Part shown: in pieces, positions 1-64,000 of the stretch
Layout: every line of letters begins with the position of its first letter
How positions within the stretch are numbered: position 1 is the first letter of the stretch
DNA from: Burkholderiales bacterium
GTDB taxonomy: Bacteria; Pseudomonadota; Gammaproteobacteria; Burkholderiales; Burkholderiaceae_C
DNA length: 64,000 nucleotides
NCBI GenBank assembly: GCA_038250795.1
Contig: JBBSBZ010000001.1
Location: 2,842-66,841, forward strand
Reading direction: 5' to 3'
The notes under the pieces: generated by a model
The model's database searches: none
What the model was told of the DNA's origin: nothing
What the model saw: only the letters and a program-made list of their open reading frames with translations
Made by a program: the position numbers and the translations under genes

Positions 1-2
1 CG

Positions 3-395
3 GCCGACTTCGACGCGGCCGGTTTCGAGCGGATCGCCAAGATGATCTTCATCCGGCTCCAGGCCGCCAACGACAGTGGTGACCTCGGCGACCTGCGCGC
101 CTTCACGACGCCGGAAATGTTCGCCCACCTCAAGCTCGATCTCCAGGAGCGCGGCCGGGCAACGCAGCAGACCGACGTCGAGCGCGTCGACGCCGAGGTG
201 CTGGACGTCGTGCGCGACGACGAGCGGCAGATCGTCAGCGTCCGCTTCCACGGCTCCATCCGCGAGGACGCGGGCGCGCCGGGGCAGCCGTTCGACGAGG
301 TCTGGCACCTCGTCAAGCCCGCCGACGGCAGCCGCGAGTGGGCGATCGCCGGCATCCAGCCGACGACGGCGCCAGCGCTCGCACAGGCGGCCTGA
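3..395 (+). CDS. Tim44-like domain protein, 5' truncated by window edge
   Basis: Frame is open from base 3 (ADFDAAGFERIAKMIFIRLQAAND...). Contains the C-terminal VRFHGSIRE...FDEVWHLVKP...WAIAGIQ pattern typical of bacterial Tim44 proteins. Confidence 0.8.
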   Translation, partial: ADFDAAGFERIAKMIFIRLQAANDSGDLGDLRAFTTPEMFAHLKLDLQERGRATQQTDVERVDAEVLDVVRDDERQIVSVRFHGSIREDAGAPGQPFDEVWHLVKPADGSREWAIAGIQPTTAPALAQAA

Positions 396-400
396 ACGCA

Positions 401-426
401 CGCGGCGCGCCTGGACGCGCGCCGCG
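401..426 (+). terminator. GC-rich hairpin after the Tim44-like gene (possible terminator or stabiliser)
   Basis: Perfect 10-bp stem cgcggcgcgc / gcgcgccgcg with a 6-nt loop; no U-tract. Confidence 0.35.
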
Positions 427-520
427 GTCTCGACCGCCCACGACGCCGCGGTCTCGCCGCGACGAAGCACTGCGCCACAATCACGCGCCGCATTCCCGGC
501 GCTCGACGGCGCAGCTCTCG

Positions 521-2584
521 ATGACGCGAGATTCACGTTCTTTCGCCACGGCGCTCGCCGCTCTCGCGGCATCGCTGCTCGGCGCCTGCGCGCCGATGAC
601 GGCGCCGGATCCGGGGGCGGTCGCCATCGCGTCGGCAGCAGCCGCTGCGCCATCGGGCCCGGTCATCGCACCGAATGCGAATCTCGTCGTCCAGGGCATC
701 CCGCCGGTGCCGGCCCGCATCGCCGAAGACGTGGCCCGCTACAACGACTTTCGCGGCCATCGCTTCGTCGACTGGCATCCGACCAAGCGCGAGATGCTGG
801 TGTCGTACCGGCAGGCCGGCGCGAGCACCGCGCAGATCTTCCGCCTCGCCTCGCCGCTGGCCGAGCCGCAAGCGCTCACCGACGCCGACGAGCGGATCCT
901 CGCCGCCAGCTACGAGCCGATCGACGGCCGCTACATCGTGATCGCGCGCGGCCACGGCGGCGACGAAGCGGCACAGCTCTACCGCGTCGATCCCGCGACC
1001 CGCCAGACGACGCAGATCACCGAGCCCGACGAGCGCCACGACCTCCAGCGCTGGCTGCATCGCTCGAGTGCGCTGCTGTATCTGTCGCTGCCACTCGACC
1101 GCACCGCCTCCTCGGGCCGGCGCGAGAACGTCCGGCAGCGCCTCACCCTCGTCGATCCGCTCCGGCCCGAGCAGCGTCGTCGCCTTGCCGAGCTTCCCGG
1201 CGGCGGCTGGGAGGTCGGCGGCGTCGCCTGGAGCGACCGGAAGATCGCCCTCACGCGCTACCTGTCGGCGACCGAGTCGCAGGTCTGGCTCCTCGACATG
1301 GCCAGCGGCGCCTTGAAGCAGGTGCTGCCCGCCACCGGTCAGCCGGCGGCGACCCACCTGGCGCAGCTCTGGAAGAAGGACGATTCGGGCTTTTTCGTTC
1401 TCGGCGATCGCAGCGGCGAGTTCCGCGAGCTGCTGTTCTATCGCCTCGCCGACGCGCGCCTCGTGCGCATCAGCCGCGCCATCCCGTGGAACATCGAGAG
1501 CGTGAGCCTCGACGCCGGCGGGCGGCTACTCGCGGTGCGCGCCAACGTCGAGGGCCGCAGCGAGCTGCGCTTCTTCGATGCCGAGAGCTTCGACGAGCTG
1601 CCCAGCCCGGACGTCGATGGCAGCGTCGTGCAGGCGAGCTTTCATCCGCGCCTGCCGCTGCTGGCGGTGACCTTCGTCGACAGCGCCAGCCCGGGCACGA
1701 TCGCGGTGGTCGACCCGAGCAACGGCGCGCTACGGCGCTGGACGGCGCCGGCCGCGCCCGCCGGCGTCGACCCGTCGACTTTCGGACGCCAGGAGATCGT
1801 GCGCTGGAAGAGCTTCGACGGGCGCGAGATCTCCGGCCTCCTGACGCGGCCGCCGGCGCGCTTCACCGGGCCGAGGCCGGTGCTCGTCGCCATCCACGGC
1901 GGACCGGAGGAGCAGGCGCGCTTCGGCTTCCTCGGCCGCAACCAGTACTTCGTCGAGGAGCTCGGGATCGCCATCCTGCAGCCCAACGTGCGCGGCTCGG
2001 CGGGTTTCGGCAAGACCTTCCTCTCGCTCGACGACGGCATGAAGCGCGAGGACTCGGTGAAGGACATCGGCGCCCTCTTCGACTGGATCGCGACGCAGCC
2101 CGGCCTCGACGCGTCGCGCGTGATGGTCACGGGCGGCAGCTACGGCGGCTACATGAGCCTGGCGGTCGCGACACGGTATTCCGACCGGATCGCCGGCTCG
2201 ATCGACATCGTCGGCATCTCGAACTTCGTCTCCTTCCTCGAGAACACCGAGAGCTACCGTCGCGACCTGCGCCGCGTCGAGTACGGCGACGAGCGCGACC
2301 CGGCGATGCGCGAATTCATGCTGCGCACGGCGCCACTCAACAACGCCGAGAAGATCACCCGGCCGCTGTTCGTCGTGCAGGGCAAGAACGATCCGCGCGT
2401 GCCCTACACCGAGGCCGAGCAGATCGTCGCCCGCGTGCGCGGGACCGGCACGCCGGTCTGGTACCTGCGCGCCGAGAACGAAGGCCACGGCTTCGCGCGC
2501 AAGGAGAACGCCGACTTCCAGTTCTACGCCCAGGTGATGTTCATGCGCCAGACGCTCCTCGGCGAGCGCGCGCCCGGGCGGTGA
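521..2584 (+). CDS. S9 family (prolyl oligopeptidase / acylaminoacyl peptidase-like) serine peptidase, predicted lipoprotein
   Basis: Lipobox LLGAC, beta-propeller-like middle, IHGGP, nucleophile GGSYGG, QGKND acid and EGHGF His motifs. Start placed at ATG 521. Confidence 0.9.
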   Translation: MTRDSRSFATALAALAASLLGACAPMTAPDPGAVAIASAAAAAPSGPVIAPNANLVVQGIPPVPARIAEDVARYNDFRGHRFVDWHPTKREMLVSYRQAGASTAQIFRLASPLAEPQALTDADERILAASYEPIDGRYIVIARGHGGDEAAQLYRVDPATRQTTQITEPDERHDLQRWLHRSSALLYLSLPLDRTASSGRRENVRQRLTLVDPLRPEQRRRLAELPGGGWEVGGVAWSDRKIALTRYLSATESQVWLLDMASGALKQVLPATGQPAATHLAQLWKKDDSGFFVLGDRSGEFRELLFYRLADARLVRISRAIPWNIESVSLDAGGRLLAVRANVEGRSELRFFDAESFDELPSPDVDGSVVQASFHPRLPLLAVTFVDSASPGTIAVVDPSNGALRRWTAPAAPAGVDPSTFGRQEIVRWKSFDGREISGLLTRPPARFTGPRPVLVAIHGGPEEQARFGFLGRNQYFVEELGIAILQPNVRGSAGFGKTFLSLDDGMKREDSVKDIGALFDWIATQPGLDASRVMVTGGSYGGYMSLAVATRYSDRIAGSIDIVGISNFVSFLENTESYRRDLRRVEYGDERDPAMREFMLRTAPLNNAEKITRPLFVVQGKNDPRVPYTEAEQIVARVRGTGTPVWYLRAENEGHGFARKENADFQFYAQVMFMRQTLLGERAPGR

Positions 2585-3507
2585 GCGAGCCTCGCATCCT
2601 CGCCTACGGCGAGCCGATGGTGGAGTTCAACCAGACCGGCGCCGAGGGCGGCACGCTCTACCTCCAGGGCTTCGGCGGCGACACCTCCAATTTCGCGATC
2701 GCGGCGGCACGCCAGGGTGCGAGCGTCGGCTATGTCTCGGCCCTCGGCGACGACATCCACGGCGCCATGCTGCGTGCGCTCTGGCGCCAGGAAGGCGTCG
2801 ACCAGAGCCACGTGCTCACCGACGCCAAGGCGTTCACCGCGATCTACTTCGTCACGCACGACGGTGCGGGCCACCACTTCAGCTTCTTTCGCCGCGGCTC
2901 GGCGGCGAGCCGGTTCGCGGCGTCGCAGTTGCCGCGCGAGGCGATCGCGCAGGCGAGCGTGCTCCACCTGTCGGGCATCTCGCTGGCGATCTCGAAGAGT
3001 GCGTGCGACGCGGGCCTGGCCGCCATCGAGATCGCGCGCGAAGCCGGCGTGCGGGTCTCGTTCGACACCAACCTGCGATTGAAGCTCTGGCCGGTCGCGC
3101 GCGCCCGCCGCGTCATGAGCGCGGTCATCGCGCGCAGCGACATCTGCCTGCCGAGCCTCGACGACATCACGGCGATCACCGGCCTCGTCGAGCCGGAGGC
3201 GATCGTCGACCATTGCCTCGGGCTCGGGGCGCGAACCGTGGCGCTCAAGCTCGGCGCCGAAGGCGCGTGGGTCGCCGACGCGCAGCGGCGCGTGCGCATC
3301 GCGCCGCATCCCTGCCGGCCGGTCGACGCGACCGGCGCCGGCGATGTGTTCGGCGGCGCCTTCGTCGCCCGGATCGTCGCCGGCGACGACCTCGAGGCCG
3401 CCGGGCGCTACGCCGCCGTCGCGGCGGCGCTCTCGACCGAAGGCTTCGGCGCGGTGGCGCCGATCCCGCATCGCGACCGGGTGCGCGCCGCGCTGCAGAG
3501 CGGCTGA
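2581..3507 (+). CDS. kdgK: PfkB family sugar kinase, 2-keto-3-deoxygluconate kinase-like
   Basis: GEPMVEF, GGDTSNFAIAAARQG, SFDTNLR and DATGAGDVFGGAF motifs. GTG start overlaps the upstream TGA (GTGA). Confidence 0.75.
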   Translation: MSEPRILAYGEPMVEFNQTGAEGGTLYLQGFGGDTSNFAIAAARQGASVGYVSALGDDIHGAMLRALWRQEGVDQSHVLTDAKAFTAIYFVTHDGAGHHFSFFRRGSAASRFAASQLPREAIAQASVLHLSGISLAISKSACDAGLAAIEIAREAGVRVSFDTNLRLKLWPVARARRVMSAVIARSDICLPSLDDITAITGLVEPEAIVDHCLGLGARTVALKLGAEGAWVADAQRRVRIAPHPCRPVDATGAGDVFGGAFVARIVAGDDLEAAGRYAAVAAALSTEGFGAVAPIPHRDRVRAALQSG

Positions 3508-3526
3508 CGCAGGGGCGAGCACAGCC

Positions 3527-4273
3527 TCAGGGCGCCGAAGGTCCCTGGAATCCGCGCGCCCGATAGGTGAGGACGAGCGTGTCGCGGTGACCGTCGGCAG
3601 CGATCGGCTGGATCGGGGTGCTCTCGTGGACGACGCGGGCGTCGTCGAGAACGAGCGCCGTCCACGGCTCGAGCATCGTGAAGCGCAGCCCTTGGGGTCC
3701 GTCGGCGGCGAACACGCGGGTCTCGCCCCCCTTGATGCCCAGGCGATCGACGAGCACGACGGCGACGAGGTCGACACCGTCGCGGTGCGCACCTTCGGGC
3801 GTCGGCCGGCCGATGCCGTCGGTGGTATCGATGCGGAACTGGTGCGCCTCGACGTACCACTTCTGCTGGCCTCGGTACGACGACGCGAGCTTCGCGAACG
3901 ACACGAGCATCCGCCGCCACGCCGGCGCCGCGAGCACCGCCTCGTCGACCGGATCGAACCACCGTTCGATGCCGCCGTGCAGCGCGTTGTATTCGACCGG
4001 CTGCCAGTGCGCCCGCTGCTCGACGAGCTGCACCGAATCGCCGTCGATGACGAGGCTGGCGTGGCGGCGCCGGCGATAGTGGCCGCCGTCACGCAGGTGG
4101 GCGTCGGGCGGCAACGAATCCCACGAAGGTCGCAGCGCGTCGAGCGCGCCGAGGGTCGCCCCGGCGAAGCGCGCGAACGCGGCGGGCGCGAGCAGGGCAT
4201 GCCCGCTCGCCTTGAGCGTCTCGACGAGAGCGGCGGGCTCGGTCGTCGGCACGCCGAGCGGCGCCGAGCTCAT
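3527..4273 (-). CDS. 2OG-Fe(II) dioxygenase family protein (BsmA/PF10014-like)
   Basis: YRRRRH, HQFRI, PTPEGAHRDG (HxD), HESTPI and RDTLVLTY motifs. Confidence 0.85.
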   Translation of the reverse strand: MSSAPLGVPTTEPAALVETLKASGHALLAPAAFARFAGATLGALDALRPSWDSLPPDAHLRDGGHYRRRRHASLVIDGDSVQLVEQRAHWQPVEYNALHGGIERWFDPVDEAVLAAPAWRRMLVSFAKLASSYRGQQKWYVEAHQFRIDTTDGIGRPTPEGAHRDGVDLVAVVLVDRLGIKGGETRVFAADGPQGLRFTMLEPWTALVLDDARVVHESTPIQPIAADGHRDTLVLTYRARGFQGPSAP

Positions 4274-5304
4274 CGGCCGTAGCGCTCGCGCGCGAGCTGC
4301 GCGCCCTTGGCCAGCGCGGCAAGCTTGGCCTCAGCCACCTCGCGGCGCATCGGCGCCAGGCCGCAGTTGGTGCACGGGAACAGGCGCTCGCGCGGCACGA
4401 AACGCAAGGCGCTGCCGATCGTGTCGGCGATCTCCTCGGGCGTCTCGATGACGTCGGAGGCGACGTCGATGACGCCGACCATGACGTCCTTGCCGTCGAG
4501 CAGGCGCATCAGCTCGGCCGGCACGTGTGAGTGGAAGCACTCGAGCGAGACCTGGTCGATCGAGCTCTTGGCGAGGGCGGGAAAGACCTGCTCGTACTGG
4601 CGCCACTGGCCGCCGAGGGTCTCCTTCCAGTCGATGTTGGCGCGGATGCCGTAGCCGTAGCAGATGTGGACGGCGGTCTTGCACGCGAGGCCTTCGGCCG
4701 CGCGCTCGAGCGCCGCGACGCCCCACTCGGCCGCGTCGGCCATGTAGACGTTGAACGCCGGCTCGTCGAACTGGACGATGTCGACGCCGTCGGCCTGCAG
4801 CGCGCGCGCTTCCTGATTGAGGAGCTCGGCGAAGGCGAAAGCCATCTTGATGCGGCCTTCCTTGCCGTCGCCGTAGAAGCGATCGGCCACGGTGTCGACG
4901 ATCGTCATCGGCCCGGGCAGCGTGAACTTCAGCGGCTTGGCGGTATGCGCGCGCGCGAGTCTCGCCTCGGCCTGGTGGACGCGGCCCGCGAGGCGCAACG
5001 GCCCGACGACCTGCGGCACCATCGCGTCGTAGCGGTTGTTGCGGATGCCCATCTTCACCTTGTGCTCGAAGTCGATGCCTTCGACGCGGGCGAGGAAGCC
5101 GTGCACGAAGTGCTGGCGCGACTGCTCGCCGTCGCCGACGATGTCGATGCCCGCGTCCTCCTGGACCTTCAGCCAGACCAGCGTGGCATCGGCCTTGGCG
5201 CGATCGAGCTCGGCGCCGCTCGACTTCCACTCCGGCCAGAGCTTCTCGGTCTCGGCCAGCCAGGAGGGTTTCGGCAGGCTGCCTGCGATCGCGGTCTCGA
5301 ACAT
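4270..5304 (-). CDS. Cobalamin-independent methionine synthase, single catalytic domain, MesD-like
   Basis: GSLPKPSWLAE, DGEQSRQHF, PGPMTI, QFDEPAFN, Zn ligands VHICYGY and PCTNCGL. RBS aaggag lies upstream of ATG 5304. Confidence 0.85.
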   Translation of the reverse strand: MFETAIAGSLPKPSWLAETEKLWPEWKSSGAELDRAKADATLVWLKVQEDAGIDIVGDGEQSRQHFVHGFLARVEGIDFEHKVKMGIRNNRYDAMVPQVVGPLRLAGRVHQAEARLARAHTAKPLKFTLPGPMTIVDTVADRFYGDGKEGRIKMAFAFAELLNQEARALQADGVDIVQFDEPAFNVYMADAAEWGVAALERAAEGLACKTAVHICYGYGIRANIDWKETLGGQWRQYEQVFPALAKSSIDQVSLECFHSHVPAELMRLLDGKDVMVGVIDVASDVIETPEEIADTIGSALRFVPRERLFPCTNCGLAPMRREVAEAKLAALAKGAQLARERYGR

Positions 5305-5419
5305 CAATGACTCCTTGCGTGCGGTGCGGCGTCAGGCGCGGCTGCGTGCCGTGTCGTCTTCATTATTGAACAGGCCCACATCGTCGTTGTCGGTCGCCGG
5401 CGCCTTGGCCGGCTCCGTT

Positions 5420-6430
5420 TCACCGGGGCGTGGACGGCGCTTCGAGGTCGAATGCCTGCCCGAGCAACGCGTACGACGTCCGCCGCACCGCGGGATCGTG
5501 GGCCCAGGTGTTGACGACGACCTCGTCGAGCCCGAACGCATCGACCAGCCGATCGATCTTTTCGGCGACTGTCTTCGGCGAGCCGACGAAAGCGAGCTGG
5601 CGCATCGACGCGAGCCCCTGCTCCTCGGCGGCATCGAAGCCGCGAGCCGCGATGACGTCGGGCGACTGCAAGGGCCCAAGCACGCCGCGGCCGCGGTCGA
5701 TGCGCCAGCGGTCGCGCGACAGGGCGTGGTGCTGCGCCTCCTCGTCGCTGCCTGCGACGAGTGCCCAGATGCAGAGCGTGGCCTGCGGCTTGGGGTGGCG
5801 CTCGCTCGGCTGGTAGAGGCGCCGGTAGAGCGCCAGCGCCTGCTCCGCCCCCTGCCCGTCGGTGAAGAAGTAGGCGAAGGCATAAGGCAGCCCGAAGTGC
5901 GCGGCGAGCTGCGCGCCGTAGTCGGAGCTGCCGAGGATCCAGATCTCCGGCGCGTGCGGGCCGAGCGGATGGGCAGTGATGCCGGCATGGCGGCCCTCAC
6001 CCGTCCATGCGAGCAGGTCGCGCACCTGGACCGGGAAGTCGTCGGCGGCATGGGACGCGTTGGGATTGAGCGCTCGGGCCGTACGCATGTCGCCACCCGG
6101 CGCGCGGCCGACGCCGAGGTCGATGCGGCCGGGCGCGAGTGCCTCGAGGACGCGGAACTGCTCGGCGACCTTGAGCGCGCTGTAGTGCGGCAGCATGACG
6201 CCGGCGCTGCCGATGCGGATCGACGACGTGCGCGCCGCGATCGCCGCCATCAGGATCTCGGGCGCGCTGCCGACGATCGTCGGCAGGCCGTGGTGCTCGC
6301 TGACCCAGAAGCGCGAGTAGCCGATCCGCTCGCAATGCTCGGCGAGCGAGACGGTATCGCGGATGGCGGCGTCTTCGCTGCTGCCGGCGAGCGACACCGA
6401 CTGGTCGAGGACGGAGAGCTTCAGTGCCAT
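5420..6430 (-). CDS. LLM class (luciferase-like) flavin-dependent oxidoreductase
   Basis: LSVLDQS, RFWVSEHH, RIGSAGVMLPHYSALKVAEQF and RIDLGVGRAPG motifs. Confidence 0.9.
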   Translation of the reverse strand: MALKLSVLDQSVSLAGSSEDAAIRDTVSLAEHCERIGYSRFWVSEHHGLPTIVGSAPEILMAAIAARTSSIRIGSAGVMLPHYSALKVAEQFRVLEALAPGRIDLGVGRAPGGDMRTARALNPNASHAADDFPVQVRDLLAWTGEGRHAGITAHPLGPHAPEIWILGSSDYGAQLAAHFGLPYAFAYFFTDGQGAEQALALYRRLYQPSERHPKPQATLCIWALVAGSDEEAQHHALSRDRWRIDRGRGVLGPLQSPDVIAARGFDAAEEQGLASMRQLAFVGSPKTVAEKIDRLVDAFGLDEVVVNTWAHDPAVRRTSYALLGQAFDLEAPSTPR

Positions 6431-6432
6431 GG

Positions 6433-6915
6433 TCAGCCCTCGGGATGCGTGGGATCGATCCAGCGGACCGTGTCGGGTTTCTCGACCGGCTCGATGTCGA
6501 TGTTGACGGCGACCGCCTCGCCGTCGCTGCGACACAGCACGCACTCGAGCGTCTCCGTGGCGCTCGCATTGATCTCCTGGTGCGGCACGTAGGGCGGCAC
6601 GTAGATGAAGTCGCCCGGTCCGGCCTCGGCGACGAACTCGAGGCGATCGCCCCAGCGCATGCGCGCCCTGCCCTTGACGACGTAGATCACGCTCTCGAGC
6701 GGGCCGTGGTGGTGCGCGCCGGTCTTGGCGTCGGGGTGGATGTGCACGGTGCCGGCCCAGAGCTTCTGCGCGCCGACCCGTGCGAAGTTGATGGCCGCCT
6801 TGCGGTCCATGCCGGCCGTCTGGGCCGTGTTCGCATCGAGCTGGTCGGCGGCGATGACGCGAACGCCATCGTGCTGCCAGCGCTTGTCTGTCGTGGCGGT
6901 GGTCTTCCCGGTCAT
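6433..6915 (-). CDS. Cupin domain protein
   Basis: TGAHHHGPLESVIYVVKG and GDFIYVPPYVPHQE cupin motifs. Stop is 2 nt before the LLM start. Confidence 0.85.
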   Translation of the reverse strand: MTGKTTATTDKRWQHDGVRVIAADQLDANTAQTAGMDRKAAINFARVGAQKLWAGTVHIHPDAKTGAHHHGPLESVIYVVKGRARMRWGDRLEFVAEAGPGDFIYVPPYVPHQEINASATETLECVLCRSDGEAVAVNIDIEPVEKPDTVRWIDPTHPEG

Positions 6916-7126
6916 TTCTGGATACTCCTGGAGCGAGCGCTGCGATGCAGGGTCGTGTACATTAGCGGCACAGTTATACGCAAGACAGTGGTTGTTCGTG
7001 ATTCTCGTTCTACCCCCGCGGTCCTCGCGGCGGGCCACCTGAAATCCCCCTGATCGGTTCTTGAGTGTCGCTGCATGCGCCGCATGTTGCTGCGCATTCA
7101 TTTCAATCGTAGACAGGATATTTTTT

Positions 7127-7339
7127 ATGACGACCCAAACCGGAACCGTGAAGTGGTTCAACGAAAGCAAGGGCTTCGGCTTCATCGCGCAAGACGCGGG
7201 CGGCGCCGACCTCTTCGCCCACTTCCGTGACATCCAGGGCAACGGATTCAAGACGCTCGCCGAGAACCAGCGCGTCGAATTCGAAGTGAAGCAGGGCCAG
7301 AAGGGCCTGCAGGCCGCGAACATCCGCGTCCTCGCCTGA
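7127..7339 (+). CDS. cspA: Cold-shock protein (CspA family)
   Basis: [15 protein letters not shown] (RNP1) and DLFAHF (RNP2); 70 aa. Confidence 0.95.
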
Positions 7340-7375
7340 TTCGCTATTCGAACCGGAGCTTCTCCGGAGAAAATG

Positions 7376-7401
7376 CCGCGGCACCTGCCGCGGTTTTTTT
7401 T
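7376..7401 (+). terminator. Rho-independent terminator of csp
   Basis: Stem ccgcggc-acct-gccgcgg followed by 8 T. A second hairpin ccggag-ctt-ctccgg lies at 7353-7367. Confidence 0.85.
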
Positions 7402-7439
7402 CGGCCGCGTTTTCGTCCCCCGTTGAAGCGAGACTGCCG

Positions 7440-8477
7440 ATGAATTCCTCCGCCGCATTGACCAACCACCAGGTCCGCCTGGCCCGCCGCCCTGTCGGCC
7501 TGCCGACGCGCGCCGACTGGAGCTTCACCGCCGAGCCGGTCGGGGCGACCCCGCCCGGCGGCGTCGTCGTCAAGACCCTGTCGCTCTCCCTCGATCCGGC
7601 GATGCGCGGCTGGATGAACGAGGCGCGCAGCTACATCCCGCCGGTCGCGATCGACGCAGTGATGCGCGCGGGCGGCATCGGCTCGGTCGCCGCGTCGGAC
7701 AACCCGGCGTTTGCCGTCGGCGACCGCGTCAGCGGAGCGCTCGGGGTGCAGGAGTACGCCTCGTTCACCAGCCAGCAGCTCGGCCGGGGAGAGCTCGCCA
7801 AGATCGACGTGCGCCTGGGCACACTGACGCAGTGGCTGAACGTCCTCGGCATGCCGGGCATGACCGGTTACTTCGGCCTGCTCGAGGTCGGCCAGGCCAA
7901 GGCCGGCGAGACGGTCGTCGTCTCGGGCGCTGCGGGCGCTGTCGGCCAGACCGTCGGCCAGCTCGCGAAGATCAAGGGCTGCCGCGCCGTCGGCATCGCC
8001 GGCGGGCCCGAGAAGTGCGCCTGGGTCGTCGACGAGCTCGGCTTCGACGCCTGCATCGACTACAAGGCCGGCCCGATCCGCGACGGCCTGAAGGCTCACT
8101 GCCCCGACGGCGTCGACGTCTACTTCGACAACGTCGGCGGCGAGATCCTCGACGCGGTCCTCGCGAAGATCCGCCGCCACGCGCGCATCGTCATCTGCGG
8201 CGCGATCAGCCAGTACAACAACACCGAGGCGGTGAAAGGCCCGGCGAACTACCTCTCGCTCCTCGTCCACCGCGCACGCATGGAAGGGATGGTCGTCTTC
8301 GACTACACCGAGCGCTTCCCGGCCGCGATCGCGGAACTCGCCGGCTACCTGAAGGACGGCCGGATGAAGAGCCGTGAGGACGTCGTCATGGGCCTCGACA
8401 CCTTTCCCGAGACCTTGCTCAAGCTGTTTCGCGGCGAGAACTTCGGAAAGCTCGTGCTGCAGGTCGCGAAAGACTGA
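7440..8477 (+). CDS. NADP-dependent oxidoreductase (MDR, PTGR/CurA-like)
   Basis: SLDPAMRGWM, GMPGMTGYFGL, VSGAAGAVG, DVYFDNVGG and GENFGKLVL motifs. Confidence 0.9.
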   Translation: MNSSAALTNHQVRLARRPVGLPTRADWSFTAEPVGATPPGGVVVKTLSLSLDPAMRGWMNEARSYIPPVAIDAVMRAGGIGSVAASDNPAFAVGDRVSGALGVQEYASFTSQQLGRGELAKIDVRLGTLTQWLNVLGMPGMTGYFGLLEVGQAKAGETVVVSGAAGAVGQTVGQLAKIKGCRAVGIAGGPEKCAWVVDELGFDACIDYKAGPIRDGLKAHCPDGVDVYFDNVGGEILDAVLAKIRRHARIVICGAISQYNNTEAVKGPANYLSLLVHRARMEGMVVFDYTERFPAAIAELAGYLKDGRMKSREDVVMGLDTFPETLLKLFRGENFGKLVLQVAKD

Positions 8478-8542
8478 CATCCGGCGCGCGGGCGCCTCAC
8501 TCGCGGGTTCGCTGCGGGCGCGGGCGCGCGTAGGATCGCGGC

Positions 8543-11500
8543 GTGGCTGAGTTGCCTGCCGACTTCCTCCAGGCGCTGGTCGCGCAGAGCCGTGACCTGC
8601 TCGTCGTCAGCGACGCGAGCGGCGCCGTCCTCTGGAGCAATGAGCGCTTCTCGGGCACGACCGGCGCGATCGGTCGACCCGAGGCGACGCTGCTGGACTT
8701 CACGCCGGCCGGCGCGGCCGGTTCGGCCAGCCGCCTCTCGATCGCACGCATGCTGAGCGCGCATGGGCCGGACTCCGGCAGGTTCGAGCTGCGCAGCGCG
8801 GCAGGAGAACCGGTATGGGTCGACGCGCACTCGTCGTGGTTCTCGGGATGCATTCTCTGGACGCTCATCGAAGTCACTCACGAGAAGGCGCTCGAAGAGC
8901 GCGCGGCCCGGCAGGACGAGCTGCTCGAGACGGCGCAGGAATTCGGTCGGCTCGGCATCTGGGAGCGACAGATCCCCTCCGGCGAAGGGCGTTGGGACAA
9001 GCACGTGTTCAGGTTCTGGGACCTCGACCCGTCGGCTGGTACGCCGAGCTTCGCGGACGCGATCGAGCAGATGCATCCCGAAGACCGCAAGAGCACGATC
9101 TACCCGGAGTCCACCCGGCGCGCGGGCCGCTATGCGCAGCGCTTTCGGGTGATGCAGCGCGACGGTTCGACGCGCTGGATCCACTCGCAGTGGGAAGTGC
9201 GAAACGGTCCGCGAGGCACGCCGGATCGGGCGCTCGGCGTCATGCTCGACGACACCGAGGCGTACGACGCGGCGCGGGCCCTGAGTGACGTCAACGCCCA
9301 GCTCAAGATGGCGGTCGAGCTCGGCAAGATCGCGATCTGGCGCCACGACCTTCGTACCGGTCGCATGTACTACAGCCATCGCGCCTTCGATCTGCTCGGC
9401 ATGCCGCCGCGGCCGGAGGGCCTGTCGATCGACGAGGTGCGCTCCTTCATCCACCCCGACGACATCCCGAGCGTGATCGCCTCGGCGGAGCAGGCCCTCG
9501 CGTCGACCGAGCCGACCGACCTCGAGGCGCGCTATCGCCGCATCGACGGCACCTGGCGCTACGTGCTGTCGCGCCGCGTCGTCGAGCGCAGCGCCACCGG
9601 CGAGCCGCTCGCCTTCGTCGGCGTAGCTCTCGACATGACCGAGCGGGTCGAGCACCTGCGCCACGCCGAGGAGCTCGCGCGCCGCCTCGAAGCCGCCTCG
9701 CGGGCGGCCGGCGTCGGCATCTGGACCACCACGATCGGACGGGGCGGCGCCGACTGGAACGCGCAGATGTTCGAGCTCTTCGAACTCTGCACGCCGCCGC
9801 ACCCGCCAACTTTCGGCGAGTGGATCGCGAGCTCTGTGCATCCAGACGATCGCGATCGCGTCAAGCAGATGTCGCGGTCCTACTTCCTCTCCGGCGAGGG
9901 CCCGTTCGAACTCGAGTTCCGGGCCCTGCGCCGCGACGGCAGCGTGCGCTGGATCGTGATGCGCGCCGACGTCGATCGCGTCCACGTCGCCCAGCGCCGC
10001 ATCCTCGGCGTGGCCATGGACGTCACCGAGCACCACCGCGCGCTCGAGGCGCTGCGCGAGGCGAGCCAGCGCGCGGCCCTGATCACGCGCCACGCCGGCA
10101 TCGGCACCTGGGAGAGCGATCTCGGCGGCGGGCAGCACTGGGACGCGCAGATGTTCCAGCTGCGCGGACTCCAGCCCCGCGAAGCCGCCCTGACACGCGA
10201 GGAGCGGCTCGCGCTCGTCCATCCCGACGACGTCGCCGTTCTCATCGACTCGCTCGCCGGCACTCCCGAGGCCCACCTCGCGTCGGCGTACGAGTTCCGC
10301 GTCTGCCTCCCCGACGGCAGCTACCGCTGGCTCGCGTCGCGCTCCGCCGACGTGCTCGACGAGGCCGGACGCCCGGCGCGGCGCGTCGGCGTCAACTGGG
10401 ACATCACCGAGAGCAAGAACGCCGAGATGGTGCGCCAGCAGGCGGCGCTCGCCGAGCGCGGCATCCAGGCCAAGTCGCAGTTCCTCTCTCGCATGAGCCA
10501 CGAGCTGCGCACGCCGCTGAACGCGGTGCTCGGCTTCACCCAGCTGCTCCAGATCGAGGCCCGCAAGTCGGGTCAGGCCGAGCAGCTCGCCAAGCTCGAG
10601 CACGTGCGGGCCGCCGGCGACCACCTGCTGTCGCTCATCAACGACGTGCTCGACCTGTCGGGGCTCGAAGCCGGCGAGATCAAGCTTTCGCTGCGGCCGG
10701 TCGATCTGGGCATGCTCGTGCGCCAGTCGCTGCCGCTGCTGCACTCGCTCGCGCTGCAGCACGACGTCGTCATCGAGACGAGACGGGCCGAGGGCGTCGC
10801 GCGGGGCGACCCGACCCGACTTCGGCAAGTGCTCATCAACCTGCTTTCCAACGGGATCAAGTACAACCGGCGCGGTGGCCGCGTCGTCGTCGAGACCTGG
10901 GCCGACGACAGCGAGGCGACGCTCAGGGTGAGCGACACCGGGCGCGGCCTCAACGAGGCGCAGATCGTCGACCTGTTCGAGCCCTTCAACCGCTTCGGCG
11001 TCGAGCACGAAGGCATCGAAGGCACCGGCATCGGCCTGACGATCGTCAAGGCGCTCGTCGACGGGATGGGTGGCCGGATCGCGGTCGAGAGCGAGCCTGG
11101 ACGCGGAACCACGTTCGACGTGACCCTGTCGGCGCTGTCCTCGGCTTCCTTCGCGGAGGGATCGGCCGTGGCCTCTGCGCCTGCGGCGCTCGCCGACACG
11201 GGCTTCGACGCCCTCGGCGGCACGGTGCTCTACATCGAGGACAACCACGTCAACGTGCTCCTCGTCGAAGAGCTCGTGAGAAGCCTGGGTGACTTCAACG
11301 TCGTCTCGGAGACGACCGGGGCTGCCGGCGTCGCGCGCGCGACCACCCTGCAACCCGATCTGGTCCTGGTCGACATGCAGCTGCCCGACTTCGACGGCTA
11401 CGAGGTGCTCCGGCGCATTCGCGCCGACCCGGCGACGCAAACGATCCCGTGCGTCGCCCTCTCCGCCAACGCCATGCGCGAGGACATCGAGCGCGGCCTT

Positions 11501-11635
11501 GCGGCAGGTTTCGCCGACTACTGGACCAAGCCGATCGACTTCGGCGTCTTCATCGCCGCGCTGCAGCGCTTCTTCCCGGCGCAAGCCCTCGCTCAGGCGC
11601 CGGCCGAAAGGAAGCAGGGCGCGGCGGGCGCGTGA
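8543..11635 (+). CDS. Cytoplasmic multi-PAS hybrid histidine kinase / response regulator
   Basis: Four PAS/PAC repeats (LGIW, IAIW, VGIW, IGTW ... HPED/HPDD), H-box SHELRTPLN, N/G boxes NLLSNGIKYN, DTGRG and GTGIGL, and a C-terminal receiver (EDN, DMQLPD, KP). Confidence 0.92.
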   Translation: MAELPADFLQALVAQSRDLLVVSDASGAVLWSNERFSGTTGAIGRPEATLLDFTPAGAAGSASRLSIARMLSAHGPDSGRFELRSAAGEPVWVDAHSSWFSGCILWTLIEVTHEKALEERAARQDELLETAQEFGRLGIWERQIPSGEGRWDKHVFRFWDLDPSAGTPSFADAIEQMHPEDRKSTIYPESTRRAGRYAQRFRVMQRDGSTRWIHSQWEVRNGPRGTPDRALGVMLDDTEAYDAARALSDVNAQLKMAVELGKIAIWRHDLRTGRMYYSHRAFDLLGMPPRPEGLSIDEVRSFIHPDDIPSVIASAEQALASTEPTDLEARYRRIDGTWRYVLSRRVVERSATGEPLAFVGVALDMTERVEHLRHAEELARRLEAASRAAGVGIWTTTIGRGGADWNAQMFELFELCTPPHPPTFGEWIASSVHPDDRDRVKQMSRSYFLSGEGPFELEFRALRRDGSVRWIVMRADVDRVHVAQRRILGVAMDVTEHHRALEALREASQRAALITRHAGIGTWESDLGGGQHWDAQMFQLRGLQPREAALTREERLALVHPDDVAVLIDSLAGTPEAHLASAYEFRVCLPDGSYRWLASRSADVLDEAGRPARRVGVNWDITESKNAEMVRQQAALAERGIQAKSQFLSRMSHELRTPLNAVLGFTQLLQIEARKSGQAEQLAKLEHVRAAGDHLLSLINDVLDLSGLEAGEIKLSLRPVDLGMLVRQSLPLLHSLALQHDVVIETRRAEGVARGDPTRLRQVLINLLSNGIKYNRRGGRVVVETWADDSEATLRVSDTGRGLNEAQIVDLFEPFNRFGVEHEGIEGTGIGLTIVKALVDGMGGRIAVESEPGRGTTFDVTLSALSSASFAEGSAVASAPAALADTGFDALGGTVLYIEDNHVNVLLVEELVRSLGDFNVVSETTGAAGVARATTLQPDLVLVDMQLPDFDGYEVLRRIRADPATQTIPCVALSANAMREDIERGLAAGFADYWTKPIDFGVFIAALQRFFPAQALAQAPAERKQGAAGA

Positions 11636-11639
11636 AGAG

Positions 11640-13697
11640 TCAGGTCGCCGGCTCGAGCAGGCCGCGCCGGCGCAGCATCGGCTCGGGCGTGGGCCCGCGG
11701 CCGCGAAAGGCCCGGTAGGCGGCGCCCGGCTCGATCGAGTTGCCCGACGCATAGATGAAGCCCGCGAGGCGCTTCGCGACTTCCGGATCGAAGGGATTGC
11801 CGGCCTCGACAAAGGCCTCGAAGCCGTCGGCATCGAGCACCTCGGCCCACAGGTACACGTAGTAGCCGGCGGCGTACGACGAGCCTGCGAACAGATGCCC
11901 GAAGTGGACGAGGCGGTGATTGACGCCGACGCCGTCCGGCAGTCCGAGTCGCTCCCACTCTTCGCGCTCGAAGGCGACGACGTCGACCGGCGTGCTGCCC
12001 GTGCACGCGTGCGCCGCCATGTCGACGAGGGCCGACGCCGCGTAGCGCACCGTCTCGTAGCCCTGGTTGAAGAGGCGTGCCTCGTTCAGGCGGGCGATGA
12101 GCGCATCGGGAATCGGCTCGTCGCTCTCGAAGTGGCGCGCGTGACGCCTCAACACCTCGGGCTGCTCGAGCCAGTGCTCGAAGATCTGCGACGGCAGCTC
12201 GACGAAGTCGCGCAGCACGCTCGTGCCCGACAGCCGCTCGTACGTGACGTTCGAGAGCAGCCCGTGCAGGCCGTGGCCGAACTCGTGAAAGAGTGTGCGG
12301 GCGTCGTCGAAGCTGAGCAGGGTCGGCTGGCCTGGCGCGGCCTTGGCGAAGTTGTTGTTGTTGACGATGATCGGCAGTGCGGCAGTGCCGCCTTCGCCGT
12401 TCCTGGCCTGCTGCCGGTACGAACTCATCCACGCGCCGCTGCGCTTGCTCGGACGGGCGAAGTTGTCGTGCAGGAAGACGCCGACCTGCCGGCCCACCGC
12501 GTCGCGCACCTCGTAGACGCGCACGTCGGGGTGGTAGACGCGGATGTCCGGACGGGCCACGAAGACGAGCCCGAACAACCGACCGGCGCAGTCGAAGGCG
12601 GCCTCGACCATCCGCTCGAGCGCGAAGTAGGGCTTGATCTCGGCCTCGTCGAGGTCGTAGCGCAGTTGACGCACCTTCTCGGCGTAGAAGCGCCAGTCCC
12701 AGGCCTCGATGCGCGACGACTCGCCGCACGACAGCGCCAGCGCAGCCAGCGCGACGCGCTCCTGCTCGACGCGCGCCTTCGCCGGCGCCCAGACGCTCTC
12801 GAGGAGCGCCGTCACCGCCGCCTGGCTCCGGGCCATCGTGTCGCTGAGGGCGAAATCGGCGAAGCTCCCATGGCCGTGCAGGCGCGCTTGCTCCAGGCGC
12901 AGGGCGAGGATCTCGGCCGCGACGGCGCGGTTGTCGTTCGCGCCCGGATGCTCGCCGCGCGACGTCCAGGCGCGCCAGGCCTTCTCGCGCAGGTCGCGCC
13001 GTTCCGAGAAGGTGAGGAACGGGACGATGAGCGAGCGCGACAGGGTGATCGTCGCCGCGCCCTCGAGGCCCCGCTCGACCGCGGCCTGCTGCGCCGCCGC
13101 GCGCACGAAATGCGGCAGGCCGGCGAGATCGACCTCGCCTTCGAGGCGGAGCTGGAAGGACGACTCGTCGGCGAGAACGTTCTGCCCGAATCGCGTGGTC
13201 AGCTCGGCCAGCCGCTGCATGACCTCGGCGTGGCGCGCCTGATCGGCTGGGGCGAGCCGGGCGCCGGCACGCACGAAGTCGAGATGGAACCGCTCGAGGA
13301 CGCGGCGCTGCTCATCGTCGAGGCCGAGCCGGTCCCGCGCGGCGTGGAGCGTATCGATGCGGGCGAAGAGTCCGGCGTCGTTGCAAACCCGGCTGTCGTG
13401 CGCAGCGAGCAGTGGCGCCATCTCGCGCTCCACTGCCTGCAGCGCGGGCGAGGTCTCGCTCGATGCGAGGTTGTAGAACAGCGAGCAGATGCGGCCAAGC
13501 AGGCGACCGGCGCTATCGAGCGCGACGATCGTGTTCTCGAAGGTCGGTGGCGCGGTCTGGCCGGTGATCGCCTCGATCTCGGCAAGATGGCGCGCCATCG
13601 CCTCCTGCATCGCCGGAGCGAACTGCTCGGCGCGAACTGCTGCGAACGGCGGCAGGCCGAACGGCCCGGTCCAGGGCGCGACCAGCGGGTTGGTCAC
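11640..13697 (-). CDS. dcp: M3 family metallopeptidase (peptidyl-dipeptidase Dcp-like)
   Basis: GTG start (VTNPLVAPWTGPFGLPPF), FHEFGHGLH zinc motif, DFVELPSQ and YAAGYYVYLWAEVLDAD. Confidence 0.88.
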   Translation of the reverse strand: MTNPLVAPWTGPFGLPPFAAVRAEQFAPAMQEAMARHLAEIEAITGQTAPPTFENTIVALDSAGRLLGRICSLFYNLASSETSPALQAVEREMAPLLAAHDSRVCNDAGLFARIDTLHAARDRLGLDDEQRRVLERFHLDFVRAGARLAPADQARHAEVMQRLAELTTRFGQNVLADESSFQLRLEGEVDLAGLPHFVRAAAQQAAVERGLEGAATITLSRSLIVPFLTFSERRDLREKAWRAWTSRGEHPGANDNRAVAAEILALRLEQARLHGHGSFADFALSDTMARSQAAVTALLESVWAPAKARVEQERVALAALALSCGESSRIEAWDWRFYAEKVRQLRYDLDEAEIKPYFALERMVEAAFDCAGRLFGLVFVARPDIRVYHPDVRVYEVRDAVGRQVGVFLHDNFARPSKRSGAWMSSYRQQARNGEGGTAALPIIVNNNNFAKAAPGQPTLLSFDDARTLFHEFGHGLHGLLSNVTYERLSGTSVLRDFVELPSQIFEHWLEQPEVLRRHARHFESDEPIPDALIARLNEARLFNQGYETVRYAASALVDMAAHACTGSTPVDVVAFEREEWERLGLPDGVGVNHRLVHFGHLFAGSSYAAGYYVYLWAEVLDADGFEAFVEAGNPFDPEVAKRLAGFIYASGNSIEPGAAYRAFRGRGPTPEPMLRRRGLLEPAT

Positions 13698-14203
13698 TTC
13701 TTGGCGCGCTGGATGTCGGCGAGGTCGCGGTCGTCGTAGCGCCGGTTGCCGCAGGCCGATGTGTAGCTCGCCTGCGCCGCCTGGATGACGTCGACGTCCT
13801 TGTTGAAGGCCGCCGCCTTGGCCTGGTAGCTCTCCACCATCGCATTGCGCGCGACCACCTTGGCGTTGAAGGCGTCGACGTCGTCCTTCTTGGACCGGTC
13901 GAGCGTGGCCTGTGTGCTGGTGTTCTCGGCGGCGGTGCGGTCGAGCTCGGCCTTCATCGCCACGAGATCGGCCTTCGACTTGACGGCGGCCTCGTTCTTC
14001 TGGCCCAGGCTGTCCTTTTGGGAGAGGCATTCGCGCAGCTCGGCCTGGGTCATGACCGAGTCCTTGGGGCGCGGCGCCGATGCAGCGCCGGCCGCTTCGG
14101 CGACCAGCGGTCCCAGGGCCACCGCCAGGGCGACCAGCAGGCGAAACGGGGAGCCCACGCACCGGGAGTGCGAGGACGGAGCGGAGGTGTGTCGGATGTC
14201 CAT
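13694..14203 (-). CDS. Hypothetical exported coiled-coil protein with two Cys
   Basis: Hydrophobic signal (LLVALAVALGPLVAEA), ELRECL, heptad-rich body, ACGNRRY. Stop overlaps the dcp GTG. Confidence 0.65.
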   Translation of the reverse strand: MDIRHTSAPSSHSRCVGSPFRLLVALAVALGPLVAEAAGAASAPRPKDSVMTQAELRECLSQKDSLGQKNEAAVKSKADLVAMKAELDRTAAENTSTQATLDRSKKDDVDAFNAKVVARNAMVESYQAKAAAFNKDVDVIQAAQASYTSACGNRRYDDRDLADIQRAKK

Positions 14204-14209
14204 GCGGAA

Positions 14210-15574
14210 TCATGCCACCACGGGCGTTCTCATCGTCACGAACTCCTCGGCCGCGGTCGGGTGGATGCCGAGCGTCGCGTCGAACACGGCCTTGGTCGCG
14301 CCCGCCTTCATCGCGACCGCGAATCCCTGGATGGTTTCACCCGCGTCGGCGCCGACCATGTGGAGGCCGACGACACGATCGTTCGCGTCGTCGACGACCA
14401 GCTTCATCAACGTGCGCTCGCTGCTCTTCGACAGGGTGTGACGCAGCGCCTTGAACTCGGAGCGATAGACCCGGATCTTCTCGAAGCGCGCGCGCGCGTC
14501 GCGCTCCGAGAAGCCGATCGTGCCGATGCTCGGGTGGGTGAAGACGGCGGTCGGAATGTGCATGTAGTCGACTGTCCGCTCCGAGCCGCCGAAGAGATCG
14601 TCGACCAGCGCCATCGCCTCGGCGAGTGCGACCGGCGTGAGCTGGACGCGATCGATGACGTCGCCGACGGCGAAGATGCCCTCGACGTTGGTGCGGTAGC
14701 GTTCGTCGACGACGACGGCGCCGTTGAGGTCGAGCGCGACGCCGATCGCCTCCAGGCCGAGACCGGCCGTGTTGGGAGCCCGGCCCGTCGCGTAGAGGAC
14801 GGTGTCGGCCTCGATTTCGCTGCCGTCGCCGAGGACGACGCGGGTCGACGCCGGCTCGCGGCCTGCCTCGAGCGCGGCGACGGTCGTGCCGACGCGGATG
14901 TCGACGCCCTTTTTCTTCATCTCGGCGGCGACGAAGTGACGGATGTCGTCGTCGAAGCCGCGCAGGATCTGCTCGCCGCGATAGAGCTGCGTCACCTCGG
15001 CGCCGAGGCCGTTGAAGATCGACGCGAACTCCGACGCGATGTAGCCGCCGCCGACGACGACCAGTCGGCGCGGGAAACGCTCGAGGTCGAAGATCTCGTT
15101 CGAGCTGATCGCCCGCTCGGCACCCGGCACGCCCGGCGGCACGGGCCAGCCGCCGGTGGCCACGACGATGCGCTCGGCCCGATGGCGCACGCCGGCGACC
15201 TCGACCTCCTTCGCACCGACGATGCGCGCGCGCCCGCGCAGGATCGTCGCCCCGGCGTCGGTGAGGAGATCGCCATAGATGCGATTGAGCCGCGAGATCT
15301 CCGTGGCGCGATTGGCCTTCAGCGTGGCCCAATCGAAGGCCGGCGGCACGACGGTCCAGCCGAAGCCGTGTGCTTCCTCGAAACTGTCGGCGTAGTGGGC
15401 AGCGAAGCTGTAGAGCTTCTTGGGAATGCAGCCGAGGTTGACGCAGGTGCCGCCGAGGGCGGCGTCCTCGGCGACGGCGACACGGGCGCCGCGCGTCGCC
15501 GCGAGGCGGCCGGCGCGCACACCGCCGCTGCCGGCGCCGATGATGAAGAGATCGAAGGCCGGCTCGCGGCTCAT
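14210..15574 (-). CDS. gor: Glutathione-disulfide reductase
   Basis: IGAGSGG FAD site, GGTCVNLGCIPKK redox disulfide, GGGYIA and C-terminal GIHPTAAEEFVTM. Confidence 0.93.
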   Translation of the reverse strand: MSREPAFDLFIIGAGSGGVRAGRLAATRGARVAVAEDAALGGTCVNLGCIPKKLYSFAAHYADSFEEAHGFGWTVVPPAFDWATLKANRATEISRLNRIYGDLLTDAGATILRGRARIVGAKEVEVAGVRHRAERIVVATGGWPVPPGVPGAERAISSNEIFDLERFPRRLVVVGGGYIASEFASIFNGLGAEVTQLYRGEQILRGFDDDIRHFVAAEMKKKGVDIRVGTTVAALEAGREPASTRVVLGDGSEIEADTVLYATGRAPNTAGLGLEAIGVALDLNGAVVVDERYRTNVEGIFAVGDVIDRVQLTPVALAEAMALVDDLFGGSERTVDYMHIPTAVFTHPSIGTIGFSERDARARFEKIRVYRSEFKALRHTLSKSSERTLMKLVVDDANDRVVGLHMVGADAGETIQGFAVAMKAGATKAVFDATLGIHPTAAEEFVTMRTPVVA

Positions 15575-15593
15575 GGGCGTCGACGCTCCCCGC

Positions 15594-15866
15594 TCACTTC
15601 AGCGCCTTGCCGAGCAGCTCGGCGACCAGCCCGTTGAGGCCGCCCTCGTGGGCCGCACTCTTCTCGCGCAGCCTCGCGGCGAGATCGGCCGGCAGCTTGC
15701 AGGCGAATGGCACGAGACCTGCCGCCGCGTCCGCCCGTCGCTGTTCGCGCCGGTCGACGACGTCGGCCACGCCCTGGCCGAAGCGGCCGGCGACGCCCGC
15801 GGCCTTCATCTGTCCGCCCACCTTCTTGGCCATCATCTTGTCGAGGTCGGACTTCTTCATGCTCAT
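15594..15866 (-). CDS. Small conserved hypothetical protein, possible C-terminal ribbon-helix-helix
   Basis: 90 aa, coding-like codon usage; ends in beta-strand + two helices (VPFACKLPADLAARLREK...LNGLVAELL). Confidence 0.6.
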   Translation of the reverse strand: MSMKKSDLDKMMAKKVGGQMKAAGVAGRFGQGVADVVDRREQRRADAAAGLVPFACKLPADLAARLREKSAAHEGGLNGLVAELLGKALK

Positions 15867-15922
15867 AGCCGTCGCCTTTCGTGCAGGGCTTCGATTGTCG
15901 CGCGCTGTGGCACAGTCCGCGG

Positions 15923-16483
15923 GTGGCCCAGAAAGCAACCGTCTTCAAGGCCGAGCTCCAGATCGCCGACATCGACCGGTCGCTCTACGCCGATCACCTC
16001 GTCACCCTCGCCCGACATCCCTCCGAGAACGACGAGCGGATGATGATCCGCCTCCTCGCCTTCGCCCTCAACGTACCCGCCGACGACCACGGCGGCGCGC
16101 TCGAGTTCGCAAAGGGCATGTGGGAGCCCGAGGAGCCCGAGCTCTGGCAGAAGGACCTCACCGGCAGGCTCCTTCACTGGATCGAGGTCGGCCAGCCCGA
16201 GGAAAGGCGCCTCGTGAAGGCCAGCGGTCGCGCCGACAAGGTGAGCGTCTACGCCTTCAGTCACGGCGCACCGGTGTGGTGGGCCGGCCTCGGAAACCGG
16301 GTCGGGCGAGCCGGCAATGTCGAGGCCTGGCAGATTCCTTTCGAGCAAAGCCGCGAGCTCGCGGCGCTCGCGCAGCGCGGCATGAGGCTGCAGGTCAATC
16401 GCCAGGACGGCGTCGTCTTCGTCGCCGACGGATCGCGCTCGGTCGAGATCACGCCCGTCCGCCTGTCGCCCGAACCGCGATGA
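15923..16483 (+). CDS. yaeQ: YaeQ family protein
   Basis: AQKATVFKAELQIADIDR, ARHPSENDERMMIRLLAF and EPELWQKDLTG...WIEVGQP. Confidence 0.9.
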   Translation: MAQKATVFKAELQIADIDRSLYADHLVTLARHPSENDERMMIRLLAFALNVPADDHGGALEFAKGMWEPEEPELWQKDLTGRLLHWIEVGQPEERRLVKASGRADKVSVYAFSHGAPVWWAGLGNRVGRAGNVEAWQIPFEQSRELAALAQRGMRLQVNRQDGVVFVADGSRSVEITPVRLSPEPR

Positions 16484-17073
16484 GCGAGACGATGGCGGCC
16501 GACGCGCAGTCGGTGCTCGACTTCTGGTTCGGCGCCGCCGGAAATCCCGAGCACGGCCAGACCCGCACGGCGTGGTTCGCGAAGGATGACGCCTTCGACG
16601 CCGAAGTGCGGGAGCGCTTCGGCGCGACGATCGAGCAGGCCCTGCGCGGCGAACTCGCCGCCTGGGCCGAGGCACCCGAGCCGGCCTTGGCGCAGATCCT
16701 TCTTCTCGATCAGCTGACGCGCAACGCGTTTCGCGGCACGCCGCGCGCCTTCGCCGGCGATGCGCGCGCCCTGGCCGCGGCGAGCCGGATGGTGGGCGAG
16801 CGGTCCGACGAGGCGCTGCCGAGCTTCATGCGGCCGTTCGTCTACCTGCCGTTCGAGCATGCCGAGGGGCTGGCGATGCAGGACGAGGCAGTGCGCCTCT
16901 TCACCCGCCTCCTCGCGGAGGACCCGGGGCAGCAAACCGTCCTCGACTACGCGCACAAGCATCGCGCCGTGATCGAGCGCTTCGGCCGCTTCCCGCACCG
17001 CAATGCCATCCTCGGGCGCCAGTCGACGGCCGAGGAAATCGACTTCCTCCAGCAGCCCGGATCAAGCTTCTGA
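16480..17073 (+). CDS. DUF924 family protein
   Basis: VLDFWFG, WFAKDDAFD, LLDQLTRNAFRG, FVYLPFEHAE and FGRFPHRNAILGR. Confidence 0.9.
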   Translation: MSETMAADAQSVLDFWFGAAGNPEHGQTRTAWFAKDDAFDAEVRERFGATIEQALRGELAAWAEAPEPALAQILLLDQLTRNAFRGTPRAFAGDARALAAASRMVGERSDEALPSFMRPFVYLPFEHAEGLAMQDEAVRLFTRLLAEDPGQQTVLDYAHKHRAVIERFGRFPHRNAILGRQSTAEEIDFLQQPGSSF

Positions 17074-17093
17074 CGCGACCGGCACGCTGCCGT

Positions 17094-17468
17094 TCAACGG
17101 CGATGCGGATTGTTCGGGTGGCGGTCGACGCGGTTGGGAATGCCGTCGCGATCGCGATCACCGTGACCCCAGCCGCCGCGGCGGAAGTGCCAGCGGTCAC
17201 CGTCCTGCACCCACACCGGAGCGTTGTAGACGTAGCCACGACGCGCCCGCACCCACACGCCGTTCACCCAGACGTGGCGCCGTCCGTTCCAGTTCCAGTA
17301 GCCCGGGGTCCAGAGGTATCCCGGCCGCGCCGCCGGGACCATCTCCGTGCGCAGCGGCGGCGGCGCGATCCGGATGAAGACATCGGCCGCCTGGGCCGCG
17401 GGAGCGATGGCCGCGAGCGAGGCGGTGGCAGCCGCGATTACGGCCAGCTTCTTGAAGGTCGAGGACAT
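17094..17468 (-). CDS. Exported YXWGXW-repeat protein with a C-terminal DRDRDGIPN calcium-binding-like motif
   Basis: Signal peptide (APAAQA), APPPLR, GYLWTPGYWNW and GYVYNAPVW repeats. RBS aggag upstream of ATG 17468. Confidence 0.85.
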   Translation of the reverse strand: MSSTFKKLAVIAAATASLAAIAPAAQAADVFIRIAPPPLRTEMVPAARPGYLWTPGYWNWNGRRHVWVNGVWVRARRGYVYNAPVWVQDGDRWHFRRGGWGHGDRDRDGIPNRVDRHPNNPHRR

Positions 17469-17614
17469 TCGTCTGTCTCCTGAATCGATGACCTCCGCAT
17501 CATCGAGGGATTCGACGGCGGCCCGCGTCGGAAACGGACAACGACCCCTGTCGGCCGACTTGCCGGCGCGTGAAGTTTCGTGGCGATCTCTTGCCACGTG
17601 TCAACGACGACAAC

Positions 17615-19414
17615 TCAGTGGTTGTCGCGCGGCACGAACGCGCCGAGCGGACCTCCCTCGCCCTCGGGCTCGGGATGGTCGGGCCGCGGCACGAAGGCGC
17701 CGCGCCGGCCGACGAGAAAGTCGAGATCGACGCCCTGGTCGGCCTGCAGCACCGTATCGACGTAGAGCTTCCAGTAGCCGCTGCCGAGCGGCGGCGCCGG
17801 TGCCTTCCACGACTTCATGCGCTCAGCCAGTTCGGCGTCGCTGATGTCGAGGTGGATGCGCCGCCTGGCCACGTCGAGTTCGATGAAGTCGCCGGTGCGC
17901 ACGGCCGCGAGCGGCCCACCCGCAGCCGCCTCGGGCGCGGTATGCAGCACGACCGTGCCGTAGGCGGTGCCGCTCATGCGCGCGTCGCTGATCCGGACCA
18001 TGTCGGTGATGCCCTTCCTCAGCACCTTCGGCGGCAACGGCATGTTGCCGACCTCGGCCATGCCCGGATAGCCCTTCGGGCCGCAGTTGCGCAGCACCAT
18101 GACGCAGGTCTCGTCGATGTCGAGGTTCTCGTCGTCGATGCGGTGATGGAAGTCCTCGATGGTGTCGAAGACGACGGCACGGCCGCGGTGCTTCATGAGC
18201 GCCGGCGTCGCCGCGCTCGGCTTGATGATGGCCCCGCGCGGGGCGAGGTTGCCGCGCAGCACGGCGATGCCGGCGTTGTCCTTGAACGGGGCGTTGAACG
18301 GCTTGATCACCTCGGTATTGAAGTTCTCCGCGCTCGCGATGTTCGCGCCGAGGGTCTGGCCGTTGGCCGTGACCGCGTCGAGATGGAGCAGCGAGGAGAT
18401 TTCCTTCATCACCACCGGCAGGCCGCCGGCGTAGCAGAAGTCCTCCATCAGGTGGGTGCCCGAGGGCTGCAGGTTGACGAGGCAGGGCAGATGGCTCGCC
18501 AGCCGGTCGAAGTCGTCGATGTTCAGCTTGACACCGAGTCGGCCGGCGATGGCGATGAGATGGATGACGGCGTTGGTCGAGCCGCCGATCGCGGCGAGCG
18601 TGACGATGGCGTTCTCGAACGCCTCGCGGGTGAGGATGTCGGAGATCGTCTGGTCCTCGTGGACCATCTCGACGATGCGCCGGCCGGCCGATCGCGCGAT
18701 CACGTTGCGCCGCCCGTCGACTGCCGGATAGGCGGCGTTGCCGGGCAGACCGAGACCGAGCGCCTCGACCATCGAGGCCATCGTCGACGCCGTTCCCATC
18801 GTCATGCAGTGGCCGTGGCTGCGGTGCATGCAGCTCTCGGCGTCGAAGAACTGCTCGAGCTTGAGCGTGCCGGCGCGCACCTGCTCGCTCATGCTCCACA
18901 CGCCCGTCCCGGAGCCGAGCTCCTGGCCGCGCCACTTGCCGTTGAGCATCGGCCCGCCCGACACGCCGATCGTCGGCAGGTTGACGCTCGACGCGCCCAT
19001 CACCAGGGACGGCGTCGTCTTGTCGCAGCCCATCAGCAGCACGACGCCGTCGAGCGGATTGCCTCGGATCGACTCCTCGACGTCCATCGACGCGAGGTTG
19101 CGGTAGAGCATGGCCGTCGGCCTGAGCAGCGTCTCGCCGAGCGACATCACCGGGAACTCGAGCGGGAAGCCGCCGGCCTCGTAGACGCCGATCTTCACCT
19201 GCTCGGCGAGGGTGCGGAAGTGCGAGTTGCAGGGCGTGAGCTCGCTGAAGGTGTTGCAGATGCCGATGACCGGGCGACCGTCGAACTGGTCGTGCGGCAG
19301 GCCCTTGCCCTTCATCCAGCTGCGGTAATTGAAGCCGTCGCGATCCTGGCGGCCGAACCATTGCTGGCTGCGCATGTCCTTGGCCTCTCGGCGTGGCTTC
19401 TTCACCTCACTCAT
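17615..19414 (-). CDS. IlvD/Edd family sugar-acid dehydratase (arabinonate/xylonate/galactonate-type)
   Basis: RPVIGICNTFSELTPCNSH, GCDKT, CMTMGTASTM and SDARMSGTAYG motifs. Confidence 0.9.
   Translation of the reverse strand: MSEVKKPRREAKDMRSQQWFGRQDRDGFNYRSWMKGKGLPHDQFDGRPVIGICNTFSELTPCNSHFRTLAEQVKIGVYEAGGFPLEFPVMSLGETLLRPTAMLYRNLASMDVEESIRGNPLDGVVLLMGCDKTTPSLVMGASSVNLPTIGVSGGPMLNGKWRGQELGSGTGVWSMSEQVRAGTLKLEQFFDAESCMHRSHGHCMTMGTASTMASMVEALGLGLPGNAAYPAVDGRRNVIARSAGRRIVEMVHEDQTISDILTREAFENAIVTLAAIGGSTNAVIHLIAIAGRLGVKLNIDDFDRLASHLPCLVNLQPSGTHLMEDFCYAGGLPVVMKEISSLLHLDAVTANGQTLGANIASAENFNTEVIKPFNAPFKDNAGIAVLRGNLAPRGAIIKPSAATPALMKHRGRAVVFDTIEDFHHRIDDENLDIDETCVMVLRNCGPKGYPGMAEVGNMPLPPKVLRKGITDMVRISDARMSGTAYGTVVLHTAPEAAAGGPLAAVRTGDFIELDVARRRIHLDISDAELAERMKSWKAPAPPLGSGYWKLYVDTVLQADQGVDLDFLVGRRGAFVPRPDHPEPEGEGGPLGAFVPRDNH
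17628..17702 (-). repeat. 18-nt direct repeat (17/18 identical) with 57-nt period at the dehydratase 3' end
   Basis: cgcggcacgaacgcgccg at 17628-17645 and cgcggcacgaaggcgccg at 17685-17702; both encode GAFVPR. Confidence 0.85.
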
Positions 19415-19450
19415 CCCGTCTCCTTGGGCTCGTTTCCGCCCCTTGCAGGC

Positions 19451-20326
19451 TCACTCCTTCACCGATCCCGTCAGGCCGGAGACGTAGTACTCGACGAAGA
19501 ACGAGTACACGAAGGCGACCGGCAGCGAGCCGAGCAATGCGCCGGCCATCAGCGGGCCCCACTGGTACACGTCGCCCTGCACCAGCTCGGTGACGACGCC
19601 GACCGGCAGCGTCTTGATCTCCGACGACGACACGAATGTGAGCGCGTAGATGAACTCGTTCCACGACAGCGTGAAGGCGAAGATGCCGGCCGAGATCAGT
19701 CCCGGCACCGCCAGCGGCAGGATGATCTTGGTGAGGATCTGCCAGCGCGTCGCGCCATCGATCAGCGCGCACTCCTCGAGCTCGAACGGAATCGAGCGGA
19801 AGTAGCCCATCAGCAGCCAGGTGCAGAAGGGGATCAGGAAGGTGGGATAGGTGAGGATCAGCGCCCAGCGCGTGTCGAACAGGCCGAGCTGGAAGACGAC
19901 GTTGGCGAGCGGGATGAAGAGGATCGTCGGCGGCACGAGGTAGGCGAGGAAGATCGCCAGGCCGACCCGCTTCGAGCCCTGGAACCGCAGCCGCTCGATC
20001 GCGTAGGCGGCCATCACCGAGGCGACGAGCGACGCAGCAGTGGACACGACCGACACCAGGATCGTGTTCCACGCCCACTGGGGGAACTGGGTCTCGAAGA
20101 GCAGGTGATGGAAGTGCTCGAGCGTGGCGTTCACGACCCAGAACGGATTGCCGGTTCGCGACAGCAGCTCCTGATCCGGCTTCACCGACGTGATCGCCAT
20201 CCAGTAGAACGGGAAGAGCAGGATGATGAGGAAGACGACAAGCGGCAGGTAGACGACGACGGTCTTCCGTCGCCTCGACTCGAGGTAGCCCATGCCGGCC
20301 GAATCGACCGCCGCCTCCTTGCTCAC
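19451..20326 (-). CDS. Carbohydrate ABC transporter permease (MalG-like)
   Basis: EAA-loop ELEECALIDGATRWQ, FTLSWNEF and multiple TM helices. GTG start overlaps the upstream stop. Confidence 0.9.
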   Translation of the reverse strand: MSKEAAVDSAGMGYLESRRRKTVVVYLPLVVFLIILLFPFYWMAITSVKPDQELLSRTGNPFWVVNATLEHFHHLLFETQFPQWAWNTILVSVVSTAASLVASVMAAYAIERLRFQGSKRVGLAIFLAYLVPPTILFIPLANVVFQLGLFDTRWALILTYPTFLIPFCTWLLMGYFRSIPFELEECALIDGATRWQILTKIILPLAVPGLISAGIFAFTLSWNEFIYALTFVSSSEIKTLPVGVVTELVQGDVYQWGPLMAGALLGSLPVAFVYSFFVEYYVSGLTGSVKE

Positions 20327-21231
20327 GAGTCCGACCCGCCCTGCTGCCAGGCCCGCCGCTGCAGGCCGAAGTAGCTGAACATGATGCAGGCGAGCAGGAA
20401 CGGCACCATGGTGATCGCGATGGCTGCGCCTTCGCCGAGCGCGCCGCCGTTGATCGCGCGCTGGAACGCGAGCGTCGCCATCAGATGCGTCGCGTTGAGC
20501 GGGCCGCCGCGGGTGATGACGTAGATCAGCTGGAAGTCGGTGAAGGTGAAGAGCACCGAGAAGGTCATGACGACCGCGATGATCGGCGTCAAGAGCGGCA
20601 GCGTCACGTGGCGGAACTGCTGCCAGGGAGTCGCGCCGTCGATGGCCGAGGCCTCGTAGTACGAGGGCGAGATCGTCTGCAGCCCCGCCAGCAGCGTGAT
20701 GGCGACGAACGGCACGCCGCGCCAGACGTTGGCCGCGATCACCGACCAGCGCGCGTTCCACGGGTCGCCGAGGAAGTCGATGTAGTGGTCGATGAGGCCC
20801 ATTTTCACGAGCAGCCAGCTGACGATCGAGAACTGCGAGTCGTAGATCCACCAGAACGCGATCGCCGAGAGCGCCGTCGGCACGATGTAGGGCAGCAGGA
20901 TGACGGCGCGAAAGAAGGTCTTGAAGCGGATGTTGCGATTGAGCAGGACCGCGAGCCAGAGACCGAGGAAGAACTTGAAGATGCTTGCGACGATCGTGTA
21001 GAGCAGCGTATTGAAGAGCGCAAGCCGGACGACGCTGTCGCCCCACAGGTACTGGTAGTTGTCGAGCCCGACCCACTCGCCGGGACGCCCGACCTTGGCG
21101 TCGGTGAAGCCGAGCCAGGTGCCCAGGCCGAGCGGATAGGTGAGGAAGACGATCAGCAGCGCGGCCGCCGGGAGCATGAACAACACGCCCAGCGCATTCC
21201 GGTTGTTCTGCAGCCGCTCGAGAAACGTCAT
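20323..21231 (-). CDS. Carbohydrate ABC transporter permease (MalF-like)
   Basis: VGLDNY, YEASAIDGATPWQQF and VITRGGP; start MTFLERLQ. Confidence 0.9.
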   Translation of the reverse strand: MTFLERLQNNRNALGVLFMLPAAALLIVFLTYPLGLGTWLGFTDAKVGRPGEWVGLDNYQYLWGDSVVRLALFNTLLYTIVASIFKFFLGLWLAVLLNRNIRFKTFFRAVILLPYIVPTALSAIAFWWIYDSQFSIVSWLLVKMGLIDHYIDFLGDPWNARWSVIAANVWRGVPFVAITLLAGLQTISPSYYEASAIDGATPWQQFRHVTLPLLTPIIAVVMTFSVLFTFTDFQLIYVITRGGPLNATHLMATLAFQRAINGGALGEGAAIAITMVPFLLACIMFSYFGLQRRAWQQGGSDS

Positions 21232-21254
21232 AGAAGAAGCAAACAGCGAACGAT

Positions 21255-21344
21255 GTCGACGCCGACGGCGTCGACGGGCCAAGCGAAGAGCGAGCCCCGC
21301 CGAGTTGAGGGACGGGGGCCGCCGTTCAGGCGGCCCCGTCCCTC
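21255..21344 (-). promoter_or_regulatory. Two intercistronic stem-loops between the binding-protein and permease genes (probable mRNA stabilisers)
   Basis: gtcgacgcc-gac-ggcgtcgac at 21255-21275 and gagggacgggggccgcc-gttca-ggcggccccgtccctc at 21307-21344. Confidence 0.6.
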
Positions 21345-21380
21345 GAACGAGGCGAGATCGGCCGGACGCGCGTCCGGGTA

Positions 21381-22715
21381 TCAGACCTTGTAGTAGCGCT
21401 CGGCGCGCTTCTGCGCCCGCTCCATCGCCTCCTTCGGCGTCTTCGCTCCGCTGATCGCCTCGGCGACCATGTTGACGACGATGAAGTCGGCGGCAGCGCC
21501 CGCCGACGCGTAGCCGAGCTTGCCCGCGTAGCCAGCCGGGCGCAGGTTCTTGACCGCATCGCGATACGGCTCGTTCTTCGGGTCCGAGGTCCAGATCGCG
21601 CTCTGGGCGTAGGCCGCCAGCGGCGGCGCGACATAGCCCTGCGCGCCCGTGAGCCACGGGTCGAACTGGTCCTTCTCCATCATGAACTGCAGGAACATCT
21701 TCGCGGCCTGCGGGTACTTCGTGTACTTCATGACCATCTGGTTGAAGTACAGGTGCGACTCGGTCGGCACGCCGACCGGCCCGATCGGGAAGGACGCGTG
21801 CTGGATGTCCTGCGCCATCTCCTTGAGCTTCGGGTCGGTCGAGTTCTTCGCCGCCACATAGATCGAGATGCCGTTGTTGGTGATCGAGATCTGTCCGTCG
21901 AGGAACGCCTTGTTGTTGTTCGGATCGAGCCACGACAGCGTGCCCGGAATGAAGGTCGCGTACAGCTCCTTGCCGTACTCGAGCGCCTTGTTCGTCTCGG
22001 GGCTGTCGATCACGACCTTGTTGTTCTGGTCGACCAGCTTGCCGCCGAACGCCCAGACCAGCCAGTTGCACCACAGGCCGTCGCCGGTCGCGTTGCCGAG
22101 CGCCATGCCGCCGGGCATGCCCTTCTCCTTGACGGCCTTGAAGAGCTTCAAGAAATCGTCGGTGTTCTTCGGGAAGGTGTCGAAGCCGGCCGACTTCACG
22201 ACGCTTTGCCGGTAGACCATCATCGATCCGGCGGCGCCGAGCGGGATGGCGATCCACTTCTTGCCGTCGGGCCGGTTGAACTGCTCGCCGGCCGAGTACC
22301 AGCCGCCGTACTTCTTGCCGAGGTAGTTGGCGAGATCGGTGACGTCGAGCAGCTTGTCCGGGTACAGGTTCGCGTCGTCGTTGGTGGACAGGATGATGTC
22401 GGGGCCGGCGCCGGTGTTGGCAGCCACGGCCGCCTTCGGACGGACGTCCTCCCATCCCTCGTTGTCGACGCGCACCGGGATGCCCGTCTTCTCGGTGAAC
22501 TTCTTGACGTTCGCCATGTAGGCGTCGATGTCGCCCTGCACGAAGCGGCTCCAGCGCAGGACACGCAGCGTCGCGCCCTTCTCGGGCTTGTAGGCGAGCG
22601 TCTGCGCCGAGACCAGCGGCGACCAGAGGGCGCTGCCGGTGCCGACCGCAGCGACGGCGGCCGCGCCGGCCGAGCCTTCGAGGAACTTGCGGCGATTGAA
22701 GGGGGGCTGGGTCAT
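21381..22715 (-). CDS. Sugar ABC transporter substrate-binding protein, Tat-exported
   Basis: Twin-arginine NRRKFLE signal; family-1 SBP features (LRVLRWS, GPDII, AFLDGQISIT). Confidence 0.9.
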   Translation of the reverse strand: MTQPPFNRRKFLEGSAGAAAVAAVGTGSALWSPLVSAQTLAYKPEKGATLRVLRWSRFVQGDIDAYMANVKKFTEKTGIPVRVDNEGWEDVRPKAAVAANTGAGPDIILSTNDDANLYPDKLLDVTDLANYLGKKYGGWYSAGEQFNRPDGKKWIAIPLGAAGSMMVYRQSVVKSAGFDTFPKNTDDFLKLFKAVKEKGMPGGMALGNATGDGLWCNWLVWAFGGKLVDQNNKVVIDSPETNKALEYGKELYATFIPGTLSWLDPNNNKAFLDGQISITNNGISIYVAAKNSTDPKLKEMAQDIQHASFPIGPVGVPTESHLYFNQMVMKYTKYPQAAKMFLQFMMEKDQFDPWLTGAQGYVAPPLAAYAQSAIWTSDPKNEPYRDAVKNLRPAGYAGKLGYASAGAAADFIVVNMVAEAISGAKTPKEAMERAQKRAERYYKV

Positions 22716-22785
22716 CGTGGGTCTCCTGTCTTCGGGTGTGTCGTCGAAAGAGTCGTCATCAGGGAAGGGTTCGCGCGCGCGACGG

Positions 22786-23859
<1,074 letters not shown>

Positions 23860-23982
23860 GGGATGGGTCGCAAGCGCGGCAAGCCCGCGCCGACGAAGTA
23901 TCGGACACGCCCGCGTTGCGCCGCCATGAGGGCAAACCGGTAGACCAGCCGACAGGGCGATTCGTATGATGATCCGATCACC

Positions 23983-24771
23983 ATGTTGAATCGCGCCAGC
24001 GCCGCCCCTGCCCCTCCGGCCCCGGCCGGAGCCGGAGAATGGCCGTCGCCGCTGGTCACCGAGCGGCTGTCGGACCGCCTTGCGGCGCGCCTGGGCGGCC
24101 AGATCGACGCCGGCTCGCTGCGTCCGGGGGATCGCCTGCCGACCGAGCAGCGCCTGGCCGAGGCGCACGGGGTGTCGCGCACGGTCGTGCGCGAGGCCGT
24201 TCACCAGTTGCGCTCGCGTGGCCTGGTCCGCTCGCGCCAGGGATCGGGCATGTTCGTCACGGCGGCGCCGCCGGGCGAGGCGCTCACCCTCGATCTCGCG
24301 CTGATCGGCTCGGTCGAAGACGTCCTGCGCGTGCGCGAGGTACGCCGCGCCCTCGAGGCCGAGTCGGCCGCGCTTGCCGCCGAGCGCGCGACCCGCGCAC
24401 AGGTCGCGGCTCTTCGCAAGGCACTGCGCGCGATCGATCGCAGTGCCGCCGAGGGGCGTGACGGTGTCGTCGAGGACCTCGCCTTCCATCGCCTGCTGGG
24501 CGAGGCCGCCGGCAATCCGCACTTCTCGCGCCTGCTCGAGTTTCTCGAGCAGTACACCCACGAGGCGATGCGCGTCACGCGTCGCAACGACGCGACTCGC
24601 GCCGAATTCGTCGAGGCCGTCCGCATGGAGCACGCCGCGATCGTCGACGCCATCGCCGCCGGCGATGCGGCCGCGGCGCGGCGTTGCGCGATCCAGCACA
24701 TGCGTCGCGGCGACCGGCGCATGCGAACCGCCGAGCCGATCGTCGCCCTCACGAGGAGAACCCGCCGATGA
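23983..24771 (+). CDS. GntR/FadR family transcriptional regulator
   Basis: w[30 protein letters not shown] and an FCD domain (DLAFH, EH..IVDAI). Divergent from the ABC operon. Confidence 0.9.
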
Positions 24772-25802
24772 AGATCCTGATCACCGGCGGAGGCGGCTTC
24801 GTCGGCTCCCGCCTCGCCGGCGCCCTCCTCGCGCGCGGACGACTGGCTGGCGCCGCGATCGACCAGATCGTCCTCGCCGACCAGGTCGCACCGCGGCCGT
24901 CGCTCACGAGCGACCCTCGCGTCGAGGCGCGCGTCGGGCCGCTCCTTTCGCAGTGCGAAGCGCTCGGCCAGGAAGGCTTCGACGGCGTGTTCCATCTCGC
25001 CTCGGCCGTCTCGGGCGAATGCGAGGCCGATTTCGACCTCGGCCTGCGCTCCAACCTGGACACGACGCGCGCGCTGCTGGATGCCTTGCGCGCCGCGACC
25101 GCCCGCGGCGGCACGCCGGCACGGCTGGTCTTCTCGAGCTCGGTGGCAGTCTACGGCCCCGATCCGTCGAAGCCGCTCCCCGACCTGGTCGGCGACGACA
25201 CGCTGCCCGCGCCGAAGACGTCGTATGGCACGCACAAGCTCGTCTGCGAGCACTTGATCGCCGACTATTCGCGCAAGGGCTTCGTCGACGGCCGCTCGGC
25301 GCGCCTGATGACAGTCACCGTGCGGCCCGGGAAGCCGAACGGCGCAGCCTCGTCGTTCTTCTCCGGGATCATCCGCGAGCCGCTCGCGGGCATCGAGGCG
25401 ATCTGCCCGGTGTCGCCGGAGGTCTCGCATCCGCTCACGTCGGTGGCGCGCACGGTCGAGGGCCTGATCGCCGTCTACGAGGCGAGCGTCGACGAGCTCG
25501 GCGGGCGCCTCGCGCTCAACCTGCCGTCGATCAACGCCACGGTCGGCGACATGCTCGCCGCGCTCGAGGAAGTCGCCGGGCCGGCGGTGCGAAAGCTGGT
25601 GCGCTTCGAGCGCGACGAGGTGATCGCTGGCATCGTCGGCAACTGGTCGCGCGGGGCGAGCGCGGCGCGGGCGGCGCGGCTCGGTCTGGCCGCCGACAAG
25701 AGCTTCGCCGACATCATCCGCCAGTACATCGCCGACTGCCGCGCCGGCCCCGACTCGGCGCAGACGCTGAAAGGGCTCAAACTCGAGGAGCGCCGCTCAT
25801 GA
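24768..25802 (+). CDS. NAD-dependent epimerase/dehydrogenase, D-erythronate dehydrogenase (DenD)-like
   Basis: [23 protein letters not shown] and [21 protein letters not shown]. Confidence 0.8.
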
Positions 25803-26563
25803 ACCAGATCGATCTCGCCGGCCGCGTCGCCGTCGTCACCGGAGGTGCCCAGGGCATCGGCTACGCGATCGCCGAACGCATGCTCGCCTCGGGCGCGACG
25901 GTCGTTCTCTGGGACGCCGACGCCGGCAAGCTCGCCGAGGCCAAGGCCTCGCTCGGGAACGTCGGCAAAGCGGCCGGCAAGGTCTTCGTCGAGCAGGTCG
26001 AGCTGACCGACGAGAAGGACGTCGCAGCAGCGACGAGTCGCAGCATCGCCGCCGCGAAGAAGATCGACATCCTCGTCAACAACGCCGGCATCACCGGCGG
26101 CAACGGCACGACCTGGGAGCTGGCGCCCGACATGTGGCGCCGCGTGATCGAGGTCAACCTGATCGCGCCCTACCTCGTCTGTCGCGCGGTCGTGCCGCAC
26201 ATGGTCGAGAACAAGTACGGGCGGATCATCAACATCGCTTCGGTGGCAGGCAAGGAAGGCAATCCGAACGCGTCGCACTACAGCGCGTCGAAGGCCGGCC
26301 TGATCGCCCTCACCAAGTCGCTCGGCAAGGAGCTCGCCGGCAAGGGCGTCCTCGTCAACGCCGTCTCGCCGGCGGCGGCCAAGACCGCGATGTTCGCGAC
26401 CATGACCCAACAGCACATCGACTTCATGCTCTCGAAGATTCCGATGGGACGATTCCTCGAGGTCGGCGAGGCGGCGGCGATGGTCGCCTGGCTGGCGTCG
26501 GAGGATTGCTCGTTCACGACGAGCTCCGTCTTCGACCTCTCCGGCGGTCGGGCGACGTACTGA
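25799..26563 (+). CDS. SDR family oxidoreductase (2-keto-3-deoxy-sugar-acid dehydrogenase-like)
   Basis: TGGAQGIG, NNAG, KEGNPNASHYSASK; ATGA overlap with the upstream gene. Confidence 0.85.
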   Translation: MNQIDLAGRVAVVTGGAQGIGYAIAERMLASGATVVLWDADAGKLAEAKASLGNVGKAAGKVFVEQVELTDEKDVAAATSRSIAAAKKIDILVNNAGITGGNGTTWELAPDMWRRVIEVNLIAPYLVCRAVVPHMVENKYGRIINIASVAGKEGNPNASHYSASKAGLIALTKSLGKELAGKGVLVNAVSPAAAKTAMFATMTQQHIDFMLSKIPMGRFLEVGEAAAMVAWLASEDCSFTTSSVFDLSGGRATY

Positions 26564-26608
26564 GCTTTCCGCTTTCGTCGGCGGTCGCCGACGAAGCAGC
26601 GGGCCGCG

Positions 26609-27283
26609 ATGTCCGATCCGATCACCCCGCCCGTCCGGCTCGGCGTGCAGCTCGCCACCGGCGCGCTGATCCTGATCGCGGCCGCCTGGCTGTTCGGCGC
26701 GATCGCCGAGGATGTCGTCACGGGCGACCGGTTCACGGTCGTCGACATCGAGCTCGCGCGCTGGCTGCACGAGCACGCGACGCCGGCGCTGACGCGCTGG
26801 GTGCTGATCGTGACGAACCTGCATTCGACGGTCGCGGTCTCCTGCTACGGTGCGGTCGCCGCCCTCTGCTTCGCATTCGCGCGACACTGGCGGCGCGTCG
26901 TGGCGCTTTTCGTCTGCCTCGCCGGCGGCCTGGCGCTCAATGTCCTCATGAAGCTCGCCTTCCATCGCGCCCGACCGGTCTTCGACCACCCGCTGCTCAC
27001 GCTGTCGAGCTACAGCTTTCCGAGCGGGCATGTCGCTGGCGCGACGATCTTCTACGGCCTCGGCGTCGTCTTCGTGTTCAAGTGGACTCGTCGCTGGCCG
27101 CTGCGGGTCGCCGCGTCGATCGTCGCGTTGATCGCGATCACGGTCGTCGCCTTCACTCGCACCTATCTCGGCGTCCACTACCTCAGCGACGTGGCGGCCG
27201 CGTTCGCCGAAGGCGTCGCCTGGCTTGCCGTGTCGCTGACGGCGCTCGACGCGTACTGGCGCCGCAAGGACCGCACGCGATGA
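26609..27283 (+). CDS. PAP2 family membrane phosphatase
   Basis: K..FHRARP, SFPSGH and TRTYLGVHYLSDV catalytic motifs; TM helices. Confidence 0.9.
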   Translation: MSDPITPPVRLGVQLATGALILIAAAWLFGAIAEDVVTGDRFTVVDIELARWLHEHATPALTRWVLIVTNLHSTVAVSCYGAVAALCFAFARHWRRVVALFVCLAGGLALNVLMKLAFHRARPVFDHPLLTLSSYSFPSGHVAGATIFYGLGVVFVFKWTRRWPLRVAASIVALIAITVVAFTRTYLGVHYLSDVAAAFAEGVAWLAVSLTALDAYWRRKDRTR

Positions 27284-28191
27284 AGAGCGCCTACGTGATC
27301 GTCAACGCCGGCTCGGGCGGCGGCCACGACGGCGACCAGGTTGCGCGTCTCACCGACCTTTTCGCCCGCTACGGCGCAAGCGCCGAGGTGCACCTGGCGC
27401 GATCCGGCAGCGAGATCGCGACGCTCGCACGCGACGCGCTCGAGCGTCGGCCGGACATGGTCGTCGCCGGCGGCGGCGACGGCACGGTCAGCAGCGTCGC
27501 GGCCGTCCTCGCCGGCAGCGAGCTGCCCTTCGGCGTGCTGCCCCTTGGCACGCTCAACCACTTCGCGAAGGACCTCGGCGTGCCGCTCGAGCTCGAGGGC
27601 GCGGTGGCGCGCATCGTCGGCGGCCAGCCGACGCGCGTCGACGTCGGCGAGGTCAACGGGCGCGTCTTCATCAACAATGCGAGCCTGGGCCTCTATCCCG
27701 ACATCGTCCACGACCGCGAGCGGCAGCGAAAGCGGCTCGGGCGTGGCAAGTGGCTGGCGCTCGTCTGGGCCAGCCTCGCCGCGCTGCGCCGCTTTTCCTT
27801 CATGCATGTGCGACTCTCGGTCGACGGCCGGCAGCGGCTTCGCCGCACGCCCTTCGTCTTCGTCGGCAACAACGCTTACGTGATGCAGGGCTTCGCGATC
27901 GGCGAGCGCATGGCGATCGACCGTGGGCGGCTGAGCCTCTACGTCGTGCAGCGTGCCGGGCGCTTTCGCCTGATGCAGCTGGCGCTGCGCGCGCTCGTCG
28001 GGCGGCTCGACCAGGAGCGCGACTTCGAGGTCACTTTCGCGACGGAGATCGTGGTCGAGAGCCGAAAGAAGCGCCTGCGTGTCGCCACCGACGGCGAGAT
28101 CACGATGATGACGCCGCCGCTGCGCTTCGCCGTCAGGCCGGCGGTCCTGGTCGTCGTCGGCGCCGATCCGGCCCGCGCCGAGGCTGGCTGA
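27280..28191 (+). CDS. Diacylglycerol kinase catalytic family (YegS/DAGK-like) lipid kinase
   Basis: VNAGSG, AGGGDGT, LPLGTLNHFAKDLG and DGE motifs. Confidence 0.9.
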   Translation: MKSAYVIVNAGSGGGHDGDQVARLTDLFARYGASAEVHLARSGSEIATLARDALERRPDMVVAGGGDGTVSSVAAVLAGSELPFGVLPLGTLNHFAKDLGVPLELEGAVARIVGGQPTRVDVGEVNGRVFINNASLGLYPDIVHDRERQRKRLGRGKWLALVWASLAALRRFSFMHVRLSVDGRQRLRRTPFVFVGNNAYVMQGFAIGERMAIDRGRLSLYVVQRAGRFRLMQLALRALVGRLDQERDFEVTFATEIVVESRKKRLRVATDGEITMMTPPLRFAVRPAVLVVVGADPARAEAG

Positions 28192-28198
28192 GGGCAGC

Positions 28199-29008
28199 AT
28201 GCGCACGGTCGCCCACCTCTCGGACCTGCACTTCGGTCGTACCGACCCGGCCGTCCTCGAGCCGCTGCTGGCGACGATCGCTGCGATCGCGCCCGACGTG
28301 GTCGTCGTCTCGGGTGATCTCACGCAGCGCGCGAAGGCCGACGAGTTCCGGCAGGCGCGCACGTTTCTCCAGCGCATCACGACCCCGAAGGTGATCGTTC
28401 CCGGCAACCACGACGTGCCGCTCTATCGCGTGTGGGAACGCTTCCTCAGCCCGCTCGGCAAGTTCAAGCGGCACTTCGGCGGCGATCTCACGCCGTCCTT
28501 CGTCGACGAGGAGATCGCCGTGATCGGCATCAACACCGCGCGCTCGCTGACCTTCAAGAGTGGGCGCATCAACGACGAGCAGATGGCCGAGATCCATCGG
28601 CTGCTCGATCCGGTCGAGGAGGCGGTGATGAAGATCGTCGTCACCCACCACCCTTTCGACCTGCCGGACGATCCGGGCGACGTCAAGCTCGTTGGCCGCG
28701 CACACGAGGCGATGGAGGTGTTTGCCCGCTGCGGCGTCGACATCCTCCTGGCCGGGCATTTCCACACCAGCCAGGCCGGCGACACCTCGGCGCGGCACGA
28801 CCTCTCGGGCTACGCGGCGCTCGTCGTCCAGGCCGGCACCGCGACGTCGACCCGCGGGCGCGGCGAGGAGAACTCCTTCAACGTGCTGCGCGTGACGAGC
28901 GACGAGGCGAGCGTCGAGCGCCGCACCTGGGAGCCGGCGACATCGACCTTCGAGGTCGCGGGCATCGAGCGCTTCCTGCGCGACGGCCGGCGCTGGATCG
29001 GGCGTTGA
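28199..29008 (+). CDS. Calcineurin-like metallophosphoesterase (CpdA-like)
   Basis: DLHFG, SGDLTQ, PGNHD, THHP and GHFH motifs. Confidence 0.9.
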   Translation: MRTVAHLSDLHFGRTDPAVLEPLLATIAAIAPDVVVVSGDLTQRAKADEFRQARTFLQRITTPKVIVPGNHDVPLYRVWERFLSPLGKFKRHFGGDLTPSFVDEEIAVIGINTARSLTFKSGRINDEQMAEIHRLLDPVEEAVMKIVVTHHPFDLPDDPGDVKLVGRAHEAMEVFARCGVDILLAGHFHTSQAGDTSARHDLSGYAALVVQAGTATSTRGRGEENSFNVLRVTSDEASVERRTWEPATSTFEVAGIERFLRDGRRWIGR

Positions 29009-29040
29009 GCCGGGCAGCGGCCGCGACGGCAGACGGCGGC

Positions 29041-30765
29041 TCAGCCGGAGCGTTCCTCGTCCTGCAGGAGCCGCCACATGACCTTGCCGGAGCCGGACTT
29101 CGGCAGTGCGTCGACGAACTGGATGAGCTTGGGCACCTTGTAGGCTGCCATGTTCTCGCGCGACCAGCCGATGATGTCCTCGGCGGTCGTCCGCCCCCGG
29201 GCCTCGGCGCGCAGGACGACGACCGCCTTGACCGTCTCGCCCCGGTAGGCGTCGCGGGCGGCGATGATGCAGGCCTCCTGCACCGCCGGATGCTTGTAGA
29301 GCAGCATCTCGACCTCGGCCGGCCAGACCTTGAAGCCGCTCGCGTTGATCATCCGCTTGAGCCGATCAGTGAGGAAGAAGTAGCCTTCCTCATCCATCCG
29401 GCCGAGATCGCCTGTGCGAAAGAATCGGCGCCCGTCGAACTCGACGAAGGCAGCCTCGGTCGCCTCGGGGTGCTTCCAGTAGCCGGCGAAGACCATCGGC
29501 CCGCGGGTGATGATTTCGCCCACCTCGCCGACCGGCAGCTCCTCGAGCGTGAGCGGATCGACCACGCGCGAATCGACCGAGTAGATCGGGATGCCGAGGC
29601 ACTGCAGCTTGGCGCGCTCGGGCGGGTTGGCGTGGCTCGGGGCGGCCGTCTCGGTCAGGCCGTAGCCCTCGGCGAAGGTGAGGCCGAACTCGTCGAGCAG
29701 TCGCTGCGCGACGGCATGCGGCATCGCCGCGCCGCCGCCGCTGATGCTGCGCAGGCTCGACAGGTCGAAGCTCTTGTAGTTGGGGCTCGCGAAGAGATCG
29801 ATCACCATCGTCGGGATGCAGACCCAGTGCGTGATCCCGCGGTTCGAGATCAGCCGACCGGCGAGCTCGCGATCCCAGCGCGGCATGATCACGACCGTGC
29901 TGCCGGAGTAGACCGAGCCGAGCACGCTGTAGAGCATGCCGGTGATGTGGAACATCGGCACGACGCCGAGCGACACCGGCTCGGCGCCCGCGGCGTAGCC
30001 CCACTGCCCGCCGACGGTGTTCGACAACAGCGTGCGATGGGTATGCATGCAGCCCTTGGGCAGCCCGGTCGTTCCCGAGGTGTAAGGCAGGAGCGCGAGG
30101 TCGTCGACCTTGGCGGTGTGCGGACCCGGCGCCAGCTGCTCGGCGATCGCATCGCTCCAGGACGTGCTGCCCGCAGGCAGCGGCGGATCGGCGCGCAGCC
30201 AGGCCTCCATCGCCGGCGGCGGCGCGTCGGCCTCGCCGATCGCGCCGGGCGGCATCGCGTCGCTGTAGCGCGTGACGACGATCGCGCGGAGCCGCTCGGC
30301 TTCAGGCAGGGCTGCATTCGCCCTGGCGACGATCTCGGCGAGGTCGGCGCTGCAGATCACGACCTTGGTCCCCGGGTCGACGATGTAGTGCTTGAACTCC
30401 TCTTCGCGGTTCATCGGGTTGACCGGCACGACCACCGCGTCGGCGCGAAGGACAGCGTAGAGCGCGGTCGGGAACTGCGGGCAGTTCTGCATGAAGACGG
30501 CGACCCGGTCGCCCTTCTCGACGCCGGCGCGCTGGAGCCAGCCGGCCAGCGCGATCGCGTCGTCGCGCAGCTGCCGGTAGCCGAGGGCGCGGCCGAAAAA
30601 GAGGTAGGCGGCCCGGTCGGGGAAGCGCGTCGCCGCGACCTCGAGGTTGAACCAGAGGGAGGTCTGGGGAATGACGAGGGCGCGCGGCAGGCGCTTGGGC
30701 CAGACCTCGAGGTGCGGTCGATCCGCGGGCACTTCGAAATTTTCCGTTGCCAAGATTCGCTCCAT
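29041..30765 (-). CDS. Long-chain-fatty-acid--CoA ligase
   Basis: YTSGTTGLPKG, EGYGLTE, FRTGDLG and LPKSGSGK; start placed at MERILA. Confidence 0.9.
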   Translation of the reverse strand: MERILATENFEVPADRPHLEVWPKRLPRALVIPQTSLWFNLEVAATRFPDRAAYLFFGRALGYRQLRDDAIALAGWLQRAGVEKGDRVAVFMQNCPQFPTALYAVLRADAVVVPVNPMNREEEFKHYIVDPGTKVVICSADLAEIVARANAALPEAERLRAIVVTRYSDAMPPGAIGEADAPPPAMEAWLRADPPLPAGSTSWSDAIAEQLAPGPHTAKVDDLALLPYTSGTTGLPKGCMHTHRTLLSNTVGGQWGYAAGAEPVSLGVVPMFHITGMLYSVLGSVYSGSTVVIMPRWDRELAGRLISNRGITHWVCIPTMVIDLFASPNYKSFDLSSLRSISGGGAAMPHAVAQRLLDEFGLTFAEGYGLTETAAPSHANPPERAKLQCLGIPIYSVDSRVVDPLTLEELPVGEVGEIITRGPMVFAGYWKHPEATEAAFVEFDGRRFFRTGDLGRMDEEGYFFLTDRLKRMINASGFKVWPAEVEMLLYKHPAVQEACIIAARDAYRGETVKAVVVLRAEARGRTTAEDIIGWSRENMAAYKVPKLIQFVDALPKSGSGKVMWRLLQDEERSG

Positions 30766-30971
30766 CGGGGCTGCAAAGACTGAAGCTCGGGTATAGCCGA
30801 GCCGACCGTCGCCGCCCACGGCACCTTCCCGGGTGGCACGGTGGCGCCGCGCCGCAAGCAGGAAGATCGCCGGGCTCGTCAAGCCCTGTCGGCGTTTGGC
30901 GGCCGAGGGAGCGCCTCGCGACTTTCGGTCGGAGGCCCGACTCCGTGGCCGGTGATCCGCGTGTCGGCCGG

Positions 30972-34718
<3,747 letters not shown>

Positions 34719-34737
34719 CGGGCCAGCCGGGCCGGCG

Positions 34738-35754
34738 TCAGACGACGACCGGCTCGTGCTCCAGACGGATGCCGAACCGGCCGTAGACGCTTTCCTGGAT
34801 CGCTCTTGCCAGCGTCATCACCTCCGAGCCGATCGCCGCACCGCGGTTGACGAGAACGAGCGCCTGTTTCTCGTAGACGCCGGCCTCGCCGACAGATTTC
34901 CCCTTCCAGCCGCAGGCGTCGATCATCCAGGCGGCGGCCAGCTTGACGCTGCCGTCGGGCATCGGGTAATGGACGATCTCCGGGTCGCGGCCGATGATGT
35001 CGCGGCACTGCTCGGGCGTGACGACCGGGTTCTTGAAGAAGCTGCCGGCGTTGCCGATGGCCGCCGGGTCGGGCAGCTTGGCGCGCCGGATGGCGCACAC
35101 CCAGTCGAAGATCTGGCGCGCGTCGGGCGTCTCGATGCCCGTCTCCTGGATCTTCTTCTGCAGCTCGAGGTAACCGAGCACGGGCCGCCAGGGCCGCGGC
35201 AGGCGAAAGCGCACCCGGGTGACGACGCTGCGGCCGGCCAGCGCGTGCTTGAAGATGCTGTCGCGATAGCCGAAGGCGCAGGTGTGCGGCCCGAGCGTGA
35301 TGCTGCGTCCGGTGACGAGGTCGACCGCGTCGAGCGACTCGAAGCGGTCCGACAGCTCGACGCCGTAGGCGCCGATGTTCTGCACCGGCCCGGCGCCGAC
35401 GGTGCCGGGAATCAGCGCCAGGTTCTCGAGGCCCGGCAGCCCTTCGCTCAGCGTGAAGTCGACGAGCTCGTGCCAGCTCTCGCCGGCGCCCGCCTCGACG
35501 ATCCAGGCGTCGCCCCGCGTCTCGACCAGGCGCATGCCCTTGACCTCGACCTTCAGCACGACCTGCGGCATGTCGCGGGTGAGGATGATGTTGCTGCCGC
35601 CGCCGAGGATGAACTTGGGGGCGCGCCCGAGCACCTTGTCGTCGACGACGCCGCGCACGTCGGCGTCGCTCGTGATGTGAACGAGCGTCTTCGCCACCGC
35701 CGGCAGGCCGAAGGTGTTGTAGGGTTTGAGGCTGACCCCCGCATCGATTTGCAT
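34738..35754 (-). CDS. murB: UDP-N-acetylmuramate dehydrogenase
   Basis: [40 protein letters not shown] and QALVLVN. Confidence 0.96.
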
Positions 35755-35818
35755 GGGAGAATTTTCGCCGATTGGCGACGTGCGCGGCCAGTGTCCGCAC
35801 GCCGCAGGAGAGATTGAG

Positions 35819-36307
35819 ATGCCCAGCTTCGATACCGTGCTCGACCCCAACCTGGTCGAGGTCAAGAATGCCGTCGACCAGGCCGGCAAGGAAATCGGCA
35901 CGCGCTTCGACTTCAAGGGCTCGTCGTCGCGAATCGAGCTGAAGGACAAGGAAGTCACGCTCTTCGCCGACAACGAGTTCCAGCTCGGCCAGGTGCTCGA
36001 TATCCTGATCGCCAAGCTCACCAAGCGAAACGTCGACGCGCGCTTTCTCGACCGGACCGCCAAGGTCGAGAAGATCAGCGGCGACAAGGTGAAGCAGCTC
36101 GTCGTCATCAAGAGCGGGATCGGGGCCGAGACCGCCAAGAAGCTCCAGAACCTCGTGAAGCAGAGCAAGCTCAAGGTGCAGGCCTCCATCCAGGGCGACA
36201 CGGTGCGCGTCACCGGCGCCAAGCGCGACGATTTGCAGGCCGCGATGGCGCTGATCAGGAAGGATGTCGCCGACCAGCCGCTCTCGTTCGACAACTTCCG
36301 GGACTAG
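35819..36307 (+). CDS. yajQ: YajQ family nucleotide (c-di-GMP)-binding protein
   Basis: [32 protein letters not shown] and FDNFRD. Confidence 0.95.
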
Positions 36308-36316
36308 GGCGCGACG

Positions 36317-36958
36317 GTGCGCTCACCGGGGCTCGCTGTCCTCCTCGTCGCGCTGGCCGCGGCGTCGGCGTCCGCGCAATCGGTGTCGATGAGCGGCAGC
36401 CTCGGCCACAACGCCCTGCTCGTCATCGACGGCAAGCCGCGCAACGTCGCCGTCGGCGCGACCGTGGCCGGGGTCAAGCTCGTCAGCCTGGCCGGCGACG
36501 ATGCGGTCGTCGAGATCGCCGGCAAGCGAGCGACGCTTCACCTCGGCGGCGCGCAGGTCAACCTCGGCGGCAAGCAGAGCGAAGGCAGCGGCAAGCAGAT
36601 CGTGCTCACCGCCGACGGCGGTGGCCACTTCTACACGGCGGGCTCGATCAACGGCAAGAGCGTTCGCTTCGTGGTCGACACGGGCGCCACGACGGTCGCC
36701 ATCGGCCAGGACGAGGCGGACCGGCTCGGCCTCGACTACAAGAGCGGGCCGCGCGGCCTGAGCCGAACGGCCAATGGTGTCGTGCCCTTCTATCGCACGA
36801 CGCTCACCTCGGTGCGCATCGGCGATGTCCAGGTGTACAACGTCGAGGCCTCGATCCTGCCGGTCTCGATGGGCCAGGTCCTGCTCGGCAACAGCTTCCT
36901 CACGCGCTTCCAGATGAAGCGCGAGAACGACGTCCTCACGCTCGACATGCGTTATTGA
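36317..36958 (+). CDS. Clan AA retropepsin-like aspartic protease, exported
   Basis: Signal peptide, GGHF, FVVDTGATTVA, TANG and LLGNSFL. Confidence 0.88.
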   Translation: MRSPGLAVLLVALAAASASAQSVSMSGSLGHNALLVIDGKPRNVAVGATVAGVKLVSLAGDDAVVEIAGKRATLHLGGAQVNLGGKQSEGSGKQIVLTADGGGHFYTAGSINGKSVRFVVDTGATTVAIGQDEADRLGLDYKSGPRGLSRTANGVVPFYRTTLTSVRIGDVQVYNVEASILPVSMGQVLLGNSFLTRFQMKRENDVLTLDMRY

Positions 36959-37055
36959 TCGCGACGTCGCCTTGTCGCAATGCAGACAGGGCGAAGCGAA
37001 CGGTCGTGCTAAAACGTCGCGTTCCCCCTCACCGCCTGCACGCCCGGAGACTTCG

Positions 37056-38237
37056 ATGGACCTCGCCTTCACGCCTGAGGAACAGGCCTTTCGCGAAAAG
37101 ATCCGCGCCTGGGTCGCCGCCAATCTGCCGAAGGAGATCAGCGACAAGGTCAGGAACTCGGTCCACCTGAGTCGCGACGAGCTTCAGCGATGGGCCAGGA
37201 TCCTCGGCAAGCAGGGCTGGCACGGCTGGGGCTGGCCAGCGCAGTTCGGCGGCCCGGGCTGGAACGCGATCCAGAAGCATCTCTTCGAGGAGGAGACCGC
37301 TCTCGCCGGCGCGCCGCGGGTGATTCCGTTCGGGCCGGTGATGGTCGCCCCGGTGATCATGGCCTTCGGCACGCCGGAGCAGCAGAAGCGCTTCCTGCCG
37401 GGCATACAGAGCGGCGACGTCTGGTGGAGCCAGGGCTACAGCGAGCCGGGGTCGGGTTCCGATCTCGCGTCGCTCAAGGCCAAGGCAGAACGGCGTGGTG
37501 ACAAGTACATCGTCAACGGCCAGAAGACCTGGACCACGCTCGGCCAGTACGGCGACTGGATCTTCTGCCTCGTGCGAACCAGCAGCGACGGCAAGCCGCA
37601 GACCGGCATCAGCTTTCTCCTGATCGACATGAAGAGCCCCGGCATCACGGTGCGGCCGATCATCACGATGGACGGCGAGCACGAGGTCAACGAGGTCTGG
37701 TTCGACAACGTCGAGGTGCCCGCCGACCAGCTGATCGGCGAGGAGAACAAGGGCTGGACCTACGCCAAGCACCTGCTCGCGCACGAGCGCACCAACATCG
37801 CCGACGTCAACCGCGCCAAGCGCGAGCTCGAGCGGGTGAAGCGGATCGCCGAGTCCGAAGGCGTCTACGACGACGGGCGCTTCCGCGACCAGATCGCCCT
37901 GCTCGAGGTCGACGTCGTCGCCCTCGAGATGATGGTGCTGCGCGTGCTCTCCGCAGAAAAAAGCGGCAAGGCGGCCCTCGACGTCGCCGGCCTCCTGAAG
38001 ATCCGCGGCAGCGAGATCCAGCAGCGCTACACCGAGCTGATGATGCTGGCCGCCGGCCCGGCGACGGTGCCCCTGGTGAAGGAGGCGATGGCCGCCGGCT
38101 GGCAGGGCGACCAGGCCGGAGCGGCCTTCGTCGCGCCTCTCGCCGGCACCTACTTCAACATGCGCAAGACGACGATCTACGGCGGGTCGAACGAAGTGCA
38201 GCGCAACATCGTCGCGCAAACCGTGCTCGGGAGCTGA
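37056..38237 (+). CDS. Acyl-CoA dehydrogenase (PimC-like large subunit)
   Basis: WSQGYSEPGSGSDLASL, NGQKTWTT and IYGGSNEVQRNI. Confidence 0.9.
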   Translation: MDLAFTPEEQAFREKIRAWVAANLPKEISDKVRNSVHLSRDELQRWARILGKQGWHGWGWPAQFGGPGWNAIQKHLFEEETALAGAPRVIPFGPVMVAPVIMAFGTPEQQKRFLPGIQSGDVWWSQGYSEPGSGSDLASLKAKAERRGDKYIVNGQKTWTTLGQYGDWIFCLVRTSSDGKPQTGISFLLIDMKSPGITVRPIITMDGEHEVNEVWFDNVEVPADQLIGEENKGWTYAKHLLAHERTNIADVNRAKRELERVKRIAESEGVYDDGRFRDQIALLEVDVVALEMMVLRVLSAEKSGKAALDVAGLLKIRGSEIQQRYTELMMLAAGPATVPLVKEAMAAGWQGDQAGAAFVAPLAGTYFNMRKTTIYGGSNEVQRNIVAQTVLGS

Positions 38238-38239
38238 CC

Positions 38240-39379
38240 ATGGACTTCGACTTTTCCGATGACCAGGAGATGCTGCGCGACTCGGTGCGCAGGTGGGTCG
38301 AGCGCGGCTACGACTTCGAGCGGCGCAGGAAGATCGTGAAGGCGGGCGGCTTCGCGCGCGACGCCTGGCAGGAGATCGCCGATCTCGGCATCTGCGGCCT
38401 GCAGGTGCCCGAGGCGCAGGGCGGGCTCGGGCTCGGGCCCGTCGAGGCGATGGTCGTTCAGGAGGAGCTCGGTCGCGGCCTCGTCCTCGAGCCCTTCGCG
38501 GCGGTGGCGCTCGTCGCGACGACGCTGCTCAAGGCCGGCCACGAGGCTGCCGCGGCGCCCCGTCTCCAGCACATCGCCGAAGGCAAGGAGATCGCCGTTC
38601 TGGCCCACGAGGAACGCCGCTCGCGCTACCGTCTCGCGCACGTCGAGACGACGGCGCACGGCAGCGGCCACGCCTGGCGCCTGAACGGCACCAAGATCGT
38701 CGTTCCGGCGGGCGGCGCCGCCGGCGCGTTCATCGTCTCGGCGCGCGTGAGCGGCGGCGTCGACGACGGCGCCGGTGTCGGCCTCTTCCTCGTCTCGCCG
38801 GGCCAGCCGGGCGTCGAGGTGCGCGCCTACCCGACCCAGGATGGCGCGAGCGCCGCCGACCTCGTGCTGAAGGACGCCGCCGGCATCGAGCTCGTCGCTC
38901 CGGGCGCGGCCATCGTGGCGCTCGAGCACGCCGCCGACGTCGCCATCGCCGCGCTCTGCGCCGAAGCCGTCGGCGCGATGGACAGGCTTGTCGCGATCAC
39001 GGTGGAGTACATGAACACGCGCAAGCAGTTCGGCGTCGCGATCGCGAGCTTCCAGGCGCTGCGCCACCGCATCGCCGACGTCAAGATGCAGCTCGAGCTG
39101 GCCCGCTCGATGAGCTTCTTCGCGACCCTCAAGCTCGGCGAGGAGCCGGTGGCCCGACGGCGCGCGCTCGCGCAGGCGAAGGTCCAGCTCGGAACGTCGA
39201 TGCGCTTCGTCGGCCAGCAGTGCATCCAGCTGCACGGCGGCATCGGCGTCACCGACGAGTATTCGGCGAGCCACTACTTCAAGCGCCTGACGGTGATCGA
39301 GATGAGCTTCGGCGACACGCTGTTCCAGCTCGGGGAAGTCTCCAGGCGCATGCAGTCGACGGCCGGCGTCTTCGCCTGA
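38240..39379 (+). CDS. Acyl-CoA dehydrogenase (PimD-like small subunit)
   Basis: MDFDFSDDQEML, RKQFG..IASFQAL.HR and QLHGGIGVTDE. Confidence 0.9.
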   Translation: MDFDFSDDQEMLRDSVRRWVERGYDFERRRKIVKAGGFARDAWQEIADLGICGLQVPEAQGGLGLGPVEAMVVQEELGRGLVLEPFAAVALVATTLLKAGHEAAAAPRLQHIAEGKEIAVLAHEERRSRYRLAHVETTAHGSGHAWRLNGTKIVVPAGGAAGAFIVSARVSGGVDDGAGVGLFLVSPGQPGVEVRAYPTQDGASAADLVLKDAAGIELVAPGAAIVALEHAADVAIAALCAEAVGAMDRLVAITVEYMNTRKQFGVAIASFQALRHRIADVKMQLELARSMSFFATLKLGEEPVARRRALAQAKVQLGTSMRFVGQQCIQLHGGIGVTDEYSASHYFKRLTVIEMSFGDTLFQLGEVSRRMQSTAGVFA

Positions 39380-39406
39380 CGGGGTGATGCCCGCCCGCTT
39401 CCTGCG

Positions 39407-40438
39407 ATGAGCCGCGGCCTGACCGCCGTCGCCGGCATCGAGGTCGGCCACTTCACCGATCCGCGCCGCCCGACCGGCTGCACCGTGATCCTGGCGCGCG
39501 CCGGCGCCGTCGCCGGCGTCGACGTGCGCGGTGCGTCGCCCGGCACGCGCGAGACCGACCTGCTCGACCCGGTCAACGCGATCGACTCCGTGCACGCCGT
39601 CGTTCTCGCCGGCGGCAGCGCGTTCGGTCTCGATGCCGCCGGCGGCGTGATGCGCTGGCTGGAGGAACGCGGCATCGGTTTCTCGATCGGCGCGGGCCCG
39701 GAGCCCGGGATGCCGCCGCCGTTCGTCGTGCCGATCGTGCCGGCAGCCATCCTCTTCGATCTCTGGGTGGGCGACCCGCGCATCCGGCCCGACGCCGACG
39801 CGGGCTACGCCGCCTGCGACGCCGCGTCGCGCGATGCTCCCGCCGAAGGCAACGTCGGCGCCGGTGCAGGCGCGACCGTCGGCAAGCTGTTCGGCATCGG
39901 CCGGGCCATGAAAGGCGGCATCGGCACGGCGTCGATCGAGGTCGGCGGCGTGACGGTCGCCGCCCTGGTGGCCGTCAACGCGATCGGCGACGTCGTCGAT
40001 CCGCGCTCGGGCACGGTCGTGGCCGGTGCGCGCAGCGTCGACGGCAAGGCGCTGCTCGGCACGATGGCGAGCCTGAGGCGGGGCGATCTGCCGCCGCGTC
40101 TCGACCTGCGCGCCGCGGCCGGCGCCGCCACCACGCTGGCCGTCGTCGCGACCGATGCCGTGCTCACCAAGGCAGAGGCGACCAAGGTCGCGCAGATGGC
40201 GCACGACGGCCTGGCGCGCAGCATCGATCCGGTCCACACGATGGGTGACGGCGACGTCGTCTTCGCACTGGCCACGGGCGCCAGCGGCGCGCCGGCCGCG
40301 ACGACGCTGGTCGGCGCGCTCGCCGCCGACGTGCTCGCCGATGCCGTCGTGCGCGCCGTGCGCGCGGCGCGCGGCATCGGTGGCGCAGACGTGCCTTACC
40401 TGCCGGCGAGCATCGACCTCGACGCGGCACCGCGTTGA
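39407..40438 (+). CDS. P1/S58 family peptidase (DmpA/L-aminopeptidase-D-esterase-like)
   Basis: GIEVGH, DVRGASPGTRETD, GGSAFGL, EGNVGAG.G and HTMGDGD..F. Confidence 0.85.
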   Translation: MSRGLTAVAGIEVGHFTDPRRPTGCTVILARAGAVAGVDVRGASPGTRETDLLDPVNAIDSVHAVVLAGGSAFGLDAAGGVMRWLEERGIGFSIGAGPEPGMPPPFVVPIVPAAILFDLWVGDPRIRPDADAGYAACDAASRDAPAEGNVGAGAGATVGKLFGIGRAMKGGIGTASIEVGGVTVAALVAVNAIGDVVDPRSGTVVAGARSVDGKALLGTMASLRRGDLPPRLDLRAAAGAATTLAVVATDAVLTKAEATKVAQMAHDGLARSIDPVHTMGDGDVVFALATGASGAPAATTLVGALAADVLADAVVRAVRAARGIGGADVPYLPASIDLDAAPR

Positions 40439-41184
40439 AGCTCGGCCAGCTGCTCTTCAGCCAGGGCTTCGGCACGCGGCGAGAGTGCGGCGCGCTCGTC
40501 GCCCACGGGCTCGTCGAGATCGAAGAAGCCGAGGGGTCCGAGGCACGCGACGGCGTCGACCCGGCCGGGGGCCGCCGCACCGTCGAAGACGTCGATCTCG
40601 AGCTCGGCGATCCGACCGGCCGCTGGTTTCGCGTGCGCGGCGAGCGTTGGCCGTACCACGAGCACGCGCTGATCGCGATGAACAAGCCCGCGGGCTACGA
40701 GTGCTCGCTGAAGCCCCGCCACCACGCGAGCGTCCATTCGCTCCTGCCGGCGCCACTGCGCCAGCGCGGGCTGCAGCCGATCGGCCGGCTCGACGAGGAC
40801 ACGACCGGCGTGCTCCTCTTCACCGACGACGGCGCCCTCGTCCACCGTCTCACCTCGCCCCGGCGTCACGTCGCCAAGGTCTACGAGGTGCGTTGCAGGC
40901 ACCCGGTCGACGCGGCCCAGGTCGAGCGACTGCTCGCCGGCGTTCTCCTGCACGACGACGACCGGACGGTGCGGGCGGCGGCATGCGAGGCGACCGGCGA
41001 GCACGAGCTTCGCCTCACGCTCGTCGAAGGCAAATACCACCAGGTCAAGCGCATGGTGGCTGCCGTCGGCAACCGCGTCGAGGCGCTCCATCGCAGTTCG
41101 TTCGGCGACGTTCGCGTTGATGACCTCGCGCCCGGTGCATGGCGATGGGCCGACGCGCAAGCCGCGGCGAAGGTCGCCGGCTGA
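40435..41184 (+). CDS. rsuA: 16S rRNA pseudouridine(516) synthase
   Basis: S4-like N-terminus, MNKPAGY, GRLDEDTTG and EGKYHQVKRM. TTG start overlaps the upstream stop. Confidence 0.9.
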   Translation: MKLGQLLFSQGFGTRRECGALVAHGLVEIEEAEGSEARDGVDPAGGRRTVEDVDLELGDPTGRWFRVRGERWPYHEHALIAMNKPAGYECSLKPRHHASVHSLLPAPLRQRGLQPIGRLDEDTTGVLLFTDDGALVHRLTSPRRHVAKVYEVRCRHPVDAAQVERLLAGVLLHDDDRTVRAAACEATGEHELRLTLVEGKYHQVKRMVAAVGNRVEALHRSSFGDVRVDDLAPGAWRWADAQAAAKVAG

Positions 41185-41317
41185 ACCCGGCGTGCTTCGG
41201 GCAATTGCATACACGGGCTTGGGGGCCCTTCCTACATGCGCACGGGCCGTGTGCCGGCCGCCGGACGAAAGCGCCGGCTCTACGCTTCGCCCCACTGCAA
41301 CTTTTCAGGAGATCGAG

Positions 41318-41401
41318 ATGGGCAAGTACTTCCTCGGCTGGATCCTCGGTGTTCCGGCGGTCGTCCTGGTCGGCATCTACGTGGTGACGCACCTTCTCTG
41401 A
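41318..41401 (+). CDS. 27-aa single-pass membrane small protein
   Basis: MGKYFLGWILGVPAVVLVGIYVVTHLL; RBS caggag directly upstream. Confidence 0.65.
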   Translation: MGKYFLGWILGVPAVVLVGIYVVTHLL

Positions 41402-41406
41402 ACGAT

Positions 41407-41622
41407 TCAGCGATCGCCGGGCAGCGTGGGGTGGAATCCGCCCACGGGCCCGGCTTCTTCGCTCGTGGGTTCGCGTGCACCTAATGCGCCCCTGGCCTCG
41501 AAGATGACCATCATCTCGGCCTCGCGGCGGCGATCCTGGGAATCGCGCATCTCCGCCCAGCGGCTGTAGAGCCACCAGCCGCTCACCCCCATCAGCAACA
41601 CGAAGAGAACGCCGAACGCCAT
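41407..41622 (-). CDS. 71-aa small protein with an N-terminal TM helix
   Basis: MAFGVLFVLLMGVSGWWLYSRW then a charged helix; RBS aaggag upstream. Confidence 0.6.
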   Translation of the reverse strand: MAFGVLFVLLMGVSGWWLYSRWAEMRDSQDRRREAEMMVIFEARGALGAREPTSEEAGPVGGFHPTLPGDR

Positions 41623-41901
41623 TGCCGTCTCCTTCCCGCGGTGCAGGGGATTTTCGCCAGACGCGCCTTCGATCCGTCGCCGGCCATCGTTCAAAACGAA
41701 CCCTTCGGGCGATACGTCGAGGTCCACTCAGCGATCCGCGGACGTCGTCGGTGACAAACATCTCGGACGTCCTGCGCGAGGAATACAAGAAGGTGGCACC
41801 GGATGGCGGCGAAGGGCCAGCCGCGCGCAGTCCGCAGTCGCCGGACACGCCAGCGCCACCCGCGGCGGCGCCGCCGCATGCCGCGCCGATAATTGGCCGC
41901 C

Positions 41902-42936
41902 ATGCACGTGTTCCGCAGCGTTCGCGACCCCGGGCTCGCGCCGCACTGCGCGCTCACGATCGGCAACTTCGACGGCGTCCATCGCGGCCACCAGGCGATG
42001 CTGGCGTTGCTCGTCTCCGAGGCTTCGCATCGCGGCCTGCCGGCGACCGTGCTCACCTTCGAGCCCAATCCGCGCGACTACTTCGCACGCCGCGCCGGCA
42101 CGCCCGGAGCGGCGCCGGCACGGATCGCGACCTTGCGCGACAAGGTGGTCGAGCTCGGCCGCTGCGGCATCGAGCAGGTCGTGGTCGCGCGTTTCGACGC
42201 CGCCTTCGCGGCGCAGACGCCGGCCCAGTTCATCGACGACGTGATCGTCGACGGCCTCAACGCCGGCTACGTGCTCGTCGGCGACGACTTCCGCTTCGGC
42301 GCCCGTCGCGCCGGCGACTACGCGATGCTCGACGGCGCCGGCCAGGCGCGCGGCTTCGACGTCGCCCGCATGATGAGCTACGAGGTTCACGGGGTGCGCG
42401 TGTCCAGCTCGGCGGTGCGCGCGGCCCTCGCCGACGGCGACATGGGGCGCGCCGAAGCGCTGCTCGGCCGGCCCTACAGCATCAGCGGTCGCGTCATCCA
42501 CGGCGCGCGTCTCGGTCGCGAGCTGGGCGCGAGCGCGCCCGGGCGAGGCGATGGATTTCGCACCCTCAACCTGCGCTTTGCGCATGCGCGCCCGGCGGCG
42601 ACGGGCATCTTCGTCGTCCGCGTGCACGGACTCGCTGGTCTTCCGCTCGACGGCGTCGCCAGCCTCGGCCGGCGTCCGACCGTCGACGACAGCGGCCGCG
42701 TCCTGCTCGAAGTTCACTGCTTCGAGTGGCCGAGCGCACTCGGCGTCGAAGGGGGCTACGGTAAACTCGTCGCCGTGGAACTGCTGAAGAAACTGCGCGA
42801 CGAGGCTCGCTACGAATCGCTCGCCGCCCTCGCCGACGCGATCCGCAGCGATGCGGTCGCGGCCCGCGGTTTCCTCGCCGCCGACCTGGCCGAGCACGCC
42901 GCGACCGGCCGGCAGACGACCCGCGACCGAATTTGA
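41902..42936 (+). CDS. ribF: Bifunctional riboflavin kinase / FAD synthetase
   Basis: TIGNFDGVHRGH, VGDDFRFG, VSSSAVR, GR.Y.I.G.V.HG and G.RPT..LEVH. Confidence 0.96.
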   Translation: MHVFRSVRDPGLAPHCALTIGNFDGVHRGHQAMLALLVSEASHRGLPATVLTFEPNPRDYFARRAGTPGAAPARIATLRDKVVELGRCGIEQVVVARFDAAFAAQTPAQFIDDVIVDGLNAGYVLVGDDFRFGARRAGDYAMLDGAGQARGFDVARMMSYEVHGVRVSSSAVRAALADGDMGRAEALLGRPYSISGRVIHGARLGRELGASAPGRGDGFRTLNLRFAHARPAATGIFVVRVHGLAGLPLDGVASLGRRPTVDDSGRVLLEVHCFEWPSALGVEGGYGKLVAVELLKKLRDEARYESLAALADAIRSDAVAARGFLAADLAEHAATGRQTTRDRI

Positions 42937-43062
42937 TCCGCGCCGGCGTCGCGCCCTGCCGCGACCTCGTCGCGACCGAACGCATCGCGAGCTTCGCCGA
43001 ATCCTCGTCCTCCCGGGCCGACCGCACGCCGCGCCGGCCACCCCTTCGAAAGACCCGCCGCC

Positions 43063-46008
43063 ATGGCTGACGTGCCTGCTGCCTCGACCGCCCCGGTCGA
43101 CTATCGACCGACGCTGAACCTCCCGGACACCCCGTTCCCGATGCGGGGCGACCTGCCCAAGCGCGAGCCCGGATGGGTGAAGCAATGGAGCGAAGACGGC
43201 ACCTACCAGCGGCTGCGCGAGGCGCGCCACGGCCGACCCCGGTTCGTCCTCCACGACGGGCCGCCGTATGCCAACGGCCAGCTCCACATCGGCCACGCCG
43301 CCAACAAGATCCTGAAGGACATGATCGTCAAGGCGCGCCAGCTCGCCGGCTTCGACTCGCGCTACACGCCGGGCTGGGACTGCCACGGCCTGCCGATCGA
43401 AAACGCGGTCGAGAAGACCTTCGGCCGCGCCCTGCCGCGCGCCGAGGTGCAGGAAAAGAGCCGCGCCTACGCGACCGGGCAGATCGCCCAGCAGATGGCC
43501 GATTTCAAGCGCATCGGCGTGCTCGGCGACTGGGAGCATCCCTACCTGACGATGGATTTCGGCAACGAAGCCGGCGAGATCCGCGTCCTGAAGCGCGTCA
43601 TCGAGCGCGGCTTCGTCTACCGCGGCCTGAAGCCGGTGTACTGGTGCTTCGACTGCGGCTCGTCGCTGGCCGAGTTCGAGATCGAGTACGCCGACCGCAA
43701 GTCGACGACCGTCGACATCGCCTTCCTCGCCGCCGACCGCGACGCGCTCGCCGCGGCGTTCGGGCTGCAGTCGATCGACAAGGACGCCTTCGCCGTCATC
43801 TGGACGACGACGCCCTGGACGATCCCGGCGAACCAGGCGCTGAACCTGAACCCGAAGCTCGAGTACGCGCTCGTCGACACCGAGCGTGGCCTGCTCGTGC
43901 TGGCGAGCGCGCTGGTCGAGAAATGCCTCGCGCGCTTCGGCCTGGAAGGCAGGGTCGTCGCGACGGCGCTCGGCGAGAAGCTCGACGGGCTGATGTTCCA
44001 TCACCCGCTTGCCGCCGTCGACGCCGGCTACGCACGGCTCGCGCCGATCTACCTTGCCGACTACGCCACCGCCGAGGACGGCACCGGCCTGGTCCACTCG
44101 TCGCCGGCCTACGGCCTCGACGACTTCAACTCCTGCCGCGCCCACGGACTGGCGGTCGACGACATCCTCAACCCGGTGCAGGGCAACGGCGTCTACGAGG
44201 ACGCGCTGCCGCTCTTCGGCGGCCAGAACATCTGGAAGGCGACACCGGCGATCGTCGACGCACTGCGCGACGCCGGTCGCCTTCTCGCGAGCGGCACGCT
44301 CATGCACAGCTACCCGCATTGCTGGCGCCACAAGACGGCGGTGATCTACCGCGCCGCGGCGCAGTGGTTCGTGCGCATGGACGAGGCCGACGACTCGACC
44401 CGCGGCGTCTTCGCCGTCGACCCCGCGCCGCAGACCCTGCGCCAATGCGCGCTCGCCGCCATCGATGCGACCGCGTTCTATCCCGAGAACGGCCGCGCAC
44501 GGCTGCACGACATGATCGCGCACCGGCCCGACTGGTGCATCAGCCGGCAGCGCAACTGGGGAGTGCCGCTGCCCTTCTTCCTGCACAAGGTGACGGGCGA
44601 ACTGCACCCCGACACGCTGGCGCTCATCGACCGGGCCGCCGGGATCGTCGAGCAGGGAGGCGTCGAGGCCTGGTCGCGCCTCACGGCAGAGGACGTGCTC
44701 GGGGCCGAGGGCGAAGGCTCGGCCGCGCACTACGCCAAGTCGAACGACATCCTCGACGTCTGGTTCGACTCGGGCTCGACCTTCTTCCACGTCCTGCGCG
44801 GCAGCCATCCGGGCACGACGATTCCCGACGACGATGGCAAGAGCCCCGAGGCGGACCTCTACCTCGAAGGCCACGACCAGCATCGCGGCTGGTTCCACTC
44901 GTCGCTCCTGATCGCGTGTGCGATCGAGGGCCACGCGCCGTATCGCGGGCTGCTCACCCACGGCTTCGCCGTCGACGGCTCGGGGCGCAAGATGAGCAAG
45001 AGCCTGGGCAACTTCGTCGCCCTGAACGAAGTGACGGCCAAGCTCGGCGCCGAGATCATCCGCCTCTGGTGCGCCTCGACCGACTACTCGGGCGACCTCG
45101 GCGTCGACGACAAGATCCTCGCGCGCGTCGTCGATGCCTATCGCCGCATCCGCAACACTCTGCGCTTCCTGCTCGCGAACACGAGCGACTTCGATCCGGC
45201 GAAGGACGCGGTCTCCGTCGCCGACATGCTCGAGATCGACCGCTGGGCGCTCGCCCGCACGGCCGAGCTGCAGGCCGAGATCGTCGGCACTCTCGATCCG
45301 GCGACCGGGCTCTACACCGGCGGCCATTACGGTGCTTACGAATTCCATCCGGTCGTCGCCAAGCTGCAGGTGTTCTGCTCCGAGGACCTCGGCGCGTTCT
45401 ATCTCGACATCCTCAAGGACCGCCTCTACACGACGGCAGCGGGCTCGCACGCCCGCCGGTCGGCGCAGACGGCGCTCTTCCACGTCGCCCACGCGATGCT
45501 GCGCTGGATGGCGCCGTTCCTCAGCTTCACGGCCGAGGAGGCGTGGAAGATATTCGGGCCGAAGGGATCGCCGTCGATCTTCGTCGAGACCTTCAGCGAC
45601 ACGCGCGCCTGGGACGATGCCGCGCTGCGGGCGAAGTGGTCGCGCATCGCCGCCGTTCGCGCCGAGTCGAACAAGACCATCGAAGCGCTGCGCGCGGACG
45701 GCAAGGTCGGCTCGTCGCTGCAGGCCGCGGTGACGGTGAAGGCCGGTCCCGCGATGGTCGACCTGCTCGGCTCGCTCGGCGACGACCTGCGCTTCGTCCT
45801 GATCGCCTCGTCGGCGCAGGTCGTGCCGCTCGCGGCGGCGGCCGACGCGAACGAGTTCTTCGTCGAGGCCGAGCCGCTCTCGCAGCCCAAGTGCGAGCGC
45901 TGCTGGCACTACCGCGCCGATGTCGGCCACGACCCCGCGCATCCGGGCCTGTGCGGACGCTGCACCGCGAACCTTTTCGGCGCGGGCGAGCCGCGGACGG
46001 CCGCCTGA
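43063..46008 (+). CDS. ileS: Isoleucine--tRNA ligase (type 1)
   Basis: [23 protein letters not shown] and the C-terminal CERCWH...LCGRC zinc finger. Confidence 0.98.
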
Positions 46009-46493
46009 TGGCTGCCAGACGCGGCGCGCTTGCGCCCTGGCTCGGCGTCGCCGCCGTGGTCATCGTGCTCGACCAGATCACCAAGGCGATGATCCTGTCG
46101 GCGTTCCAGCTCGGTGGCGCGCACCGCGTGACGGCGTTCTTCGACATCGTGCGCGCTCACAACCGCGGCGCCGCGTTCTCGTTCCTCAACGACGCGAGCG
46201 GCTGGCAGCGCTGGTTCTTCATCGGCCTGGGCATCGCCGCGGCCGGCTTCATCGTCTGGCTGCTCGCTCGTCACGGCGGCCAGCGGCTGTTCGGCTGGGC
46301 GCTCGCGCTGATCCTCGGCGGCGCGATCGGCAACGTCGTCGACCGGCTCCTGCACGGCTACGTCGTCGACTTCATCCAGGTGCATTGGGGCGGCGCCTAC
46401 TTCCCCTCGTTCAACGTCGCCGACAGCGCGATCACCGTCGGCGCCGGGCTCCTCATCCTCGACGAGCTGCTGCGCGTGCGGCGCGGCCGCTGA
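46008..46493 (+). CDS. lspA: Lipoprotein signal peptidase
   Basis: [30 protein letters not shown] and FNVADSAI. Confidence 0.97.
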
Positions 46494-46511
46494 CGCCGCG
46501 GCCTGCGCCGC

Positions 46512-47143
46512 TCACGTCGGCGGCCAGTGCCGCGCCCAGACCGCGGCGATGCGCGGATCGGCCTCGATGCGGGCGAGCAGCGCCGCGAACTCGGGCCGCG
46601 AGCCGGCCAGCGCCTTGCGTGCCCTGCCCCACTTCGAGACCGTCGCGGCCAGGATATCGAGCGCGCCGAGACGGTCGCCCGAGAGCCACGGCGTGGCCTG
46701 GAACTGGTCGGCGAAGATCTCCCAGAGCTCGTGCAGGCGCCCCTGGCCTCGCGTCTGCATCGCCTGCCTGACGGCATCGTCGGACTCGGGATACCAGCGA
46801 TCGGGAAAGTCGAGGATGCCGATGCCGGCGTAGCAGTTGGCGGCGATGTAGATCAGACCGCGAATCTGCTGCGCCCGCTGCGACGACTCGCTCGCGAGCA
46901 GGCCGCTCGCAGGGTGCGCGAGGCCGAGATGGATCAGGATCGCCGCGCTCTCGGTGAGGACGCTGCCGTCGTCGAGAACGAGCGTCGGTATCTGGGCGAT
47001 CGGGTTGACGCGCCTCAGCGCGTCGAGCCCCGGCGACGCCTGCCAGGACGCCGCCTCGACAGTGCGGTAGGCGAGCCCTGCGATGTCAAGGCCGCGTCGG
47101 CAGCCGCCGAGCCGGAGCCCTTGGTTCCGTAGAGCGTCGACAC
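46512..47143 (-). pseudogene. Glutathione S-transferase family gene with a 1-nt frameshift near codon 18 (pseudogene or sequencing error)
   Basis: GTG-start frame gives STLYGTKGSGSAAADAA. A different frame from 47090 gives LDIAGLAY...VNPIAQIPTL...LTESAAILIHL to stop 46512. The span is 632 nt, one short of a codon multiple. Confidence 0.8.
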
Positions 47144-47154
47144 GCGCGCGCCGC

Positions 47155-48153
47155 TCAGGTCAGGAGCACGCTCGAGCCGATCGTCTTGCGCGCCTCGAGA
47201 TCGCGATGCGCCTGCACCGCGTCGGCGAGGGCGAAGCGCTGGCCGATGTGGATCTTCACCTGGCCGCTCGCGACCACCGCGAAGAGCTCCGCGGCCATCG
47301 ACTGCATCGCCTCGAGAGTGGCGATGTGGGTGCCGAGCGTCTGTCGCGTCAGGTAGAGCGAGCCCTTCGGCCCGAGCGAGACCGGCGAGATCGGCGGCAC
47401 GACGCCGGAAGCGTTGCCGAAGCTCGCCATCAGGCCGAACGGGCGCAGGCAGTCGAGCGACTTATCCCAGGTGTCCTTGCCGATCGAGTCGTAGACGACC
47501 TTCACGCCCTTGCCGCCGGTGATCTCCTTCACCTTGGCGGCGAAGTCCTCGGTGCGGTAGTTGACCGTGTGGGCGGCGCCGTTGTCGCGCGCCAGGGCGC
47601 ATTTCTCGTCGCTGCCCGCCGTCCCGATCAGCTTCAGGCCGAGCGCCTTCGCCCACTGGCAGGCGATCAGGCCGACGCCTCCCGCGGCCGCGTGCCAGAC
47701 GATGAAATCGCCGGCCTCGAGCGCGTCCTGCGCACGCACGCGCTTGAGCAGGTACTGCACCGTCAGGCCCTTGAGCATCATCGCCGCGCCGGTCTCGAAG
47801 GAGATCGCGTCGGGCAACTTCACGACCGTCTTGGCCGGCATCACGCGCGCAGTCGAATAGCTGCCTGGCGGCCCGCTGCAGTAGGCCGCGCGATCGCCGG
47901 CCTTCAGATGCGTGACGCCGGCCCCCACCGCCTCGATCACGCCGGCGCCTTCGTTGCCCATCGTGAGCGGCATCGGCAAGGCGTAGACGCCCGAGCGCTG
48001 GTAGACGTCGATGTAGTTGAGGCCCGAGGCGTGATGGCGGATGCGGACCTCCCCCGCGCCCGGCTCGCCCACGGGCAAGTCGACGAGCTTCATCTCCTCG
48101 GGGCCGCCGGCCTTGTCGATGCGGACGGTCTTGCTGGTCGTGGTGGAAGTCAT
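47155..48153 (-). CDS. qor: NADPH:quinone oxidoreductase (MDR)
   Basis: GLNYIDVYQRSG, MLKGLTVQYL, HAAAGGVG, VVYDSIG and KGSLYLTR. Confidence 0.92.
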   Translation of the reverse strand: MTSTTTSKTVRIDKAGGPEEMKLVDLPVGEPGAGEVRIRHHASGLNYIDVYQRSGVYALPMPLTMGNEGAGVIEAVGAGVTHLKAGDRAAYCSGPPGSYSTARVMPAKTVVKLPDAISFETGAAMMLKGLTVQYLLKRVRAQDALEAGDFIVWHAAAGGVGLIACQWAKALGLKLIGTAGSDEKCALARDNGAAHTVNYRTEDFAAKVKEITGGKGVKVVYDSIGKDTWDKSLDCLRPFGLMASFGNASGVVPPISPVSLGPKGSLYLTRQTLGTHIATLEAMQSMAAELFAVVASGQVKIHIGQRFALADAVQAHRDLEARKTIGSSVLLT

Positions 48154-48203
48154 GGTGTCTTTCTCGGTGGCAGGTGCAGTGCGCTATCGTGCCAGACCCG
48201 ACC

Positions 48204-48512
48204 ATGAAGCGCCTTACCCGGGCCCCCAATCTGGCGATCGCCACCCTGTGGGCCGACATGCTCACCCATGGCGGCATCGCGGCGACGGTGCAGCGCATGT
48301 ACGCGAGCAGCATCGCCGGCGAGCTGCCCCCTGATCAGGCGCTCCCGGAGGTGTGGGTCAGCGACGACGACCAACTCGAGCGGGCCCGCACGCTGCTCCA
48401 CGAGCTGCGCCATCCGGTGCACCGGCACTGGATCTGCCCCGCCTGCAGCGAGCGCGTCGACGGACCGTTCGAGGAGTGCTGGAACTGCGGCGCGGTGATG
48501 CCGCCGTCGTGA
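48204..48512 (+). CDS. DUF2007-like small protein with a C-terminal RanBP2-type zinc finger
   Basis: IAGELPPDQALPEVWV followed by WICPAC...FEECWNCG. Confidence 0.8.
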   Translation: MKRLTRAPNLAIATLWADMLTHGGIAATVQRMYASSIAGELPPDQALPEVWVSDDDQLERARTLLHELRHPVHRHWICPACSERVDGPFEECWNCGAVMPPS

Positions 48513-48537
48513 GGCGCGGTGCGGGTCGCTTCCGCCG

Positions 48538-49323
48538 CTAGAACGTGCCCGGATAGGCGCCGCCGTCGGCCAGCAGGTTCTGACCGGTGATGTAGCCGGC
48601 CTGGACGCTGCACAGGAAGGCGCAGATCGCGCCGAACTCCTCGGCGCTGCCGAAGCGCTGCGCCGGGATGTTGCGCTTCCTCTCCTCGGCCAGCACGTCG
48701 ATCGACTTGCCGGTCTTCGCCGACGCGCCCTTCATCGTCGCGCGCAGGCGATCGGTATCGAAGGCGCCCGGGAGCAGGCCGTTGATCGTCACGCCGCGCG
48801 CCGCCAGCTTGCTGCGGGCGAGGCCGGCGACGAAGCCGGTGAGACCGCTGCGCGCGCCGTTGGAGAGGCCCAGGATATCGATCGGCGCCTTGACCGCGCC
48901 GGAGGTGATGTTGACGACGCGGCCCCAGCCGCGCTCGGCCATCTTGTCGACCGTCGACTTCATCAGCTCGATCGGCGTCAGCATGTTGGCGTCGACCGCC
49001 TTGATCCAGGCGTCTCGGTTCCAGTCGCGGAAATCGCCCGGCGGCGGGCCGCCCGCGTTGTTGATCAGGATGTCGACCTGCGGACAGGCCGCGAGCGCGG
49101 CCGCGCGGCCGGCCTCGGTGGTGATGTCGCCGACGACGGCGCGTGCCTCGCCGCCCGCGCCGAGCGCGCGCAGCTCCTGCAGCGTTGCCTCGAGCGCCTC
49201 GGCGCCGCGCGCGGTGATCACCACGTTGACGCCCTCCTTCGCGAGCGCGACCGCGCAGCCCTTGCCGAGCCCCTTGCTCGCCGCGCACACGAGCGCCCAC
49301 TTGCCTGTCAGTCCGAGGTCCAT
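48538..49323 (-). CDS. SDR family oxidoreductase
   Basis: ALVCAASKGLG, NNAGGPPPG, LSNGARSGL and GYITGQNL..DGG. Confidence 0.9.
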   Translation of the reverse strand: MDLGLTGKWALVCAASKGLGKGCAVALAKEGVNVVITARGAEALEATLQELRALGAGGEARAVVGDITTEAGRAAALAACPQVDILINNAGGPPPGDFRDWNRDAWIKAVDANMLTPIELMKSTVDKMAERGWGRVVNITSGAVKAPIDILGLSNGARSGLTGFVAGLARSKLAARGVTINGLLPGAFDTDRLRATMKGASAKTGKSIDVLAEERKRNIPAQRFGSAEEFGAICAFLCSVQAGYITGQNLLADGGAYPGTF

Positions 49324-49336
49324 TGGGTCTTCCCTT

Positions 49337-50263
49337 TCATCTTGCCCTGGCGAGCAGCCAGATCCCCGTCAGCACCAGCACCGTGCCGGCGACGATCCAG
49401 CCGGTGAACGGCTCGCCGAGGATGACGATGCCCATCAGGATGGTCGACAGCGGGCCGATCATCCCGGTCTGCGCGACGACAGTGGCGCCGACGCGCTCGA
49501 TCGCCATCATCACCATCAGCACCGGCGCGAAGGTGCACAGCGTCGCATTCAGCACCGAGAGCCAGATCACCGCCGGGTCGACCGCGGCCGCCGAAAGCGG
49601 ACGCAGGACGAGGAACTGGGCGATGCAGAAGAAGCAGGCCACGCTCGTCGCGAGCCCGGTGAGGCGCACCGCGCCGAGTCGGTTGACTTCCTCGCCGCTC
49701 GCCACGAGGTAGACCGCGTAGCTCACCGCGCTGGCGAAGACGAGGCCGGCGCCGAGCGCGGCGTCTGCGCCCTGGAACGACACCTCGTGGCCGAAGACCA
49801 GCAGCACGCCGCAGTAGCTCACCGCGAGCGCCAGGACCTTGCGCACGCTCACCTTGCGCTTGAACAGGACGACGCCGAGCGCGAGCACGAGCGTCGGGTT
49901 GAGATAGAGGATCAGCCGCTCGAGACTGGCCGTGACGTAGACCAGGCCGGCGAAATCGAGAAAGCTCGCCACGTAGTAGCCGGAAAAGCCCAGGCCGGTG
50001 ACGACGAGCCAGTCGCGTCGGGCCAGCGCCGGCCGGCCGCGCCCCGCCCACCACGCCAGCACGACGAAGAGCGGCAGCGCGAAAAGCATGCGGTACATGA
50101 TCAGCGTCACGGCGTCGACGCCATACCGGTACGCGAGCTTGACGATGATCGCCTTGCCGGAGAAGGCAATCGAGCCCGCCATCGCGAGCGCCAGGCCGGG
50201 CCAGGCCGCGCGCGATCTCGACTCGGATGCCGGCGGCGACGCCGCGACCGCGCTTGCCGGCAT
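49337..50263 (-). CDS. EamA/DMT family transporter
   Basis: About 10 TM helices; FSGKAIIVKLAY, ASFLDFAGL...LERLILYLNP and IGPLSTI. ATG overlaps the ggt stop. Confidence 0.9.
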   Translation of the reverse strand: MPASAVAASPPASESRSRAAWPGLALAMAGSIAFSGKAIIVKLAYRYGVDAVTLIMYRMLFALPLFVVLAWWAGRGRPALARRDWLVVTGLGFSGYYVASFLDFAGLVYVTASLERLILYLNPTLVLALGVVLFKRKVSVRKVLALAVSYCGVLLVFGHEVSFQGADAALGAGLVFASAVSYAVYLVASGEEVNRLGAVRLTGLATSVACFFCIAQFLVLRPLSAAAVDPAVIWLSVLNATLCTFAPVLMVMMAIERVGATVVAQTGMIGPLSTILMGIVILGEPFTGWIVAGTVLVLTGIWLLARAR

Positions 50264-51879
50264 CAGAAGCCGGCGGCCAGTCCGTCGCGGCGCGGGTCGC
50301 TGGCGGCGACATAGCCTTCGATCGACGGGTCGCCGAGTCGCCAGATGAACTGGCCGGCGCCGAAGTCCTGATAGCTGTCCTCGATCACCTCGACCTCGTG
50401 GCCGAGCGCGGCGAGGCCGCTCACCGTCTTCGGGTCCATCGTCGCCTCGACGTTGATCGCCAGGCCATCGTTGAAGCGCCAGCGCGGCGCGTCGCAGGCG
50501 GCCTGCGGCTGCTGGCGATGGCCGAGCATGCGAACGAGGGTCTGCAGGTGCGCCTGCGGCTGCATGTTGCCGCCCATGATGCCGAAGCTCATCTGCGGCC
50601 GGCCGTCCTTGGTCAGGAACGCCGGAATGATGGTGTGGAACGGGCGCTTCCCCGGCGCGACGCAGTTCGGGCTCGCCGCGTCGAGGTGAAAGCCGTGGCC
50701 GCGGTTCTGCATCGACACGCCCCACTCCGGGACGACGATGCCCGAGCCGAAGCCCATGTAGTTGCTCTGGATGAAGCTCACCATCATGCCGGCCTCGTCG
50801 GCGGCGCTGAGGTAGATCGTGCCGCCCTTGACCGGATTGCCGGCGCCGAAGCGCTGCGCCCGCTTCGGGTCGATCAGGCGGGCGCGACCGGCGAGGTAGG
50901 CCTCGTCGAGCATCTCTTCGCAGCTGCAGAGCATGCCGCCGCGCGGGTCGGCCGCATGCACGTGCAGGTCGGCGAAGGCGAGCTTCATCGCCTCGATCTG
51001 CAGATGCTGCGACTCGGCGCTGTCGACGGGCAGCGACTCGAGGTCGAAGTGGCGCAGGATGCCGAGCGCCATCAGCGCCGCGATGCCCTGGCCGTTGGGC
51101 GGGATCTCGTGCAGGCGATGGCCGAAGGTGTCGATGCCGATCGGCTCGACCCACTCCGGCTTGAACGCCGCGAAATCCTTCGCCGTCATCGTGCCGCCGT
51201 TCGCGCGTGAATGCGCTTCTGCGGCCGCGGCGATCTCGCCGCCGTAGAACGACTCGCCGCGCGTCGAGGCGATCGACTTCAGCGCCCGGGCCGCCGCAGG
51301 GAAGGCGAAGCGCTCGCCGACCTCGGGTGCGCGGCCGTGCGGCAGGAAGGCCTCGGCCCAGCCAGGCATCGCGCCGAGCAGCGGCGCGGCCGCGACCCAC
51401 TTCTGCTGGACGATGACCGGCACCGCGTAGCCGCGCTCGGCCACCTCGATCGCCGGGGCGAGCAGGTCGGCGAAGGGGAGCTTGCCGAAGCGCTCCGAAA
51501 GCGCGGTCCAGGCGCCGACGGCGCCGGGCACGGTGACCGAATCCCAGCCGCGCATCGGCGGGCGCTTCGGGTCGTTGCCGTACTTGCGCCGGAAGTAGTC
51601 GGCGCTCCAGGTCGCCGGCGCCGGACCGGAAGCGTTCAAGCCATGGAGCTTCTTGCCGTCCCAGAGGATGCAGAACGCATCCGAGCCCAGGCCGTTGCTG
51701 CACGGCTCGACGATCGTCATCACCGCCGCCGCGGCGATCGCGCCGTCGACGGCATTGCCGCCCTGCTGGATCATGCGCAGCCCCGCCTGGGCGGCGAGAG
51801 GATGCGAGGTCGAGACGATGTTGCGCGCGAAGACGGGGACGCGCGTGGACGGATAGGCCGCCTTCCAGTCGAAGTTCAT
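50263..51879 (-). CDS. Gamma-glutamyltransferase family protein (YwrD-like)
   Basis: GGNAVDGAIA, VEPCSNGLGSD, catalytic Thr in GGTIYL, QSNYMGFGSG and PFHTIIP. Confidence 0.92.
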   Translation of the reverse strand: MNFDWKAAYPSTRVPVFARNIVSTSHPLAAQAGLRMIQQGGNAVDGAIAAAAVMTIVEPCSNGLGSDAFCILWDGKKLHGLNASGPAPATWSADYFRRKYGNDPKRPPMRGWDSVTVPGAVGAWTALSERFGKLPFADLLAPAIEVAERGYAVPVIVQQKWVAAAPLLGAMPGWAEAFLPHGRAPEVGERFAFPAAARALKSIASTRGESFYGGEIAAAAEAHSRANGGTMTAKDFAAFKPEWVEPIGIDTFGHRLHEIPPNGQGIAALMALGILRHFDLESLPVDSAESQHLQIEAMKLAFADLHVHAADPRGGMLCSCEEMLDEAYLAGRARLIDPKRAQRFGAGNPVKGGTIYLSAADEAGMMVSFIQSNYMGFGSGIVVPEWGVSMQNRGHGFHLDAASPNCVAPGKRPFHTIIPAFLTKDGRPQMSFGIMGGNMQPQAHLQTLVRMLGHRQQPQAACDAPRWRFNDGLAINVEATMDPKTVSGLAALGHEVEVIEDSYQDFGAGQFIWRLGDPSIEGYVAASDPRRDGLAAGF

Positions 51880-51922
51880 CCGCGAAGTATCGGCGCTTCG
51901 GCGCCCCGCCGCAGGGGCCGGC

Positions 51923-53431
51923 TCAGTCCTCGGAGAACGCGACGTCGCGCTTCTTCCTGATCGACGGCAGCGTGACGATCAGGATCAGGAGGGCCGCGGC
52001 GATCAGCAGGCCCGAGGACAGCGGATGGGTGACGAAGGTGCCCCAGTCACCGCGCGAGAGCAGGAGCGCGCGGCGCAGGTTCTCTTCCATCATCGGCCCG
52101 AGGATGAAGCCGAGCAGGAGCGGCGCGGGCTCGAGGCCGAGCTTGTAGAAGAGATAGCCCACCAGCGCGAAGATCGCCGTCATGTAGACGTCGAACGTGC
52201 TGTTGTTGAGCGTATAGACACCGATGCAGCAAAAGAGCGTGATCGCGGGGAACAGGAGCCGGTAGGGAACGGTGAGCAGCTTGATCCACATGCCGATCAG
52301 CGGCAGGTTGAGGATGACGAGCATGGCGTTGCCGACCCACATCGAGGCGATCAGGCCCCAGAACAGCTGTGGGTTGGTCGTCATCACTTGCGGGCCGGGC
52401 TGGATGCCCTTGATCATCATCGCGCCCACCATCAGGGCCATCACCGGGTTGGGCGGGATGCCGAGCGTGAGCATCGGGATGAACGAGGTCTGGGCACCGG
52501 CGTTGTTGGCCGACTCCGGACCGGCGACGCCCTGGATCGCGCCCTTGCCGAACGGAATGCGCGGCTTGACGACCATCTTCTTCTCGACCGTGTACGACGC
52601 GAACGACGAGAGTAAGGCACCGCCACCGGGCAGGACGCCGAGGATCGAGCCGAGCGCGGTGCCGCGCAGGACCGAGGGCCATGCTTCCTGGAAATCGCGC
52701 CGGTCCGGCCACAGGCCCTTCACTTCCCTGGTGAAGACCTCGCGGTGCTCGACCGGCTGGCCGAGGTTGGCGATGATCTCGCCGAAGCCGAACACGCCCA
52801 TCGCGATGACGACGAAGCTGATGCCGTCGGTGAGCTGCGGGATGTCGAAGCTGTAGCGCGCCGTGCCCGAGATGACGTCGGTGTTGATCTGCGCCAGCAG
52901 GAGGCCCAGGATGATCATCGAGATCGCCTTCAGCAGCGACCCGGAGGCGAGGACGACGGCGCCGATCAGGCCGAGCACCATCAGCGAGAAGTACTCGGCC
53001 GGACCGAACTTGAAGGCCAGCTCGGTGAGCGACGGCGCGAACGCGGCGATGACGACGGTGCCGACGCAGCCGGCGAAGAACGAGCCGAGCGCAGCCACCG
53101 AGAGCGCAGCGCCGGCGCGGCCCTGGCGCGCCATCTGGTAGCCGTCGATCGCGGTGACGACCGACGACGACTCGCCCGGCACGTTGATCAGGATGGCTGT
53201 CGTCGATCCGCCGTACTGCGCGCCGTAGTAGATGCCGGCCAGCATGATGAGCGCCGGCGTCGCGTCGAGCGCGTAGGTCGACGGCAGCAGCATCGCGATC
53301 GTCGCCACCGGGCCGATGCCGGGCAGCACGCCGATCAGCGTTCCGAGCAGGCAGCCCAAGAACCCGTACATCAGGTTCTGGGCCGTGAAGGCCACGCCGA
53401 AGCCGATACCGAGGTTGTGGACGAGATCCAT
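51923..53431 (-). CDS. tctA: Tripartite tricarboxylate transporter large permease TctA
   Basis: GTLIGVLPGIG, YGAQYGGS..AIL...PG, GPESANNA and LGIPPN. Confidence 0.93.
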   Translation of the reverse strand: MDLVHNLGIGFGVAFTAQNLMYGFLGCLLGTLIGVLPGIGPVATIAMLLPSTYALDATPALIMLAGIYYGAQYGGSTTAILINVPGESSSVVTAIDGYQMARQGRAGAALSVAALGSFFAGCVGTVVIAAFAPSLTELAFKFGPAEYFSLMVLGLIGAVVLASGSLLKAISMIILGLLLAQINTDVISGTARYSFDIPQLTDGISFVVIAMGVFGFGEIIANLGQPVEHREVFTREVKGLWPDRRDFQEAWPSVLRGTALGSILGVLPGGGALLSSFASYTVEKKMVVKPRIPFGKGAIQGVAGPESANNAGAQTSFIPMLTLGIPPNPVMALMVGAMMIKGIQPGPQVMTTNPQLFWGLIASMWVGNAMLVILNLPLIGMWIKLLTVPYRLLFPAITLFCCIGVYTLNNSTFDVYMTAIFALVGYLFYKLGLEPAPLLLGFILGPMMEENLRRALLLSRGDWGTFVTHPLSSGLLIAAALLILIVTLPSIRKKRDVAFSED

Positions 53432-53482
53432 GGCGGGCCGCTTTCTCCTTGAGTGGGTCGGCCCGTTCCGGGCGCGTCGGCG

Positions 53483-54001
53483 CTAGCGGAGCAAGGCGGG
53501 CCAGACCGGAATCGGCAGCTTCAGCCCGTAGACGAAGATGAGCCAGGAAAACGCGGTCAGGACGAAAGCGCTGAGGAGCGCGCTCTTCCAGTGGAACTCG
53601 TCGCCGGCCAGGCTGGCGACGATGATCAGCACCGGCACGGTCAGGGCGAGCCCGACGGGCTCGAGCATCACGCCGAAGATCGCGATTCCCGTCACGATGA
53701 CGAGCAAGGGCCGCCAGGCGATCGTGCCGATGCGGTCCCCGCCCTCGCTCTCGATCGTGAGCGACTTGAAGAGGACGAGGGCGCCGAGGATCGCCAGCAG
53801 GATCGCCAGGCCGAGCGGAAAGTAGCCGGCGCCGGGATGCGCGGAGAGCTGCGACATGCGGGCCCAGAGGTTGGCGGCGCAGGGGTCGTTCGCGGGGCAC
53901 TCCGGTCCCATGCTGTAGTTGGTGGCGCCGATCGCGAAGCCGACGCCGACAACCACGAACATCAGGCCCGACCAGAAGTCGCGCTCGCTCTTGATCTTCA
54001 C
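53483..54001 (-). CDS. tctB: Tripartite tricarboxylate transporter small subunit TctB, with an extra Cys-containing loop
   Basis: GTG start KIKSERDFWSGL, PG.GYFP, four TM helices and C-terminal GLKLPIPVWP. Confidence 0.85.
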   Translation of the reverse strand: MKIKSERDFWSGLMFVVVGVGFAIGATNYSMGPECPANDPCAANLWARMSQLSAHPGAGYFPLGLAILLAILGALVLFKSLTIESEGGDRIGTIAWRPLLVIVTGIAIFGVMLEPVGLALTVPVLIIVASLAGDEFHWKSALLSAFVLTAFSWLIFVYGLKLPIPVWPALLR

Positions 54002-54127
54002 GAAACCTCTCTGCCCCTGTCGTGGAGCCGCGATTCTAGGGAGCGACCCCCGGCGACCCCGTCTGGTTTTCACCGAGCGCAAAGGCGGTTCGCGAACCCG
54101 CGCTCTGCGCGCCGGTCGCTGCCGGAC

Positions 54128-56089
54128 CTATTCCCAGGCGGGCGTCGCGCGAAGCACCTCGTCGAGCGTGGTCAAGCCTTCGGCGACCTTCATCGCGCCG
54201 GCCAGACGCAGCGGACGCAGGCCGTCCTGAAGCGCCTGCTGGCGCAGCCGGCCCTCGTCGCACACCGGCTGGATCGTGCTGCGCGCGGCGTCGCTCACGG
54301 TGAGGAGCTCGAACAGGCCGGCCCGGCCGCGAAAGCCGGTCATGCGGCACTCGAGGCAGCCGACCGCCTTGTAGGGACGAACGCCGCCGTTGAGCCGCCA
54401 CGGCTTGACGACCTCGTGCAGCGTCTCGCGCGTCACCTCCTCGTCGGGCTGCTTGCACGCCGGGCAGAGCGTTCGCACGAGGCGCTGCGCGAGCACCCCG
54501 GCCAGCGTGGAGCCGATCAGGTAGGGCGCGACGCCGAGGTCGTTGAGGCGCGTGATCGCCGACGCCGAGTCGTTGGTGTGCAGGGTCGAGAAGACGAGGT
54601 GGCCGGTGAGCGAGGCCTGGATCGCCATGTCGGCGGTCGCGAGGTCGCGGATCTCGCCGACCATGATGATGTCCGGGTCCTGGCGCATCAGCGCGCGCAG
54701 GCCTTCGGTGAAGCCGAGGTCGATCCCGCTCTGCACCTGCGTCTGGTTGAACGCGGGCTGGATCATCTCGATCGGGTCCTCGATCGTGCAGACGTTGACT
54801 TCGTCGGTGGCGAGGCGGCGCAGCGTCGAGTAGAGCGTCGTCGTCTTGCCCGAGCCGGTCGGGCCGGTGACCAGGATGATCCCGTGCGGCCGTGCCGTGA
54901 GCTCTTCCCAGCGCCGGCCGTCGTGGCTGCCGAAGCCCAGGCTCTCGAGCGTCTTGACGGTGGTATCGGGATCGAAGATCCGCATCACCATCTTCTCGCC
55001 GAACGCCGTGGGCAGCGTCGACAGCCGCATCTCGACCTCGTCGCCGGCGGGATTCCTGACCTTGATGCGGCCGTCGAGCGGACGGCGCCGCTCGATCACG
55101 TCCATCCGGCCGAGCAGCTTGACGCGCGCCACCATCGCGCTCATCACGCCGGGCGGCAGCTGGTAGACCGTATGCATCACGCCGTCGATGCGAAAGCGGA
55201 TGACGCTTCGCTCACGGCGCGGCTCGAGGTGAATGTCGGAGGCGCGCTGGTCGAAGGCGTACTGCCAGAGCCAGTCGACGACCTGGATCACGCCCGAGTC
55301 GTTCGCGTCGAGCTGCTTGCCCGACTTGCCGAGCTCGACCAGCTGCTCGAAGTTGGCGAGCGCCGCCGACTCGCCCATCTTGGTGGCGTTGCGCACCGAG
55401 CGCGAGAGCGCGTAGAACTCGGTCGTGTAGCGCGCGATCTCGGTCGGGTTGACCAGGACGAGCTTGATCTTGCGCTTGGTGTGCGCCTCGATCTCCGGCA
55501 CCCAGGCGATGTCGAGCGGCTCGCAGGTGGCGATCGTGACCTCGGTCGGGCCGAAGCTGAGCGGCAGCGCGTGGCGCCGCTCGGCGTACTGGATCGACAT
55601 CACGTCGGAGACGCGACCGACGTCGACCTTGAGCGGATCGATCCGCTGGTACGGCATGTTCGAACGCCGGGCCAGCCACTCCGTCAGCGTCTCGGTGTCG
55701 AGCAGCTTGCCGTCGCCCAGGCGCGTGAGCCCCGCGCTGCCCAGGCGCACGAGCGGATGCTGGGCGCTGTTGCCGCCGGCGAAACGGCGCGCGGTGCGCT
55801 CGATGTCCTCGGCGCTCAGGATCTTGTCGTCGCGCAGCCAGGCGAGCACGGTGCGCCAGGTGAGCTTGCCGCTCGACACGACGTTGAGCGTGAGATCGGT
55901 CTGCGCGAAGTTCGAGGTCGGCCGGGCCGAGCCGATCGAGCGGCCGAACTCGCTCTCGCGCCCCTGCGTGCTGTCGCGCGCCGCGCCGATCGGGCGCGCA
56001 CCGGCCGCGGCCAGATCGCGCTGCACCGACCGCAGGGCCGCGGCGGCTGGCTCCTTGCCGGGTTCCGGAGGCACGATCTTGGGTTTCAT
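54128..56089 (-). CDS. GspE/PulE family secretion/pilus assembly ATPase, stand-alone
   Basis: ASDIHLEP, GPTGSGKTTTLY, TIEDPIE, RQDPDIIMVGEIRD, GHLVFSTLHTN and a Cys4 zinc motif. Exact start uncertain. Confidence 0.9.
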   Translation of the reverse strand: MKPKIVPPEPGKEPAAAALRSVQRDLAAAGARPIGAARDSTQGRESEFGRSIGSARPTSNFAQTDLTLNVVSSGKLTWRTVLAWLRDDKILSAEDIERTARRFAGGNSAQHPLVRLGSAGLTRLGDGKLLDTETLTEWLARRSNMPYQRIDPLKVDVGRVSDVMSIQYAERRHALPLSFGPTEVTIATCEPLDIAWVPEIEAHTKRKIKLVLVNPTEIARYTTEFYALSRSVRNATKMGESAALANFEQLVELGKSGKQLDANDSGVIQVVDWLWQYAFDQRASDIHLEPRRERSVIRFRIDGVMHTVYQLPPGVMSAMVARVKLLGRMDVIERRRPLDGRIKVRNPAGDEVEMRLSTLPTAFGEKMVMRIFDPDTTVKTLESLGFGSHDGRRWEELTARPHGIILVTGPTGSGKTTTLYSTLRRLATDEVNVCTIEDPIEMIQPAFNQTQVQSGIDLGFTEGLRALMRQDPDIIMVGEIRDLATADMAIQASLTGHLVFSTLHTNDSASAITRLNDLGVAPYLIGSTLAGVLAQRLVRTLCPACKQPDEEVTRETLHEVVKPWRLNGGVRPYKAVGCLECRMTGFRGRAGLFELLTVSDAARSTIQPVCDEGRLRQQALQDGLRPLRLAGAMKVAEGLTTLDEVLRATPAWE

Positions 56090-56880
56090 TCGGGAAAGTC
56101 GTTGGAGGGGCGGGCTGCCGATGACGCCGCCGCGGGCCGCATCATGCGCAGCCACTTGCGGGCCGGCAGCTGCCACCGAGTTTCGATGGTTTCGGCACGT
56201 CGGGCAAGCTCGTCCCGGCCGGGTAACGTGACATGCTTCATCGCCAGCACGACGGTGTTGCCCTCGCGCGTCGGCTTGAGCGAGAGAACGCCCTCCAGCC
56301 CGAAGGCGGCGGCGATGCGCTCGAGACTGGTCTCGAAGCTCGCGTCGCGGCCGAACAGGTTCACCGTCATCACGCCGCCGTGGTCGAGCAGGTCGAAGCA
56401 GGCGCGATAGAAACGCGCGCTGTCGAGCACCGGGCTGGCCGCCTCGTGGTCGTAGAGATCGACGCAGAGCACGTCGGCCGAGGCACGACGGGCGGCGTCG
56501 CTGACGTAGGCGAGCGCATCGCCTTCGATCACCTCGAACTTCTCCGACGAGGCCGGCAGCCGGAACCAGTGCCGGCAGGCCTGGATCACGGCCGGGTTGA
56601 GCTCGACGACGGTCGTGCGCATCTTCAGCTGCTTCGCGCAGAAGCGCGTGATCGCGCCCGCGCCGAGGCCGAGCTGCACGGCACGCGCGCCGGCCAACGC
56701 GTCCGGCTCCATGCAGAGCATCCAGACCATCATCCGTCGCACGTACTCGAGATCGATCTCGAGCGGCTCGTCGATCTTCATCGCGCCCTGGATCCCGGGC
56801 GTGCCCAGGTGCAGGTAGCGCACGCCGTCGGACTCCGAGATCGTCACCTCCGGCAGCGGATCGCCCTTCCTCGCGCTCAT
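56086..56880 (-). CDS. Spermidine synthase-like SAM-dependent protein
   Basis: VRYLHLG, QLGLGAGAI, VVELNP, GDAL and VDLYD. Confidence 0.85.
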   Translation of the reverse strand: MSARKGDPLPEVTISESDGVRYLHLGTPGIQGAMKIDEPLEIDLEYVRRMMVWMLCMEPDALAGARAVQLGLGAGAITRFCAKQLKMRTTVVELNPAVIQACRHWFRLPASSEKFEVIEGDALAYVSDAARRASADVLCVDLYDHEAASPVLDSARFYRACFDLLDHGGVMTVNLFGRDASFETSLERIAAAFGLEGVLSLKPTREGNTVVLAMKHVTLPGRDELARRAETIETRWQLPARKWLRMMRPAAASSAARPSNDFPE

Positions 56881-57779
56881 GCGGACGCCGCCATCAGCGC
56901 GGCCAGTCGTGGCAGCGAGCGCAGCGCGTTGGCGCTCGTCGCGACGGCGAAATCGGCGGGCGGCACGCGACGCAGCGCCGCGAGCTCGGTGCCGATGCGT
57001 GCCAGCTCGGCCGATTCGTTGCGCATCGATGCGCCTGCGGCACGCGCCTCGGCCGTGCGATAGCGCCATTGCGGCGCGATGTCGGGCGAATCCGTCTCCA
57101 TCACGATCGCGTCGATCGGCACCGCCTCGCCGACGCGCCGGATCTTCAGCGCGCGCTCGAACGTGACGGCGCCGCCGAACCCGAGCCGAAAGCCCAGCGC
57201 CACGAACGCCTCGGCCTGCTGCTCGCTGCCATTGAAGGCGTGGGCGATGCCGCCGCGGCCGGGCCGGCGCCGCAGATGCTTCAGCACCGTGTCGACGGCG
57301 CGCCGCACGTGCAGCAGCACCGGCAGCTCGAACTCGGCGGCGAGCGCGAGCTGGGCCGAGAAGAAGCCCTCCTGGCGCTCGCGGTCGAGGCCCTCGATGA
57401 AATGATCGAGGCCGATCTCGCCGACGGCGACCAGGCGCGGATCGTTGCGCTGCATCTCGAGGGCCGCGCGCAGGACGTCGAGGTCGCCGGCGCCGGCGCG
57501 ATCGGTGCACATCGGATGGATGCCGAGCGCGTACGACAGGCGGTAGCGATGCGCCAGTTCGCGGACGCGTGCGAAATTCCCGGCGTCGACCGCGGGAATG
57601 ACGATCTGCGCGATGCCGGCCGCACGCGCGCGCTCGACGACGGCGTCGCGGTCGGCGTCGAATTCGGCGGCGTCGAGATGGCAGTGCGTGTCGATCCAGG
57701 CCGGCGTGCCGACATCGCCGCCGGGCACCTTTTGGGCGCCCGCGCCCGCAGGTCGTTCGGACGGCGGCAGTTCTGACAT
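56877..57779 (-). CDS. TatD family hydrolase
   Basis: IDTHCHLD, YALGIHP, AVGEIGLD, LHVR, HAF and METDSPD. Alternative start at 57788. Confidence 0.92.
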   Translation of the reverse strand: MSELPPSERPAGAGAQKVPGGDVGTPAWIDTHCHLDAAEFDADRDAVVERARAAGIAQIVIPAVDAGNFARVRELAHRYRLSYALGIHPMCTDRAGAGDLDVLRAALEMQRNDPRLVAVGEIGLDHFIEGLDRERQEGFFSAQLALAAEFELPVLLHVRRAVDTVLKHLRRRPGRGGIAHAFNGSEQQAEAFVALGFRLGFGGAVTFERALKIRRVGEAVPIDAIVMETDSPDIAPQWRYRTAEARAAGASMRNESAELARIGTELAALRRVPPADFAVATSANALRSLPRLAALMAASA

Positions 57780-57916
57780 CGACGCCATGATGCCTCGCTC
57801 GCCGCGACGCCCTTCGCCTCTGACAAGTCATTGCCGCCGTGCTACCGTAGGCACGAAGGTCGGCGGCTGTGGCGGCGCAAGTCTTGCGTGCCGGTCGGCC
57901 CACCCCCGCGGCCCGG

Positions 57917-58855
57917 ATGACCCCGATGAAACGAGTCCCGCTGTACAGCCGTTCGCACCGACCGGTCGAGCCCGTTCCCGAATCGGCATCGGCGGCGTCT
58001 GAAGCTGCTGCGGCAACCGGGCCGGCCACGAAGCGGTCGCGCGTCACCGGCGCGCTGCTGCGCCAGGAGCGCCGGCTCTGGGCGCTCGCGGTCATCGCCC
58101 TGGCCGCGGCGATCTGGTGGCTCGGCCCGACGTTCAACGCCAAGGCGCCGCTCACGATGGAGCAGATCGAGGCGGGCGTGCGCCAGTCGATCGAGGACAA
58201 GCCGCTCGTGTCGCCGGCTTCGCGCGCCTACGACGCGATCATCCCCTCGGTCGTGCGCGTCGTCGGCCTGATGACCGAAGGCGACGACGGCTCCGAGGCC
58301 AAGGAGAACGGCACCGTCGAGCGCGGCATCGGCACCGGCGTGGTCATCATCGACAACGGCACCATCCTCACCAACCTGCACGTCGTCGCCGGTGCGAAGA
58401 GGGTCCGCGTCACCTTCTTCGACGGCTCCGATTCGGAAGCGGTCATCCTCAGCACCCAGCCCGAGAACGACCTCGCCGTCCTGCGCGCCAGAACCATCCC
58501 CGACGACCTCGAGGCGGCGACGATGCGCTCAACCGCCGACCTCGCCTCGGGCGACCACGTCGTCGCGGTCGGCTTTCCGTTCGGCATCGGTCCGTCGGCC
58601 TCCGAAGGCATCGTCTCGGGGCTGAAGCGCCAGTTCCGCTCTCCCGACGGCCAGCAGATGCTGAGCAACCTGATCCAGTTCGACGCCGCCGCCAACCCGG
58701 GCAACTCGGGCGGCCCGCTGGTGACGATGGACGGCGAGGTGGTCGGCATCGTCACGGCGATCCTGAATCCGAACCGGCAGCGCGTCTTCATCGGCATCGG
58801 CTTCGCGGTGCCGATCGAGAACGCGGCCGCGGCGGCGGGCATGCCGCCCTTCTGA
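57917..58855 (+). CDS. Membrane-anchored trypsin-like (S1C) serine protease without a PDZ domain
   Basis: TM helix LWALAVIALAAAIWWL, GTGVII..LTNLHVV, ENDLAVL and ANPGNSGGPL; ends right after IGFAVPI. Confidence 0.88.
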   Translation: MTPMKRVPLYSRSHRPVEPVPESASAASEAAAATGPATKRSRVTGALLRQERRLWALAVIALAAAIWWLGPTFNAKAPLTMEQIEAGVRQSIEDKPLVSPASRAYDAIIPSVVRVVGLMTEGDDGSEAKENGTVERGIGTGVVIIDNGTILTNLHVVAGAKRVRVTFFDGSDSEAVILSTQPENDLAVLRARTIPDDLEAATMRSTADLASGDHVVAVGFPFGIGPSASEGIVSGLKRQFRSPDGQQMLSNLIQFDAAANPGNSGGPLVTMDGEVVGIVTAILNPNRQRVFIGIGFAVPIENAAAAAGMPPF

Positions 58856-58925
58856 CGTCGCGCGCGTTCCCCGATTCCCATCGCCGGCGCCGCGCCGATC
58901 CCTCTTCCACTGACCCAGGCTCGCG

Positions 58926-59918
58926 ATGACCGACTCTTCTTCGATCCCGGCCGAGGCCGCCACGCTCATGGAGCGCGTGCTCTACGAGGTCAAGCGCGTC
59001 GTCGTCGGCCAGGATCACTTCCTCGAGCGCGTGATGGTGGCGATGCTCGCCCAGGGCCATCTGCTCGTCGAGGGCGTCCCGGGCCTGGCCAAGACGCTCA
59101 CCGTGAAGACGCTGGCGCAGACCCTGCGCGGCACCTTCAAGCGGATCCAGTTCACGCCCGACCTGGTGCCGGCCGACCTCGTCGGCACGCGCATCTTCAA
59201 CCCGCGCACGGGCGAGTTCAGCACCTCGCTCGGGCCGGTGTTCACCCATCTGCTGCTCGCCGACGAGATCAACCGCGCGCCGGCCAAGGTGCAGAGCGCG
59301 CTGCTCGAAGTGATGCAGGAGCGCCAGGTGACGATCGCCGGCGAGACCCACAAGGTGCCCGAGCCTTTCCTCGTGATGGCGACTCAGAACCCGATCGAGA
59401 CCGAAGGCACCTATCCGCTGCCCGAGGCCCAGGTCGACCGCTTCATGATGAAGGTGCTGGTCGACTATCCGAGCGAGGAGGAGGAGTTCGTGATCGCGCA
59501 GCGCGTCACGGGTGCGCCCGTCACGATGAGCCCGATCGCCAGCATGGGCCAGCTCCAGGAGCTGCAGCAGGAGTGCCGCAAGATCTACGTCGATCCTTCG
59601 CTGATCCAGTACGCCGTCAAGCTCGTCAGCGCGACCCGCCGACCGGATCGCTACGGTCTCGGCGACATCGGCCAGTACCTCACCTTCGGCGCCAGCCCGC
59701 GCGCGACCATCGGCCTGATCGAGGGCGCTCGCGCGCTCGCCTTCATGCGCGGCCGCAGCTACGCCCTGCCCGAGGACATGACCGGCCTGGTCGGCGACGT
59801 GCTGCGCCATCGTCTCGTCCTGTCGTACGAGGCGCTCGCCGAGGGCATCGATGCCGACGCCCTGATCGCCCGGGTGATGAAGAAGATCCCGGTGCCCGAC
59901 AAGCCGCTCGAGAAATGA
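58926..59918 (+). CDS. moxR: MoxR family AAA+ ATPase
   Basis: EGVPGLAKT, RIQFTPDL.PAD, LADEINRAPAKVQSALLE, ATQNPIE and GASPRA. Confidence 0.95.
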   Translation: MTDSSSIPAEAATLMERVLYEVKRVVVGQDHFLERVMVAMLAQGHLLVEGVPGLAKTLTVKTLAQTLRGTFKRIQFTPDLVPADLVGTRIFNPRTGEFSTSLGPVFTHLLLADEINRAPAKVQSALLEVMQERQVTIAGETHKVPEPFLVMATQNPIETEGTYPLPEAQVDRFMMKVLVDYPSEEEEFVIAQRVTGAPVTMSPIASMGQLQELQQECRKIYVDPSLIQYAVKLVSATRRPDRYGLGDIGQYLTFGASPRATIGLIEGARALAFMRGRSYALPEDMTGLVGDVLRHRLVLSYEALAEGIDADALIARVMKKIPVPDKPLEK

Positions 59919-60928
59919 CCGACGCCGCACCTTCTGCGCGGGCCTCGCCCCACGACGGCGCGGCCGCTGCGATCGAAGCGTCCGGGGCGCTTCTGAAGCG
60001 GCTCGAGTGGACCGTGATGCGGCGCCTCGACGGCCTCCTGCAGGGCGACCACCGCACGCTGATGCGTGGCGCCGGCCTCGACCTCGCCGACCTGCGCGAG
60101 TACCAGCACCACGACGACGTGCGCCACATCGACTGGAACGTCACGGCACGGCTGCAGCAGCCCTACGTGCGCCAGTTCACCGAGGACCGCGAGCTTTCGG
60201 CATGGTTCCTCGTCGACCTCTCCGCGAGCGTCGATTTCGGCTCCAATCGGCGCACGAAGCGGATGGTCGCGCGCGAGTTCGTCGCCGTGCTGGCGCGCCT
60301 CCTCACCCGCCACGGCAACCGCATCGGCGCCCTCCTCTACGGCACGAGCGTCGACACGATGCTGCCGGCGCGTGGCGGTCGCCGGCACGTGCTCGAGCTC
60401 CTGCAGCGCATGGCCGAACGGCCGCCCGAGGCCGCGGCCGGTGCGACGGATCTGCGCGACCTCCTGCTCGCCGCCCAGCGCACCGTCAAGCGCCGCTCGA
60501 CGATCTTCGTCATCTCCGACTTCATCAGCGCGCCGGGCTGGGAGAAGGCGCTCGGCACCTTGTCGCTGCGCCACGAGGTGACCGCGGTGCGCCTCTTCGA
60601 CGCGCTCGAGATGAACCTGCCCGACATCGGCCTGATCACCATGAAGGACGCCGAGACGGGCGAGCAGATCGTCGTCGACACCCACCATGGCGGCTTTCGC
60701 AAGCGCTTCGCCGCCGCGGCCGGGCGGCGCGAGACGACCCTGCGCGAATCGCTCGGGCGCGCCGGCGTCGACACGCTCGAGCTCGGCACCGACGACGACC
60801 TCGTCGAGGCGGTGCTGCGCTTCACCGACCTGCGCAAGCAGCGCAGCCGGCTCGCCAACTGGAGCGGCGCGGGCCGCCGCTCGGTCGACCACGTGCGGCC
60901 GACAGCGGCCGCGTGGACGTCGCCATGA
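59915..60928 (+). CDS. DUF58 family protein
   Basis: DLREYQHHDDVRHIDWNVTAR, VRQFTEDR, DLSAS and FVISDF. Confidence 0.9.
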   Translation: MTDAAPSARASPHDGAAAAIEASGALLKRLEWTVMRRLDGLLQGDHRTLMRGAGLDLADLREYQHHDDVRHIDWNVTARLQQPYVRQFTEDRELSAWFLVDLSASVDFGSNRRTKRMVAREFVAVLARLLTRHGNRIGALLYGTSVDTMLPARGGRRHVLELLQRMAERPPEAAAGATDLRDLLLAAQRTVKRRSTIFVISDFISAPGWEKALGTLSLRHEVTAVRLFDALEMNLPDIGLITMKDAETGEQIVVDTHHGGFRKRFAAAAGRRETTLRESLGRAGVDTLELGTDDDLVEAVLRFTDLRKQRSRLANWSGAGRRSVDHVRPTAAAWTSP

Positions 60929-61971
60929 CGTCCACGCCCTTTCTGACGTTCCTCTGGCCGTCGATGCTGTGGGCGATGCTCGTCCTGCCGGTCGCCATCC
61001 TGCTCTACTGGTTCCTGATCACGCGGCGCAAGAAGACGAGCCTGCGCTACGCCAACCTCGGCCTCGTCAAGGAAGCGCTCGGCTCGCGCAGCGCCTGGCG
61101 CCGCCACGTGCCGCCGGCATTCATGTTCCTGGCGCTGGCGACGCTCCTCTTCGCGTCGTCGCGGCCGGCGGCGCTGATCACGCTGCCGTCGGCGCAGGAG
61201 ACGATCGTGCTGGCGATGGACGTGTCGGGCAGCATGCGCGCCGCCGACGTCGAACCCAATCGCCTGGTCGCGTCGCAGGAAGCGGCCAAGGCCTTCGTCG
61301 CCGATCTGCCGAGGAACGTGAAGATCGCCGTCGTCTCGTTCGCCGGCACCGCCGCAGTCGTCCAGGCGCCGACCCTGAGCCGCGACGACGTCAACGCGGC
61401 GATCGACCGCTTCCAGCTCCAGCGCGGCACCGCCATCGGCAGCGGCATCGTCCTGTCGCTGGCGACCATCTTCCCCGAGGCCGGCATCGACCTGTCGCAG
61501 ATCACCGGCGAGCGGCGCATGCCGCCCGGCCCCAACGACAAGCCGCCGCCCGACTTCCAGCCGGTGGCGCCGGGCTCCTATTCTTCGGCGGCGATCATCC
61601 TGCTCACCGATGGCCAGCGCACGACCGGCCCCGACTCGCTCGAGGCCGCGAAGATGGCCGCCGACCGCGGCATCCGCATCTACACCGTCGGTATCGGCAC
61701 CAAGGAAGGCGAGACGATCGGCTTCGAGGGCTGGTCGATGCGTGTGCGCCTCGACGAGGACACGCTGAAGGCCGTCGCCAAGCTGACCAGCGCCGACTAC
61801 TTCTACGCCGGTACCGCCGCCGACCTGAAGAAGGTCTACCAGGGTCTCAGCACGCGGCTCATCGTCGAGAAGAAGGAGACCGAGATCAGTGCCCTCCTCG
61901 CCGCCATCGGCGCGGGGCTGATGCTGCTCGCCGCGGGCCTGTCGGTCTGGTGGTTCGGGCGCGTCGCGTAG
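60925..61971 (+). CDS. BatA-like vWA domain membrane protein
   Basis: N-terminal TM pair, MIDAS DVSGSM, GTAIG, LLTDG and a C-terminal TM. Confidence 0.92.
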   Translation: MTSTPFLTFLWPSMLWAMLVLPVAILLYWFLITRRKKTSLRYANLGLVKEALGSRSAWRRHVPPAFMFLALATLLFASSRPAALITLPSAQETIVLAMDVSGSMRAADVEPNRLVASQEAAKAFVADLPRNVKIAVVSFAGTAAVVQAPTLSRDDVNAAIDRFQLQRGTAIGSGIVLSLATIFPEAGIDLSQITGERRMPPGPNDKPPPDFQPVAPGSYSSAAIILLTDGQRTTGPDSLEAAKMAADRGIRIYTVGIGTKEGETIGFEGWSMRVRLDEDTLKAVAKLTSADYFYAGTAADLKKVYQGLSTRLIVEKKETEISALLAAIGAGLMLLAAGLSVWWFGRVA

Positions 61972-62179
61972 CGGCGACGTCGACACGTTTCATCACGACC
62001 TCCGCGAACATCCCGTTACCGAGTTGACGGGATCGACACGATCGCTCCCTCGAGAGACGACACAAATCTGCCGAAGCAGACTTTGTACCGGCCGTGGCCG
62101 CGGCGTGGAGCGCCGCGACGCACGGACCGAAGTACCTTCGGGCTTCGAGAAGAGGTCGTCCAGGCAAGGGGCAGATGGA

Positions 62180-62506
62180 ATGAGGACGTACCGGTTGTAC
62201 AAGTCGCCCGAGGGCGACATCGTTCGCGTCAAGATGGGTTTTTCATGGCAGGCGTTTTTCGTCGGATCGCTCTCGGCGATCGTCAAGCGCACCTGGCTGC
62301 TGGCGGCGGTCGGCCTGCTCTACTACGTGGGCGAGGCCTACTTCAACGGCGCGCCGACGCCCACCTCGCGCACCGCCGCGGTCGCCCTCGCAGGCCTGGG
62401 CTTCTACGCGATCTACATGCTCTTTTGCGGCGTCAACGGCAACCGTTGGCTGTGCGGGTCGCTGCGCCGTCGCGGCTTCACGCTGATCGGCGAAGAGCGC
62501 CGCTGA
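62180..62506 (+). CDS. Small membrane protein, DUF2628-like
   Basis: VKMGFSWQAFF, two hydrophobic helices, GNRW...LRRRGF; 108 aa. Confidence 0.7.
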   Translation: MRTYRLYKSPEGDIVRVKMGFSWQAFFVGSLSAIVKRTWLLAAVGLLYYVGEAYFNGAPTPTSRTAAVALAGLGFYAIYMLFCGVNGNRWLCGSLRRRGFTLIGEERR

Positions 62507-62551
62507 AAGCACGGATCTTCCGGCTGCGCGAGCGACGGAATCTCCATGCTT

Positions 62552-64000
62552 TCAGCCGAAGCGGCCGTGCAGGAACCAGCCGCTTTCATTCGTTCCTTCG
62601 GCCGATAGCGGCAAGCGCGCGCGGTAGATCCAGACCAGCGCACCATCGGCCGTCTCGGCGATGAAGTAGTCGCGCTCGGCGAGGCCGGCATCCCACCAGC
62701 CGGCCTCGATCCGCTCGGGGCCCGAGAGCAGGCTGAGCGGCCGGCCGTCGAGCAGGGGACGCGAGCGCCGCTCCTGCAGCGGCTCGCAGACCGGCTGCAG
62801 CCAGACCGGTCTTGCCGACGCCGTCATCGGCAGGGTCTCGTGCGTCGTCGATGCCGCCGGCATCTCGCGACGACCCTTCGACCTCGCGCCCCGCGATGGC
62901 CGCGCCGCGGCGTCGGCGCGGCTGAGCCCGCTCGCCCGCTCGGGTCGATGGTCCTCGACCGCGCCGAGGCACTGCACCTGGTCTGCGCCGAGGCGCGCCT
63001 GCAGCCGCTCGATCAATCGCGTCAGGCCTTCGTTCTCGCTTTGCCGGGTCGGGAAGAGCTCGCTGTTGGGCGCGGCGCGCTTGACGATGTCCTCGGCCTG
63101 GAGCGCGAGCTCGAGCGTCGGCGCCGGCAACTGCACCTGCGCCAGGCGCTCCCTCAGCAGCACGAGCAGGTGGGCGCTGTCGCGCGCGGGCTCGGCGAGG
63201 GCGATCTCGAGCGAGGTCGCCTGCGGCGTGCGATCGCCCTGCTGCCAGCGCGTCTCGTGGTGCATGAGAAGGCGAAAGCGCCGCACGAAGGCGTGCTGCG
63301 CCGCCAGCCACGTGACGAGACGCGCGAGCAGCACCGACGCACCGTGGAGGACCTGCTCGGTGCTGTCGGCACGGGCGAAGAGCTCGAGGCGGCTTTCGAA
63401 CAGTCGCGCCGGCACGACCCACTCGCGCGGATCGGGCCGGCGGCCGAAGGCGGCGTCGATCTCCAGCAGCAGCGACTCGCCGAAGCGGCGCGCGAGTCCG
63501 GCCCGCGGCAGGCCGAGCAGGTCGCCGACACGACGCAGGCCCATGCCCTGCAAGGCCTCCCAGTGCTCGCGGCCCGGCCCGAGCAGCCAGACCGGCGCGA
63601 CAGCGAGCGCCGATCGCGTCGCCTCCAGGCTCGCGCAGCGCGGCGGCGGCTCGACGCGGGCAAGGATCGCTGCGCCAGCGGCGGTCGCGGCGACGGCGAT
63701 GCGCAGCTCGTGGCCGAGCGGCTGCATCGCCTGCAGCAGCCGCTCGAGCAGGCGGTCGAGGCCGCCGAAGTAGCGCAGGCTCGCCTGCACTTCGAGCAGC
63801 ACGGTGTGCGGCGCGGCATTCGGCTCGCTCGCAGCCGGCAGCGACACGCTCGGCGTGAAGGCGAGCGCGGCATGCGCGACCGGCAGCAGAGCCTCGACGT
63901 CGCGCGTCGCGTCGGCCTGGCCGAGAACGAGGCGCGGCGCGAGCGCGAGCGCGGTCGCGCGCTTCAGCCCCGGCTTGACGCCCTCGGCCTGCGCGGCAGC
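62552..64000 (-). CDS. imuB: ImuB-like inactive Y-family polymerase, 5' end outside the window
   Basis: In frame to the window edge. GVKPGLKRATALAL, FTPSVS, LLEVQASLRYFGG, GLARRFG and the C-terminal GPERIEAGWWD...RDYF...WIYR...WFLHGRFG. Confidence 0.92.
   Translation of the reverse strand, partial: AAAQAEGVKPGLKRATALALAPRLVLGQADATRDVEALLPVAHAALAFTPSVSLPAASEPNAAPHTVLLEVQASLRYFGGLDRLLERLLQAMQPLGHELRIAVAATAAGAAILARVEPPPRCASLEATRSALAVAPVWLLGPGREHWEALQGMGLRRVGDLLGLPRAGLARRFGESLLLEIDAAFGRRPDPREWVVPARLFESRLELFARADSTEQVLHGASVLLARLVTWLAAQHAFVRRFRLLMHHETRWQQGDRTPQATSLEIALAEPARDSAHLLVLLRERLAQVQLPAPTLELALQAEDIVKRAAPNSELFPTRQSENEGLTRLIERLQARLGADQVQCLGAVEDHRPERASGLSRADAAARPSRGARSKGRREMPAASTTHETLPMTASARPVWLQPVCEPLQERRSRPLLDGRPLSLLSGPERIEAGWWDAGLAERDYFIAETADGALVWIYRARLPLSAEGTNESGWFLHGRFG

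What the first reader, a model, noticed from the sequence alone, without database searches (positions are those of the whole stretch)
3527..5304. MesD-like methionine synthase with no mesX, translationally coupled to a 2OG-Fe(II) dioxygenase
Seen: a single-domain MetE-like enzyme with MesD-type motifs (GSLPKPSWLAE, VHICYGY, PCTNCG). Its stop overlaps the ATG of a PF10014-like 2OG-Fe dioxygenase (ATGA at 4270-4273), and no DUF1852/MesX-like ORF flanks it. Known: MesD is a folate-independent methionine synthase reported to need O2 and the putative oxygenase MesX, usually encoded next to it. Inference: the coupled dioxygenase (or the upstream flavin monooxygenase) may replace MesX in generating the methyl donor, giving a variant O2-dependent methionine synthesis route.
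Basis: partly seen in the sequence, partly recalled or inferred. Interest (0 to 1): 0.7.

Follow-up and report, generated by a model that had tools for sequence, protein, structure and literature searches.

The report
MesD methionine synthase lacking MesX
A real MesD-type, vitamin-B12-independent methionine synthase overlaps an iron/2-oxoglutarate dioxygenase gene, but lacking the helper MesX is normal for this Burkholderiales branch, and the dioxygenase is very unlikely to be MesX's replacement.

Summary
Window 4270-5304(-) encodes a 344-aa single-domain MesD-type enzyme: NF006589 566 bits, and 57% identity to Shewanella MesD (PDB 3RPD). Its stop overlaps (ATGA) the start of a 248-aa PF10014 dioxygenase at 3527-4273(-). 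No MesX (PF08908) was found in the genome.

The interpretation mostly fails.
- MesX absence is the rule in this MesD subfamily. 60 of 80 close relatives and 58 of 68 order-level genomes lack it, including single-contig genomes.
- The PF10014 ortholog (that of PDB 3PL0) is single-copy in 18 of 20 MesX-positive relatives.
- It is absent from 48 of 58 MesX-less genomes across the order.
- The tight mesD-PF10014 pairing is confined to one Sphaerotilaceae clade plus a few relatives. It looks like compaction of an older LLM-mesD...PF10014 neighbourhood.
- The upstream MsnO8-type luciferase-like monooxygenase associates better: orthologs occur only beside mesD and only in MesX-less genomes. But it is present in only 24 of 60 of them.

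All 140 sampled MesDs keep the zinc and homocysteine ligands. Every sampled genome except one MAG keeps MetH.

Most likely this is a MesX-independent, B12-independent back-up methionine synthase with an unknown methyl donor. The dioxygenase is a co-expressed accessory enzyme.

The parts
4270..5304 (-). mesD-type core (single-barrel) homocysteine S-methyltransferase, 344 aa, subfamily II
   Evidence: PF01717 only. NF006589 566.6 bits against cut-off 392. 423 bits and 57% id to PDB 3RPD. Zn ligands H213, C215, E255 and C314, and homocysteine ligands S9, E60, D180 and Y218, are invariant in 140 homologs.
3527..4273 (-). PF10014 Fe(II)/2-oxoglutarate dioxygenase, 248 aa, ortholog of MpDO (PDB 3PL0); start overlaps the mesD stop (ATGA 4270-4273)
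   Evidence: PF10014 225.8 bits. 291.6 bits to 3PL0. H163, D165, H216 and R230 are invariant in 120 homologs. The overlap is visible in the sequence and in L141 and L142.
5420..6430 (-). MsnO8/YhbW-type luciferase-like flavin-dependent oxidoreductase (LLM), 336 aa; 115-nt gap to mesD
   Evidence: PF00296 137.9 bits. TIGR03558 376.9 bits. Start and stop read from the sequence. Orthologs >=57% id are found only beside mesD.
6433..6915 (-). small cupin, 160 aa; stop is 2 nt before the LLM start (TGAccATG)
   Evidence: Cupin_2 39 bits. Boundaries read from the sequence. Called as 160 aa in L141 and L142. 81-91% identical orthologs in 47 of 80 related genomes.
5305..5419 (-). LLM-mesD intergenic region with AAGGAG RBS and a TTCAATAATGAA palindrome unique to this genome
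   Evidence: Sequence. No sigma-70-like promoter and no minus-strand terminator were found. The palindrome is absent from 139 other mesD upstream regions. No Rfam match.

Best explanation
The 344-aa protein is a genuine MesD-family zinc-dependent homocysteine S-methyltransferase. It belongs to a large Burkholderiales subfamily, here called 'II', about 55% identical to the characterised MesX-linked MesDs. Members of this subfamily usually live without MesX.

In this Sphaerotilaceae lineage it is the third gene of a same-strand string cupin-LLM-mesD-PF10014. The last two genes are translationally coupled.

It most likely acts as a cobalamin-independent back-up to the genome's split MetH. It would methylate homocysteine with a donor that does not require MesX; the donor's identity is unknown.

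The PF10014 enzyme is the lineage's single-copy ortholog of MpDO (PDB 3PL0). It is an intact Fe/2OG dioxygenase from a family whose characterised members oxidise free L-amino acids, including L-Met. It is co-expressed with mesD here because an older, looser LLM-mesD...PF10014 neighbourhood was compacted. It is an accessory or merely co-regulated enzyme, not the generator of the methyl donor.

Shown: family assignments, intact catalytic residues, gene order and overlap, absence of MesX, phyletic patterns. Inferred: in-vivo methionine synthase role, MesX independence, co-transcription, and the substrate class of the dioxygenase.
For: MesD identity:
- Family and structure hits.
- All 8 functional residues are invariant in 140 homologs.
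- The protein is 81% identical to Comamonadaceae MesDs that sit in LysR/FMN-reductase/MesX/MesD cassettes.
- Those MesX-linked proteins match the MesX-less consensus at all 38 subfamily-discriminating positions.

MesX absence is the norm:
- 60 of 80 close relatives lack it.
- 58 of 68 order-level MesD genomes lack it. These include three single-contig genomes (G124, G322, G392).

PF10014 is not MesX-specific:
- Present in 18 of 20 MesX-positive and 54 of 60 MesX-less relatives.
- Absent from 48 of 58 MesX-less order-level genomes.

Old neighbourhood:
- PF10014 lies <=11 nt from mesD in the window clade.
- It lies 93-833 nt away in the G470 genome (L088), Limnohabitans (L049), Hydrogenophaga and Methylibium loci.
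- It lies about 6-8 kb away in Ramlibacter/Caenimonas-type genomes, with unrelated genes between.
- It lies >60 kb away in MesX-positive genomes.

Split MetH is present in the window's genome and in 79 of 80 relatives. MetE is present in only 4.

A PF10014 member (IDO) acts on L-Met and other aliphatic amino acids (PMC13336071).
Against: - S. koreensis MesD alone does not complement E. coli metE (PMC7857596). A MesX-independent donor is therefore a postulate.
- No genome was found where subfamily II MesD is the only methionine synthase. Its in-vivo role is unproven.
- An orphan core-MetE homolog in Phaeobacter does not rescue methionine auxotrophy (PMC12478193).
- A 4-nt overlap kept across about 10 species-level genomes, and near-adjacency in four separate MesD clades, argues that the mesD-PF10014 link is selected rather than accidental.
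- No transcript data could be found; only DNA metagenomes hold the locus.
Confidence: 0.5

Rival explanations
1. The upstream MsnO8-type luciferase-like flavin monooxygenase, perhaps with the cupin, is the functional analogue of MesX in this lineage. It would use O2 and reduced flavin to make the methyl donor for MesD. PF10014 is a bystander or auxiliary.
For: - LLM orthologs (>=57% id) occur in 24 of 60 MesX-less relatives and 0 of 20 MesX-positive ones. They are always next to mesD or within about 1.5 kb upstream.
- The LLM occupies the position directly upstream of mesD that MesX occupies in canonical cassettes.
- MesX is thought to be flavin- and O2-dependent and travels with an FMN reductase (PMC7857596).
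- An earlier scan note (e1-2485303) independently proposed this idea.
Against: - 36 of 60 MesX-less relatives have only about 40%-identical LLM paralogs, which MesX-positive genomes also have.
- Across the order, only 3 of 96 genes in the two positions upstream of MesX-less mesD are LLMs.
- In most sister genomes a DUF418 gene on the opposite strand separates the LLM from mesD.
- No dedicated flavin reductase is in the cluster.
Confidence: 0.17
2. One reading: the translationally coupled PF10014 Fe/2OG dioxygenase replaces MesX and generates the methyl donor in an O2-dependent reaction.
For: - ATGA overlap or a 7-11 nt gap is conserved in 16 sister loci.
- No MesX in these genomes.
- The Fe/2OG triad is intact.
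- Both MesX and PF10014 are O2-using enzymes.
Against: - Orthologs coexist with MesX in 18 of 20 MesX-positive relatives, far from mesD.
- 48 of 58 MesX-less MesD genomes in the order have no PF10014.
- 6 MesX-less close relatives lack it.
- The characterised family members seen here are amino-acid hydroxylases (the L-isoleucine hydroxylases; IDO's amino-acid substrates), which gives no evident route to an electrophilic methyl group.
Confidence: 0.06
3. Subfamily II MesD is not a de novo methionine synthase in vivo. It is part of an organosulfur or methylated-amino-acid salvage route, for example transferring a methyl group from an S- or N-methylated nutrient to homocysteine or a related thiol. 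The LLM, cupin and PF10014 would oxidise the substrate or the demethylated product.
For: - MetH is always present, so MesD-II is never needed for de novo synthesis.
- Neighbours across the order are dominated by transporters (DctM/Q, MFS, ABC). They include ABM monooxygenases (6), sulfatases (2), sulfur transport proteins (2), GST (2) and a Cys/Met PLP enzyme (1).
- There is no B12 or SAM riboswitch near 24 loci.
- A PF10014 enzyme (IDO) accepts L-Met as a substrate.
- Doubts about orphan core-MetE function in aerobes have been published.
Against: - The homocysteine/methionine-binding residues, including the MesD-specific Tyr, are invariant.
- MesX-linked members of the same subfamily are 81-96% identical, with no specificity changes.
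- Neighbour families are heterogeneous, with none in more than about 7% of the neighbour genes scanned.
Confidence: 0.2
4. The mesD-PF10014 adjacency is functionally meaningless: two unrelated conserved genes were brought together by deletion.
For: - Intervening genes in Ramlibacter-type loci are unrelated: TctC receptors, an EgtB-like gene, DUF427 and a hemerythrin.
- PF10014 is retained in genomes irrespective of its linkage to mesD.
Against: The overlap is maintained across many species-level genomes. Proximity (<1 kb) recurs in four separate MesD clades.
Confidence: 0.3

Closest known systems
MesD/MesX O2-dependent, folate- and B12-independent methionine synthase (A. baylyi ACIAD3523/3524; S. 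koreensis; Shewanella MesD PDB 3RPD; Price, Deutschbauer & Arkin 2021, PMC7857596)
   Same: - Single MetE-C-terminal-type barrel of about 340 aa.
- Same NCBIfam equivalog model (NF006589).
- All four Zn ligands, the three homocysteine ligands and the MesD-specific Tyr are conserved.
- Coexists with MetH, as 75% of published MesD genomes do.
   Different: - Only 57% identical to 3RPD, whereas canonical MesDs are 86-87% identical to it.
- No MesX and no adjacent FMN reductase or LysR regulator.
- Differs from canonical MesD at 38 subfamily-discriminating positions.
- Partnered instead with PF10014, an LLM and a cupin.
Comamonadaceae MesX-linked subfamily II MesD cassettes (e.g. Delftia tsuruhatensis NBRC 16741, L054)
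   Same: 81% identical MesD, with the same residues at all 38 subfamily-discriminating positions. Same bacterial family.
   Different: - Those loci carry LysR, FMN reductase and MesX directly upstream (the Delftia locus L054 itself has a LacI-type regulator upstream and no FMN-reductase match).
- Their PF10014 ortholog lies >60 kb away.
- They lack the LLM ortholog.
MpDO / Mpe_A2762 (PDB 3PL0), PF10014 dioxygenase of Methylibium petroleiphilum; IDO-type free L-amino-acid hydroxylases (PDB 6LNH)
   Same: 291.6 bits to 3PL0. Identical HxD...H...R motifs. Same length and fold family.
   Different: No substrate for 3PL0 or this ortholog group turned up in the PDB entry name or the papers read. Only 21.7 bits to IDO. 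Here it is translationally coupled to mesD.
MsnO8 / E. coli YhbW group-1 luciferase-like oxidoreductases (TIGR03558)
   Same: Full-length match at 377 bits.
   Different: The match is to a subfamily-level model that assigns no specific function, and the score to the E. coli-type equivalog model NF007802 (239 bits) is below its 540 cut-off. This ortholog group is found only beside MesX-less mesD.

Membership tests
MesD (core methionine synthase family D) | Single MetE C-terminal-type catalytic barrel, no folate-binding N-terminal domain | tested here: met
   PF01717 covers residues 2-335. PF08267 scores only 16.7 bits, below its cut-off.
MesD (core methionine synthase family D) | Scores as MesD rather than MetE or MesA-C by curated HMM | tested here: met
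   NF006589 gives 566.6 bits against cut-off 392. NF003317 (190), NF002119 (91) and TIGR01371 (75) are all below their cut-offs. On the same model, canonical MesD scores 709 and MesX-linked subfamily II scores 587.
MesD (core methionine synthase family D) | Price et al. operational threshold: BLASTp >=390 bits (~55% id) to ACIAD3523, or >=560 bits (~72% id) in the strict set | tested here: inconclusive
   The ACIAD3523 sequence was not at hand. As a proxy, the protein gives 423 bits and 57% id to the Shewanella MesD 3RPD. That is borderline for the loose threshold and would fail the strict one.
MesD (core methionine synthase family D) | Zn ligands His/Cys/Glu/Cys, and homocysteine ligands Ser/Glu/Asp plus the MesD-specific Tyr226 (3RPD numbering) | tested here: met
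   H213, C215, E255, C314 and S9, E60, D180, Y218 are invariant in all 140 aligned homologs.
MesD (core methionine synthase family D) | MesX (DUF1852, PF08908) encoded next to it, or at least in the genome | tested here: not met
   0 hits in the window's genome and in the 16 sister genomes. Positive controls gave E<1e-160.
MesD (core methionine synthase family D) | Methionine synthesis that needs O2 and MesX but not 5-methyl-THF or cobalamin | not testable with these tools
   Requires complementation or an enzyme assay.
PF10014 Fe(II)/2OG dioxygenases (BsmA/IDO/MpDO) | Family HMM match and HxD...H iron triad plus 2OG-binding Arg | tested here: met
   225.8 bits over profile positions 2-192 of 192. 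H163, D165, H216 and R230 are invariant in 120 homologs. 291.6 bits to 3PL0.
PF10014 Fe(II)/2OG dioxygenases (BsmA/IDO/MpDO) | Oxidation of a free L-amino acid | not testable with these tools
   Known only for distant members, such as IDO.
MsnO8-family LLM class oxidoreductase (TIGR03558) | Full-length HMM match above cut-off | tested here: met
   376.9 bits against cut-off 166.95.

The most novel reading that the evidence does not exclude
Subfamily II MesD still depends on an O2-dependent donor-generating partner, but that partner is interchangeable. MesX+FMN reductase would serve in one Comamonadaceae clade. The cupin/MsnO8-type flavin monooxygenase, and possibly the coupled PF10014 dioxygenase, would serve in the window's lineage. 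Other oxygenases would serve elsewhere. The locus would then be a non-orthologous replacement of MesX and a second handle on the still-unknown methyl donor of MesD-type methionine synthesis.
Probability: 0.15. Interest if true: 0.8.

Novelty: new variant of a known kind. Interest (0 to 1): 0.45.

Why it matters
The methyl donor of MesD-type methionine synthases is an open question, and MesX has been treated as obligatory.

This survey shows that a large, well-conserved MesD subfamily in Burkholderiales normally has no MesX: 58 of 68 sampled genomes. MesX-linked and MesX-less members are also nearly indistinguishable in sequence.

Two readings follow. Either these enzymes use a different, generally available donor, or the partner function is supplied by non-homologous proteins. 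Either answer would narrow the chemistry of the pathway.

It would also change how automated tools score B12-independent methionine synthesis, and with it N2O and B12 sensitivity, in soil and freshwater Betaproteobacteria.

The specific mesD-PF10014 pair gives a compact four-gene construct to test.

Tried and rejected
1. PF10014 as a MesX substitute. Rejected on phyletic grounds.
2. A search for any partner with a pattern complementary to MesX. None was cleanly complementary:
   - PF10014: 54 of 60 MesX-less versus 18 of 20 MesX-positive genomes.
   - Cupin: 43 of 60 versus 4 of 20.
   - LLM ortholog: 24 of 60 versus 0 of 20.
3. A neighbour census of 57 order-level MesX-less loci, 195 flanking genes. 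No dominant family emerged.
4. The idea that six small-genome Comamonadaceae MAGs rely on MesD alone. Rejected: they carry a three-piece MetH.
5. Riboswitch or RNA control. There is no Rfam hit upstream of mesD in the window or in 24 other loci.
6. A MetR-type box. The window's TTCAATAATGAA palindrome is not conserved in 139 other upstream regions.
7. Convergent 'MesX-adaptation' residues in MesD. None were found: 0 of 38 positions.
8. Transcript evidence for co-transcription. Only DNA metagenomes hold the locus.
9. The paper on 3PL0 (PMC3920835) is not held in the library. No paper in the library describes MesX-less MesD or a MesX mechanism.
10. My first single-linkage ORF clustering chained shadow ORFs. 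I replaced it with GC3-guided gene calls.
Full report
**What is in the sequence**

On the minus strand the window carries a same-strand string of four genes.
- Cupin: 6433-6915, 160 aa.
- Luciferase-like oxidoreductase (LLM): 5420-6430, 336 aa. It starts 2 nt after the cupin stop.
- A 115-nt spacer with an AAGGAG ribosome-binding site.
- MetE-like gene: 4270-5304, 344 aa.
- PF10014 gene: 3527-4273, 248 aa. Its ATG overlaps the MetE-like stop as ATGA.

A cspA-like gene diverges upstream, and a pfkB kinase converges downstream. A public assembly that encodes an identical PF10014 protein (L141) has the same five genes called independently, with the same 4-nt overlap. No sigma-70-like promoter or minus-strand terminator interrupts the string. 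A four-gene operon is therefore plausible but unproven. Only DNA metagenomes hold this sequence.

**What the proteins are**

The 344-aa protein:
- It matches only the catalytic MetE domain, PF01717.
- It scores 566.6 bits on NCBIfam NF006589 (cut-off 392). All MetE, MesA and MesB-type models fall below their cut-offs.
- Its best solved relative is the Shewanella MesD, PDB 3RPD, at 423 bits and 57% identity.
- The four zinc ligands are H213, C215, E255 and C314.
- The homocysteine/methionine ligands named by Price et al. (PMC7857596) are S9, E60, D180 and the MesD-specific Tyr, here Y218.
- All eight residues are invariant across the 140 homologs I aligned.

The 248-aa protein is a full-length PF10014 Fe/2OG dioxygenase at 225.8 bits. 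It scores 291.6 bits against PDB 3PL0, the Methylibium petroleiphilum protein MpDO. H163, D165, H216 and R230 are invariant in 120 homologs.

The upstream enzyme is an MsnO8/YhbW-type LLM, TIGR03558, 377 bits.

**MesX is absent, but that is the rule here**

PF08908 has no match in the window's assembly, which is 93.8% complete. The search is sensitive: it found MesX at E<1e-160 in 29 other genomes, plus one copy truncated by a contig end.
- Among the 80 genomes with the closest MesD homologs (77-95% identity), only 20 have MesX, always directly upstream of mesD. The other 60 have none.
- The 60 include isolates (Caenimonas koreensis, Ramlibacter sp. AN1133, Variovorax spp.) and a closed Comamonadaceae chromosome.
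- In an even sample of 401 genomes of the GTDB order, 68 besides the window's own carry a MesD homolog, and 58 of those lack MesX. Three of the 58 are single-contig genomes.

A tree of 140 MesDs shows three groups.
- Canonical, MesX-linked sequences, 86-87% identical to 3RPD.
- An intermediate MesX-less group.
- Beyond a long, fully supported branch, a large 'subfamily II' of 124 rows, 104 without MesX. The window's protein belongs here.

The 20 MesX-linked Comamonadaceae proteins form one clade nested deep inside subfamily II. They carry the subfamily II residue at all 38 positions that discriminate the subfamilies. They differ from the MesX-less consensus at only two C-terminal positions.

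Price et al. reported MesX in 395 of 399 proteomes. They used a cut-off of about 72% identity to the Acinetobacter enzyme, which would have excluded subfamily II. I found no paper describing MesX-less MesD.

**Is PF10014 the replacement?**

The linkage is real but local.
- In the window's clade of 17 MesD sequences, the window plus 16 fetched loci, PF10014 follows mesD with a -4 overlap or a 7-11 nt gap.
- It lies 93-833 nt downstream in the G470 genome (L088), Limnohabitans (L049), Hydrogenophaga and Methylibium loci.
- It lies about 6-8 kb downstream in Ramlibacter/Caenimonas-type genomes. In the one such locus annotated (L083), the genes between are TctC receptors, an EgtB-like gene, DUF427 and a hemerythrin.

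The phyletic pattern argues against replacement.
- Single-copy orthologs (54-83% identity) occur in 72 of 80 relatives.
- That includes 18 of the 20 MesX-positive genomes, where they lie tens of kilobases from mesD.
- Across the order, 48 of 58 MesX-less MesD genomes have no PF10014 homolog at all.

The dioxygenase is therefore neither specific to MesX-less genomes nor needed by most of them. That suggests a possible link through substrates, not through the methyl donor.

**The other neighbours**

- LLM orthologs (>=57% identity) occur in 24 of 60 MesX-less relatives and in none of the MesX-positive ones. They are always just upstream of mesD.
- In most sister genomes, however, a DUF418 gene on the opposite strand separates the LLM from mesD.
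- The remaining 36 MesX-less genomes have only about 40%-identical paralogs.
- The cupin is present in 43 of 60 MesX-less and 4 of 20 MesX-positive genomes.
- A census of 195 genes flanking 57 order-level MesX-less mesD genes found no dominant family. Counts were DctM 7, MFS 5-6, ABM monooxygenase 6 and LLM 3.

No candidate partner has a pattern strictly complementary to MesX.

**Physiological setting**

- The window's genome and 79 of 80 relatives have MetH, usually split in two. Six small genomes have it in three pieces.
- Full-length MetE is present in only four.
- MesD-II is therefore never demonstrably the sole synthase. This fits a B12-independent back-up role, but it also leaves room for a different in-vivo function.
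- No riboswitch lies near mesD in the window or in 24 other loci.
- A palindrome upstream of the window's mesD is not conserved.
- Published work questions whether orphan core-MetE homologs of aerobic bacteria make methionine at all (PMC12478193).

**Verdict**

The protein is a bona fide MesD-family enzyme of a subfamily that normally lacks MesX. The mesD-PF10014 coupling is a lineage-specific compaction of an older neighbourhood.

My odds:
- MesX-independent, B12-independent homocysteine methyltransferase with unknown donor, PF10014 as co-expressed accessory: about 0.5.
- LLM as a MesX analogue: about 0.17.
- PF10014 as the donor generator: about 0.06.
- A salvage role rather than de novo synthesis: about 0.2.

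Earlier notes from this scan had flagged MesX-less MesD beside a K+ channel and a serine hydrolase (e1-5188118). They had also proposed that different oxygenases replace MesX (e1-2485303). I saw the same K+ channel/serine hydrolase arrangement. I also tested the LLM part of the second idea.

Noticed in passing
window 7075-7401 (+): A cspA-like cold-shock gene (7127-7339, 70 aa) with a match to the Rfam cspA thermoregulator RF01766 (42 bits, below gathering score 78) spanning its 5' leader and coding region. It diverges from the cupin-LLM-mesD-PF10014 string.
   Followed up: no
window 8543-11635 (+): A 1030-aa hybrid sensor kinase with four PAS_3 domains, HisKA, HATPase and a receiver domain. 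It is conserved next to the same ADH gene in relative L142.
   Followed up: no
G032, G042, G050, G057, G069, G076 (e.g. G032:C20:114056-125786): Six small-genome Comamonadaceae MAGs encode MetH as three separate ORFs. The homocysteine, pterin and B12 domains lie within about 11 kb, and no reactivation-domain match was listed.
   Followed up: partly
L045, L053, L059: Three genomes, one a closed chromosome, sit inside the MesX-linked MesD clade; the L053 MesD is 96% identical to Delftia's. They have no MesX anywhere, which looks like recent MesX loss with MesD kept intact.
   Followed up: partly
L083 9543-13500 (G277:C8): An EgtB-like gene (DinB_2 + FGE-sulfatase, a sulfoxide-synthase architecture), DUF427 and a hemerythrin lie between mesD and its PF10014 ortholog in a family-f1 genome (G277) with the Ramlibacter-type gene arrangement.
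   Followed up: no
G234:C1:2175963-2176446: Two adjacent MesX fragments, one with an in-frame TGA. This is a MesX pseudogene about 425 kb from the intact mesX-mesD pair in the same closed genome.
   Followed up: no
L001 2914-4200 (-); L142 4669-5949 (-): A DUF418/YeiB-like membrane protein gene on the opposite strand splits cupin-LLM from mesD-PF10014 in most sister genomes. It is missing in the window and in L141.
   Followed up: partly
order-level loci L095, L101, L107, L108, L131, L137: A small gene of about 100-120 aa lies immediately downstream of MesX-less mesD on the opposite strand in these loci. The downstream-neighbour census counted six ABM-family monooxygenase (PF03992) matches, probably these genes; the census does not name its members. 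Sulfatase, sulfur-transport and GST genes also recur nearby.
   Followed up: no
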